DNA of 57,612 nt, the filler included, from Sphacelaria rigidula (Eukaryota): NCBI GenBank assembly GCA_964200075.2. It is 8 parts of 8 records of this genome, joined end to end, with 100 filler letters (N's around TTAATTAATTAA, not from the genome) between each part and the next. Parts side by side here need not be neighbours in the genome. Positions count along the whole stretch, not along the records: positions 21,645 to 28,758 come from CAXNAA020016418.1; 7 more parts are not named here. The stretch is one strand, 5' to 3'. Shown in pieces: positions 1 to 57,612 of this stretch. The position numbers and the translations under genes are program-made. Under the pieces are notes generated by a model that searched no databases, was not told where the DNA came from, and was given only the letters and a program-made list of their open reading frames with translations. The first letter of the stretch is position 1, and each line of letters begins with the position of its first letter.

Positions 1-3
1 GAA

Positions 4-67
4 AGGGATGCGTGGTCAATGGTCAAACGACTAAGGCAAGCAACAAATGAGTACGCCCCCCCCCCCC
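4..67 (+). repeat. Dispersed high-copy repeat end (AGGGATGCG.GGTCAATGGTC...ATGAGTAC + poly-C), contig-end family
   Basis: Same sequence recurs at 50537-50592 (+), 50345-50399 (-) and 43161-43186 (-), each at or within about 40 nt of a contig end. Confidence 0.8.
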
Positions 68-108
68 TATCGTAGGATGACTCAACGAAAGATTTTCTTC
101 GAGAACAG

Positions 109-536
109 AGAGATTATCTTCGAAAGTAAGGTTGAACATTGAAATGTGTTTCAACCCCAATACAGTGCTTTCCATGACCTAAATGAATTACAAAAGACTT
201 TCACATGTACGATCTCATGCCCCTGACCTCCCTGAAACTAATTCGGGGGGTAGGTATCCCGTCTTCCTTTCCCACAAGCGGTATGTGCGAAAGCACCTTT
301 TTGCCTCCTTGTCGGGATGTAAAGGGACGCTTCGTACCCGGAGAGTGCTGCTTTTGCACACACTCTTCGGGGGAATGGAAGACGGGATACGTACCCCCCA
401 AAATAGGTTCAGGGGGGTCGGGGGGTATGAGGTCGTCCATGTAGATATCATATGTCATGAAATAAGGGTCAAGAAAAACACTGCTTTTGAGTTGAACCTC
501 ATTCTGATGTTCGAGCTCACTTTCGAAGAAATCTCT
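109..536. mobile_element. Foldback/MITE-like imperfect palindrome (~430 bp)
   Basis: Left arm (agagattatcttcgaaag...ggtaggtatcccgtcttcc) is the reverse complement of the right arm (ggaagacgggatacgtacc...ctttcgaagaaatctct). A related fragment lies at ~21490-21544. Confidence 0.75.
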
Positions 537-3500
537 TCAAAGAGGCTGACCATTGAAACGTGGTTCAAGTCTCTTCTGAGTTTTTGATTTTTTCCCCTGA
601 ATAGTATGGAAAACGAAAGCGATTTCGAATAGTTTGTTTCTGTTAAATGCCAAAGCAGATGTGTGACTGGGTGTTATCCTAGGTATCATCATGTACGACT
701 GCTCGCTGCCGGGACAACAGTACAGATTGTGCTTACGGCCGCGTTGTATAGAAGCCACGCCCATGGAGGCTTTCTTGGCACACCTTGTGAAACAAGATAC
801 GCCTTGCGGTGGCTTAGCTGCCGCTAGGCGTGGCTCACATGGGGGCTGGTAAACTGTGATCTGTGAGCTGCGGTGCTCTTTTTGTCATGTGACGTTAACG
901 TGCACTGGTGACAGGAAACATATTTTCCCTCTTGTCTACCCTCGTTCACTTCGTAGAAGCCACTGCAAGCTTTTGCCTGGCGCGAGATATGCTTCCACGA
1001 CGAGCAAGGGTGTTGGTGTAACACATGGACTACTTACCATTTCATGTATGGCTCGCACGGTCGAGCGCTGACGAGAAACGTCTTGCCTGAGATAGCTTGG
1101 GTGGCGTTTCAAGGATCACAGCTGAGAGAAGACATGCCCAAAACAATTCAGCAAGTTTAGGATGACAAAAAGCAAGGAGAAGCGTGAGGGGTGCGTCACA
1201 AGTGCCGGGAAGACACGGCTCCATTCATTGCCCACACAAAACTCCTCGTGGTCGATTATCGTGACATACATGTGTGATGCTTGGATGACCGTGTTGTCGC
1301 GTGCTTCAACACGTTGCCACGCCTAATCCAGCGGCTCAGTGCTTTTTTCCTTGTCGCGCATGCTGTTGCTCTCCTCTCTAAAGCCCGTACGGTTAATGAA
1401 CTGTGAGTGACTGCAGGCAAAGTGGTGCGGAAAAAGGTCTTTCTTTGCTTCGCAGGTCCCAGCCCTGAACTAATTATGAACCTTATCCTGACAGATTCAA
1501 GATGGGTGTGCCTATGGGTGAGGGAGGCCGCTGTCATCGTCTCCCGTCGTCTTTCAAAAAAAGTATTCCAGGGCTTTTTTCGAGCCCTGGGAAAACTCGC
1601 AAAGGACAAGGAATTTTCCATGAATGCTATTTTTCGACTCTGACATCTATGGAACGTTTCCAGCAATCGAAGCATTTTTCCAAAACACGAACGGCGCCAC
1701 TTCACGTGTACAACTTCCACCCCCGGAACTCGCTATCTTCGTCATTGTCTAGGCGGTAATATGGGGGTGATCAAAAGTGCATTGAGAAATGCCGGACCAC
1801 CAGGAACTAACATGAATATACCTGGGTACCGGGGAAATAACTCGGCCCACTTCGGGTAGGGTACAGCATTCACTGGATATCACCCTTGCGCTCCCCACTC
1901 TTGGATAAGGGGTAGGTACGTGACTAGCGCAGCGAACGAAGCACGATCTCGTCGGGGAGGGGTAGATGAAGTCGTTGTAAACTCCGTGCGAGACGCTCAT
2001 ATAAGCCCGTGTATAATGTTGTGTCGCGCTGTCCTTACTTTTATTCTCATTATTCTGTACAACAAAAGCTGACTCTCTATCTGTACTCAAATACATTAGT
2101 CATCCCAAAGAAAATTCTCAGCTATTAATAACGCAAAAAAACAACTGTTAACCGTACAACTACTACTTCTGTACAACATCAAACCAGCAGTAGTACAGGC
2201 CGTATCATACCGCATATCGTGCACAAACTTTATACGCGAAAGGCATATCTGCCTCTCTAACGAAACGCAAAACGAATCGTTGAGTCATGCACACATCTTC
2301 ATATCAATCTCCATGCTCAAAGTCAAACCGACCGTCCCACGCCCTCTTCAATCTTCATGAAGAACGTCGAAGGTACACAACTGCTATCAACAGCAAGTGG
2401 TGCGATGTGCCCGACACTTCGCCCACGCCGTCAAACACCCCCATCACCGATTCAACCAAGGAGGCAAAACCACCACGCGCACGCGTCAGTTTACATGATG
2501 TGATACTGCCCCCAGCTCATCCTCTCATGGTCAAGACCAGTGAGCGACATCGACACCGTATTCTAAAACAATATCACAGATGATGTCTATTGGCCAAGTA
2601 CAGTACGAGAGACGAACTACGTCGTGCTCGTGAATCATCACGCACATGTGAATCATAACGCACAAAACAGCGCCATCACAGCATTCCCTCAGTCAAAGAT
2701 GTGTTAACCATGTTGTACACACACAAAATACCAAAGCCCCTGTCTTTAATTCTACACCAAGATAACCCTGTACAAGGCCGAAAATGAAAACCCAATATTT
2801 GCACGTTACGCCGATCTACAAACTCGCAGGCAGAAGTCCATATCTGGATGGTACTCCTTCGTGGACACATTGCAGCATTTGAGTACATGCATTCGTTTCG
2901 CTCATCCATCCCAACGCCAGAGCCCGTTACCCAACGTCACTCGCCATGTACAAGATCAAAGTGTCGTCAACCCGTTAGTACCAGTTCTCGTCACGACACC
3001 AAGCGGAGGCCAACACCTTCAAGTCACTCCTCACCTTACCGGAGACTATATCCCTTCACTTCACGCCTCGCAGTCAAGAGCAAAGGCCACGCCAATGACT
3101 GCAAGTCACTCTTCACATATACAACATGCCGACGGACGTCGGAACCTTGACGGTATAGTATTAGATGTTATGTACAAAACCGAATCTAAACACAGCTTCT
3201 GAGCGGCCCCATGCGCAAAACCGATACCGAACCCCATGCATGCGGTCAAACAGCGTGTCAACTACACCAGGGAAACGCGGAACCAACACGTTGGAATCGC
3301 ACGTCTGAACTCCTCGAGCCCGAAATTAGACAAGTCCACACCAAAACTCTGCTTCTCCTGTACAACAGCAATTCAAGATTTGGTGTCTGCGTCGTAACTC
3401 ATACGCTAGACAAAAAACGGAAGCCAACACCTGTCAGGCCCACAACCGCCAACACAATTTTCCAAGCCAGCTCTACACTTTCGGACTCATCTTCGTGTGT

Positions 3501-6500
3501 GAAATAAACCCCCAACTTCTCACGTCCTCTGGCTATCCTTACACATAAAAAAATCAACGCTACACCCCTTCCACCAGCTAAGGTTTGTGCGACGTGCCCA
3601 ACAACCCATAGCCATGCTATCAGCCATCATCAACCGACCGGTTGTGGACTGTCAGACTCACCGATTTCAAACAACAACCCATAGCCATCACTCACACTCT
3701 CCGGTTGACGTCGTGCAAAATCGTTCCCAGCTCAACTTGTTATGGTCAAGATCAGCTTGGGACATCCACACCAGGTTTTGGCATGTACATCTCAAATGGC
3801 ATGCCGCCACGTACAATGGGGAACGGCCCACGTCATGTGCGTAATAATGCCTCGTGTAGCACAAGAAACACCCAACATGACGAGAAAGAGCTTCTCGGAA
3901 GTATGTTCGACATGCTGTACACACGGATGACCGAAGCTCACGCTCTTCGAGGGGACACCACTCGGCCAGTTCAAGACCGGAAGCAATATCAATACCTTCA
4001 CTTTCCGCTCATCACTTACAAACGTACGAGGAAACTCCATATGGTATCACTTCGTCATGTACACAATACTAGAGGGCAAGCCTCCATGCCATGCCTCATG
4101 TACAAAACTACAGTCTACTACCCAACGCCACACGCCATGTCACAAATATCAACATTAATTACATCAACACCTCGGCGCCAGTTATTATTCATGACGCCGC
4201 CCTTCTTCATTTTTCATGCCCCGCCCCATGCCCCATGCACGAAAGCGACGCGAAAGCCAACGACTGTACTTCCCATTTTATGTACAAAATGCAAGCGAAC
4301 GTGCGCACCTTCATACCTCTCCTCATGTACACAAGCAAACCCCTGCAAAAGTACCGGGCGATTCGCCAACGAACAAAAACAATTCCAAGCCTCCCGGCCT
4401 GCGGTCGGGTACAGGTTGCGTGTGCGACACCCAATCACGAAACCAACACGGCTGAATCGCCCATCATTCACAAAATGAAGACAGCTCCACCCCAAACCGC
4501 TGCGCCCGCTATGCGGCATTGAATGAGCAGGGCGCCCGTTTTATGCCGCAACTCATGCGCAAAAAATAGCCACGAAATGCGGGCCAACACCTGTCCGACC
4601 CATAACGTCCAATGCCAAGTAAAAGTCATCGTCACGCCCACACACCAATCTCTGAATGTGCAAGACTAAGACTAACACTCTCATGCACTCCTTTAAGTTT
4701 CGTATAAACAAAGCAAAGCTACACCTCTGTGGTCAATAACGCGTTGCGCGATGTGCCCAACACGCTGCCCATGCCATCAGGCATCAATCACCAGACGAGC
4801 GTGTATATACTGCCGGATTCAGTTATCTCAAGCAACGAGGCATCACCATGCGTACGCTTTGGCCATCATAGTTTGGAACAGCCCCCCATCCCACCTTCCC
4901 ACGGTCAAGGCCAGCTTGCGACATCGACGCTGCGATTTAAATATATATGGATATTTCGCGAGTCCAACCATGGGTCCAACTCCACATACCTCCTGAATGG
5001 ATTCCTCGACAAAACTGGAAGGGATGAACATCTGTTATTCACGCTTTTCTGTTTTCAGGTCTACAACGAACAATCTACGAAGGCGAATGACACGCCATTT
5101 ATAAGGAGCAATACCTCGCAGACCAAGATATGGCTTACCTCTCGCACGTCCTTCGTCCATGTATCAGTTCTATCAGCGTAGACGAACGACCGAGAAACTA
5201 GGCCACCGCCGGTGACGACACTTTTGCGCTGTACTACATGGCAAAACTCACCCCTTCCTGCAACAAATCGAACTCGATGTCTTGTGGTGTGAAACTTTTA
5301 ATTTTCCCAGAGATCCAATGCAGCTGTACCAAGACACATAGGCATTCGCACCCTTTGCGCTGCCTTGTCAGCCTAAAATGTCGTATACCCGTTGCAACTT
5401 TGCTGAAAGTCGTGTCACAACCTTGACATGTGCGGGCGTTCGCGAGGCTGGATAACATTGTGCATCAGAGCTCTCAGTCAGCAGCAATCTTGCCGTTGCA
5501 GTGCCCTGGCACTGTGTTTGAAAACTGTGGTACTGTACGCGATACCACCGACCGTCGTCAGCGGCTCCTTGTAGTGACATGTGAATATCTCATCTTGTAC
5601 CATCAGTTAGCTGTATGCGCCCTCTTGTCCACGCCTCATTGTTTCCGCTCGTCGTCGTACAGGAAGCTGGAGCTGCTCGTCGGCCACCTGAATTGCGCCA
5701 TCCATTATCTTCCGAAAATGGAGCGCAAGACTACAGGCGCAGGAAGTTCTGACCTGTTCCAAGCCCGTAAGATGCCTCCATACCATACACAGCCTGGTAT
5801 GACTATCCCGAAACCTGAAACACGATGTTTTTCCCCTCGTTTGTCGTACCTCAGTCGGCAAGTTTAGTTAAGGTCGGTTCTCCCTATTTAGCAGTCCTCT
5901 CCGGTTTTCGTGTGTGCAGAGTCCTGGCGCAGCGTTTGCGTTGGATAGCTTCAGCAGCATATATAATGAAGCACAAGCGTGGTGTGAATCTCCAGGGTGG
6001 ACAAGTGTAGAACGTGCTTCCTACGACTGCGAAGCAGTAGACCCCAATTTGTAGTATATCGATTTCTGCCGCGATTTCCCCGCAGAAGTAGTCGACACGT
6101 GAATGTGTTCTTCCGCAGGTACTGTAGACAGCTGCCGTTGGAAGTCTCTCCCCCGTCGAACATCTGAGCCGTCATCACCTCGGGGCTCTTCATACCCACG
6201 CCTTCTACCTCAAGTTATCAGGACATGTATTCGACGTAGAAAACGATGACGCCATGATGACACCATATATATCCAGTCGCCGTCTGATGATGACATTAAA
6301 GTTGCTGCCAGCAGTTTTCTGGTTATTTTTTGCTCCACAGCATCAGATAGGCAGGCGAAGCCTCATGCTGAAGGTACACGAGAGCCTGATTCCGCTGCGG
6401 TCGTCGCCCTCACAGCAGCACATATACTCATCAGCTGGTGTCCCTGTTCCCACCGCCGAACTCCAAGACACACGTACATGTGTTTATCTAGCCGTGTGAC

Positions 6501-7115
6501 CCTTCATCGTGGTTTCCTTTTGGTTTTTTCTTCGTTCCCGGTCTCCCCACATTCTCACTGCAGTAATGCACCGTCCAAAGTCGTACTAAAGAGAGAATGA
6601 CTAAAATTCCACGTGTAGATACCTCCGGCACCATCCGCCTCCCCACAGAGCTGCTTGAAACGGTCAGCACTTGTGGTCCTCGGGAGGGTAGGTAATAGTC
6701 GTAGAAAAGTACCACTCGATCTCCTCTGTCAACGCATCCAGATACGAAGGGTCACGCCTACGAGACATTCGTAGCGTAAGGACGCGAAAAGGGTGAGTGC
6801 AGTACATGAGGTTGGCGTTGCTAGCTTACGACATACACGTACCCATGGGTTCATGTGCATTGTTCGTTCCATAAATTTCGTGCCTGGCTGATTCGTTCAG
6901 ACCGCTTCCGTCACCTCGCATATTACAGTACCACAAACTCCACGAACGAGTTCAGTCAAGATGTTCCGTGAAACATAATCGGACAGAGTTATTTGATGTC
7001 GATGAGATAAATCGCACCATGCGGCTACGACAACTTTCACGCATGGTCCAGTCAAACATCCGAAGAAATTTTCGAACAGCAAAACGAAACTTTTCCGGGA
7101 TCGGCATCGGACAGT

Positions 7116-7215
7116 NNNNNNNNNNNNNNNNNNNNNNNNNNNNNNNNNNNNNNNNNNNNTTAATTAATTAANNNNNNNNNNNNNNNNNNNNNNNNNNNNN
7201 NNNNNNNNNNNNNNN
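7116..7215. other. Artificial contig spacer N44-TTAATTAATTAA-N44 (also 14331-14430, 21545-21644, 28759-28858, 35973-36072, 43187-43286, 50400-50499)
   Basis: Seven identical 100-nt spacers carrying a six-frame-stop linker; the intervening segments have descending lengths of 7115 to 7113 bp. Confidence 0.98.
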
Positions 7216-7305
7216 CTTTTGCGCTGCCATGGTGGTCAGCACGGCACAAAAGGCAACAAGACGGTCCAACGCTGATAGCTTCGAACGTCTTTTGTGTTGT
7301 GTCGC

Positions 7306-7450
7306 AGAGGTGAAGTTTGCCGGTATGCTTCCAGGAGTGGAGAGCACGAAAGTGATTTTCTTCCACTCGTGCTACGACCCTGAGCCCATGAGGCCCATGA
7401 AGTAATTGCTCTCCGAACCCGCCATCACCGAAAGGTGCGGGGTATACCAT
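7306..7450 (+). pseudogene. Degenerate exon resembling part of a WRN-type 3'-5' exonuclease domain
   Basis: After a pyrimidine-rich ...tcgcag acceptor it reads EVKFAGMLPGVESTKVIFFHSCYDPEPMRPMK*LLSEPAITERCGV, similar to the P..L..LL.DP.I.KVGV stretch of DnaQ/WRN exonucleases. It has an internal stop. Confidence 0.3.
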
Positions 7451-8217
7451 ATGCAGCCCAGCCGCACAGCATGAATCGTTTTTTCTTCGACGTCGTCTAC
7501 ATCATCCTCAGTTGTTCCACGATACTCGACACTCGTGCTAATTGTTTAATTATTTTCTGCTGCTTCGTTTTTGCGGTATGTGAGCAAAAGGGTCAAGTGG
7601 GGTTGATGTTGTGGGTGACGCCCGCAACTACTGCCACTTTATGTCTCCTTGACTGCTGATGTTGAGAAGGACGGTGAATGTGGAGTAGAGCGTAGTGGGC
7701 GTGTGCTTCCCGAGTGCAACAGCTAAACAATACAAGCACACAACAATACATTAGTGCAGTCGCTGGAGCAACTACATTTCCGCCACACCGACCACTCGCA
7801 GGTTTGTAAATATGTACTCACGTTAGAGTTGATTTTATATTAGCGAGATCGTCATTCGTTGACGTCTGTATTTGTGATTGATATAATTGGCTCGATTACG
7901 GGTCATTTTTTCTGCAGTGGATAGTGGTCGGTTCATTATACAGATATATAGTGCCCAAAATCGGGCCCCATTCACCCCCATAACAGTGTTGCGCCAAAAG
8001 AAGAAAATGAAAAACCGGAACAGAATCTAATCACTTTTCCGTCCAGTGCGCACTCCTGCAACACACAATACCAGACATAGCGACGTGTAACTGTTGACTG
8101 TGGTTCGTACAACACATGAGCGGAGGTTCAGTGCCTCGCAGCGGCTGAAGAGCGCGTCGGGTCTTGCGTCATGAAATGCGCAGCTCTACAGACTGTGTGC
8201 CAATCGGTACACTACAG

Positions 8218-8822
8218 ATGGTATGATTCAGAGACGATTGCAGTACAGACTGGTGTCAGTTTTCCACCACATCGACCGCCTGCGCCCGCACATATGCTTT
8301 CACCTGTAGTGCGCGAAGTCTGGGCAGCTGGATGGCTGATTTGAGAGTGCATGGACGGCATTCCCCAAAATGGGCTCGGGCCATTTTGTACGGTGTTCCC
8401 AGGCCCAGTCGCGTGGATGCTTCGGGCATATGCTGCCTTTTTAAATTTCAAACCAATCAGCGGCGCCGCCAGAGATGCATGCAAAGGATTGTGGCGTTCT
8501 CCGGTGCGGCGAAAGTAAATTAGAACTTTTTCATACGGGTTTTTCACTTCATATACTACGCCCTGGGCGTGGTGGTGCGCTGGAACACCAAGCATGGTCG
8601 CCACCTATCGTCGTACAACGGGGCCCGCAAGGCACCACCGAGCAACACCATGCACACCACCGAACGCGGGATATGATCATGTTCTCGACCTGCAACTTGT
8701 GCAGACGATCCAGCCTTGAACATAGTTTTTCAGATATGCCGTGTGTTGGGTCGTGGGTCTTCCCTCCGGGGCACCTCGCTCATGTGAACTACACCTACTT
8801 TGCGGATGATCCAAGCTGGTAA
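8218..8822 (+). pseudogene. Frameshifted relic resembling the C-terminal region of DUF6729-associated putative transposon proteins
   Basis: Motifs across shifting frames: RCGESKLELFH...ILRPG, SYNGAR, GYDHVLDLQLVQTIQ. Resemblance is from memory of the family. Confidence 0.3.
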
Positions 8823-10777
8823 CTTATACAACGGTTCTTGTATGCGAAAATCGGCGTACATTTGACCTTTTCTTTCTTTTGGCGCAGCACTAAAAAGCAC
8901 AGACAGCGTTTGCACGACCGTGCCTCCTGAAGTGAGTACCTCTACAAGCGATACCAAGATAGGTATCATGCAGAATGACATCATCCAGAGTGTACCCAAT
9001 ACGGATCGATGCTCGTTTGCCGGGGCAGGAGCCACCCAGCAGGTCATGATGTGTAAGTGAGCAAATGCTGTTGTTTTTTTCCTCACACTTTGAACATCTT
9101 CGTGTCCATATATGCATCCACTGACGTCTCACACTGTCTGGGCCGAGGGGACTCCGTTTTGAAGGCGTATCGATGGCGTTGCCCAGAATCCGTTTTCACT
9201 TCGTGCGTCTGGCGCACGGCGTAAAACGTGCCGCCAATCCGGGAATATGCTGTCTGTGTTGTGGCTCTGTGCCAATGTTCAGGCTGGTTCGTTCAGACAC
9301 GGTGAGGAAATCCACAAGCAAAGTAATGCTTGACTTGTACTGAAAATACAGTAATGAGCCGTCGAAAGATACATGAGGTGCGTACTCGTATGATTCTCCC
9401 TGTCATCCCTGTCACAAGGACACACCTACCAACCCTGTCACAAGAATATCCCTGCGCCTGTATTGCATAGGAGCATCCTACGGGTTGCATGATCACGGGG
9501 ATTTCGGCCCCCCGCTGTGTTGGTTTTACACAGTTGACCCACAATGGGGACGTTTGCCCACGTGTGTGCCTTGTTCAACTCGTCAAAAGCTCACCGCACG
9601 GTCTGGTCTATGCTGACTAAGCGACTCAGGCCAAGGCAATGTTCAATTGTTTTCGACTGCATTGCTGTCATGTTCTCGTGACATTGGCGGCATGAGCGGT
9701 GTACTCGTGCTCCCAAATGAACGAGAACCCGACGAAGAGAAACACGGGGGGGAAATATCCTGCCAACAATCATCCTGGCGCTTGAAGTTTTTCATGAATT
9801 TGGGAAAGCTATTGTGGTTCGGGATCGACACCCCGCAAAAAAGAGCCAGTGCGGGCGACTTTCGATGGCCAAAACACGCGCCACAGGTATGAAATGACAC
9901 CCGAACCTGAACGGTAATGTACCGCTGCGCCTTCTTCATGCACTGCAAAAGAAAGCGCGTGATGAGATGCCTTGCCGCCAGAGAAAATTCGGCAAAAGTG
10001 GTGAAAACCGAGAAATGATACAAAAAGTGAAATTATACATGTACATACATATATTATTATAAGAATCTCTACTGTCGACGGCAGCTGACCGTATCAACCA
10101 ACGCCTCCGCAATAAACCAGGAGACACACGAGTGGGTGTCCCCCCCCCTGCCCCCCTTACCCCACCCCCTCCCCCTTCCCACCCCCTCAAAAACTCAAAT
10201 TTTCGATCTTAGGGCCTACATGTCCTGGCTTATGTTTTTCGCTGCCCCCTCGTTATCGGTGCACATTCTAATTGTTTTTTCTTCGAGTGATATTCTCAGA
10301 GCTAGAGTGCCGTTTGCACCTCTTCACTCTGAATACCGTTGTTCCTCCTCAGAGTTCATGGCGGAATGAAAAGAAAATACGCCCACCTCCACCACCATGA
10401 TCATGTCCAGTCCAAAGTCAATACACATTGACAAGCAAAGTGGGACATTCATCATCCATCACATCTGCCATGCTCATCACAATGCATTCACAAAGTAGAA
10501 AAGCTCGGCATCGCAATCAGGAGGAGACCTCTTTGGCGCCGGCCTGGTACCAGTGTTCGCTGGTTGTGTTCACACCCTGGACAATAGACGGCATCTATTG
10601 CGGTAATAATAGAATTTGCTGCAGTAGATGCCGATATTGTCGTCCGTAATGGTCATCGATCGGCAAAATTGTCCTCCTAGTGTTTTCGGCCATGTCTAGA
10701 TTGACCAATTTCCCACACTCTTGTCTGGGCAGTAGTTTGCTTCGGCCCTACACCGAAATCTATTGCGTCCGACCGAA

Positions 10778-11015
10778 TACATCGATCGACAGCTTTACAA
10801 ATTCTGTTGAAGAAAAGGGCTATCGATGGACCGCGTGCCAGATCTATTGATAACGACGATGGCTATTGACAGATTGTATACCAAATCTACTGATGACGGC
10901 AATACGTATCGATGGATTGCGTGTAAATCTATGCATGGCGGCAATGAATATCGATAGATACATACCATACTCTACTGTGGTATAAAATGCCTACCGATAG
11001 ATATTCTCTATCGTC
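10778..11015. repeat. Degenerate ~43-bp minisatellite rich in ATCGAT
   Basis: tatcgatgg-like anchors at 10821, 10864, 10907, 10949 and 10992 (spacing 43/43/42/43). Confidence 0.75.
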
Positions 11016-11365
11016 TATCGCCACACCTGCATCGCGACATACTACATATGTACAGTAAAGCATATTGTACTCCGTTGAGGTATGGTGAAGAAGCTACAGG
11101 TGGACATGCAGTGGGTATATAATGATACTACTTGTGAACATAGGACATCATCTTTCTACAGTTCTGGAACGCCTTTATTTTGTAGGTGTGGTGTTGGTGC
11201 CTATGGTTGTCCCTCTGATGGACATGATTGCTTACTTAATAGTACGTTTGTGTGTGGAACATTGTCAGTCCTAATCGACTGATATCAACGCCTATCGATA
11301 GCCTTCCTCCGTGGTGACTGGCTAGCTACAGGCTGAGCCAGCCTAGAGGCTGCATGAAAGTTTGC

Positions 11366-11639
11366 AGGCGGATGCGCCGGCCAATATTTGGAGTTGGACC
11401 CTGAAATTTGGTATGGATAATGGATGGGGCATAATAAAAAATCGGGGAGAAGCACATGATTTTTATTTTTTTTCGTGAGATAAGGGCGGTTTGCTGCAAC
11501 CTGAAAACTGATTATTGCCCTCAACTCACGAAAAAAAACGAACCTTCATGTGCTTCTTCCTGATTTTTTATTATGCTCTGTGCATTGTCCATACCAAATT
11601 CCAGGGTTCAACTCTAAATATTGCACAGCTCATTCGCCT
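11366..11639. mobile_element. Hairpin MITE (~275 bp, ~120-bp arms, short loop)
   Basis: caatatttggagttggaccctgaaatttggtatgga... pairs with ...tccataccaaattccagggttcaactctaaatattg. Confidence 0.8.
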
Positions 11640-14259
11640 CTTAAGAATCGGATTGGTAAACATTCGGAACAGTATTTCGCAGGCCACTCACCGGCCCACG
11701 TTTGGTTTTTGTGTATTGAAAATTTGTGTGGGCGCTGGCCAGGGCATGATTAACAAAACGCAGTGGAGCAGATTTTTTTTCATTCATTTTTTTACTGGTT
11801 GGGGGCGTGTTGGTCCGGTAAAAACCATTTCTTCACGAGAACGCCTTAACCTCCATGAAAAAAAAAATTGAAGGCCCATTTTTTTTTATTCGGCATCCTT
11901 CTGCGGTTCTCCACACCAATTTCCGTCGCCATCGGCTAAATGCAAGAATGGAGAGTTTCATAGAAAGTTTAGTATTGGCGCTATCTCCCCTGGGTGTAGG
12001 GATTAATAGACATGGGGGTTTAATCAAGGAGAAAATATGGTCCCAAGCTTTTGAGTACACGGGCACCTTCTCCTTGATGAGACAATTAATACGATATGCG
12101 GATCACGGCCCAATTCGTTTCCGGTGATGAGGAGATATTGCTCTGCCAGGTTAAATCCGTTCCTGGGCTGGCCCAGCTCGTACCTACAATAAGGTATGGG
12201 GAAATGAAACAAAACCAAAAACGAAGCTAGACCTAGAAACAAAGCTCACAAACGCAACGCAAGCAAAACAGGAATGCATAATAAAGAGAAAAGAGCAGAC
12301 ATACGACTTACCTCCAAAGATGCGGTGCTGCAGGTGCCGATTCGGACTTTGGGGGTAGGCGCCCGACTTTCCAACTCGACGCGCGAGAACAAGTAGAAAT
12401 TAACATGGGCTGCGACTACGGGCGAAAATCAAGGTCCCAAGACTACCAACGAAAAAATGAAGACTCGCAAGGTTCTGTCCTTCAATCTCTCCAGAGATAG
12501 CAATACGTATACGCATACCAGGCATATCAAGCCAAGCACTGTTATGGGCGTGCCTGACCCCCCAAACTGGGCAAACAGAGTGTCACCGACCAAAATCACG
12601 AAAAGACACGAACAGATCGACTTTTGAGGATTATTCAGGCTCGTCGGGTAAAATATGCCTAACGTCATCGGAAGAGAACGGCATGGATCCAAAATTCATC
12701 TAGGATAGGCTGGAATGCCAGGAGGCTAGTTGGGTTGATCCAACCCAACGCCCACCGAGAACCCTCGAGCAAGGGTGGTACATATTTTTTTAACAGAGTG
12801 AGGCCTTGGAAGACCCCAAATCTGCGCCTGTGGCGCCGACTTCAACGAAAACACGTTTTGCTAATACGAGGAGCCCACGGGACTGTCAGTGCTACTTGAA
12901 ATCCGATTCTTGTTGTACGCATTCAGACCAAGTAATATGAACCATTATTATTCGTAGCCCAACGCCTGAAACGGGAACGCTGAGGCATTTATTTTTACAA
13001 AATCATATGCTCAACATGCGATAGAACCATATGTAATGATGAACTACGATGAGGACGGCCCTTAAACAGACGAGCGGAGTACAGTCGCCGGGTGTGTCAT
13101 GTAGGCTGGGCGGATGTTGATCGACTTCCTCGTCATGTTAATCGTTCTACGATTCTAGCGGATGAATGACTCGCCCTGTGCAAGGGTATCTGTTGTTCCG
13201 TGGGTATGCCTTTTCATTTCATGAATATGCATGATTTTGATCGGACTCCTAGGATATCGTGTTCCAAGAGGGAATGCAAACAAACCGTCGGTCGTCACCC
13301 ACCACTGCCGAAACAACGGACGCGTGTCTTAGGACGGGTTGGTGCACTGAAAAACATTAGTGGGGCTCCGGTACCATGTGGCTTCAACAAAAGTGGGCTG
13401 ACGACTTTATGCTGTCTTCTGTGTCGCCTTGACGCAGTATAGTTGACCATTGGGGAGGGTAAGTTGATCCATCTTGATTTCATTGTCAACACCGAAATCC
13501 GGATCTTTTCATGGGAGCTGTGCTTCAAGCATGCTCTGTGGCATTCTTTTCTCCTACAGTTCAGAGTTTGTCCACACTTGCCACCAGGTGAGATGAGATA
13601 CAAAGGTACGTTATCGATGGTGGCGTGGTGATTGCACCGGGTGCAGGAGAACGAGCGCTACTCTTGCCACTCTCACAAGCGATGCACAGATGGGGTGAAT
13701 GTCCGCACACACGCAAGCTTTAGGGGTTTGGTCAAAGGTTCAAATTCTACACCTGCCAAACATTCCACACATGCGATGTATCAACCATCTGCAGTATCAC
13801 GAGTCATCCGTGGGTGTAATCTATTCTCAGGCGGTTGGACAGGGGTGACGTTTTCGCATGTCGTGAAAACCGGCGAAGGTCGCAGGTGCTGGTTTGCGCC
13901 TGTAGCCCAAACAGTTGCCCCGATTACTCATCGTCAAGGCCATCGTTTGGGATGCAATTTTTTGCATCATCTGCGCCAAGACGGCAGCTAAAACCTCGGT
14001 CGTCGAATTTGTTATCTCATCGGGGTTCGAGTTTTATAACAAATTGAGTGAAAAAAACATGTTTATTTTTGCGATTTTCTTGTTCACCGTAGCTCCTTTG
14101 GTTCCACAATCTTCCCAGATTGTAGCTTTGACAAAAACACGTCGGTGAGTAGTCTAGGTACGCTGTGGTTCGTAGCCCGGGACAACGAAAATGGGAAATC
14201 GTCGGGTGGAAACCCCACTCAAATCACAAGTACTTGGGGGGATTCTACCGCGTGCATAT

Positions 14260-14330
14260 TCAAACAGCCAATCATCTATGTTGAGGATGGTGCTTTTGAT
14301 TGAGGATGAGAACCCGGAGGATTAAAATCT
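14260..14330 (+). repeat. Partial copy of the inverted-repeat family at 18380/20300, cut by the contig end
   Basis: aaacagccaatcatc...gaggatgagaacccggaggatt matches 18384-18445. Confidence 0.75.
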
Positions 14331-14451
14331 NNNNNNNNNNNNNNNNNNNNNNNNNNNNNNNNNNNNNNNNNNNNTTAATTAATTAANNNNNNNNNNNNNN
14401 NNNNNNNNNNNNNNNNNNNNNNNNNNNNNNGTTGTATGGCCAATTTTTTCT

Positions 14452-16338
14452 TTACACTTTTAGCTGGTTTTGGGGGGGGGCTATCGTAGAAAGTGTCAGC
14501 CCTCTCTCCCGCTCCTGAGAAACAGTAGCACTCGAACCACGACCCCGTGCACAGCGTAGAGCAGCGTTCCTACTCGAACACTCGCTCCTTGTGCCATGAG
14601 TCCAGCCAGCTACAGGTCGCACACTCGTGTAGCCGCTCAGCTCGCCTGTAAACGGTATATCCGCACCGCCGAACCAATGCGACAAGCCATCTGCCTCCAC
14701 AGATACTGGGGCAGTACTGAACACCTGTGCTTCAGTCAGTTTTACAGAGGAAACGAGAGGCGAAACGGGAACAGCTACACAGTCCCGAACAGTAACACCT
14801 CCTGATGGCACACTATCCTCGTCAACAACCCACGGCGCAACAGTTGAGAAACCTCCCTCATCGCCGCCAAACACGCCAAAGCTGTCCATGTGAACATCAA
14901 TGCGTACAACCACCCCAACATCCCGTAATCCAGCGAATCCACATCCGCCAACCCAGCATCCACTTTTCCTGCAAGCAGACAGACGCCCCTGGGAGTCATC
15001 TAGATAATCTCCCGCTGAATCACTGGAGCAGATGGACTCGCCCTGAGCATCGCAAGCTCCAAGCTTGCTGTGCTCACTCTCATCACGAAGATAGCACTCC
15101 CTTGCAGCAGTGAGCATGTCAGGTGTGTCCTTAATCACGCGCTGGTCCGGCGGCCACAAGCAGCCAGGGCCTTTGCGTCTCAACACTAGCTCATCGGAGC
15201 AAATTGGGCACGCCCTTTCAACAGCAGCGGGAGCAGCGGCTGGATCAAATGTACCCGCTTCAGCCACGACCAGCACACTTTCAAACGGCAACAGCGGCAG
15301 CTGAGCTGCCTGCAGTCCACTTGGGCTGCGTGGCATGTTCGCCCTCTTCAACAGCAGTACCAGCAGCATCCAAGCCAGTACTTACTGTGGTACTGTCGGT
15401 GGGCACGTTCTCATGCCTACCCACTTCGACAGACACGTGCTGAGCGTCTTTCCCGCTCTGCACAGTGGAAACAGCTGCCCTCTATCGTTGCTTGAGACAT
15501 GCACCACCAAGTGCACGTTCGGCGGGTGCACTACCGGGCCTGTCCCCTCGGGCAGACACATGCTTTTCGGCTTTCACAGTGCAAGCAGCTGCCCCGTATC
15601 GTTGTTTCAAACGCGCACCACCGACTACACATCCGGCGGGTGAACTGTCGCGCGTGTCCCCTCCGGTAGACACATGCTTCTCGCCTTTCACAGTGCAAGC
15701 AGCTGCCCTGTATCATTGTTTCAGACGCCCATCACCAACTGCATGTTCGGCAGGGGCACTGTCGTGCCTGTCCTCTCTGACAGACACATGTTTGTCGCCC
15801 TTCACAGTGCAAGTAGCTGCCCCGTAACGTTGTTTCAGACGCACCCCACCTACTGCACGTTCAGCGGGTGCACTGTCGTACCTGTTACTTCTGACAGACA
15901 CATGCTTCTCGGCTTTCACAGTGCCATGCACCCCATTTGACGACGCATCCTTGCGCAACGCGAAAAGCAACTGCTCGTGCCCGACATCATGATCATGCTT
16001 CAAGCATGTGTCACACATACATATCGCAATATGTTTCAGCATGAGGTCAGAAACTTCTGTCACATTGTCCGCCGCGCGTGCACCTGATGTACATCTCGCA
16101 CATATTGCTCGTATTTCCGTATAAACTCGGCTGATTCCTCGCTCGAAAAACCGCGGCCATAGTACGGTACCTCCAGCGCCTGTACAGATACAAGACGACC
16201 ATCGACGATGACATATTCCTGGGCTTTATCATTTTGAACAGTCGAACAGGCTTTTCCCGCTACCTCTCCACGCTCGCTGCTCATCGAGCGCCGAGCCACC
16301 ACGACATGTGTACATAGTGGACAATCACAAAGCAGCAC
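14452..16338 (-). pseudogene. Degenerate repeat-borne ORF: possible gag-like N-terminus, 38-aa tandem repeats, low-complexity tail
   Basis: Successive minus-strand ORFs (VPYYGRGFSSEESAEFIRKYEQYVRDVHQV; VSDLMLKHIAICMCDTCLKH; TVKAEKHVSVR repeats; CLWPPD) are broken by stops and frameshifts. A second copy lies at ~20340-20772 (+). Confidence 0.55.
15461..15923. repeat. 114-bp coding tandem repeat (4 units, 38 aa each)
   Basis: cacagtg anchors at 15461, 15575, 15689, 15803 and 15917 (exact 114 spacing). Confidence 0.9.
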
Positions 16339-18724
16339 CTCAACAGCTCACAGCGGTTCCAGAAAAACCGGCGTTGTTTCTCAATCACAGGAACAACAAC
16401 TTCCCATCTACCTAGACGCGCTTGGCCACCAAACGACAATGGCCACAGCGCCTCTTCCTCACGCAGATTTCATCACATTTTTGAATTCCGTAGACTCCTC
16501 TTCTCGTATGCGGCTGGCCAACCTTGAACCAGCCCTCGCACAATTATCCCGTCTCAAGCAGTAATTGCACCGCGTTTTTAGGCAGGCGCTCCGGGCAACC
16601 CAGCTGGTAATCAATCGATACCAAAGCACACCCTAGCACTACCTCAGAACCTTCTGGGCTCTACTCCTTCCATCTTCCTGCGCGCTGCCATCCTTCCAAT
16701 AGGCTTCTGTACTTCAGTCGCCTCGGGCTATATCACCAGCGTCTCTCTCTCCGCCGCTTCCTCCCCCCCTGTTTTTCAACGTGACTATGGGGTGCGGCTT
16801 CAAAACTCCAATCTAGAAACGACAAGTTTCCTGAATAAAAGTTGTAGACTTGTCTGGAATCAAAACAACGTCACAGTGCTGCTCCAGAGGCTTCCTCCCT
16901 GTCACGGGCTCCAGAGACTTCAAGACTCAAGCAGTTATACAAACAGCAGTCTTCGTTTACCAGGAGTGACCGGCGCACCTCGTGTGCAAACATCATACGT
17001 CACGGAGTCCACCAACCATACTCTCAGACCCGTTATCCATCAACTAGCCTGTAAAGGCCTGCTATGCATTTTCTCGACTGCAGTCATGTACCCAACCGCG
17101 GTGACAATGTTGCCCGGAGTCTACAGTCCAGTCCCTCAATGAGTATACAAAAAGCAGGAGGACACCTGCTGAAAGGAACAGGTAGAGGAGATTCACACAC
17201 GATAGTGACAGATGACCCATGGTTAGGAGAAGTCTGTGTATTCACCATCGTAGTACCCAAGATAGGAAAACATATATTTTCGCCGTGCGAAGTCATTCAA
17301 GATGTGCGTGAGTACTTTATTTTCATCAGAGACACGTCTAGATTGGGGAGATTTTAAAGTTTCCATCAATGCTGATTGCAACGGAATACTAAAGAGCATA
17401 AGTATGAATTTCATCCATGAGGATAACTACGGTAGTTCAGCGCTAACAACTACAGTAGTCATCTTTACGACAGAACAAAGTGCATACTAAAAGAGATACT
17501 GAGAATGAAGATCGTAGGCTTCATTACTAGACAAATAGGTTCGAGATAAGACATGTCTAGCAAGTATTGACGACAGGATATCAGTTCAGTCACCTGTGTA
17601 CCCGACTAGTAAATCGGTGAAATTGCCTGCATACATCAACAGCAATGAGGATAGACATGTACGGAAAATACAAGAGGAGGTACGACCGAAACATATGTTC
17701 CCATTTCCAAAGCATTCAAAGTAACGGAAACAGCAGGATTGTCTATTTCCAGAAAAAAGGTATTACGGACCAAGAACAAATCCAAGAAGCATTTGAACTT
17801 CATGGACAACAGCGACGACGTAGATACCAAGAAGCAGTAGACATACATACTACAAACAAATATCGTCGATGCATCGTAGAGAGAAGTAATTGTAGAAAAT
17901 AAACATAATCAATTACGGTGTAGTGTAGCAACCGTCGAGTGAGAAGCAAGAACCGAGGAGAGCATTAGGGATGTAGTTTTGGCATAATTTTTACATGAAT
18001 AAATATCAATCTCACCCACCCAGTCATGAAGTCAATTATAAATCATTGAGGCATGCACTATATGCACTTAGTGTTGCGTACGCATTCCAGCATGAATGCA
18101 GCAAAGGCATCATGGCAGCAGCAGAAGCCGAAGTAACCATCCACGTCGGAGTCCACGGGAGTTCCCATCACGACGAGTCCTCTCTAGGTTGTGGACAGCA
18201 CATACAACTAATCCGATATTGCCAAGTTGTCTGTGGCGTGCATTAAGTCCGTTCTTCATGGCGTTCCCATACTTTCGAAACTCGAGTTCGGGCAGGTCAG
18301 GAAGAGGGCGATTGGAGCCACAAGCACGATCGCGTACAGGGTGTATGCTTCGTCGAGAAGGCAGGCTGACCGCTGTGCTGTATAAACAGCCGATCATCGA
18401 AATTGAGGATGGAGCTTTCATTAAGGATGAGAACCCGGAGGATTCAAATTTCCGTATACGACCAAATATCCGGAATATGGTTCCATTCTTGCACCTTCTG
18501 GTAGCTATTGACGTCCGCTACACGCCCTACAAATTTGGATTCCGATAACCGAAAACGTGGGGCCCTAGATAAAGAAACAGTTTGGGGGGATTTAGGTGAT
18601 CCGATCGGATTGCCGAATCCCCCGAAATTGGGTTTTGTGACGCCAGCCAGAAGAAGAACTGGTGGATCACTGCTGTTGAGGTACTCCCCAGTCTCACTAC
18701 CCTCAGTTTCAATTGTCAGCCTTT

Positions 18725-19190
18725 CGGTACCCGGTACCGGTATTTGGGACATCTCATACCCTACCGACACCGGTCCAATCCGGTATTTTCAAATGCCATA
18801 CCTACGATACCTATGATACAAGGGTATTCCGAGATTTCAATACCTACCGTATCCGTCAAATCCGGTATTTTCAAATGTCATACCTACGATACTTACGATA
18901 CCAGGGTATTTCGAGGATCCAACCGCACCCACCCAGTCCGGTATTTTCAAATGCAATACCTACGATACCTATGATACCAGGGTATGTCGAGATTTCAATA
19001 CCTACCGTACCCGCCCAATCCGGTATTTTCAAAACTCATATCCACGATACCTGCGATACCAGGGTATTTCCATGTTTGAATACCTACCGTTCCCACCCAA
19101 TCCGGTATTTTCAAATGTCATACCTACGATACCTACGCATACCACGGTAGGGGATACCCCGGTAACTACCGAGGGGTCGGTATCTACCGA
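18725..19190. repeat. MITE-like unit with five ~82-bp internal tandem repeats
   Basis: cggtattttcaaa anchors at 18781, 18863, 18939, 19021 and 19103. Confidence 0.85.
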
Positions 19191-19674
19191 ACGCGATACA
19201 CTCCCCACGATGCAGCAGCTACTGCTAACTCACGCTGAGGCCAGAAGCTGTCGGAGCGGGCACGTCTTGTTTTCACAAGTAATGAATACCTGGATTCTCA
19301 TGTCCTCTGATGTTTTTGGTGTGTGGGTATAAATATGAGATCATCGTTTGAAGATATACATTGTTCCATGTCGAAGATGAGCATTGTACGCAATAATATT
19401 CCACGTGCAAGCAAACAAGCAGAAAACAAACGAAAATGAGAAGAAACAAGAAAACGAGGGGTCGCAGGAGGCGTACAATATACACAATGTGCCAAAATAC
19501 CAATGAAAAAAACTTCCATATTTATATACCGTAAATGCTGCGCAGTTGCCGGGTGCTGTTGTTGAAAAAGTTTAACTACACATAGAGGGGCAAATTCCAC
19601 TCTTGCGTACTACTGCACTAAAACGCTTCGCACTGCCAGATGGCAATTTTGAATTTGGTATAGAGGGTGAGGCA

Positions 19675-19903
19675 GGTACCCGGTACCGGTATTTGGGACA
19701 TCTCATACCCTACCGATACCGGTTCAATCCGATATTTTCAAATGCCATACCTACGATGCCTACGATACAAGGGTATTTCGAGATTTCAATACCTACCGTA
19801 CCCGCCCAATCCGATATTTTCAAATGTCATACATACGATACCTACGCATACCACGGTAGTGGATACCCCGGTAAACACCGGGGTAAGCTCGGTACGGTAC
19901 CTT
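19675..19903. repeat. Second copy of the 82-bp-repeat unit, with two repeats only
   Basis: Same ends (ggtacccggtaccggtatttgggacatctcataccctaccga...cgcataccacggtag) as 18725-19190; anchors at 19730 and 19812. Confidence 0.85.
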
Positions 19904-20339
19904 ACCTACGGTGCCTGCCTGTGCCAGCCTTTACAACATCTCATCAATATCAGGATTGATCTTCCAAGACATCATCCTTTCTGACACGCGGGTTATCATC
20001 CCCGTGTCCCCGGTCATTATCCGCATAGCCGGAATTCCCGTGCCCCAAGTTATTATCCATATCATCACTACCAACTCAACGTAACGGCGTACTTTCGTCA
20101 CAGATTTCACCTAAAACCCCACATTTCGGTACTCGAAATCCAAATTTGTAGGGCGTGTAGAACTTGTCAGTAGCTACCAGTAGGTAAGGGAATGGAACCA
20201 TATTCCGTAGATTTGGTGTGGATACAAAGATTTTAGTTCTTCGGGTTCTCATCCTCAATGAGAAGCTCCCTCCTCAATTTCGATGATCGGCTGTTTATAC
20301 TGCACTGTACTATACCTGTACTAATTAGAGCGGTGCGAG

Positions 20340-20772
20340 GGTAAAAATGCCATGATTCTCAGATCAAAGTTCTTAAAATATGAGAAACACGTGCGGCATG
20401 TAGACCAGGTGAACGCGCGTTGGACAAACCTCTTTGAGGTTACAGCAGTTTCTGACCTCATGACGAAACGTATTGCGATATGTCTGTGTGACACGTTTTT
20501 GAAGCATGCTTGTGATGTTAAACACGAGCAGTTGCTTTTTGCGTTGTGCAATCATGCGTCGTCGGGTGGGACGCACGGCACTGTGAAGCGCGCACAGGTC
20601 ACACGGCACGTGTCTGTCAGAGGGGACAGGCATAAGAGCGCTCGCGCATGCACTGTGAAAGCCGAGAAGCATGTGTCTGTCAGATAGAACAGGCATGACC
20701 GTGCGCTCGCCGGACGTGCTGTAGGTGGGTCGCGTCTGAAACAACGATATAGGGCAGCTGCCTGCACTGTGT
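20340..20772 (+). pseudogene. Truncated, oppositely oriented copy of the 14452-16338 repeat ORF
   Basis: FLKYEKHVRHVDQVNARW...VSDLMTKRIAICLCDTFLKHACDVKHEQLLFAL...TVKAEKHVSVR is clearly homologous. Confidence 0.8.
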
Positions 20773-21086
20773 TAAACGTACGAAAGAGCATTTTGAATGT
20801 TGAACGGTATCGAATGCGAGAAACGTCTTGTTACGATGGCTTTAGAATTTGAAGTTCATCGACTTTTGGGAATTTTGTGCCAGTTCGGAGTCAGCAGACT
20901 TGTTTCGAGCATGGGTTTGAGAATTGGGCGTCAGCTATCGCCCCGTAACTCGGAGCGATGCAAGTAGCGTGATTGCGTGTTCATGATGGACGTCTTAAAT
21001 CTCTTGCGAGTTGTTTGAAAATTGGACAAGCTTGTATGGCTGTTATCGTGTACTGCTGTAGGGATTGCCACTCTGTGTGAAAATTG

Positions 21087-21200
21087 CACGGTTAGGACGA
21101 ATCACCACGGGTTCGAATCACCAAATCCACGATTTCTTCGGTCTGATTCCCCGAAAGGGAGAAAGAACTTGACCGCTAGTCTAAGGGGTATCCTTGACCA
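21087..21200 (+). mobile_element. Truncated CACGG-TIR (hAT-like) MITE
   Basis: Starts cacggttaggacgaatc; homologous to 28859-28966, 29428-29649 and 52003-52261. No second TIR was found. Confidence 0.7.
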
Positions 21201-23054
21201 AAAGTGACTCAGTTCGCTCCCCTCGCAAACATAATATGCTACGCACTTAACAATCATACTCCAAAAAGTTGTCACACGGTCCAAACTGATATCCATGTGC
21301 TACCGTACTCCTCATGCTAAAGGTGCTACTGTACTTTCTCTACAGCACCCCCAAGCTACGTTCTACTTAACGGTAGGAAACGAGCTTGATAATCGGTAAA
21401 CACCGACAATAAATCTGGGATGTCAACAAAGAATAATCATGCAAACGATAACCAAGCGGAATACTCGACGAGCACCAATCAACAGAGGATTCTATAAAAT
21501 GAGGTTCATCAATGAAATGAGGTTTGAGCTCAAAACAGTACTTTNNNNNNNNNNNNNNNNNNNNNNNNNNNNNNNNNNNNNNNNNNNNTTAATTAATTAA
21601 NNNNNNNNNNNNNNNNNNNNNNNNNNNNNNNNNNNNNNNNNNNNCCATATCGCTGCATTTGGGGTGGCGTGTTGCAACAGCACGCAACGGGACGGCACGA
21701 CGTCCGATTTGGTTTCAAATATGCATGTTATTTGGTTCTGGCGCACGACTGTTTCTTATTCACCCCAACGCGCCCCGTAAGTTCATCTCCAAGCCGAGAT
21801 TCGGGTGTGCAAAAATAGATTGTGTGAAATGGGTGTCATTCTGATGAAGAAATACAAAGTAACGGCGGCGAATTCGCAGGTTTTGCAAAAAACTACCGAT
21901 TTACCCCTTCGGGCCGAAGTGGCAGGGGCAGAAGGGGTTGTGGGGACGGCGGCGGGGGACACGGGGGAAATCGTACGGCGTACAGTTCTTCGGCAAAGTG
22001 TTCGTGACGGCTGGTGGTGCGACCCAGCTCAGTGGAGTACCGACTCTGCCTAGCATGCCCAGCTCTTCTGTTCAACTCTTGGTCTCCAACGCAACCGAGC
22101 GTAAAATTCAACAAGTTAAAAGTTGCCTTTTCTTTTCATTTCGTTCAAATTTGCGAAAATCTGGTCGCGCCCGTCCGTTTTGTTTCCCGCGGTGCAGTTA
22201 ATCATGCTTCAAAGAGTTTCGGCGGCTATCGCCGCCAGGCTCAATGGATCGACAGCCAAGAGACATGGGCACCGGCGATACTCATGTATGTTGCGTCATG
22301 GTACATGGCACAGTACGGCAAAGCCGTAGCAGCAGCTAGCTCATGAGCTGAGCACGATGATTTTGTGTGAGACGCGCGTCCACCTCAAACAAAGAGGATC
22401 AGCATCCGTTGACTTAATGCCGCGTCAATGAAATTGTTTTCACCTCGTTTGGATGAACCCGGGTGGGACTTTTTCGCTTCGGTTTCCTTGACGTCTCTCT
22501 TTGTGAGTTGGTGTGATTTTGTTTGTTTTGTTTTGTTCCTTGTCTCGAGGATCAGCAGAAACGATGAGAACTTCCCCGAGGATTTGACTGGCCCCGCAAA
22601 CCAAAACCACACAGCTCAAGCCGTAGCTGCTCGTCAGCTGAGACAGCTGGGGATATATCAGTTTATGCTGGCTTTTTCGCCATTTCCCTCCTCGGCTCGG
22701 CATCATCACCGCCATAAACGTCGTGGCCCCAGACCGCGAGGGTAGTCAGTTGGGTCATGGATTTTTGTTTCCCCCGAAGTTGATACCGATTCCGTTTCAG
22801 ATAAAAACAACAGGTACCGGTATTTTCGGTGCCTCATGAAATACAAATCGCATGTACTGCTGAGTAGCAGCGGCAGACAAGAGATAGAAAAAATGAAGTG
22901 AAGTCGAGGCAATGCGATATGCATGCAAGATCAAAACGCGCTCGAGGCGTGCCAACGCCGCCTCAAGCATTCAGTGGAGAAGGGCAGCACGCTGCTGTTT
23001 CATACTGTCCTGGTTCTCAACTGATCATGATGCCGATACTAATTTTGAGTGAAA

Positions 23055-23840
23055 TCATGTCGATTCCAAAAATGGAAGGAGTTGCCTCGTTTCTAGCCAG
23101 AAGAGGAACATCGGTGTCCCGATGACAGAGGCCCATGCAAAGGCTTGACACATGACAAACAACGCAACACCATCAGAGGTGAACGCGGAGAACTCACTGC
23201 CTCCGCAAACCGAGAACACAGCTTGATTGAACGCGGGGATTCCATTGCCCACGCAAACCAAGAACACACGCGTTGTCGAGTTTTGTCCACCATTACGACA
23301 TAATTTTTCTCCACGTTTGGCCATGGTGTGAGGTAAAATCCTAGATCGTGTGACGGCGCTGAGATTCAAACCCACGACCCAACTGAGCTGCCGACTCAAC
23401 TTTACAATAGAAGCCGTGGTTTTTAGCGCCTCATGATGAAAAAATCGCATGTACAGGAGGGCAGCAGCAGCAGCAGCTACAACAACAGTCCGACAATCCA
23501 GCATCTTCACTACGCCTGCAGCTGAAGGGTAGCATCGAAGCACAGGCGTGTGGACATACACTCGTAAGCAGGGTGTGGGATTTGTATTCAGTAAAAGCTG
23601 TTGAGAATTCTATCATTCAGCCCAACCGATCTTTGAATTGGGGGGCAGGAGGATGAGTTATTTTCAACAATTACTGCTGCAAATCTCGCATCCCATCCGC
23701 TGATGACGGTGTAGAATGCGGGACATGCACAGCGGAGACTGTTCGCAATAAGTTTTCGTTTTGCCCAGTTTATGGATGAATTGGCGGGCAAAGTGAGGAT
23801 CTGTTTCGAGCAGCTTCTCTTGTTCGAATTTCAAATCTGT
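23055..23840 (-). pseudogene. Degenerate coding relic, weakly KDZ-transposase-like
   Basis: Fragments such as NSSINWAK...CACPAFYTV and FSVCGGSEFSAFTSDGVAL (cf. F.C..CG.......DG); heavily disrupted. Confidence 0.2.
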
Positions 23841-23932
23841 CAGAGTGTACAGGCTGGGCCGCCGAAGACGCGGACAGGGATGTGAACACGCGACTTTCCA
23901 GCTCAATTTTGGGTTGTTGTCAATAGAACTCG

Positions 23933-24075
23933 GACACGATGTACACGACGTATTTGTGGAGAATTCTTCACGATTTTGTTCCAAAATATTCGGTCGCCCA
24001 CAACTCACGGAGAAAACAAATATATGTAGGGGCCTGAAGGTGGAGTCTTCGCACATACATCGTGTACATCGTGTC
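23933..24075. repeat. Short inverted repeat / mini-MITE
   Basis: gacacgatgtacacgacgtat ... atacatcgtgtacatcgtgtc. Confidence 0.7.
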
Positions 24076-24214
24076 AGAATTTCGCAGAAAACGGCTCAAG
24101 ATTAAGCTTTGTAAGCCGGGTATACAGTTATATAGAGACCCGATTGCAGGTATGAGCACAGGTATATACCTTGGAGAGGCACGGATGTAGGCTCAATCGA
24201 AAAACACAACCTCA

Positions 24215-24515
24215 CACACGCGACCATTTGGCTACATCCCAAAATGCCTTCGGAGGGATGCGCGGCCCTCCAGGGGGAAAACAAGCAACCGGAGGCCTTA
24301 CATCCCTCTAGAGGAGACCAAACTCTACCGACCCGGAGGGCCGCGCACCCCTCCGGAGGAATTTGGGGGTATGCGCGGCCCTCCGGAAGCAAGAATAAGC
24401 GAAAAAATCTCCTCTGGACCGCCGCGCACCCCTCCAGAGGCGTTCAATTCCTCTGGAGGCTCGAAAAGTGTACCCACCTGGAGGAAGTGTGGAGGTAGCC
24501 AAATGGCCGCATGTG
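24215..24515. mobile_element. MITE with TIRs and internal CCCTCCGGAGG motif array
   Basis: cacacgcgaccatttggctac / gtagccaaatggccgcatgtg inverted termini; repeated ccgcgcacccctcc(g/a)gagg motifs in both orientations. Confidence 0.7.
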
Positions 24516-25533
24516 GATGACCTAAACATGTACCTCCCATAGATCAACGCATCCAAAAGGGATACAAAGTACCGCTGAGTGGAAACACGAAGCATGAGCA
24601 GCACTGCAGACCGGCAGAATGGATTACCCCAGACTCGAGTAGTGACTCGAGCGGGGACGGTTCATCTGCGCCTTCACCGGATCAAGTATTGTAGCATGGC
24701 ATCGACGTTGATGGTATGTGGACTCACAGCTTACAGCGCGTCGTCTCTTATAATCCGGTGGGTTGTGGAACAATGTTGTACTTTTGCGATTTCGTGGCTG
24801 GTGTCAGGGTCAAGCTAGGCTCTTCCGCCACCAACGGGCGATTGTCGCATCATCGATCGTTCGTTCACGCAACGGGTACAGTACTGGTCGTCACGCATAG
24901 AGAGCTAGGGACAGAACAGTAATAGCGGAGAGACTCGGTAACCATTTCCGGGGAGAAGGGGGTGTGGTCGTTTGTGGCGTCCGTGAACGGCAAATGAGCG
25001 GGAAAAGAGCCGAAGGTATGGGCGCCATAGTTGGAGCTGGCGCATAGACTCCCTTGCGCGCTATGTGCCGCATCATGTACAGCGTAGAGAGCAATGGCTT
25101 AGCACAGGTACGTTCTCGGCCGATTGGTGGCCCAGATAAGGTACGATTGAAAAATATTTCGCAGACTGGGTATCATACCTGGGCGAAATTTGGCCCACGA
25201 AAGGTAAGCGATTTTTGAAGGCGACACGTCCGTTTTGGCGTCGCCATGTCTCTCGAGTAACATGTTTTTTCCCGCGTTTTTTTCAAGGCCCGGGTACCAA
25301 TGCCCCCCCCAGATGACGTGCGTGAAACATTCGGAGCGAAAGCGGTCAAAATGACGTCTTTGGCTGTTTTCGCGTTACTGGCCATTTTTCGTACCTTTCT
25401 TGGGCACAAAACGAGAAGGTATACCTTTTCTAGGCCATTGCTTCTTGTACTATCAGGCATGCATCCACTCCGGGTTAGGTTGCTAGTGTCAGTGCAGTAC
25501 CGTGAGGTCTTGCATACTGTGTCCCCACCAAAA

Positions 25534-25680
25534 CAGCAGTATCGTATTTTGTCGAGTATCAGTATCGAGTATCGATACGTATCGGGCCATTTTCCGCGTA
25601 TCGAAAAAATATCGGTATAGACATCTTGAGGTCGATACGTTGAAAATATCGTACCGAACTTTTTTTCCGTTCACTGCTGT
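25534..25680. repeat. Small TATCG-rich MITE-like element
   Basis: acagcagt...actgctgt inverted ends; dense tatcg/cgata motifs. Confidence 0.45.
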
Positions 25681-26811
25681 CAGTAATACTCGATTGAATA
25701 TGGAGCATCACTTGAGTACGATTAGCAACCGTGACCGTCGGAAACTTCGTGACGTCACTTCATACACCATGTTGAATACATGCATAGGCGAACGATCGCC
25801 ATCAATGAGATGAGTGGCATTACGTCACGGGCTACAATGAGTATGAGCGAATGATGGTCATCAACTCACAAAAAAAACGTGGAGGTGAACGAATCTACCT
25901 GCCCCAGCTCACCTGCTCCCACCCATGGCAGTACATACTTGATACCGAGGAAGTGAAACGGTGATTGCACGGCATGAGGGCGAGGGGCGAGACAGCAGCC
26001 GAGCTGTGTAGGGATGCGATCCAATCTCATGGAACGTTTTTTGTGAAAAACAGATGTGTCTTGTTCGGCATCCGGTCAGATCAGGAGTGTAGTTGCACTT
26101 GTACAGGTCATTTCGATTCCGTCCTTTTTTGTTCGTGCTCGATATATTGTGATACTGAATTTTGTTCTGTGGTGCTGTCATCATCATGTGCCTCCTGACC
26201 GTTTCGTTGTCAGCTGTTTCCCCTTCTTCCTACTTGCAGGCGAAACTATTTTTTCCAAACCGCGCTGACGGGGACCTTTCGACGTGTTCCACGACACGTT
26301 GTCTTATAGCATGATAAGAGGCCCGTTGACCCTTACAGCAGTAGACCTAATGAGCAATGCTACGATGGGGGTTGCATTTTTTGTCTCTGGGTCTCGTTCC
26401 CGCAAGAGCCCAAATATCTGGGCTTACTGTGCAACCCAAATCTCCGGGACACGACTCGGAGATGGACACAGGGGCCTTTTCGTGAATCGGTATCATTTTC
26501 AGTCTTTTTCGAGTGAAAATGATGCCGGTTCTCAATATGATCCGTGCAACACCCCGAGAAACATTTTCGATCAAAAAGCGCAACCCTACCGTAGCATCAC
26601 TCTGATGAAAAGTTCGTACACAATGGTTGACAGGGATGACTACTCGATTTTAGAGTTGATACAATTCTGAAAAAAAATGACTTAGGGCAAGTGAGCGGTG
26701 GACCCAGCTCGTCCAGAACGTGTTTTCGTCGAAATCGGAGCCTGCCGCGACGATTCGAAGTCTACCAACGCACACTTTGCTCAGGGGAAGCTATGCACCT
26801 TCCTCGCCCGA

Positions 26812-28012
26812 GGACCTCGGTGGCCGCATTGCCCACAACCGCCAAGTGCGCACCAAGTCGAAGCAGCGGCAATTCAGTCGACAGCAGCTGCAGACCGAAA
26901 TGGCAAGGTGGCACGTGACCGAGAGGTTCCTACATAACCTCGCCGAGCAAAAATACTAACCAATCACCATCGCACCGGCGGCCGTGAAGGTGTTTACCGA
27001 AGCTATCCTCGAAGCAGCGCAGACAGTTCTCCCGGAAGAGGCACGGGTACCACGTATACCGGAATGGTGTGAAAACCCCGGCACGAGAGCAACAGTGGAA
27101 GCAGCGCTCGCCAAACGAGGGGAGGCACGCCAACTGATGGAGCATCACCGGACCCCAGCATCGTGGGAAGCACTCAGAGCGGCGTGTAAGAACGTGCGGA
27201 GAGCACTCGATGACGGCATCTTTGCACATCTGGAGAGGTATGTGGCAAGGCCAGAAGTTATCTACAAGGATCGCGACATGAGGGGCCTGTACAAACACCT
27301 CGAGAAAACGGTGGGTCTTGGTGGAAGGCAATCCGGGGGGCAGCAGGTCATAAAGAACGACAACGGCGTCCTACTGAGGAACAAACATGCCATCCTTAAA
27401 CGGTGGGCGAGATTTTCCCGCACCCTGCTCAACCCCAAATCGCCCACGCTAAACCCAGCCATCATCGAGGAGGTGAAGCAGCGACCGGCAGCGTCAACTA
27501 CCGGGGATTCAGTACCGCTTGGGGCAGTACCAACTCTAGAGGAAACCAGACGAGCAGTCTGGGGGATGCACAACTAGAAAGCACCAGGACACGACTTCAT
27601 TCCTGTGGAGCTACTCAAGATCGACGGCCGCGCCGAGCCCGTCGTTCTCGAACGCTTCCAAACCATTATCGTCGAGGTGTGGAACGGAGGGGAGGTCCCG
27701 CAGGAGTGGAAAGATGCAACCAAAAAGGTGCTGTACAAGAATTTGGACCGGTCCAACAGCAATAATTACAGTGGGAACTCTCTGGTATCGCACGCAGGGA
27801 AAGTGCTCCTGAAGATAGTGGCCGACCGCCTCAGCGAGTAGTGCGAAACGCACGGGATATTACCGGAGGAACAGCGCGGCTTCCGACCTGACCGATCCCT
27901 TGTCGACATGCTGTTCGTAGTGCGCCAACTCCAGGAGCTTGGACGGCGGCGGAGAATACCGCTGAACATGTGCTTCGTCGACCTCCAGAAGGCATATAAC
28001 TCGGTCGACGGA
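26812..28012 (+). mobile_element. Non-LTR retrotransposon (RTE-like LINE) ORF2 fragment: post-endonuclease linker and RT up to motif A
   Basis: One frame with three stops (26957, 27575, 27839): [73 protein letters not shown]. Confidence 0.92.
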
Positions 28013-28758
28013 GAACTAGCCTCAGGATTCCAACAGATCGAGATCGCAGAAAAAGACCGCCACAAGACGCCGTTCAGAGATGCGGACGGCCTACTCTTCG
28101 AGTTCACCAAGGCGGGTTTCGGACTGACAGTACTCCCGGCAGCATTTACTCGTAGGGTAAAATCAACGATAGACAACCTGACCGGTGTACACAGCTGGCT
28201 AGATGACATCCTCATAGCCAGCCCCACGTGGAATGAGCACTTGGCACTACTAACCATAATCTTGCAACGATTGTCGACTGCAGGGTTTTCGGTTAACTTT
28301 GCCAAGTGCAGCTTTGCAGCACCGTCTCGGGAATTTCTTGGCATGTTGCTCGATAGCACAGGGATACAACCGGCCCCGTCCAAACTTACCGCAGTCGCTA
28401 AGATGCCGCGTCCACGCACTGTTGAGGAACTCCGTTCGTTTCTCGGACTCACCGGGTATCTCAGACAATTGGCGAGAAGTACAGCATAATAGCCGCCCCG
28501 TTGACCAACATTCTTCGCAACAAAGAATTTTCCTCCCGTCGTGCACGGAAGTTGTCCATCCCGTGGGGTGATGACCAGGAAACAGCATTCCAGACACTCA
28601 AGTCTTCCCTCACATCACCAACGATCCTCGCTTTCCCCGACATGAATATCACGTTCGAATTGCAGATCAACGCCAGCACAGTGGGTGCGGGGACCACCCT
28701 CCTTCAGCCAGTGGGAAACGACACCCGCATCATAGCATTCGCGAGTCAACGGTATTCA
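28013..28758 (+). mobile_element. Ty3/gypsy LTR-retrotransposon pol fragment (RT core, thumb, start of RNase H)
   Basis: LASGFQQIEI...DRHKTPF, FGL...PAAF, WLDDILI (28196), KCSF, FLG, ELRSFLGLTGY; frameshift near 28470; then APLT...W...QETAFQ.LK..LTSPTILAFPD, NAS.VGAG..L.Q, IAFAS. Confidence 0.93.
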
Positions 28759-28858
28759 NNNNNNNNNNNNNNNNNNNNNNNNNNNNNNNNNNNNNNNNNN
28801 NNTTAATTAATTAANNNNNNNNNNNNNNNNNNNNNNNNNNNNNNNNNNNNNNNNNNNN

Positions 28859-28966
28859 GGATACCCCTTGGACCAGCGGTCAATTTTCTTCTCCCTTTTG
28901 GGCAATCAGGACGAAGAAATCGTGAATTTGGTGATTTTGAGTCGTGATAATTTGTCCTAACCGTGC
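28859..28966 (-). mobile_element. CACGG-TIR (hAT-like) MITE cut by the contig start
   Basis: Ends ...ttgtcctaaccgtg; reverse complement of 21087-21200. Confidence 0.7.
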
Positions 28967-29427
28967 AAAAATCCATGGGAGAACATGATTTGTTTTTCGT
29001 CAAACTTTCACCCGAACCCTGACCCTGACCCTAACCACAACCGGAGGCATACCGTGAACCTTCGAGCAAGGATGGTTGGTGTGATCTCTCGGGCACAGGG
29101 TGCGTTGGCAGAAGTCATATCAGCATCGTATGCGCTAATTCGAATCAAGACGCGCGTCCTGCACACGTTGTTCGGGCGCCCGGGACTGTCAGCCTTCCAA
29201 AAGATCCGAGTACGATGGTGTGCACGTGTGCACTGATACGGAATATCTTTTTTAACCATGGACTTTTGTCGTCGAGTTGGCGTTCCCATTTACCGCTTCA
29301 TCAACCCCACTCCGCCCCGCCCCGCCCACGAGACTCTGATGTGGGATCATGCTCTGTTGTGTCTATTATACTACTCTCGCTCGTACCCACCTGCCCCTTG
29401 TCCCGTCATGGCATGCTTGATGTTTTG

Positions 29428-29649
29428 CACGGGTTGGACGAATTACTGATTCATACCGTACGACTCAATCCTTCAGCTGTGTTTTCAGCGTTGCAGCCCA
29501 GGTCGCGCGGCCGAGGCACGTGGAAAAGCGCAAAAATTGCGTGGAGACCGTTTCGACCAGCGGTCAACTTGTTCCTCTCTTTCGAGCAAGCACGCCTGTA
29601 AAATCGTAGATTTAGTGATTCGAACCGGCGATGATTCGTCCGAACCGTG
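29428..29649 (-). mobile_element. hAT-like MITE, 16-bp TIRs, perfect 8-bp TSD ATGTTTTG
   Basis: CACGGGTTGGACGAAT...ATTCGTCCGAACCGTG, flanked by ATGTTTTG at 29420-29427 and 29650-29657. Confidence 0.9.
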
Positions 29650-29867
29650 ATGTTTTGGCAATTGTTCACCTCTGGTTGGGATATCGTGCGGGTCCCGTAG
29701 CAGTGCGGTCTCGATCACTGATCACGAGGTCGATCCCCCTTCCTCGTCTGAAGTAATTGCACTATACCAGTGTAGTGCAGGATACCGGTATAATGCGGTC
29801 ATTTCGGGCTGATGACCCAATGCACCATAGCGTGCTGGGGATTCAGAAGGTGTAGGAGTAATATATA

Positions 29868-30015
29868 CACGATGGAAAGAGATTATTTCGCGAGTAAGCT
29901 AAGTTTGACTCACCAGTCGACGAGGGAGAGGTTCTCCTGTGTGACATTCCTCCTGTGTGACCCTGACTAATACACCTACATACCCCGAAGGTGTAGTGTC
30001 CAGAATAAATGGGAC
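29868..30015 (+). repeat. Headless, internally deleted copy of the 36073 SINE-like subfamily
   Basis: tggaaagag...gtcgacgag core and ctcctgtgtgaccctg...acataccccgaagg...gtccagaataaatgg tail align with 36168-36400. Confidence 0.55.
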
Positions 30016-30330
30016 CAAATGTACCCAAAGCACACACATACAGGAGACAGAAGAAGCCGACGGTAGCTGAATTATTGAGCGAATAACTGGTCGGTGTGTT
30101 GACTCATGAATTAAAACATGTTTTTTCCCCATCATTGTTGGTTGTTTGCTTATTTCTGACTATTTCGCCACTCATTTTTTTTTTTTACTTTATCGAAGTT
30201 TTTGGTTCTGGTTTTGTTCAGTGCATGTTCCTCGTTCCCCCACTCATTCATCCACAGAACGTACGAATAAATAATGTGTTGGTTTAATTTATTTTTTCGT
30301 TTTGATCTATATTTTTGTTGTATATTTAAG

Positions 30331-30520
30331 GTTGGGTGGAAGTTGCGGGTGTCCATTCTGGCCGACGCGGCGCGGGCGCTTGAGTTTTTGCACCGCAAGA
30401 GCCTCATCCATCGAGATATCAAGAGCCCCAACATTCTGCTGGACTCTCAGCATCGATGTAAAATCGCCGACTTTGGTATGGCCAGGCAGCTGGGCACCGA
30501 TATGACCGTCGTTGGCACAG
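30331..30520 (+). CDS. Protein kinase (TKL group, LISK-like), exon with subdomains VI-VIII
   Basis: AG/GT-bounded 190-nt exon: VGWKLRVSILADAARALEFLHRKSLIHRDIKSPNILLD...KIADFGMARQLGTDMTVVGT; phase-1 end. Confidence 0.95.
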
Positions 30521-30524
30521 GTGC

Positions 30525-30533
30525 GTCTCTGCC

Positions 30534-30568
<35 letters not shown>

Positions 30569-30646
30569 GAGATTGGCATCATCGATGTTACCAGCATGTG
30601 CCCAATTTTCCATGTCTCTGTCTCTGTCTCTGTCTCTGTCTCTCTC
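30525..30646. repeat. (TCTG)n and (TCTCTG)n microsatellites
   Basis: Seen directly at the start of the intron. Confidence 0.9.
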
Positions 30647-30730
30647 ATCGACACGGTTGCGGTGGACTATTTATATTTAATATCTAAGGCGCAGGCGGTT
30701 GAAGCCACGTTGAAGTCCTGTATAGATTTC

Positions 30731-31085
30731 CAAGGATGTGTTCTGTAGGGTAGACTATTTTTGTTCACCAGGGCTATTTACCCGTAGGCGACAGTTCTGT
30801 GAGTTTCGTATGCCTCTTATACCGGTCCCCGACAGTTCTGTAAGTTATGTAAGCCTCTCGTACCGGTCCCCGACAGTTTTTGTGAGTTCTGTAGGAAATG
30901 TTTACCCTTACCCGGGGTACGGGTATACCTTTGTAGAAATACCCGGTTGTAGGTAAGGGTTTCTGCACAACCCCATACCGTATGCGACAGGTTCTGTAAG
31001 GTCTGTAGGACTTTCACACCGGTAACCGACAGTTCTGTGCGTCCTGTAAGAAATATCATACCCTACAGAACATATCCGTACCCTG
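30731..31085. mobile_element. MITE with TIRs and ~41-bp internal repeats (accggtccccgacagttctgt)
   Basis: ggatgtgttctgtagggta / taccctacagaacatatcc inverted termini. Confidence 0.75.
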
Positions 31086-31364
31086 ATGAATTAGGTCTTG
31101 GAAAATTCAGTTCCACTGTGTAGTACTACTACTGACCACTTGAATCCTTCCGTACGCTTTTCTGGTGTTCGTGGAAACTTTGCGTTGAAGGATAGAAAAA
31201 TCAAGTCGCATGTGATCTTCGCTTACACGCAAGTCACTTTCTTAGCATGAGGGGGTCACATGGTCGACGCATCACTATTCTTAAGTGAAGAGACTCTGCG
31301 CTGGCAGCTCCCATCCTCCCTGTGTAGACGAAGAATCTTGCAGATCATGTTCTTGATTCCGTTA

Positions 31365-31680
31365 TTTTTTTTTCGTCGCACTTTGAAGCCCCCCCCCCTC
31401 CTCGGGACGAGTCCGTGGTCTCAAGGGATCAACCCATCTCTCCCCGGAACACGCCTTGCATTTTGGTCTCGCGGATTGGGTCATGACTATCAGCACTCCC
31501 GCACCGCGTCAACTCTCGTCGACCAAACTCAGTCAACTACTTTTTGTTTACTCACGTACTCACGCTTTCGACGGTGGAGATCAAATGCTTGGACAAAAAA
31601 TCTAGCGCATCGGGAATCGAACCCACCTTCACTTCACCCCAATTGTGACAGTCGGGGTATTATACCACCTAGGCGCGGCG
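31365..31680 (-). mobile_element. tRNA-headed SINE-like element (subfamily 1)
   Basis: Minus strand: A-box-like TGGTATAATAC, B-box GGTTCGATTCCC, T6, body, A-tail; collinear with 39948-40252. Confidence 0.8.
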
Positions 31681-31754
31681 ATATAATGTCGTTTGTGTAA
31701 GCAGTAGCCGGCTTTTGTTGTCGTGCTGAACAGGTGTGGAACATAACATATATT

Positions 31755-31960
31755 CAAGGATGTGTTGAGTAGGGTATTTCCCCACATTTTTGAGTATTTT
31801 GAACAACTGTACCGTTGAGTACCCGAAATTTGGGTTCATGTGTATTTCAATTGTACCCAAGTAAGCCCAATATGTGGGTGGAGTTTAGAAATCGGACCAT
31901 TGCAGCACAAACTTCTGGACGGTAAGTACCCTGGTATTTATCCTACTCAATACGCTCTTG
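31755..31960. mobile_element. hAT-like MITE with near-perfect 8-bp TSD
   Basis: caaggatgtgttgagtagggta / tatcctactcaatacgctcttg termini; flanks CATATATT and CATATCTT. Confidence 0.65.
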
Positions 31961-32713
31961 CATATCTTCTGTTGTTTCACGCACCAAATATTCGTCAGCG
32001 TTATTTACCTGCGAAGTGACGTAGAGGCGGCGAGCAGGCAATACGGGTATGATGGGATACAAGCGGTTGGTCGCCCCTCCGTAGTGAGGATTCAGGTAGT
32101 AAGACGCTGGGGGAGCGAGCTACGGCGGGAGGGTCCTACTTCTCGCCAGCAAGCAACGAGCGACTTCCACCACGTTGAATCCAATAGCAGCCAGGAATGC
32201 TTCACACCCTGGATAGTGTATGTGGTCAATAGCTGCAATAAGCCCATACTTTACGCAGTGCCATTTTTTTCTACTGCATCTATTTGGTAATATATATATA
32301 TAGATATAGATATATATTGTTGAGGGTGTGGAATGCTTGCAATCGATCTTTATCTCAACGCTAGATGTTTTGTTCATCATATCGAAGAGAAAACTCGCCT
32401 GAAAATGTATGTATTTTGTATAAAATTTTGTTCAATATAGTGAAACAAAAAATCGCGGGGACATTAATGTGCTCCCCCTGGCTTCAAGCCAACCTGGGGC
32501 TTGTATCGGGTAGCCGATAGTGAAACCAGGTCATAATACACTGATTCTATTATAATAAGTGGACGTAATTATTGTAGGTTGATGTTGAAAATAATCGAGG
32601 CAAAGACATATCTCTCCGTATTTCCCACTCACCCCCCCATCTCCTTCTCTATCTTGTTCACTTGGTCTTCCTCTAATGATGTTTTTGATTGTATCGTCGT
32701 GGTCTCCACGCAG

Positions 32714-32817
32714 ATGCGTATATGGCGCCGGAGTTAATGTTCGATAATCCGTACGGAACGTCGGCTGACATGTTCAGCTTCGGCATCGTGTTGTGGGAGT
32801 CTATCTACAGGCAGAAG
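32714..32817 (+). CDS. Protein kinase exon (APE motif, subdomain IX)
   Basis: cag|...|gtgag, 104 nt, phase-compatible with the previous exon: (D)AYMAPELMFDNPYGTSADMFSFGIVLWESIYRQK. Confidence 0.95.
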
Positions 32818-33679
32818 GTGAGAACGTAAGACAGAGGCTGCGTCAAGAAATGCCGTGCGTGAGTTCGATTGAGAAAGATGCCATGTTGCCATGCCATGTT
32901 TACTTCTGGAGGATGGCTCTTGACAGCACACAGTACAGCGTAGTACTTTCACGTGCGCGGAAAAAAGCGTACATGGTGACATTTTTTTTGTCGCACGAGT
33001 CTTGATCATCATGCACAACTGTTCACTTTGTCGTCATAATTTTTGCCCTCCCTCCCCCCGACCTACGCATGGTAGTTTTATCATTAGAGCATTGGATGAT
33101 GACCGTTCCCGCAGCCCGTCCTATTTCATGATTTTTCCCCGTTGAAGCCCAGTCCTAATGCTGTCGACGACGGAACCCATTGAAATGGAACCTGTTACGA
33201 TTACAACACACTGCTGCCTCTACTATAATATTATCACTCTACTTACATTTCTACTGACACTAATATGATCACGGATGTTATATCTACCGGTTGGACGACT
33301 ACTTGGTATCCTCCCGCCCCCCTTTCAGGAAGGAAAGCGTGAAATATAAAACCAAGTCCACTGGTCGATCTATTCCCCATGGCACGAGAGGGGGTAGGTC
33401 TGCGTTGCAGTCTTTGCTTCTTATTAAATTATCTCATGTTATCTTCTTTCATCTTCTCTTCACCGTGATTTTTTTTCCATATCTCATTCATCATCTTTCA
33501 CCTTGTTTTTCCCAGGGGTCTACACGTGACACATTCACGTTCACGTTACGTTCATCACGTCCGAATGTAACGTTTCATTCTGTGCATGTCGCGGCTCATT
33601 CACCAGTGTTTGAGGCGTTATGCAACGTGTCGTGTAACGCGTTATGTTACTGTGTACGTGACGCTGACGGTGACCCGTC

Positions 33680-34956
33680 GGCTACTTCTCATGTATAAAG
33701 AAACTATATGAAAAAACGCGTTTTCTGATAAATGACCAAAAACCCACTTCTTATATGATCAGAAAACGCGTTTTTTATAGAGCCTCTTCTGATAACATTT
33801 TCCGATAGCCCAAAGCTATCAGAAAATCAGGATTTTCTGATAGCTTTGGGCTATCGAAACTTTTGTTGAAAACGCGTTTGACATCCCGCCGCACGCCAAC
33901 ACACCCTCTAGCCCACGACAGCAGCCATGGTCGCTTGGCTGCCATCACCACTGCCGTCACTGGTGCTCGCGGGCAATCAGCATGTTGCTTCATTGTCCTT
34001 CGCTCGCCAGTATCATCGCGGCCCTTTACCCATGAGAACAGCACAGGGCAGAGGCGATGACGAGTGCTGCACAAACACTCTGTATGTAGTTTGCACAGAC
34101 AGTATTGTAGCTCGCAGTTCAGGTCTGTGCACGCAGCATGTTGTGACCAGCAGTCGCAATGCAGTACAGACTGCCCACGCACCCAAGACTTGTGGAGATA
34201 GGGCCGCACTGACTGTTCACACGAGACCACAGTATAAGCACTGCTATTGCTGTAGTGTCTACAGGGCTTGGGTGCTTGGGCAATCTGTACTGTATCCGAG
34301 TGCTGTTTGCGACACGCTGCTTGCACAGACCTGAACTGAGCTACAATACTGTGCAAACTACATACAGAGTGTCTGTACAGCACTCGTCATGGACCCTGCC
34401 CTTGTTCTGTTCCCATGGGGGTAGGGGCCATAACGCTACTGGTGGGCGAAGCACAGTAAAGCGACACGCTGACTACCCGCGAGCACCAGCGACAGCAGTG
34501 GTGATGGCAGCCAAGCCATCTCTACAGCCAATGCATACAAAACAGTACTGTTGTGTGTACTTTTGTGTGTGCTGTTCTTTCAGTCAAGTACTACCGCGCA
34601 GTGAAAAAGCACAACCGTCACTTGTACGGCCAGTTAGTACAGCAAGGCGGCGTTCGTATTGATCGTCTTGCGTCACGCAGCCCACCATGTTTTACTCAGG
34701 CAATGTATCACAGTAGTACAGACAGTCAATACAGACCGTACACCACAACACGACAGCAGAGTGCTGCGTCTCTCTCGCGCGCCCCATAATTTGAAATCAT
34801 GCCTGCACACCTCACAGAAAACGTGGAACACTGCGTTTCCAATTTCGACAATGCGTCGATCACTTGAGAAGGGCTACTTTGAAAAATTATGTGGAAAACC
34901 GCGCTGTTGAAAAAGGGCTTTTCTGACAACGTGTTTTTCATACAGGAGAAGTAGCC
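33680..34956. mobile_element. Nested TIR element (GGCTACTTCTC termini; possibly PIF/Harbinger-like)
   Basis: ggctacttctcatgtat / atacaggagaagtagcc; aaaacgcgttttctgat subterminal motifs; no clear TSD. Confidence 0.65.
33933..34516. mobile_element. Innermost foldback element, ~265-bp arms
   Basis: gcttggctgccatcaccactg...cacccaag pairs with cttgggtg...cagtggtgatggcagccaagc. Confidence 0.85.
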
Positions 34957-35699
34957 TTGAATGTGGTCGAGATGACTATGATGTTATGATGTAGTGCTGC
35001 AACGATAACTTGGAATGTGAGGTGTAGTGGGGAGAGCGCGAAATTGCCCGACAGTACCATACGTTCACCATGATCATTCAATTTCACTCGTGCTATCAAG
35101 TACAATCTTCCGGGATTTAAAAATTCATCGCAAACTTGAAGTTTCACCACTTCATGTAACGTGTTCATGACGTCTCATGTAACGTGTAACGTCTAATGCA
35201 CGTGTACCGTGTAGCGTGTAATAGACGTTACACGTTACATGAAACGTTTCATATTACGTGATTTTTACGTCTGGGCAATTTAACGTTCACGTTACGTTAC
35301 GTATGTCTCGTTAAAAAATTCAACGTTACGTTCACGTTACGTTTATCACGTAAAAAAATTAACGTTCACGTTACGTTTCGGCCAAAACGTAACGTAAACG
35401 TGACTTGTAACGTGTAGACCCCTGTTTTTTTCTTCCCCTCGAGGGTACTGATGATGTCATGTATATTTTTCATTTTTCATCAATTTCTGTATCATAATAT
35501 GCAATTTTTTATTCAAGTGAATGAAATACAAATTATTCCGACCATATATATATTTCCCAATATGTACCAAACATTGTGTGCCTCTTTTATTATCCACCCC
35601 CTGTACATTCGTCGATCCGTCCGGCGGTCTGGCTCAACGTCTGTTTGTCGATGTGCCCTCTCGTGTGGGGTTGGGGGGTGGGTGGTTAATCAAAACCAG

Positions 35700-35828
35700 G
35701 CCGGGGCCGACGAGTTCATGGAGAGGCGTATGTCCGAAAATTTTGAACTGGACGTACAGGGTCTCCAGGACGATGCACCGTCCGACACTAACCCATCGTT
35801 GGTGGCGTTAGCGAGGGAGCTCATTGAG
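35700..35828 (+). CDS. Protein kinase exon (subdomain X to start of XI)
   Basis: cag|...|gtgag, 129 nt, phase 0: AGADEFMERRMSENFELDVQGLQDDAPSDTNPSLVALARELIE. Confidence 0.85.
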
Positions 35829-36072
35829 GTGAGAAGTCAGTCCCTGCCGGGCAACACAACAGAGCTTTTAGTATAAAGAGACGCCACGCACGGGGGTATA
35901 GTATCTGAGTATATGGGACCTCTCTTCGATTTTGTTGCTTTTATTTTTATTGTTCAGGAAATGGGGGGGGGGNNNNNNNNNNNNNNNNNNNNNNNNNNNN
36001 NNNNNNNNNNNNNNNNTTAATTAATTAANNNNNNNNNNNNNNNNNNNNNNNNNNNNNNNNNNNNNNNNNNNN

Positions 36073-36400
36073 GTGGCTCAGTTGGTAACCTCGAAACCTT
36101 CTGACGGTTGGGTCGTAGGGTCGAATATCGGAGCGATCTGGGATTTTTTCTCAAACAATGCTCAACAGTGGAGAGCGACTATGTCGTGGGTACACAAAAA
36201 TCGACTTCATGGTCGACGAGAGGAAGGGACTGCTGAACCCCTCTCGCAATAAAACATAAAGGCAATCACCGCAGAAAGAAGGTGGAGAACTAAAAAAAAC
36301 AAAAGAAAAAAATCCTGTGTTGGCCTTTCTCCTGTGTGATCCCGGCTGGTGCGCCCACATATACCGAAAGCTGTAAACCAGCGTCCAGGATAGATGGAAC
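36073..36400 (+). mobile_element. tRNA-headed SINE-like element (subfamily 2), 5' end cut by the contig start
   Basis: A-box TGGCTCAGTTGG, degenerate B-box GGGTCGAATATC, T6 at 36144-36149, core similar to subfamily 1. Confidence 0.65.
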
Positions 36401-36710
36401 AACACATCATCATTGGCCTCGCATTCCTACACCGCCGGAACGGAGCACACCGAATTTTCGCCGGGCCACGCTCTACGGAGGAGGGGGGAGTACAAACCTT
36501 CGGTGCGTATACATATTGAAACTTTGTAGATGGAAGACCGATGTCACAAGAGTAACGACATCAAGTCCTGTCTTGCTAATGACATTTAAGCGGCATTTAT
36601 TTCGTATCTCAATTCGAGACTCCGAACATCCAGTATCAACGTGCTGAACAAACAAAAACGAGATTGATCTCATCATTAGGAAAGCTGAATGCACGCTTTC
36701 ACAGCATCAC

Positions 36711-38417
36711 CTCTAATTCCCACTCCCTAGAAGCACGCTTCATGGCCACCTCCAGCACCTTTCGCCTTTCCTCCTCCTCCTCCAGTCGGCCCCGCATCTC
36801 CTCGACCATCTTCTCCCCGCGCCGCGCCGTCCTCACGGTAGCCTCCCTCACCGCAAGCTCCGCGGCCGCCGCCGACCTCCCAAGCTCTTCCTCCATCTTT
36901 CCTTCAAGCCTATTGCGTTCATCCGCAACCGCGACCGTTACAGCTTCCGCTGTTTGCGCGGCGACCCCCGCCGCAATTCCCTTACACTCCTCCTTGAATT
37001 TCCCCTCCAACCTATCTCGCTCTTCGGCAACTGCCGCTCGAACAGCCGCCGCTGTGTCCTCGGCGTGCCGTCGGGCCATCTCGAGGGTATCACGCGAACT
37101 CCGCTCGTTGTGTTCAACTTCGAGCGCTTCCCGCTCCTCCTGGGCTCGCCGCTCTGCTTCTCTCCTCTGTGCCTCGACGGCCGCCTGCACGGCTGCCGCT
37201 GTTTCGTCCGCGTGTCGGCGGGCCACATCTGCATCTCGCTCCTCTTGGTCACTTACTCGCTTCTTCTCCCTTTCTTTCCTTTGCCTCTCGATCTCTTCCC
37301 TCTCCAGTTTGAACTCCTCGAGGAGAGAGCCCCGTGCCGCAGCTACAGCGGCCGCAACAGCTTCATCCCTGTCGTTTTCGGCGCTTTTCAAGGCCAATGC
37401 TACCGCAGCTCTTTTCCCTTTCTCAGATTCCTCTGCCAACTTACCCAGCAATTGGCGATGCTCGGTATCCTTCTTCTCCAGATCCTCCGCAAGCTCTGCG
37501 CGCACACCGGCTAACGCTCGGTCTTTTTCAACCGCCGTCGCATCTTCCCACCGCTGTCGCTCCGCCACAAACCCATCCATCACCTCTTGAATCTCTTGAC
37601 GACGCAAGTCATCTGCCCTACGATTCGCCTCCGCTACTGCAGCTCTTTTCCCGTCCTCAAATTCCTCTGCCAAGCTACCCAGTTGTCGGCGATGTTCGCT
37701 GCTTCGCCTCTCCAAGTCCTCCGCAAGCTCTGCGCGCAACCCGGTTAACGCTCGATCTTTTTCAACCGCCGCCGCGTTTAGCAGTCGCTGTCGCTCCTCC
37801 GCAAATCCATCCATCACCTTTTGAATCTCTTGCCGGCGCTGCTCATCTGCCCTCCGATCTGCCTCCGCTACCGTAACCCTTTTGACCTCCTCACGCTCCT
37901 TCTTGGCGCTCTCTGACACCGCCTGGACGGCCGCTTTCTTATCTTGCTCGTATTCCTCAGCCATCAATTCCAGCTCTCGCCGATGCTCCTTGTCACGCTT
38001 CTCCAATCCTGCAATCGCCATCGCTTTTTCCCTATCAACGGCAGCCGCCGCCGTTTCTGCCGCCGAGACCGCCGCCGAGGCCGCTGCGTCCGCTTTCGCC
38101 AGCACGGCCGCTTGTTCTACCGCTTGCTCTCTAAGTCTCTCAATAACTCTGTGAGATTCTGCTGTTTCCGCGCGAGCCGCCGTCGTCTCACTTCTTGCTT
38201 CTTCCAATGACCCCTCGACTACCCGCAGCTGGCCGTTGAGACGCGCTGAGTTTTGACGGGCGTCGGATAGGAGCATGTCTTTTTCGGCGGCTGTTGCACC
38301 GACCGCGTCTCGGAGGGCAGCGCGATGACAGGCCTCGAGTTCTTCGGATTGATGGGCGAGCGCCTCCTGGAGTTGAGCGTTCGTGGTGGCTTGGAGTTCG
38401 GCCATTTTGGTTTCTGC
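36711..38417 (-). CDS. Large coiled-coil protein, exon 5 of those visible (569 codons; may instead end at the stop at 36699)
   Basis: E/A/R/K-rich helical sequence; acceptor ttgcacag|GCAGAA; possible donor GAG|gtgatg; internal 78-aa (234-nt) duplication. Confidence 0.88.
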
Positions 38418-38591
38418 CTGTGCAAGCATCATCAAGTGTAATAAAGCAACGAAGACAGCGCCAGCGAAGCACAGGGAATTTCGTGTGCGCTTGATGAGAT
38501 ACCTTCCCAAAGGTACGGTAACGCGCACTTTGTCAAACGTTTCGAGTTTCACCGTCCTTGCGCGCTGCATCCACAGTACCGTATATCTCAC

Positions 38592-38723
38592 CTCGGCCGT
38601 GACAGTTTGTCGTACTTCTCTCTCCCGCTCCCTCAACACTCTCTGGTGCTCAGCCTCAAGCTTACCCGGCATGACCTCCAGCTGTTCCCTGAGATGCTTC
38701 GCCTTCTCCTCGAGAGTGCGAGC
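38592..38723 (-). CDS. Coiled-coil protein exon 4 (44 codons)
   Basis: aag|ARTLEEKAKHLREQLEVMPGKLEAEHQRVLREREREVRQTVTAE|gtgag; phase 0. Confidence 0.82.
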
Positions 38724-39307
38724 CTTATGCAGTCGAAATTTGTCAAAAATATGGAAAGAAATACAGAGACCAGTTCTCGCGTTTGAAGGAGAAATGTTCA
38801 CTCCGTGTACCAAAGTACCTCGACGTTGGGATGTTGATATGGTTTGGGGGACACCGAAAGTCGGTGGGCAACCTTCGCGCAGATCGACGCCGAGAACCCA
38901 AACCAACAAGTTATAGATTTCGATGCGGCATCCCGCGCGGTGTGCATGTATCGTTGCAGACAGATGGCCACAACACGAATAGCTCACTAACTTGCTAAGG
39001 GGCGTGGGCACGGTGTTACCTGCAACCATACTTCATCGACCGAGGCTTAATGCGGCCACTTCAGCACGCATGCCTTGCGGGTGTAACCCTAGTGCATCTT
39101 TTTCGACGTCGCCAAGGAGGTGGCCACACAAACACATCCAACGACGGAATTGTTCGCCTTAGGCGTATAGAGACAGAATACCTGATCGGCGGGCACCTGC
39201 AGAGCCGCTTTAGCGCTCACATGTTGCTTGCAACTGTCACATGAAAACGGGCATGTACAACCCATCGTGTTTCATGCTACAATACACCCTTCTCGCCACA
39301 TGCATAC

Positions 39308-39634
39308 CTTGTCGACGGAGACCCGCGCGGCCTGTTCGGCCTGTTCGGCGCGCCGTCTCTCCGTCTCGAGAGCTAACGCATTCCTCTCGCTCTCATCTTC
39401 AGCACCTCGGACTAGCCTTTCTCGCTCTTTGCGCGATTCTTGTTCCGCGCGACTGGCCGCCTCGGAGGCTCTCGCAGCCTGCTCAGCATGCTCTGTCTGC
39501 GCGGCTTGTGATTGGCGGAGGTCTTGGAGGGCTTGGTCGAGCTGCTGCTGCAGCTCCGCGATTACGTTGTTTTTTTCCACTTCGAGCGTGGCTTGGGCGT
39601 CGCGTTGGGCCTTGGTAGCCACGCGGGCTGCGGC
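39308..39634 (-). CDS. Coiled-coil protein exon 3 (109 codons)
   Basis: tag|AAARVATKAQRDAQATLEVEK...ARVSVDK|gtatg; phase 0. Confidence 0.88.
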
Positions 39635-39947
39635 CTAACAAAGTGAAACCAGGAGGGTGTGTGGCGGGTACGAAGGTATCGATCTACACCTGCACACTTG
39701 GGAATCCGGACCCCGAACATTCCTGGTCAACCGCAAGTGTCTCATGAGGGCCGTCGGGCTTCACAGCGCGAACCAAGCGTGTGGAAACAGTAAGTGTGCG
39801 TGAAGAGACAGAGAGTCGTCAAATGCGCAGAACCGTGTTTCTTTAAGCGGACTGAAGAGTTTAAGTGAACAGTGTGAAGAGATGACCGGTACGCGGTAGC
39901 ACGGGCAGCAGAGGCTCGGAAGGCGGAATGCTTGGATCAAGATTTGC

Positions 39948-40252
39948 CGCCGCGCCCCGGTGGTGTAATGGTCCGACTGTCGCCAGTAGGGTGGAGAGTA
40001 CGGGGGTTCGATTCCCGATGCGTTGGGTTTTTTCTTGGTGCTATCTGATTTCCACCGTGGAAAGCGTGAAAACGAGAGTAAACAAAGCAGTCGACTGGGC
40101 TTGTGTGACGTAAGTTGACGCGGTGCGGGAGGGCTGAACCAATCCGCGAGACCAAAATGAAAGGCACGTACCGGGGGAGGGATGGGTTGATCCCTTGAGT
40201 CCACGGACTCATCCCGAGGAAGGGAAGCGCTTCATAGTGTGAGGGAAAAAAA
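39948..40252 (+). mobile_element. tRNA-headed SINE-like element (subfamily 1)
   Basis: A-box TGGTGTAATGG 39961-39971, B-box GGTTCGATTCC 40005-40015, T6 40028-40033, A-tail 40246-40252. Confidence 0.82.
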
Positions 40253-40840
40253 CGAAACAAGTGAAGAGGAACGAACCCTATCACAACACGATGGAGGGTG
40301 TCCTGCACGTCTTGCTAGGTCTTTGTGGAACTGGTGCCTCGCCACCGAAAAATAACCGAACAGGGAACGCGGTAGGCACCAAGGCGCGGGGATATTCCTG
40401 TTATTTAATATATGAACAGCTTCAGAGCAGGACGGGGAAGCTTTACAACGATGGAAATCGATCGGGAACAATCTAAAGCGGAGAATATTTCAATACGGTA
40501 GTGTGTCTCGTACGGTCCGACCAAAGTCTTACACCCTAGTCCCGTACACTGAACAGATTTCTTCATGTTTGTGTGATGCGCTCGTTCGCTGCTGTGAAGC
40601 CGATTGGCTAGACGACATTCTTTATGGTAGGCTGAAAAAAAACACCTCGCGGCAACCTATGATGCACCACACTTGATCCATCTTGCTGCCGGTTTCGTTC
40701 GTTACACGCCGCCCATGATTTCAAGAAACAAAACATTACCACTACCGTTTCAATCTGTGTCCAAAACGAGGGGTGCGTAGGGTGTTGCCCAGTCGAGAGA
40801 TATCACCGCTATTCTCTAGGAAACGAACACACGAACCCAC

Positions 40841-41065
40841 CTTGAGAGCTTTGGCCATCTCTCGGTCCTTGCTACGCACAGCCGCCTCGACCGCGCGTTT
40901 GGACTCTTCTTTCTCTTTCTCCAGCACGGACATGAGATCACGCGTCGCAGCCGCTCTCGTCTCCTCAGCCGTCTCAGTCACCGCTTCTCGCCTCGCATCC
41001 GCCACCGCCTTAGCCATGCTTCTCCTGGCTTCGGCGTCCATCTCTTCCAGGCGACGCGAAAACGC
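40841..41065 (-). CDS. Coiled-coil protein exon 2 (75 codons)
   Basis: cag|AFSRRLEEMDAEARRSMAKAV...MAKALK|gtggg; phase 0. Confidence 0.88.
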
Positions 41066-41144
41066 CTGTAGTAGTCAGCACCAGAAGTTTTCAGAATTTG
41101 TAGTTGTAGTTTTTGAGTTTTCTCCAGTAATATGCTTTATTGCT

Positions 41145-41795
41145 ACTTGAAAGCGCTAGCACCGGTAGATGTAGGGGGAAAGCGTGGGCCGCGCTCAAAC
41201 TGCAGTGCGCAAGTTGGTGTTTGGGGGGCGATCCGGACTAGATACCCCGTTTATCAGGAGGGTGTTATCGATCGTTCATGGTTCAATAGAAACCGTTTTC
41301 CGGCTCTTCCGCAAAGAAGCGGTAAATATTCGGATAAACGAATACGTATACAATTCTTCACAATAACGATCGAGATCGTGTTCCCTTCCTGTACTGCACG
41401 GACCTTAGTCTAGTATTTTCTGTGGATGGTCTCTTGTCGGGGTTTTTTCGCATACCATTTTTCATGAGCACTCGAAAGTGCTAGCGTCGATAGTTTTGGC
41501 AAAATAAGCAGACCGTGCTCAAATCACAATGCCCAAGCTGGTGTTGTGGTGGCGATACGGAGTAAAGACTCCGTTTATCAGGGGGTGTTATTGACTGTGA
41601 GTGGTCCAAGAAACATAGTTTTCCGGCTTTAGCGCAGTGAATAGGTGAAATTTCAAAAAAATAATCACTTTTGAGTCTTCACTGATGTGATCGGGATCGA
41701 GTCGGTCCACCGAAAATACCGAAAGGCTAGAACCTGGGGTTGCACTTTCGCAGGACCCCCGAAGATCGTTCAAGCCCGTGAGTCGCTCATCGTTG
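41145..41795 (+). repeat. Two divergent tandem ~325-bp copies of a dispersed repeat (third copy at 56975-57245, minus)
   Basis: Shared gaaag.gctagc...gctcaaa...ggcgat.cgga...ccgtttatcagg.ggtgttat...gttttccggct blocks. Confidence 0.7.
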
Positions 41796-42252
41796 ATCGC
41801 AGATATTTTTTCTTTCCAAATTTATCAAGAGGGTTGAAATGTCTCCACATGCCCATTTTGTGGCATCCAACAGTCACTGTGATGAGCGGTGGCAAGCGAA
41901 ACAAATCTGGAAAAATTCTGAGAAACTGAGGAATTACGAACTCTGCATACTTGTGTCGCTGACTACTGTACTCGAAAACGCAAGGAACTCAATGGTTGGG
42001 TCTGATGGGGTTGGAGTTGACAATCGTACTCGGCACGCCTTGACTTCTGGATCATTGATCACGTGTCCTCAACAAAGGTATGGGAGCGAAAGTGGTGGTC
42101 GGCAGCTGACCTCGCATGCCTGCAATGTTGGAATGGAACGAAAATCCGGGCCAGAATATCGAGCGGAAGGGAGGGGGAGGGGGGGTGTACGCTGGGTTTT
42201 GAAGGAAACTGTTCAAGGTAGAAAACGGAGACAAGAAATTTCATATTCTAAC

Positions 42253-43137
42253 CTCCTCACGCTCCGCCAACTCTGTTGCATGTGCCTCCCTTAGGTCCTC
42301 GACAACTTGTCGCTCCCTCTCCGCCGCCGCCACCGCTTCGTCTCTCTCCTCAATGACCGCACATCGCTGTTCTTCAGCCTTAGCCGCTGCTTCCGCGGCG
42401 TTCTGCAGCGATTTCTTTTGCTCCATACCAGCCTCCGCTTTGACATTCGCCAGTCTGCTCTCCCAGAGCTCATTCGCTCGCAACACTTGTTGATCGGCCG
42501 CGGCTGCCTTGCCTCGCGCCGTTTCGAGAGACCTTGCGGATTCCGCCGCAATTGATTCCGCCGCAGAGAGTTGTTCCGAAAATAGTCGTCGCAGTCCTTC
42601 TTTTTCTTCCTCTGCCCGCTCGATCTGCTTCGCGTGCTCTGCCTCTAGTTTCGCACGTGCTGACTCTTGCTCTTCTGTGTGCCTCTCCCACTTTAGACGT
42701 TCCGCGTTTAGTTGTTCCGCAAATTTACCCGCAACCTCTCGCTGAACTTCTTCAACCTCCGCACGTTTCGCACTCTGCTTCTCGTCCACTACAGCGGCAA
42801 ACCTTTCCTCAGCCCTAATCACTGCTTCGCGGACGGCGCGCCGCTGCACCTCGACTGCCTCTGCCTGCGCCGCTTCCACCGCGCCTTTTGTCGCTGCCGA
42901 GGCCTCTTCCCGCAAGCGACGTATCTCGAGGTCTTTGGCGCTGACTTCCCGTCGCAAGACCTGATCCTTCTCCTGGGAGAGCTCCGTGAGCGCCGCTGCG
43001 ATTTCGCTCGCAGTCTTGCGTTGGTTGCTGCTGTTGGCCTCGGCAAGGATCTCCTGCAGACGATGGTCCGCTTTGGACTTCTCTGCTGCTAGATCCGCCT
43101 CGTGTTTCTCTTGGACTTGTCGAAGGAGGTCCTTAGC
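42253..43137 (-). CDS. Coiled-coil protein exon 1 of those visible (295 codons; the gene continues beyond the contig)
   Basis: cag|AKDLLRQVQEKHEADLAAEK...ELAEREE|gttag; phase 0. Confidence 0.88.
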
Positions 43138-43636
43138 CTGGGCGAGGTGGGATGCAAAGGTTGGGAGGGGGGGGGGGCGTACTCATNNNNNNNNNNNNNN
43201 NNNNNNNNNNNNNNNNNNNNNNNNNNNNNNTTAATTAATTAANNNNNNNNNNNNNNNNNNNNNNNNNNNNNNNNNNNNNNNNNNNNATCGTCATCGACAC
43301 GCGTGTACTCCGCATTCGTTGGGTGCACCTAGCCAATGCTGCTTAACTACTGCGGACATTTGGGGGGGAAGATGGCTTCGCTCGGTCGTAAGTGTTTCGC
43401 GTTATTCCTGCAAAAAATAAATACCACTTCAACCTCATTTTTGAGATGTACCCCATTTTTCAGGATCCGCTGTTACTTCCGAAACCTAGGAGCCCCTCGG
43501 ATTGGAAAAGTGGGTAAGGCGGCTTATCTCGGCGTGGCGATGTATATTGTCCAAGACATGTGGTTGTAATACTTCTTCTACTTTTTGTTCGTGTATCAAA
43601 AACGGCCTGAAATATCCCAAAACTAAAATGTATTTA

Positions 43637-44484
43637 CAGCGGGGGGCTCTCAGTAGTGCCGGAATGCGCCCATCACGGGCACCGGCACTACTCAGAGAGC
43701 CTGATACTACTCTGAAAAGTGCCAAAACATGTGCAATTGAGGGCTCTGAATACTTCAGTAGTGCCGGCTCTGGCACTACTGACGACCGTCTGTTCGTACA
43801 GCACGACGCTTGCCCTTCGTGGGACCAACGGAAGCACATAACGGACGAGGACCTTTGTTTCAAGGGGTTTCGATGGGATACGTCATGTAAGGTTTCGGGG
43901 TAGCAGAACTAAACCCGATATTTCTTTGTTTTTCACATTCAACTTGATTGATCCTGTTCACAGGTTGATCATTTCCTTCCCTACCAGCACAACAGCAGCA
44001 GTCCTGCCCCGATCAAGCACCCTCGGATGAAACCTTTGTGCGCTTGACCGTTTTTTGAAGGCACTTGCTGCAGATGCGGTGCATTTCGTTGTCGCCAAGC
44101 ATGCTGCCGCAAATACCGTGGAGCCTCCCGCCACATGTCCCCTGGCAACCGTGGCCATGACGGCCTTCTGGCGTCGTGGCCTGCACCAGGCACAGTTCAC
44201 CTTCCGCACAAGGCATGTTGTGTCCCTACGTTGCAAGGTCTGCACCAGCACGTACCCTGATGTACCCCCACTGGTGCTTGGTTGGTGGGGGGTAAGGCGT
44301 GCGTGAGTGTGTCCGGAACCGGCACTGTTGACGGTACAAAACCGTTCAAATCGGCAATACTGAGGGTCATCTGTCAGTAGTGCCGGGCGGCACTACTGTG
44401 AGCTCTGGCTGTGCCCGGAGATATTACCGGCATTATATCGGTCGTTGGCACTATTCAACCAGCACTACTGAGAGCCCCCCACTG
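43637..44484 (-). mobile_element. Tc1/mariner (pogo-like) internal-deletion derivative
   Basis: ~26-bp TIR CAGYGGGGGGCTCTCAGTAGTGCYGG; TA on the left flank, CA on the right; cagtagtgccgg subterminal motifs. Confidence 0.75.
44013..44216 (-). pseudogene. PHD-like C4HC3 zinc-finger ORF inside the pogo-like element (probable transposase N-terminus)
   Basis: ATG-initiated C-x5-C-x14-C-x3-C-x4-H-x2-C-x12-C-x2-C; followed out of frame by KLNVKNKEI, weakly HTH-psq-like. Confidence 0.6.
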
Positions 44485-45343
44485 CAGTTGAGAATTTCGC
44501 ACGCCAACCTGTTACAGAAGAAGGACTTCGACACAATAAATGGTCGAGTGTTCAAACTTCATACAGATTTCCCCAGGAGAGCGCTACGGTGGCTCTGGCG
44601 CGGAGTGAAGTTAGAGTACAAGTAGTGCGGCGAATGAACGTGACTACTAGAAGACGCACCGTTGAAGCTGCACTTACTTTTACATGTGCACCTGTTGTAC
44701 AGTCAGTAGTTAGTCGCTGTCTCTCAGACAGGTTCGCTGAAATTCCTGCTCTCTGAAGGAGACGAGGCAACGTGCTTTCTGTGTAATACCATCCGGCACG
44801 ACTGTATGATGTATGTTTGAGACCTTCAATGTCAGGAGACTTATTTAATTGTACGTTAATGCTCCGTCTGACAGCGAAGGGTAGTAACGGGGGACGGTAT
44901 GTAAGTACTCATTCTACAGTAATCTAGCAGCGTAGCCTTCAAGCAAAACGTACCCAGGGGATTGATGCTGTCGTAGACGCAAGATCCACCAGTCGTTTTG
45001 CTTGTGTATAGTGCCATTGGTGGCCAGTGCGTAGGAATAACTGACTCTCGTATGGTGTACCTAGATTTTCGCTTGATCTGAAAGTTGGTGGAGTACAGTA
45101 GTACAGTACAGTACAGACAATACCTCTTAGATATTAGATATACTGTGGCGGTTGCGGGCCGAAGCAGAGGGCAAGCCAGGTTTTGCGGCGATAAACAAAA
45201 CGGTTCGGAAAATGCGGTAGAATCACGCACTGACGCCTGTGTAGAGTTGAAGCGAAGAGCAAGGCCTTACAGATGACGAGCAAAGAACAATACATGCGTA
45301 CTGCCATAGGACTCGCGGCCTCCGAGGCAGCCACTTTGTGAAA

Positions 45344-45384
45344 ATGGAGAACAAGGCGTGGCTCAGCCTCATGATTGGCAACAG
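45344..45384 (+). CDS. coaX: Type III pantothenate kinase (CoaX-like) exon 1; true start may lie upstream
   Basis: ATG...MENKAWLSLMIGN-AG|gtacac; phase 2. Confidence 0.8.
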
Positions 45385-45884
45385 GTACACCGCATCCACT
45401 ATGTGAAGACGTTTCACACGCATACGACCACCGAGCAAATAAAGCTGACCGTTTCATACCCACAGTATATTCAAGACAGCAAAACACACGAGCTTGGAGC
45501 TTGGTAATATAGCACAGGTCTAGCGGCAAAATTTGGTATGATGCAGTACAGTAGTGCAATACGATCCTTGTCTCACATAGCAGTGCGCGAACGCTGCAGT
45601 ATTCTGTTGGTCATCTTGTTCCTGAGCCTCTCTGTTGAGACTGCTCAAGCATCAGCCGCGCCCATCATTCAAATTCTCGTTTTCAATTTCTAACAGGTGT
45701 CTCTGTTGTTCTGTACGCTGAAGCTTTTCTACTTGTCTCCTCATGTCATCGCGCGCGCAAGGTTCCGTATGGCGGACGGACATGCTGAAGCCTGTCATAT
45801 GTAATCTCGCCCCCAACATGCATCGCATGTGCCCTCGTTCTCAACATGACATTTTCCGTCTGGTACTGTTGAAACGGCGTGAAG

Positions 45885-46104
45885 CCGATTACACTGGGCA
45901 GTGCTCGCCAGAGACCAGGTGCTGGATGCCTGGGATTCGAGTCACATCGGTCGACAGAGGGAAGGATCAACCGACGTGGCCACAACTTCTGACCCAGCAA
46001 CTGTTGGAGCAGAGATCGACGGACAGGGGATACCACTGTCGTTTTTGTCGACGACGGCACGCGAAATGCTACAAGATGGCCCGCTAACAACAGCATCCGA
46101 CGCT
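45885..46104 (+). CDS. coaX: Type III pantothenate kinase exon 2
   Basis: aag|C completes Ser, giving MIGNSRLHWAVLARDQVLDAWDS...; probable donor GCT|gtgag, phase 0. Confidence 0.8.
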
Positions 46105-46237
46105 GTGAGATGCACGACATTATTACCTGAAACAACTGCGGAGTTGACGCAAAAGCCTCGTCACTTGGGAGTAACTCTTGCGTGTCTAGCTTCGTTTTCA
46201 GGGATTCATTTTTAGGGACCGCCCGCAACCAAGTATC

Positions 46238-49200
46238 AACACGTCGGACAGCTCATGAGCTAGCTCATCTGCGGGCTGTAGCTCACTTCTTGTCAAACAT
46301 GTACGCGTGGCCTACGTTCGATGGCTCACTCAAGATAAATGTGCACCGATGAGCTACGGGTTGGTAGCTAGCTCACCAAGGACAAACATGCGTACGTAGC
46401 TCATGCAGCTCTCATAGCTTACCCAGGGAAAATATGAACGGGTGAGCTATGGGTTGGTAGCTCACTTAGTACAAACATGCGTAGCTCATGTAGCTCGCTC
46501 TCATAGCTCACCCAAGGCGAATGTGAGCTGATGAGCTACGGGTTGGTAGCTCACCCAAGGCAAACATGCGTAGCTTATGTAGCTCTTGTAGCTCACCCAG
46601 GAAAAACGTGTGTAGCTCACGCAGCTTTTGTAGCACACACAAGAAAAGCATATGCGGATGAGCTACGCTCGATAGCTCACCCAAGGCAAACATGTGAAGC
46701 TCACGTAGCTCTTATAGCTCATTTGGGGAAAATATGAGCGGATTAGCTACGCCCGGTAGCTCACCCCAGGAACACGTGCTCGTAGCTCGTTCACGTCATC
46801 TGCCTCGCTCGCCGCTGGCAAACCCAATGTCGCTCATGATGTTACATTCTTGTTCGAACGGATGGCGTGACATATCACGAGATCGTGACATTCTGCCCCG
46901 CTCTTCGCAGTGAGAAGAAAAGAACTCAACACAAATCCTCGTTCGCTTGGTCGGATGGTTCACGGTGTTATTCCTTTTCAATAATATGGAGGCGGTGTTT
47001 TAGCGGCTTAGGCGTGAAAAGAATCCGCACCTCGTATCAGATGACGCCGAAACTTGGAGAATGTGTAGATTGGTATTAGAGGAAGGTGTCACAGTCACAG
47101 CTGAGGCAGGGGAAGTCGCTGATAGCCCGGTCTGCATTGATACGGTGGATAGTCACTGTGCATGGGATTTTGTTTTCTCAACACCCTGCTGTCTGATGAC
47201 GACTGTAGTGGGTACAGTGACAGTTGAGCACGCTGGCTGCAGCGGATCCTGCCGGCCTCATCATCAATCTTCGCCCAGTTATGGATAAACGCTCAAAGAA
47301 ACCCAACAAACAAGCATCGTTCATGGTCCGCTATATATATGAGGGTTGGGAGGTGAACGTTTCCACTCCAAAACGGTCTAGAGTCGAAGGTTAGCTCCTG
47401 TTGCGCGACCAGTGGGTAGCGCAACGGGCCCTTGCCAGCGTACCTGGGACTGGGGGCGACATCCCGGTACAGACAGTCCTTCCACTACCGGGATGGCCGT
47501 GCAAACAGGCTGGCAGCCGGAGTGGGCGTTGCACTGGTATTCTTCTAGCCTCATCAATTTGGATTTTCTCCGCATAGGCTTTGCATGTGAATATTTCGGT
47601 GATTGCCTCACTTCTACTTTGGCCATGTGCTGTAAATTATTTTACGATATTACCGCCCGATATATGTGGAAATGTATTACATCCTGGACAAGAGCTTTCT
47701 ACAGTCGGTGTATAACTCAAAATAATTTGTGCACAACAGTATAGAAGCTACTGCCTACTGCGACTTGCGCACTTTCACTTCAAGATCGAGTGTAGAAATA
47801 TCCACGATATGGATTGTTTCAGCGGGTTTGCGCGCCATAGCGGCTATGTTACTATGCAGCTCCGCTCAAGATACAGGCAGGTAGTATAGCGGCAGAGGAG
47901 GCCTTTTACTCCTGCGTGCACCACCTGGGACGGAAAACGCACGCTTCGGTGCAACACCGGCCGCTGTACAAGATGTGGCGGAGCGAGGGGTTATACACCA
48001 CGTACACACAGACAGCAAGCAACATCATACATATATACTGTAAACAAGTGTAATTTGAAATCCGTGCGCACGGGGTGGGGCTGGCATGTAGAGAATCATG
48101 CACAACTTCGCTATGTACTACCGGAACGCCCCCGCTTTTCAGTAGCAATCGTTGGCGATGTGTGCTATGATGGATCTCGTGCGTGATGGTGATTTTTACA
48201 CCTCCGCATACCGCCCGTGAAGCAAGCTCTTGATGCGGGAGGTGCCCACCCCTCTTCCCGTGATGATCTTCACTCTTGGTCTGAGACAATGGAAACTGCG
48301 GAATATGACAGTAACTACTAGAAGGTACATATTCTCCCACACATATCCCTCCGTATTATGGAAAAGGAATAACACTGTTCAAAACAAAATCAATATTCCG
48401 TGTCTTCAATAGTCGACCAATTAATTTATTTTTACCCCTTGGCCGCGAGGGTACGAGTCCATCTGGTCATGTATACTTTTTACAAGTGAATCGAAGTCGA
48501 TTTAACAGATAACCTACGAATGCTCGCCGTCAAATAGTAAACCCTTCGCCCGCGATAGTAGCCGGGTGAATCAGTATAATTATTGTTATTTTCCGGGTAT
48601 GAATGATGCCGATTCAAAGAATCGCCTACCTTCGCGATCCACGCCATCATTTCCGACTGAAGCGCCACTAGAGCTGCTCCCCCCGACGGTCGTCATGCAG
48701 GGCGGGTTGTGGGTTTGTATGGTTGTGTGTGAGTGTGGTGGCTATGGTGCAGATGGCTTCTGATGCCGTTCATGTTGATGTTTACACAAAAAAGATTCAT
48801 CGCTGCACAAAACGGAACACAGGTGTGTATACATGTGACCGTTTTTATGTATCCACGTGCATAAATATCGCAACAGAAACAACTCCAAAACCGGCGTAGC
48901 TCCCGTAGCTCTTTTGCTCAACCAGGGCGAAGATGCGTAGCTCATTTATCTCTCATAGCCCTTTCACGGCAAACATGCGTGGATGGGCCACGTCCGGTAG
49001 CTTACCCAGGGCAATTATGCATAGCTCATCTAGCTCTCATAGCTCACCCAGGGCGAATATGAGCTGATGAGCTACGAGTTGGTAGCTCACCAAGGGCAGA
49101 CATGCGTAACTCATGCAACTCTCGTAGCTCATCCAGGGAGATATAAGCTGATAAACAACGAGGTGGTAGCTCCCCAGAGCAAACATGCGCAGATCGTGTG

Positions 49201-49400
49201 GCTCTCAGAGCTCACCCAGGGTGAATATGAGCTGATGAGCTACGGGTTGGTAGCTCACGTAGGGATAACATGCGTAGCTCATGTGGCTCTTGAAGCTCAC
49301 CCAGGAAAAATAATGCGTAGCTCATGTAGCTCTCATACGAGGGAGCTACGCTGAAACAGAGCTAACTCGAGCTACACGGAGCTGATCTGTCCGACATGTG
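46238..49400. mobile_element. TIR element with AGCT-rich ~85-bp repeat arrays (46250-46790 and 48895-49385) in coaX intron 2
   Basis: Termini aacacgtcggacag / ctgtccgacatgtg; flanks CAAGTATC and CAACTATT; unit gatgagctacgggttggtagctcacccaaggcaaacatgcgtagctc in the same orientation in both blocks. Confidence 0.65.
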
Positions 49401-49996
49401 CAACTATTGGTATTTGACGATTCGCAATATATGTATACGTAGTAATGGAAGATGAACAAAAAGTAAGATACGCCTGGATGTTTTGTAGCGTACGCGATCA
49501 TAACATGTTTCCAAGATTATCGTAATCGCCCAACGGCAGCGTTCTCCGACGCGCGGACTCGAACGTTGTATAAAGAATAAGTAAAGTGCCGGCCCGCTCA
49601 GAAGAGAGCTATTTTGAGCGAGACTCAAAACCCTACTCTGGCAGCCAACATGAGCGTTATTTCTCATCTCATCATTCAATCTATTCCTATTTTGAAAATT
49701 TCCTATCCCACCGAGCAATTTCTTCACGTTTCTTACACCGGTTATTCTTCATACGTACGAAATTTCGTTGCACGATATTGATCGATTCCCTGCCGCTCTA
49801 TTTCTTACGGAAAATGTCTCAGTTTTTCGAAAATCTGAGGCTCAATTTCTCACGAAGACATTTTTTATGAGCGGGCCAGCACTGTATACACACATGTTGT
49901 TGTTTCCTTGCCACCTCGTCGTCAGTTGCTTACTTTACCCCACTTCCTTACGTGGCTACTCTTAACCGCAGTTGTATCGCATTATCCGATCATCAG

Positions 49997-50238
49997 GCAA
50001 GCGATGGACCAGGACAAGCTGCTGCAACAGCTGGGGAAGACGAGTCGAGCGCATGCCTACGACTCAATCCCAGAAGGTTCAAGGTAGCATCGGTCGTTCC
50101 GAGGGAGCTTGCACTGTGGCTGCGGCGATGCCCGGGTGTCCGACCCATCACATCCCAAGAGGCCCTCGCCGGCGTTGAGAACTATGCAACCCTTGGCGTC
50201 GACAGGGCCTTGGCCGTGCGTGGAGCGGCATGCGTGGG
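49997..50238 (+). CDS. coaX: Type III pantothenate kinase exon 3 (gene continues beyond the contig)
   Basis: cag|...|gtaaat: ...FKVASVVPRELALW...YATLGVDRALAVRGA; SVVP and LG.DR are CoaX motifs. Confidence 0.85.
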
Positions 50239-51014
50239 GTAAATCATGATAGTTTTGTCCACTAACCGTTGTGCTGCAACATGGCGTCTTCTAACGTGAT
50301 TTTTCGATGAAAAGAGTAGATCAGCCAAAGCAAACATTGAATGGAAGAGGGGGGAGGAGGGGGGAGGGGTGTACTCATGATCATGCATGCCATAGTCATN
50401 NNNNNNNNNNNNNNNNNNNNNNNNNNNNNNNNNNNNNNNNNNNTTAATTAATTAANNNNNNNNNNNNNNNNNNNNNNNNNNNNNNNNNNNNNNNNNNNNT
50501 CCGGCGACAACCCGGCGTGCTCCGTCCCGGCATTGTAGGGATGCGAGGTCAATGGTCTGATGACTACGGCATGCATGATCATGAGTACACCCTGACTCCT
50601 GCTGTACTATTTCTATTGCTACTATCATGCCATGAATAAATACTCTCAATAAAATGGGGGATAACGCTCATCCTTATGCAGCTTCTTGTAAAATATCAAA
50701 TGTTTTTTAAACAAGCCAGCGCGGAACCTTGCGCTTCGCTCCGGTCCCGCGCTTTCCGCACGGTTTCCGCACTTTTGTCGAGAAAAAGGTGTGAACCTCG
50801 CCAAGCCCTAGTGGGAGAACAGACTTATTCCGACATGCATAATGTTTTATATGGGGAAAAAATGTGAATAATTTGAAAAGACACTGCGGGTATGAACGAT
50901 GAGTAGATGTGGATATAAAAAACCGGAACTGAGAAACCTTGGAGTACAACGTAGTATTATGGATGTACGACTAGAGGGTACATCACCATATACTTCATGT
51001 CGTCACGTTCCGAC

Positions 51015-51690
51015 ACGTTCACACACGCTCCCAGTCACGTCACCATCGACTTGCTTTTCTACACCTCCGTTCACGGTTGCAAACGTTTCGACACCTAGAG
51101 TACCTGCCTGCATACACTCCGTTCGTCGATACATGACCTTGCCCAGCATTCTTCGCCCCCGTCTGGTGTTGCGTGAAGGTCGGGCGAATGACGATAAGGA
51201 GGCGTTGGCAAAAATGCTGCTGCGCTCTCGTGTGTCGTTACAATTTTATATACTGCTCACTCAGTTCGTCGGTACATAATGTAGGGTTAGGGGTGGGATC
51301 CGAGCATTCTCCGCCGCCTCCCATTTCGAGTGCAAGATCGGGCGAACATCGATAAGAAAGTGTATGCAAAATGCCCCGCTCTCGTGCGAAATGTCGGTAA
51401 GGAGGCGTGCGCAAAATAGTCAGCTCTCGTGCGCCCATACACACTCCCACTCACATCACCATACACTTTTTTTCCCGTACAAAAACAGACGTTCCGATAT
51501 CTTCGTACAACACGTTCCGACACGGGCATTCACACCTACATACACTCACTTCATCGGTACATTACGTTGCCGAGCATTCTTTGCCCCCTCTCTTTTCGAG
51601 TAAAGGTCGGGCGAATGTCGATAAGGAGGCGTTGGCAAAATGCTGCGCTCTGCTATATCGTCACAATTTTATATACTTGCTACTTCCCCA
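51015..51690. repeat. Degenerate direct duplication (~420-bp period) with a partial middle copy
   Basis: aaggtcgggcgaatg.cgataaggaggcgttggcaaaa...caattttatatact at ~51176 and ~51603, partial at ~51335. Confidence 0.75.
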
Positions 51691-51717
51691 TGTAGCATCA
51701 TAGCACTTGTCGTACAC

Positions 51718-52560
51718 TCATCATAATTTTCACCGTTCTCCATGTCTTTCCTCTGGTCCGAGTTTCCCACATCTTTCCGCACAGCCCATTTCTCCATACT
51801 GTGCCATAGGTCTTCTGTACGTCTAGAAGGGAAAGGTACGTTGTTAGGCCCGAGTCTTTCGTACCTTGAATAATTTTGACCAATGTGTACGCATGATCTA
51901 CGCAGATACGGTTTGGTCTAAACCCTCCTTGCTCCTCACTGATTTTTTCTTCTTTCTCCAGCATCGTTCCCACTCTATCGTTCAGAATCTTGCACAATGT
52001 TTCACGGCTCGGACGAATCATCCCCGAAACGAATCGCCAGATCCACGATTTTTCAGACATGATAGCTCAACAAACAGAAAAAAAGTTTACCAGTGGTCAA
52101 AAAGATCTCCACGCAATTTTTGCGCCATTCCACGTGCCTGGGCTGCGCGTACCTGGGTTGCAACGCTGAAAACAAAGCCTAAGAATTGATTCGCACGGTA
52201 CGAATCAATCACACTAAAATAAAGTAATTTTCAGACAAAACATTAATTCGACCGACCCGTGCAATGTTTCCCCTACGGTGCTCAGTAGCGTTATCCCTCT
52301 ATAATTCCCTGGGTCAGCCCTGTCTCCTTTCTTGAAAAGGTTTAAAACTACTCCAATTCGCCACCACTTGGGTGTGGATTCGTTTTCCCAGATCCAACCA
52401 TACAACATAATCATCATGGTGATCATTCCTTCTTTCCCGTGCTTCATAAACCCACGAACTATTTCGTCTGCCCCTGCTGCCTTCCTATTCTTGAGTTTAG
52501 CTACACACTCCTCTACTCCGTCTCTTGTGAACACTCTCTGCGATTCTTTTGAATCACTGT
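51718..52560 (-). mobile_element. LINE reverse-transcriptase fragment interrupted by a MITE
   Basis: KLKNRKAAGADEI, LFKKGDRADPGNYRGITLLSTVGETL | CKILNDR, ISEEQGGFRPNR.CVDH, LDVQKTYGTVWRNGL; the frame is restored by removing 52003-52261 and one TSD. Confidence 0.9.
52003..52261 (+). mobile_element. hAT-like MITE, 16-bp TIRs, perfect 8-bp TSD CAATGTTT
   Basis: CACGGCTCGGACGAAT...ATTCGACCGACCCGTG; CAATGTTT at 51995-52002 and 52262-52269. Confidence 0.93.
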
Positions 52561-53435
52561 GTTCCGGTGTTGATGCCTCTACATTTGCCTCTGCCCACGA
52601 ACCTCTTGTGGACGGGGGGGGGAGGGGGCAAAAGCCGGGATGCGATCTCGGGTACTCGATTTGTTTTGTGGATTCCAGGACGTTTTATGACCCTATGCTG
52701 TCGTGCTGTAATACTTGGAAGTAGCGGTGACACACACAGCTCGTTGAGAGAGAATATACACGTTGGTTATTTCATCTGGCAGCAATGCGAATAATCTCCG
52801 CTGAACAGCAAAACAAGTTGGGACATGAAATCAGCGCACCTTCCTCTGATGAATCGGCGTTTAAGCCATAGGCCGAGTATACCCGAGCAGATAACGCGCA
52901 CACTTGCAGGTTTGCTCTGGTCATTTTGATTCTCCATCATGCCTCAACCAAACGATGTTTTGACAGTTGTATTTTGTCAACGTTTACACCAAGTAATTGT
53001 TTTTTTCGGCACGTGGAACGACCTCTGATAAGTGAACGTTGTGGGGAGACTGTGCTCCCACGCCAGATTGGCTACCTTGAGGGTTGTGCTCCTGCTCTAA
53101 CTTTAAGTGCCTCGGTTCGTGGATGTGTAGCAGTAGTGTGGAGCATACACAGGTGGATACTTCTCGGGACAATCAGTCTCTCCTGGGCACCAGACAGCTA
53201 GCGCGGTGTTGGTCGTGGGAAATGACCGTCGTGGATATTGTCTAGGGGACCAGAAATACGGAACCCCAGGACCGTGCGCTCCATGTTGGTGTAATTTCTT
53301 CCGCTCCACGTGCGACGGATGAATGGCTTGCATTACATTATGTCATGGTTTGAATTTGTGACCAGCTGTCGTTTGTAGACCATCGTTTCATCCCCGTAAA
53401 CGACTGCGATGAAACCAACGAACTCCCGCATGCAG

Positions 53436-54869
53436 GTGGCTGCCGCTATGTCACTGGTGAAGGCTACCCTTGACGCGGAAAAGACTCAAGAAGCACAGAC
53501 TAGAAAACAGCAGGCTCGCGAACGACGACTCGCCCAACAACAACAACAACAACAAATACAACAACAAATACAACCGGAGGACAAGCCACCTGCAGACGAA
53601 GCCGGTACAAAAATACCGTGCGGTGGTAGCAGCTCCGACGGCACAGGTCCTGGTCAGAGAGACAACACTGCGAACTCTCCAGATCCTGGGCGCATCGCGG
53701 CATCATCCCCGGCATCGGCGTCGGAACATTCACCAACAACCCACGGCCGAGGTGACGTGCGAGAGTTTTCTGTGTCGGCGGTGCAACAATCGTCCCTCCA
53801 GCCCACCGATCGCTCTTCCCCCGGCGCCGTTGCCGCTGGCTCCTTCCTGAGCCCGTCGGCGGTATCATCATTTGCCAGCACCCCGCCGGGAACACACGAT
53901 ACAAGGGCAGTGGTTGATGGTGGAGGAGCTTTGCTGTCCACGAAGGCGGCGATCGAGTCCCACGATCTTCTCGAGGGCTTGCTTCTTGCGGATGCCGCCG
54001 TCGCGGCAACGGCGGTGGCGGGTAATCGGGACGTGGCGGCAGCCGGCGTTTTTGCTGCCGACGAGGGAGCGAAGCGACAACATGATAAGCAGAAGCAGGC
54101 GCAGTTGTCACCGCAGCAGCAGCAGCAGGACAAGAAGAAGAAGAAAAAGAAGAAGAAAAAGCAGCAGCACGGAAACGGACTCGGCGCGGCGGCCTCTCGT
54201 ACAACCCAGACGACCGCCATCCCAAGCGCATTCCCTAGCCCCCTCGCGTGCTCTTCTGAAGACTCGGCCACCGCCACCTTTTCCTCCGTCAGCCCCCGCC
54301 TAGCAGCAACCACTACAACCAGCACGACGCGTTCGCCACTGCGGCCGCCGCCTACCCCACCCGGTCCATCACCTGCCGACGTAGAGGCCGAGCGCTTGCT
54401 CAAGATGCTCGTCGCGGCCGAGACACGCTCCTCGTCGGCGACGGCGGCGGTGACGGCGGGCAATTCCAGCGTTAAGAGCAGGGCAACAAGAAGGCTTTCT
54501 CCACGTACTACCGCATCGACGGTCGAGCACAGGAATGGCTTCCCTTCGGGCGCCGCTGCCAACGCCGGGGCTTCAGCTTCGTCTGCTGTCTCACCCGTCC
54601 CCTTTGTTTTAGACGGGGGTGGGCGCCGCGGAGCCGCCGGCGGTGCCAAGACGAAAATGTTGGACTCGGGTGGTGGCGTCGCAAGCGGGGTTGGCGGCGG
54701 CGCGGGGGCAAGAGGTGGCGGTGGTGCGGCTCCATTGTGTTCCACCAACGCACGTGGCGGGCCCACCGGATCGGTGCTGAACTCGACGTCTTTGGGAGTC
54801 CGTGCTGGGGTGGGTGGAGGCGGAGCAGAATATTTCACGTCTAGCAGCGGCATTCGCGTCAGGCTTTGA
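53436..54869 (+). CDS. Probable terminal exon of an unknown protein; low complexity (poly-Q, poly-K, S/A/G/P-rich)
   Basis: gcatgcag|GTG acceptor; 477 codons to TGA; GC-rich coding-like composition; followed by GT-rich UTR-like sequence. Confidence 0.75.
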   Translation: MAAAMSLVKATLDAEKTQEAQTRKQQARERRLAQQQQQQQIQQQIQPEDKPPADEAGTKIPCGGSSSDGTGPGQRDNTANSPDPGRIAASSPASASEHSPTTHGRGDVREFSVSAVQQSSLQPTDRSSPGAVAAGSFLSPSAVSSFASTPPGTHDTRAVVDGGGALLSTKAAIESHDLLEGLLLADAAVAATAVAGNRDVAAAGVFAADEGAKRQHDKQKQAQLSPQQQQQDKKKKKKKKKKQQHGNGLGAAASRTTQTTAIPSAFPSPLACSSEDSATATFSSVSPRLAATTTTSTTRSPLRPPPTPPGPSPADVEAERLLKMLVAAETRSSSATAAVTAGNSSVKSRATRRLSPRTTASTVEHRNGFPSGAAANAGASASSAVSPVPFVLDGGGRRGAAGGAKTKMLDSGGGVASGVGGGAGARGGGGAAPLCSTNARGGPTGSVLNSTSLGVRAGVGGGGAEYFTSSSGIRVRL

Positions 54870-54879
54870 GGGGATATTT

Positions 54880-54960
54880 GGGCGTGTTTGTGTGTTGGTG
54901 TGTGTATGTAGGTATGTGTGTATATATGTGGATATGGGTACGTGTATGTGTGTGTGTACT
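54880..54960. repeat. Degenerate (GT/AT)n microsatellite
   Basis: Seen directly. Confidence 0.8.
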
Positions 54961-56974
54961 CCGTGCGCGCGGCTCCGAAGTGATGAAGTCGATGTGTCGG
55001 TACGGCCATGGTATGCGGTCAGGATGGCGCGATGGACTCACATTGTTTCGGGAAATATGTTCGTATGTTGTTGGGAATTTGTCCCTGATGGATGAGAACA
55101 AAAATGCAAAAAGGAGGGGGGGGTGTAGGGTGCGAGTGGACGTGAATCGCGTGTGTGCGTGTGTGTTGCGGGGGGGCGAGGGGGGGGGGGGGGGGCAGAC
55201 GGATTTTATGCGTTCGGTGTTTCCTTGTTGATGTACGCGGAGTGGATTTCCTGCTTTGTGCATGGTTCCCTTTTCTCTTGTGATTGCACCGAAGTTCCTG
55301 GACGAGGAGGACTTGAGCGGTGGCCCAAGGAGGGAGGGGGCGGAGTGTGTAGGGTCCAGAGGGGGAAGTAGACAGAATGCCCGGACTTTGTTTATGCCAT
55401 TGCCGAGGGAAGCGGAAACATGAAGCATGCTCTATCCTCTCTAATTTGTCTCCGTCGTTGCAGAACGTGGTGTTGCGAATGGCGGGAGAAAGAAATTTTG
55501 TCTTGTGTGTAGCATGTCTAGCTGTTGATTGGTTACAACGGCCGCGGCCGTGAAGTCATGAGCGTTTGCGGGCGACACGAGTAGTAGCACGATGAGGATG
55601 CTTTCCTATCCCATCCGTGACATTTTATCTTTGGAGTGCATGCGTGGTGGTTTGAGCCGTTCGCAGCGCTGGTATCGGGGAGGGCTCGTGTCGTGAAACT
55701 GTGCTGTTTTATATATGTATATGCGCGTACATGGATACTAGTACTCCTGGTGCTAGGGCGGGGGGTGGTTACATCAAGCTTGGAAGATGGTGTACGAGTA
55801 CCGTATCGTGCGCGCTTGGACTCGACGTGAAAGTCGTTACACATTCGAAGTGATGCGTGAGAGCGCTGTTTCCTCGAGTGTAGCCATTTCTCGGAAGACA
55901 GACGACGTTGTGAGAACATGCTTGTGAGGGAATTGCCATGGGTAGGGTTAGCGTGTATGTGCACAAAAGCTGGAGAAAATAGTTTGTTCATTCATCCATC
56001 TTTCTTTCAAAGCTCGGGGGAAAAAGACCACTGTGGTGTGCTGTACAACACAGCCCTGCATTACATTACTCGTATAGGCACGATCAGAGGTGTTGAGCTA
56101 CCGCTGGAGTTGGTTTTCCACTTGAAGCTTTGAAGGGCGCCGGGAGATCACCACAACAATCGCCCTCGCGTCATTCCGTGAGCGATGATCCACTGTTCTC
56201 AACAAATGGGAAATTCCCATGAGCTATCGATGAGATCAGGCGTACATTGCAGTCATGGACAAGGCGTAACCGCACTTCATCTATCCACGAGGCCATCCGA
56301 AACCCTATAAAAGTCAAGGGAAAGGAGGAACGTGACATCTGGTCTAGCCTGCAGATAGCGCCTTCCTGATGGTTGAAAGGCTGAAACGTGCCCCGGTGAA
56401 AAATTGCCGAGCGGTGCTCCCCATAAGCCGGAATTTTTTATACCCTTTCCAGTGCCCATATGATTTTGTTGAAAACTCCCCGGGTGTGCATGACTCGAAA
56501 CATCGTGGAATGTATGTGTGCGTGTACGTGTACAAGCTGAGCCGGCGAAGAGCAGGTGGATATCGCCGAGCGCACCTCAATGTTATCGACACGAGGCTTG
56601 CAATTTCGACGGGTGATTTGCACGATACTTAACGACACAGTATGACCGACCCCCATTTTCTTCTTTTTTTCCCGCCGAGATACAGCCAACCAACCCAAAT
56701 GAAATGAGATACGGCCAACCCGACCTGGTTGGTTTTATCTTGGATGGGGAAAAAAGGATGGGTGAGTAGCATCGCAGCATTCAGATCCGAACTTGGAAAT
56801 TTCAGCTACAGTAGAGGGCGGTCCAACTACTCATTTTGTGGCATTTTGTGATTTTTTCGTAATTGGCGACTTTCTTGGGCTCTTTTCGCTTGCCACCGCT
56901 TATCACATTGGGGATCTGAAGATGTTTGCTTCCGCTCCACATTCGAAGAAAAAAGAAACATATGTACTCAATAG

Positions 56975-57245
56975 GGAGTGACTTACGGGCCGACCGGTTA
57001 TCGGGGATCCTGCGACGTTTCAGCCCAGATTCTTACTCTTCGGTTTTTTCGGTCGATCGCGCCTGTCCCGATCATATTTGTGAAGAAATGTACAGTTCCA
57101 GTTTTCGGAAATTCCACCTATTCATTGCACGAGAGCCGAAAAGCTATGTTTCACGGCCAATAACACCCTCCTGTCAACCGGGGTATTTATTCGTATCGCC
57201 GGCTAACACCAACGAACACTGACTTGGGCACTGTCTTTCGAGGAT
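56975..57245 (-). repeat. Dispersed repeat, homologous to 41470-41795
   Basis: Reverse complement matches, e.g. caataacaccctcctg...aaccgggg...cgtatcgcc versus ggcgatacg...gggtgttattg. Confidence 0.75.
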
Positions 57246-57612
57246 GATATGTTTACAGTATTGTACCAAAATCCAGCGACGCTAGCAATCTCGAGTTCTA
57301 TCGAAGAGTAGTACGCGAGGAAAGCCCCAAAACACCCTTGAATAGTTAGACCGCCCACTGCGAGTGGGCCAGCCAGAAAATCCACATTCCTCCGGCACAT
57401 ATGATGACTTTTTTCAGTTTCCCGAATCAGCCCAATATAAAAACATCGCAGTGAACTGCATATCAACCAATTGATGACGCGCTCGGCCGCTCTTGAGAAA
57501 AGAACAAGCATTTCCGAGTGATGCCGAGGTACCCCCCCCCCCCTCCCCCCCGAAAAGGAAGGAAAGGAAAGGGGCCAACGACCAAGGCAAACAAGACAAA
57601 AAAAACCACGTA

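Follow-up and report, generated by a model that had tools for sequence, protein, structure and literature searches.

The window analysed here is a stretch of 57,612 nucleotides (57.6 kb) of Sphacelaria rigidula DNA. It is a chain of contigs of about 7114 bp, in which N-runs and the string TTAATTAATTAA recur every 7,213–7,215 bases, and the contigs are apparently unplaced and ordered by size. The junction between a LINE and a gypsy element that concerns us sits in one of them, a 7114-bp unplaced contig at 21645..28758 that is flanked on both sides by N44-TTAATTAATTAA-N44 linkers, as given by the N-run coordinates. Because the contigs were chained artificially, features that cross or end at a linker are a matter of the assembly. 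Position 28758, which the initial annotation had given as the end of the feature, is merely the end of the contig. The features considered are as follows.

7116-7215, 14331-14430, 21545-21644, 28759-28858, 35973-36072, 43187-43286 and 50400-50499: the 100-base N44-TTAATTAATTAA-N44 linkers.
21645..28758, no strand assigned: the contig with the LINE-gypsy junction, delimited by N-run and linker coordinates.
26469..26813, no strand assigned: one or more unrelated, very high-copy repeats adjoining the LINE 5' truncation point, with the top summed contig depth and loose contig ends at 26602, 26691 and 26734.
26814..28018, plus strand: a LINE ORF2 fragment, truncated at its 5' and 3' ends, from just past the endonuclease to reverse transcriptase (RT) motif A and a D-G-E-L tail, with stops at 26957, 27575 and 27839; assigned from identity to the LINE protein P0002 and from Pfam RVT_1.
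28015..28018, plus strand: the breakpoint interval, placed from protein comparisons, in which GAA (E) is the last LINE-specific codon and the Leu codon CTA at 28016-28018 fits both parents.
28016..28486, plus strand: a Ty3/gypsy RT from the second residue of motif A to the end of the RT domain, assigned from identity to P0021 and P0034 and from RVT_1 positions 76-203.
28426..28758, plus strand: the start of the gypsy RNase H in a shifted frame (RT_RNaseH_2, E 2.1e-15), cut by the contig end, with an N-run from 28759.
28467..28468, plus strand: a 1-base deletion that is private to the window copy and shifts the gypsy frame; family contigs in four runs have an extra base behind 28467 or 28468.

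A single reading frame extends from 26681 to 28489, interrupted only by TAA at 26957 and by TAG at 27575 and 27839. Its translation reads ...MCFVDLQKAYNSVD-GEL-ASGFQQIEIAEKDRHKT...SWLDDILIAS...FLGLTGYLRQ, and around the junction ...PLNMCFVDLQKAYNSVD GEL ASGFQQIEIAEKDRHKTPF.... The sequence therefore reads as it had been described at the outset, with one frame passing from LINE ORF2 into a Ty3/gypsy RT and then, after a 1-base frameshift, into RNase H. Pfam RVT_1 covers the 215-aa ORF at 27842-28486 in a single stretch (residues 6-168, profile 36-203 of 205, E 3.2e-16), and the RT_RNaseH_2 match in the shifted frame takes in profile positions 1-65 of 100. At the frameshift (28467/28468), the contigs of family copies have one extra base in four of four public runs. 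The three in-frame stops and the frameshift confirm that the copy is dead. The read-through translation (P0001, with X at the stops) served as the query against 5.8 billion proteins.

The LINE half is 70% identical to P0002 over 427 aa and 65–77% identical to many other relatives. Scanned alone, the piece 27578-28018 matches RVT_1 profile positions 13-83 through its residues 68-144 (E 3.3e-6), with a score of 27.4 bits that falls slightly below the 29.6-bit cut-off because the piece is a fragment. Its relative P0099 combines Exo_endo_phos (E 9.7e-7) with RVT_1, which identifies the family as an APE-type non-LTR element. The apurinic-type endonuclease that lies upstream of the RT is absent from the window copy, which is truncated at about 26814. 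Similarity to LINEs starts at this point, the contigs of other copies diverge upstream of 26813/26816, and in P0002 the end of the endonuclease precedes the position matching ~26814; the divergence and the position of the endonuclease together indicate an ordinary 5' truncation of a LINE. At the other side the LINE sequence ends at 28018 inside the RT, with neither a LINE 3' end (tail or poly(A)) nor a target-site duplication, and the early observation that the LINE lacks both its ends stands. Among LINEs, the excerpted text of an Ectocarpus catalogue names the clades RTE, RTE-X and CRE plus some unknown (PMC12477816), with which the initial label 'RTE-like' would be compatible.

The gypsy half is 69% identical to P0021 over 171 aa and 71% identical to P0034 over 156 aa. 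The piece 28016-28486, scanned alone, matches RVT_1 positions 76-203 from its residue 2 (E 8.3e-12), and the relative P0125 consists of RVT_1, RT_RNaseH_2 and RT_RNaseH. The window copy likewise has an RT followed by an RNase H of the RT_RNaseH_2 type, the arrangement of Ty3/gypsy elements (Metaviridae). Relatives and Pfam matches thus establish the parentage proposed for the two halves: one is the RT of a non-LTR (LINE) element, the other that of a Ty3/gypsy element, and they share orientation and frame. Upstream there is no trace of an LTR, gag or protease, the gypsy sequence beginning at 28016, and the contig stops at 28758, before any integrase. The catalytic Asp of the gypsy part is gone, and a Glu stands in its place. 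Motif C reads W-L-D-D (28196-28207) in this brown-alga gypsy family, where it is common to P0021, P0034 and P0053; most RTs have Y-x-D-D in motif C.

The nearest named proteins come from Ectocarpus sp. and Pylaiella littoralis, as expected of a host that is a brown alga or closely related to one, and this is a likeness to the RTE/RTE-X LINEs and Ty3/gypsy elements that the excerpted survey describes for Ectocarpus (PMC12477816). The make-up of the relatives is a further likeness, with APE endonuclease and RT on the LINE side and RT and RNase H on the gypsy side. The window copy differs from the Ectocarpus families in that it reaches only about 70% protein identity to any relative found.

Over the stretch covered by public-run contigs, summed contig depth peaks in the repeat at 26469-26813, immediately to the left of the LINE. 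The idea that the segment 26690-26811 might be gypsy pol from further upstream had been raised; when 26200-26830 was compared by blastx with 383 LINE and gypsy proteins, a single chance match (E 0.23) was the only result, and we abandon this idea. A second gypsy fragment upstream, considered on the strength of a 27-nt direct repeat (26305-26331 versus 28480-28506, 78%), was rejected, as blastx gave it no support. An Rfam scan of the contig matched no family. A 36-nt imperfect inverted repeat is found within the high-copy repeat at 26469-26546. The repeat might be a non-autonomous LINE-dependent element, a kind that is described as the most abundant in Ectocarpus in the excerpt of the survey (PMC12477816).

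Several other features were seen elsewhere in the window. On another contig, 51701-52393 (minus strand) holds an unrelated RT fragment (RVT_1 E 3.8e-7 for 51701-52066) with ~31% identity to the LINE part described here. An exon-like ORF at 30271-30567 (plus strand) encodes a protein kinase catalytic-loop region (PK_Tyr_Ser-Thr, E 9.4e-16; Pkinase, E 2.4e-15), and downstream of it, at ~30510-30660, short-period simple repeats appear in the translations of several frames. A 777-aa open frame at 36702-39032 (minus strand) is G+C-rich with a strong GC skew and matches no Pfam family at E 0.01, and 53400-55018 contains long open frames on both strands; the open frames of these two regions may be genes specific to the lineage or may be artefacts of base composition. 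At 29017-29040, close to where the next contig begins, CCCTGA/CCCTAA-like units (ccctgaccctgaccctaacc) resemble degenerate telomere-type repeats.

The breakpoint was located by reading the motifs of the two parents against the window. In all 28 of the LINE relatives in which the motif is present with sufficient flanking sequence, it reads F(V/I)DLQKAYDSVD-R-x-(L/P)-(L/P)-W, the LINE copy P0097 reads D-G-E-L-L-W, and LINE relatives match through G-E-L before going on LWKVLARAG. Most LINE-type HSPs to P0001 end at the Leu of G-E-L (74 of 104) or at the Asp three residues before it (23 of 104). GGA GAA CTA, which had been taken for a three-codon linker, is accordingly the LINE's own D-R/G-E-L tail, as seen in the 28 relatives and in P0097. 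Close gypsy relatives read YFTQ(I/M)-D-L-A-S-G-F-H-Q and match the window from (D)LASGF. With D-R/G-E-L as the parental motif on the LINE side and D-L-A-S-G-F on the gypsy side, the break falls at ~28015-28018, and the Leu codon is common to both. Judged from the proteins, the microhomology at the junction would amount to 0–4 bases, possibly to an imperfect 6–7. One gypsy-family contig (run X5, record 21) aligns leftward to 28012, which hints that gypsy copies resemble the window a few bases to the left of the Leu codon; it was given no weight.

We took the register of the join from the Pfam RVT_1 coordinates. The LINE piece reaches position 83 (plus the three residues G-E-L) and the gypsy piece restarts at 76, so that 8–11 positions are present twice, and with coordinates that overlap in this way the join is not a precise homologous exchange. 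The mosaic consists of LINE D-L-Q-K-A-Y-N-S-V followed by gypsy (D→E)-L-A-S-G-F-Q-Q-I, and it keeps the LINE motif A while adding most of the gypsy motif A. We take these two nine-residue strings to be equivalent in RT motif A, which agrees with the Pfam coordinates. When 28 LINE and 62 gypsy RT segments were compared by hhalign, the YxDD region alone was aligned (probability 1.3%). The proposal that the join lies at the homologous motif-A position is thus right as to its closeness to motif A and wrong as to exact register, from which it is off by the residues present twice.

The initial annotation had raised the prospect of a multi-copy hybrid element, that is, a propagating retroelement with a LINE/gypsy mosaic RT whose one copy in the window would be dead. 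In favour of such an element, the frame is sufficiently colinear to give the one-stretch RVT_1 match. The searches for a second copy of the junction point the other way. None of 383 related proteins from two large protein libraries has both halves in one protein at ≥50% identity, and where alignments run across the junction (49 cases), the partner is a LINE copy that stays LINE (P0353, P0099) or a distant gypsy RT at 25–42% identity, whose general RT homology extends into the LINE part. A junction-centred query returned eight matches among proteins shorter than 118 aa, all of them LINE-only, and none of the eight covers more than 51% of the junction region at ≥76% identity. The sole match with full (99%) coverage, P0390, is a LINE continuing as LINE (...SVDREPPWKVLARAG). 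Overall, the hybrid junction occurs in 0 of 391 related proteins, a count from protein searches that cover predicted genes only, in collections poor in brown algae, and that are not equal to a genome BLASTN. An exhaustive comparison with 1.84 billion cluster representatives gave 54,568 matches; the best 150 are all of gypsy type and include no chimera, and in none of these 150 does the best stretch begin before query residue 23. The window contains no second copy of the junction, and an IMG/VR scan with the 215-aa ORF gave no relative. In JGI metagenome contigs the degenerate pattern N-S-V-D-[R/G/S]-E-L-A-S-G-F found two matches, which were rejected because they lie on unrelated contigs and have no RT similarity beyond 15 residues.

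The anatomy of the copy also speaks against a propagating hybrid, since motif A is partly duplicated, the gypsy catalytic Asp has become Glu, and the LINE part is without endonuclease and 5' end. The fall in contig depth across the join, given below, weighs in the same direction, at most to the extent that nearly all LINE copies do not run into gypsy. We consider this the least likely of the explanations and very improbable in itself, and we infer that the junction is single-copy.

Six public runs contain 0.08–0.25 of the sampled words of 27400-28700, and we aligned the contigs of four public runs (X1, X4, X5 and X6; Logan) to the contig region. Short family-member contigs, mostly 85–95% alike, cover each bin in their thousands; by identity, those of run X4 number 249 at 99% and above, 859 at 95–99%, 1830 at 90–95% and 1069 under 90%. 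Summed contig depth, which is not copy number, is ~10- to 50-fold lower in the gypsy bins (28138-28758) than in the last bins that are purely LINE (27822-27979). This drop is in line with published copy counts for Ectocarpus: in the excerpted text of a curated survey these are 16,418 RTE-X, 5,010 RTE and 4,821 CRE LINE copies, and 4,221 gypsy copies in 32 families (PMC12477816). The interval 28010-28020 is bridged by none of the 32 contig pieces listed; a further 17,410 pieces and 1,729 loose ends fall outside this listing and may or may not include bridging ones.

These data bear on an assembly or cloning chimera, in which the halves would stem from different loci. A read or clone of chimeric origin would have linked them, or else they would have been mis-joined within a short contig that ends in repeats and could not be placed. 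Some 740 bp separate the junction from the end of its short, unplaced contig, and this position raised the weight we give to this explanation. It is also favoured by the high copy number of the repeats on both sides in the four public runs and by the lack of a bridging contig among the 32 pieces. On the other hand, the window copy has diverged from its family, most aligned contigs being less than 95% alike, so that reads from the locus should be distinguishable and should assemble without ambiguity. The protein contexts indicate that the parents share a few bases at most at the join, which makes a mis-join in a k-mer graph unlikely and leaves a chimeric read or clone as the possible route. Taking both sides together, we regard a chimera as somewhat unlikely but serious.

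A different origin would lie in an RNA template switch, in which an RT that had begun at the 3' end of a gypsy transcript switched at motif A to a LINE RNA and continued to 26814, the product being a single insertion. The halves are co-oriented and the LINE part shows an ordinary 5' truncation, at ~26814, both of which suit such an event, and the common Leu codon could provide a few bases of microhomology. Chimeras that LINEs produce by template switching are moreover documented in fungi and mammals, the excerpted sources describing U6/L1 and Alu/L1 chimeric retrocopies in mammals and WEIRD/MGL 'MINE' elements in Magnaporthe (PMC2104539, PMC13174262). The window copy resembles these retrocopies, as described there, in the direct fusion of two co-oriented retro-transcripts with a 5'-truncated LINE part. 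It departs from them in its order. In the documented cases the LINE is the primary template and forms the 3' part of a composite that carries poly(A) and target-site duplications, according to the same excerpts (PMC2104539, PMC13174262), whereas in the window copy the LINE is the 5' component. The gypsy RNA would then have been the primed template, and the jump would have had to run from the interior of one element to the interior of the other. No recurrent junction was found for the window copy, which is a further difference. The 3' end and any target-site duplications lie past the contig end at 28758.

We therefore consider a template switch distinctly unlikely. Still less probable, and in our view barely credible, is its fuller form, in which a gypsy/LINE RNA template switch at motif A, using microhomology at the Asp/Glu-Leu codons, produced a mosaic RT that was inserted and perhaps copied in brown algae. 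If true, such a mosaic would be a natural inter-class RT recombinant.

On balance, we favour the view that the junction is a non-functional, single-copy scar of illegitimate recombination or deletion between two old, decayed retrotransposon fragments. The DNA-level mechanism and the single-copy status are the conjectural parts of this reading. The starting elements would be a 5'-truncated LINE insertion of the APE-type family and a Ty3/gypsy element in the same orientation. A DNA-level event would have joined the LINE at ~28015-28018 to the gypsy RT, most likely by illegitimate recombination, that is, by a deletion or by end joining of a double-strand break, with 0–4 bases of microhomology at the common Leu codon. 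The event would have deleted the 3' half of the LINE and, on the gypsy side, everything from the LTR through gag and protease to the N-terminal part of the RT. The preserved reading frame and the closeness of the join to the homologous motif-A position (to within ~10 residues) would be coincidental, and would give an RT that looks colinear. Neither element shows at the join the end of its own insertion, and the join was therefore not made by one element inserting into the other. Of the origins proposed initially, the simplest is a deletion that followed adjacent or nested insertion and happened to leave the two parts in frame, and template switching finds no support. The age of the scar is apparent in the ~70% protein identity of both halves to their nearest relatives, in the three stops and in the private 1-base deletion, and there is no sign that the product ever worked or was copied. 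Poly(A), an LTR or a target-site duplication at the downstream end would tell deletion and retrotransposition apart, but the contig stops short of that end.

We also considered how surprising such a coincidence would be. As a rough estimate, about 1 in 2,000 random same-orientation joins between a LINE and a gypsy element might keep the frame and miss the register by no more than 12 residues, assuming a 3.5-kb LINE, an 840-nt RT core, a 6-kb gypsy element and an offset of ±12 residues. The repeat load of Ectocarpus, as given in the excerpted survey (PMC12477816), leads one to expect many contacts between LINE and gypsy copies. The coincidence is rare per join, and it is unremarkable where LINE copies number in the tens of thousands and many windows are scanned. 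Mixed-domain predicted proteins are common in the related genomes, and in two of the 120 listed matches a LINE RT is combined with a foreign Pfam domain (the integrase core rve and RVT_1 in P0020; PF06966 and RVT_1 in P0028).

Fragmented or nested transposon mosaics that arise by illegitimate recombination and deletion are known mainly for plant LTR retrotransposons. The window copy is like these mosaics in that unrelated elements are joined internal to internal, both without transposition ends at the junction, with little or no homology at the breakpoint, in an old and decayed copy that is seen once. It differs in that the join is in frame, lies no more than ~10 residues from the equivalent RT motif and mimics a continuous RT. 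The junction thus looks like an ordinary dead scar between two transposons, one of many in the repeat-rich, unplaced portion of a brown-alga assembly, and not like a new hybrid element. Transposon domains can be brought together in frame by chance, and such mosaics can pass for fused genes. Only a junction that proved to be present in several copies, or that was framed by the traces of one retrotransposition event, would represent recombination between the RTs of a LINE and an LTR element, and would bear on the origin of new retroelement classes.
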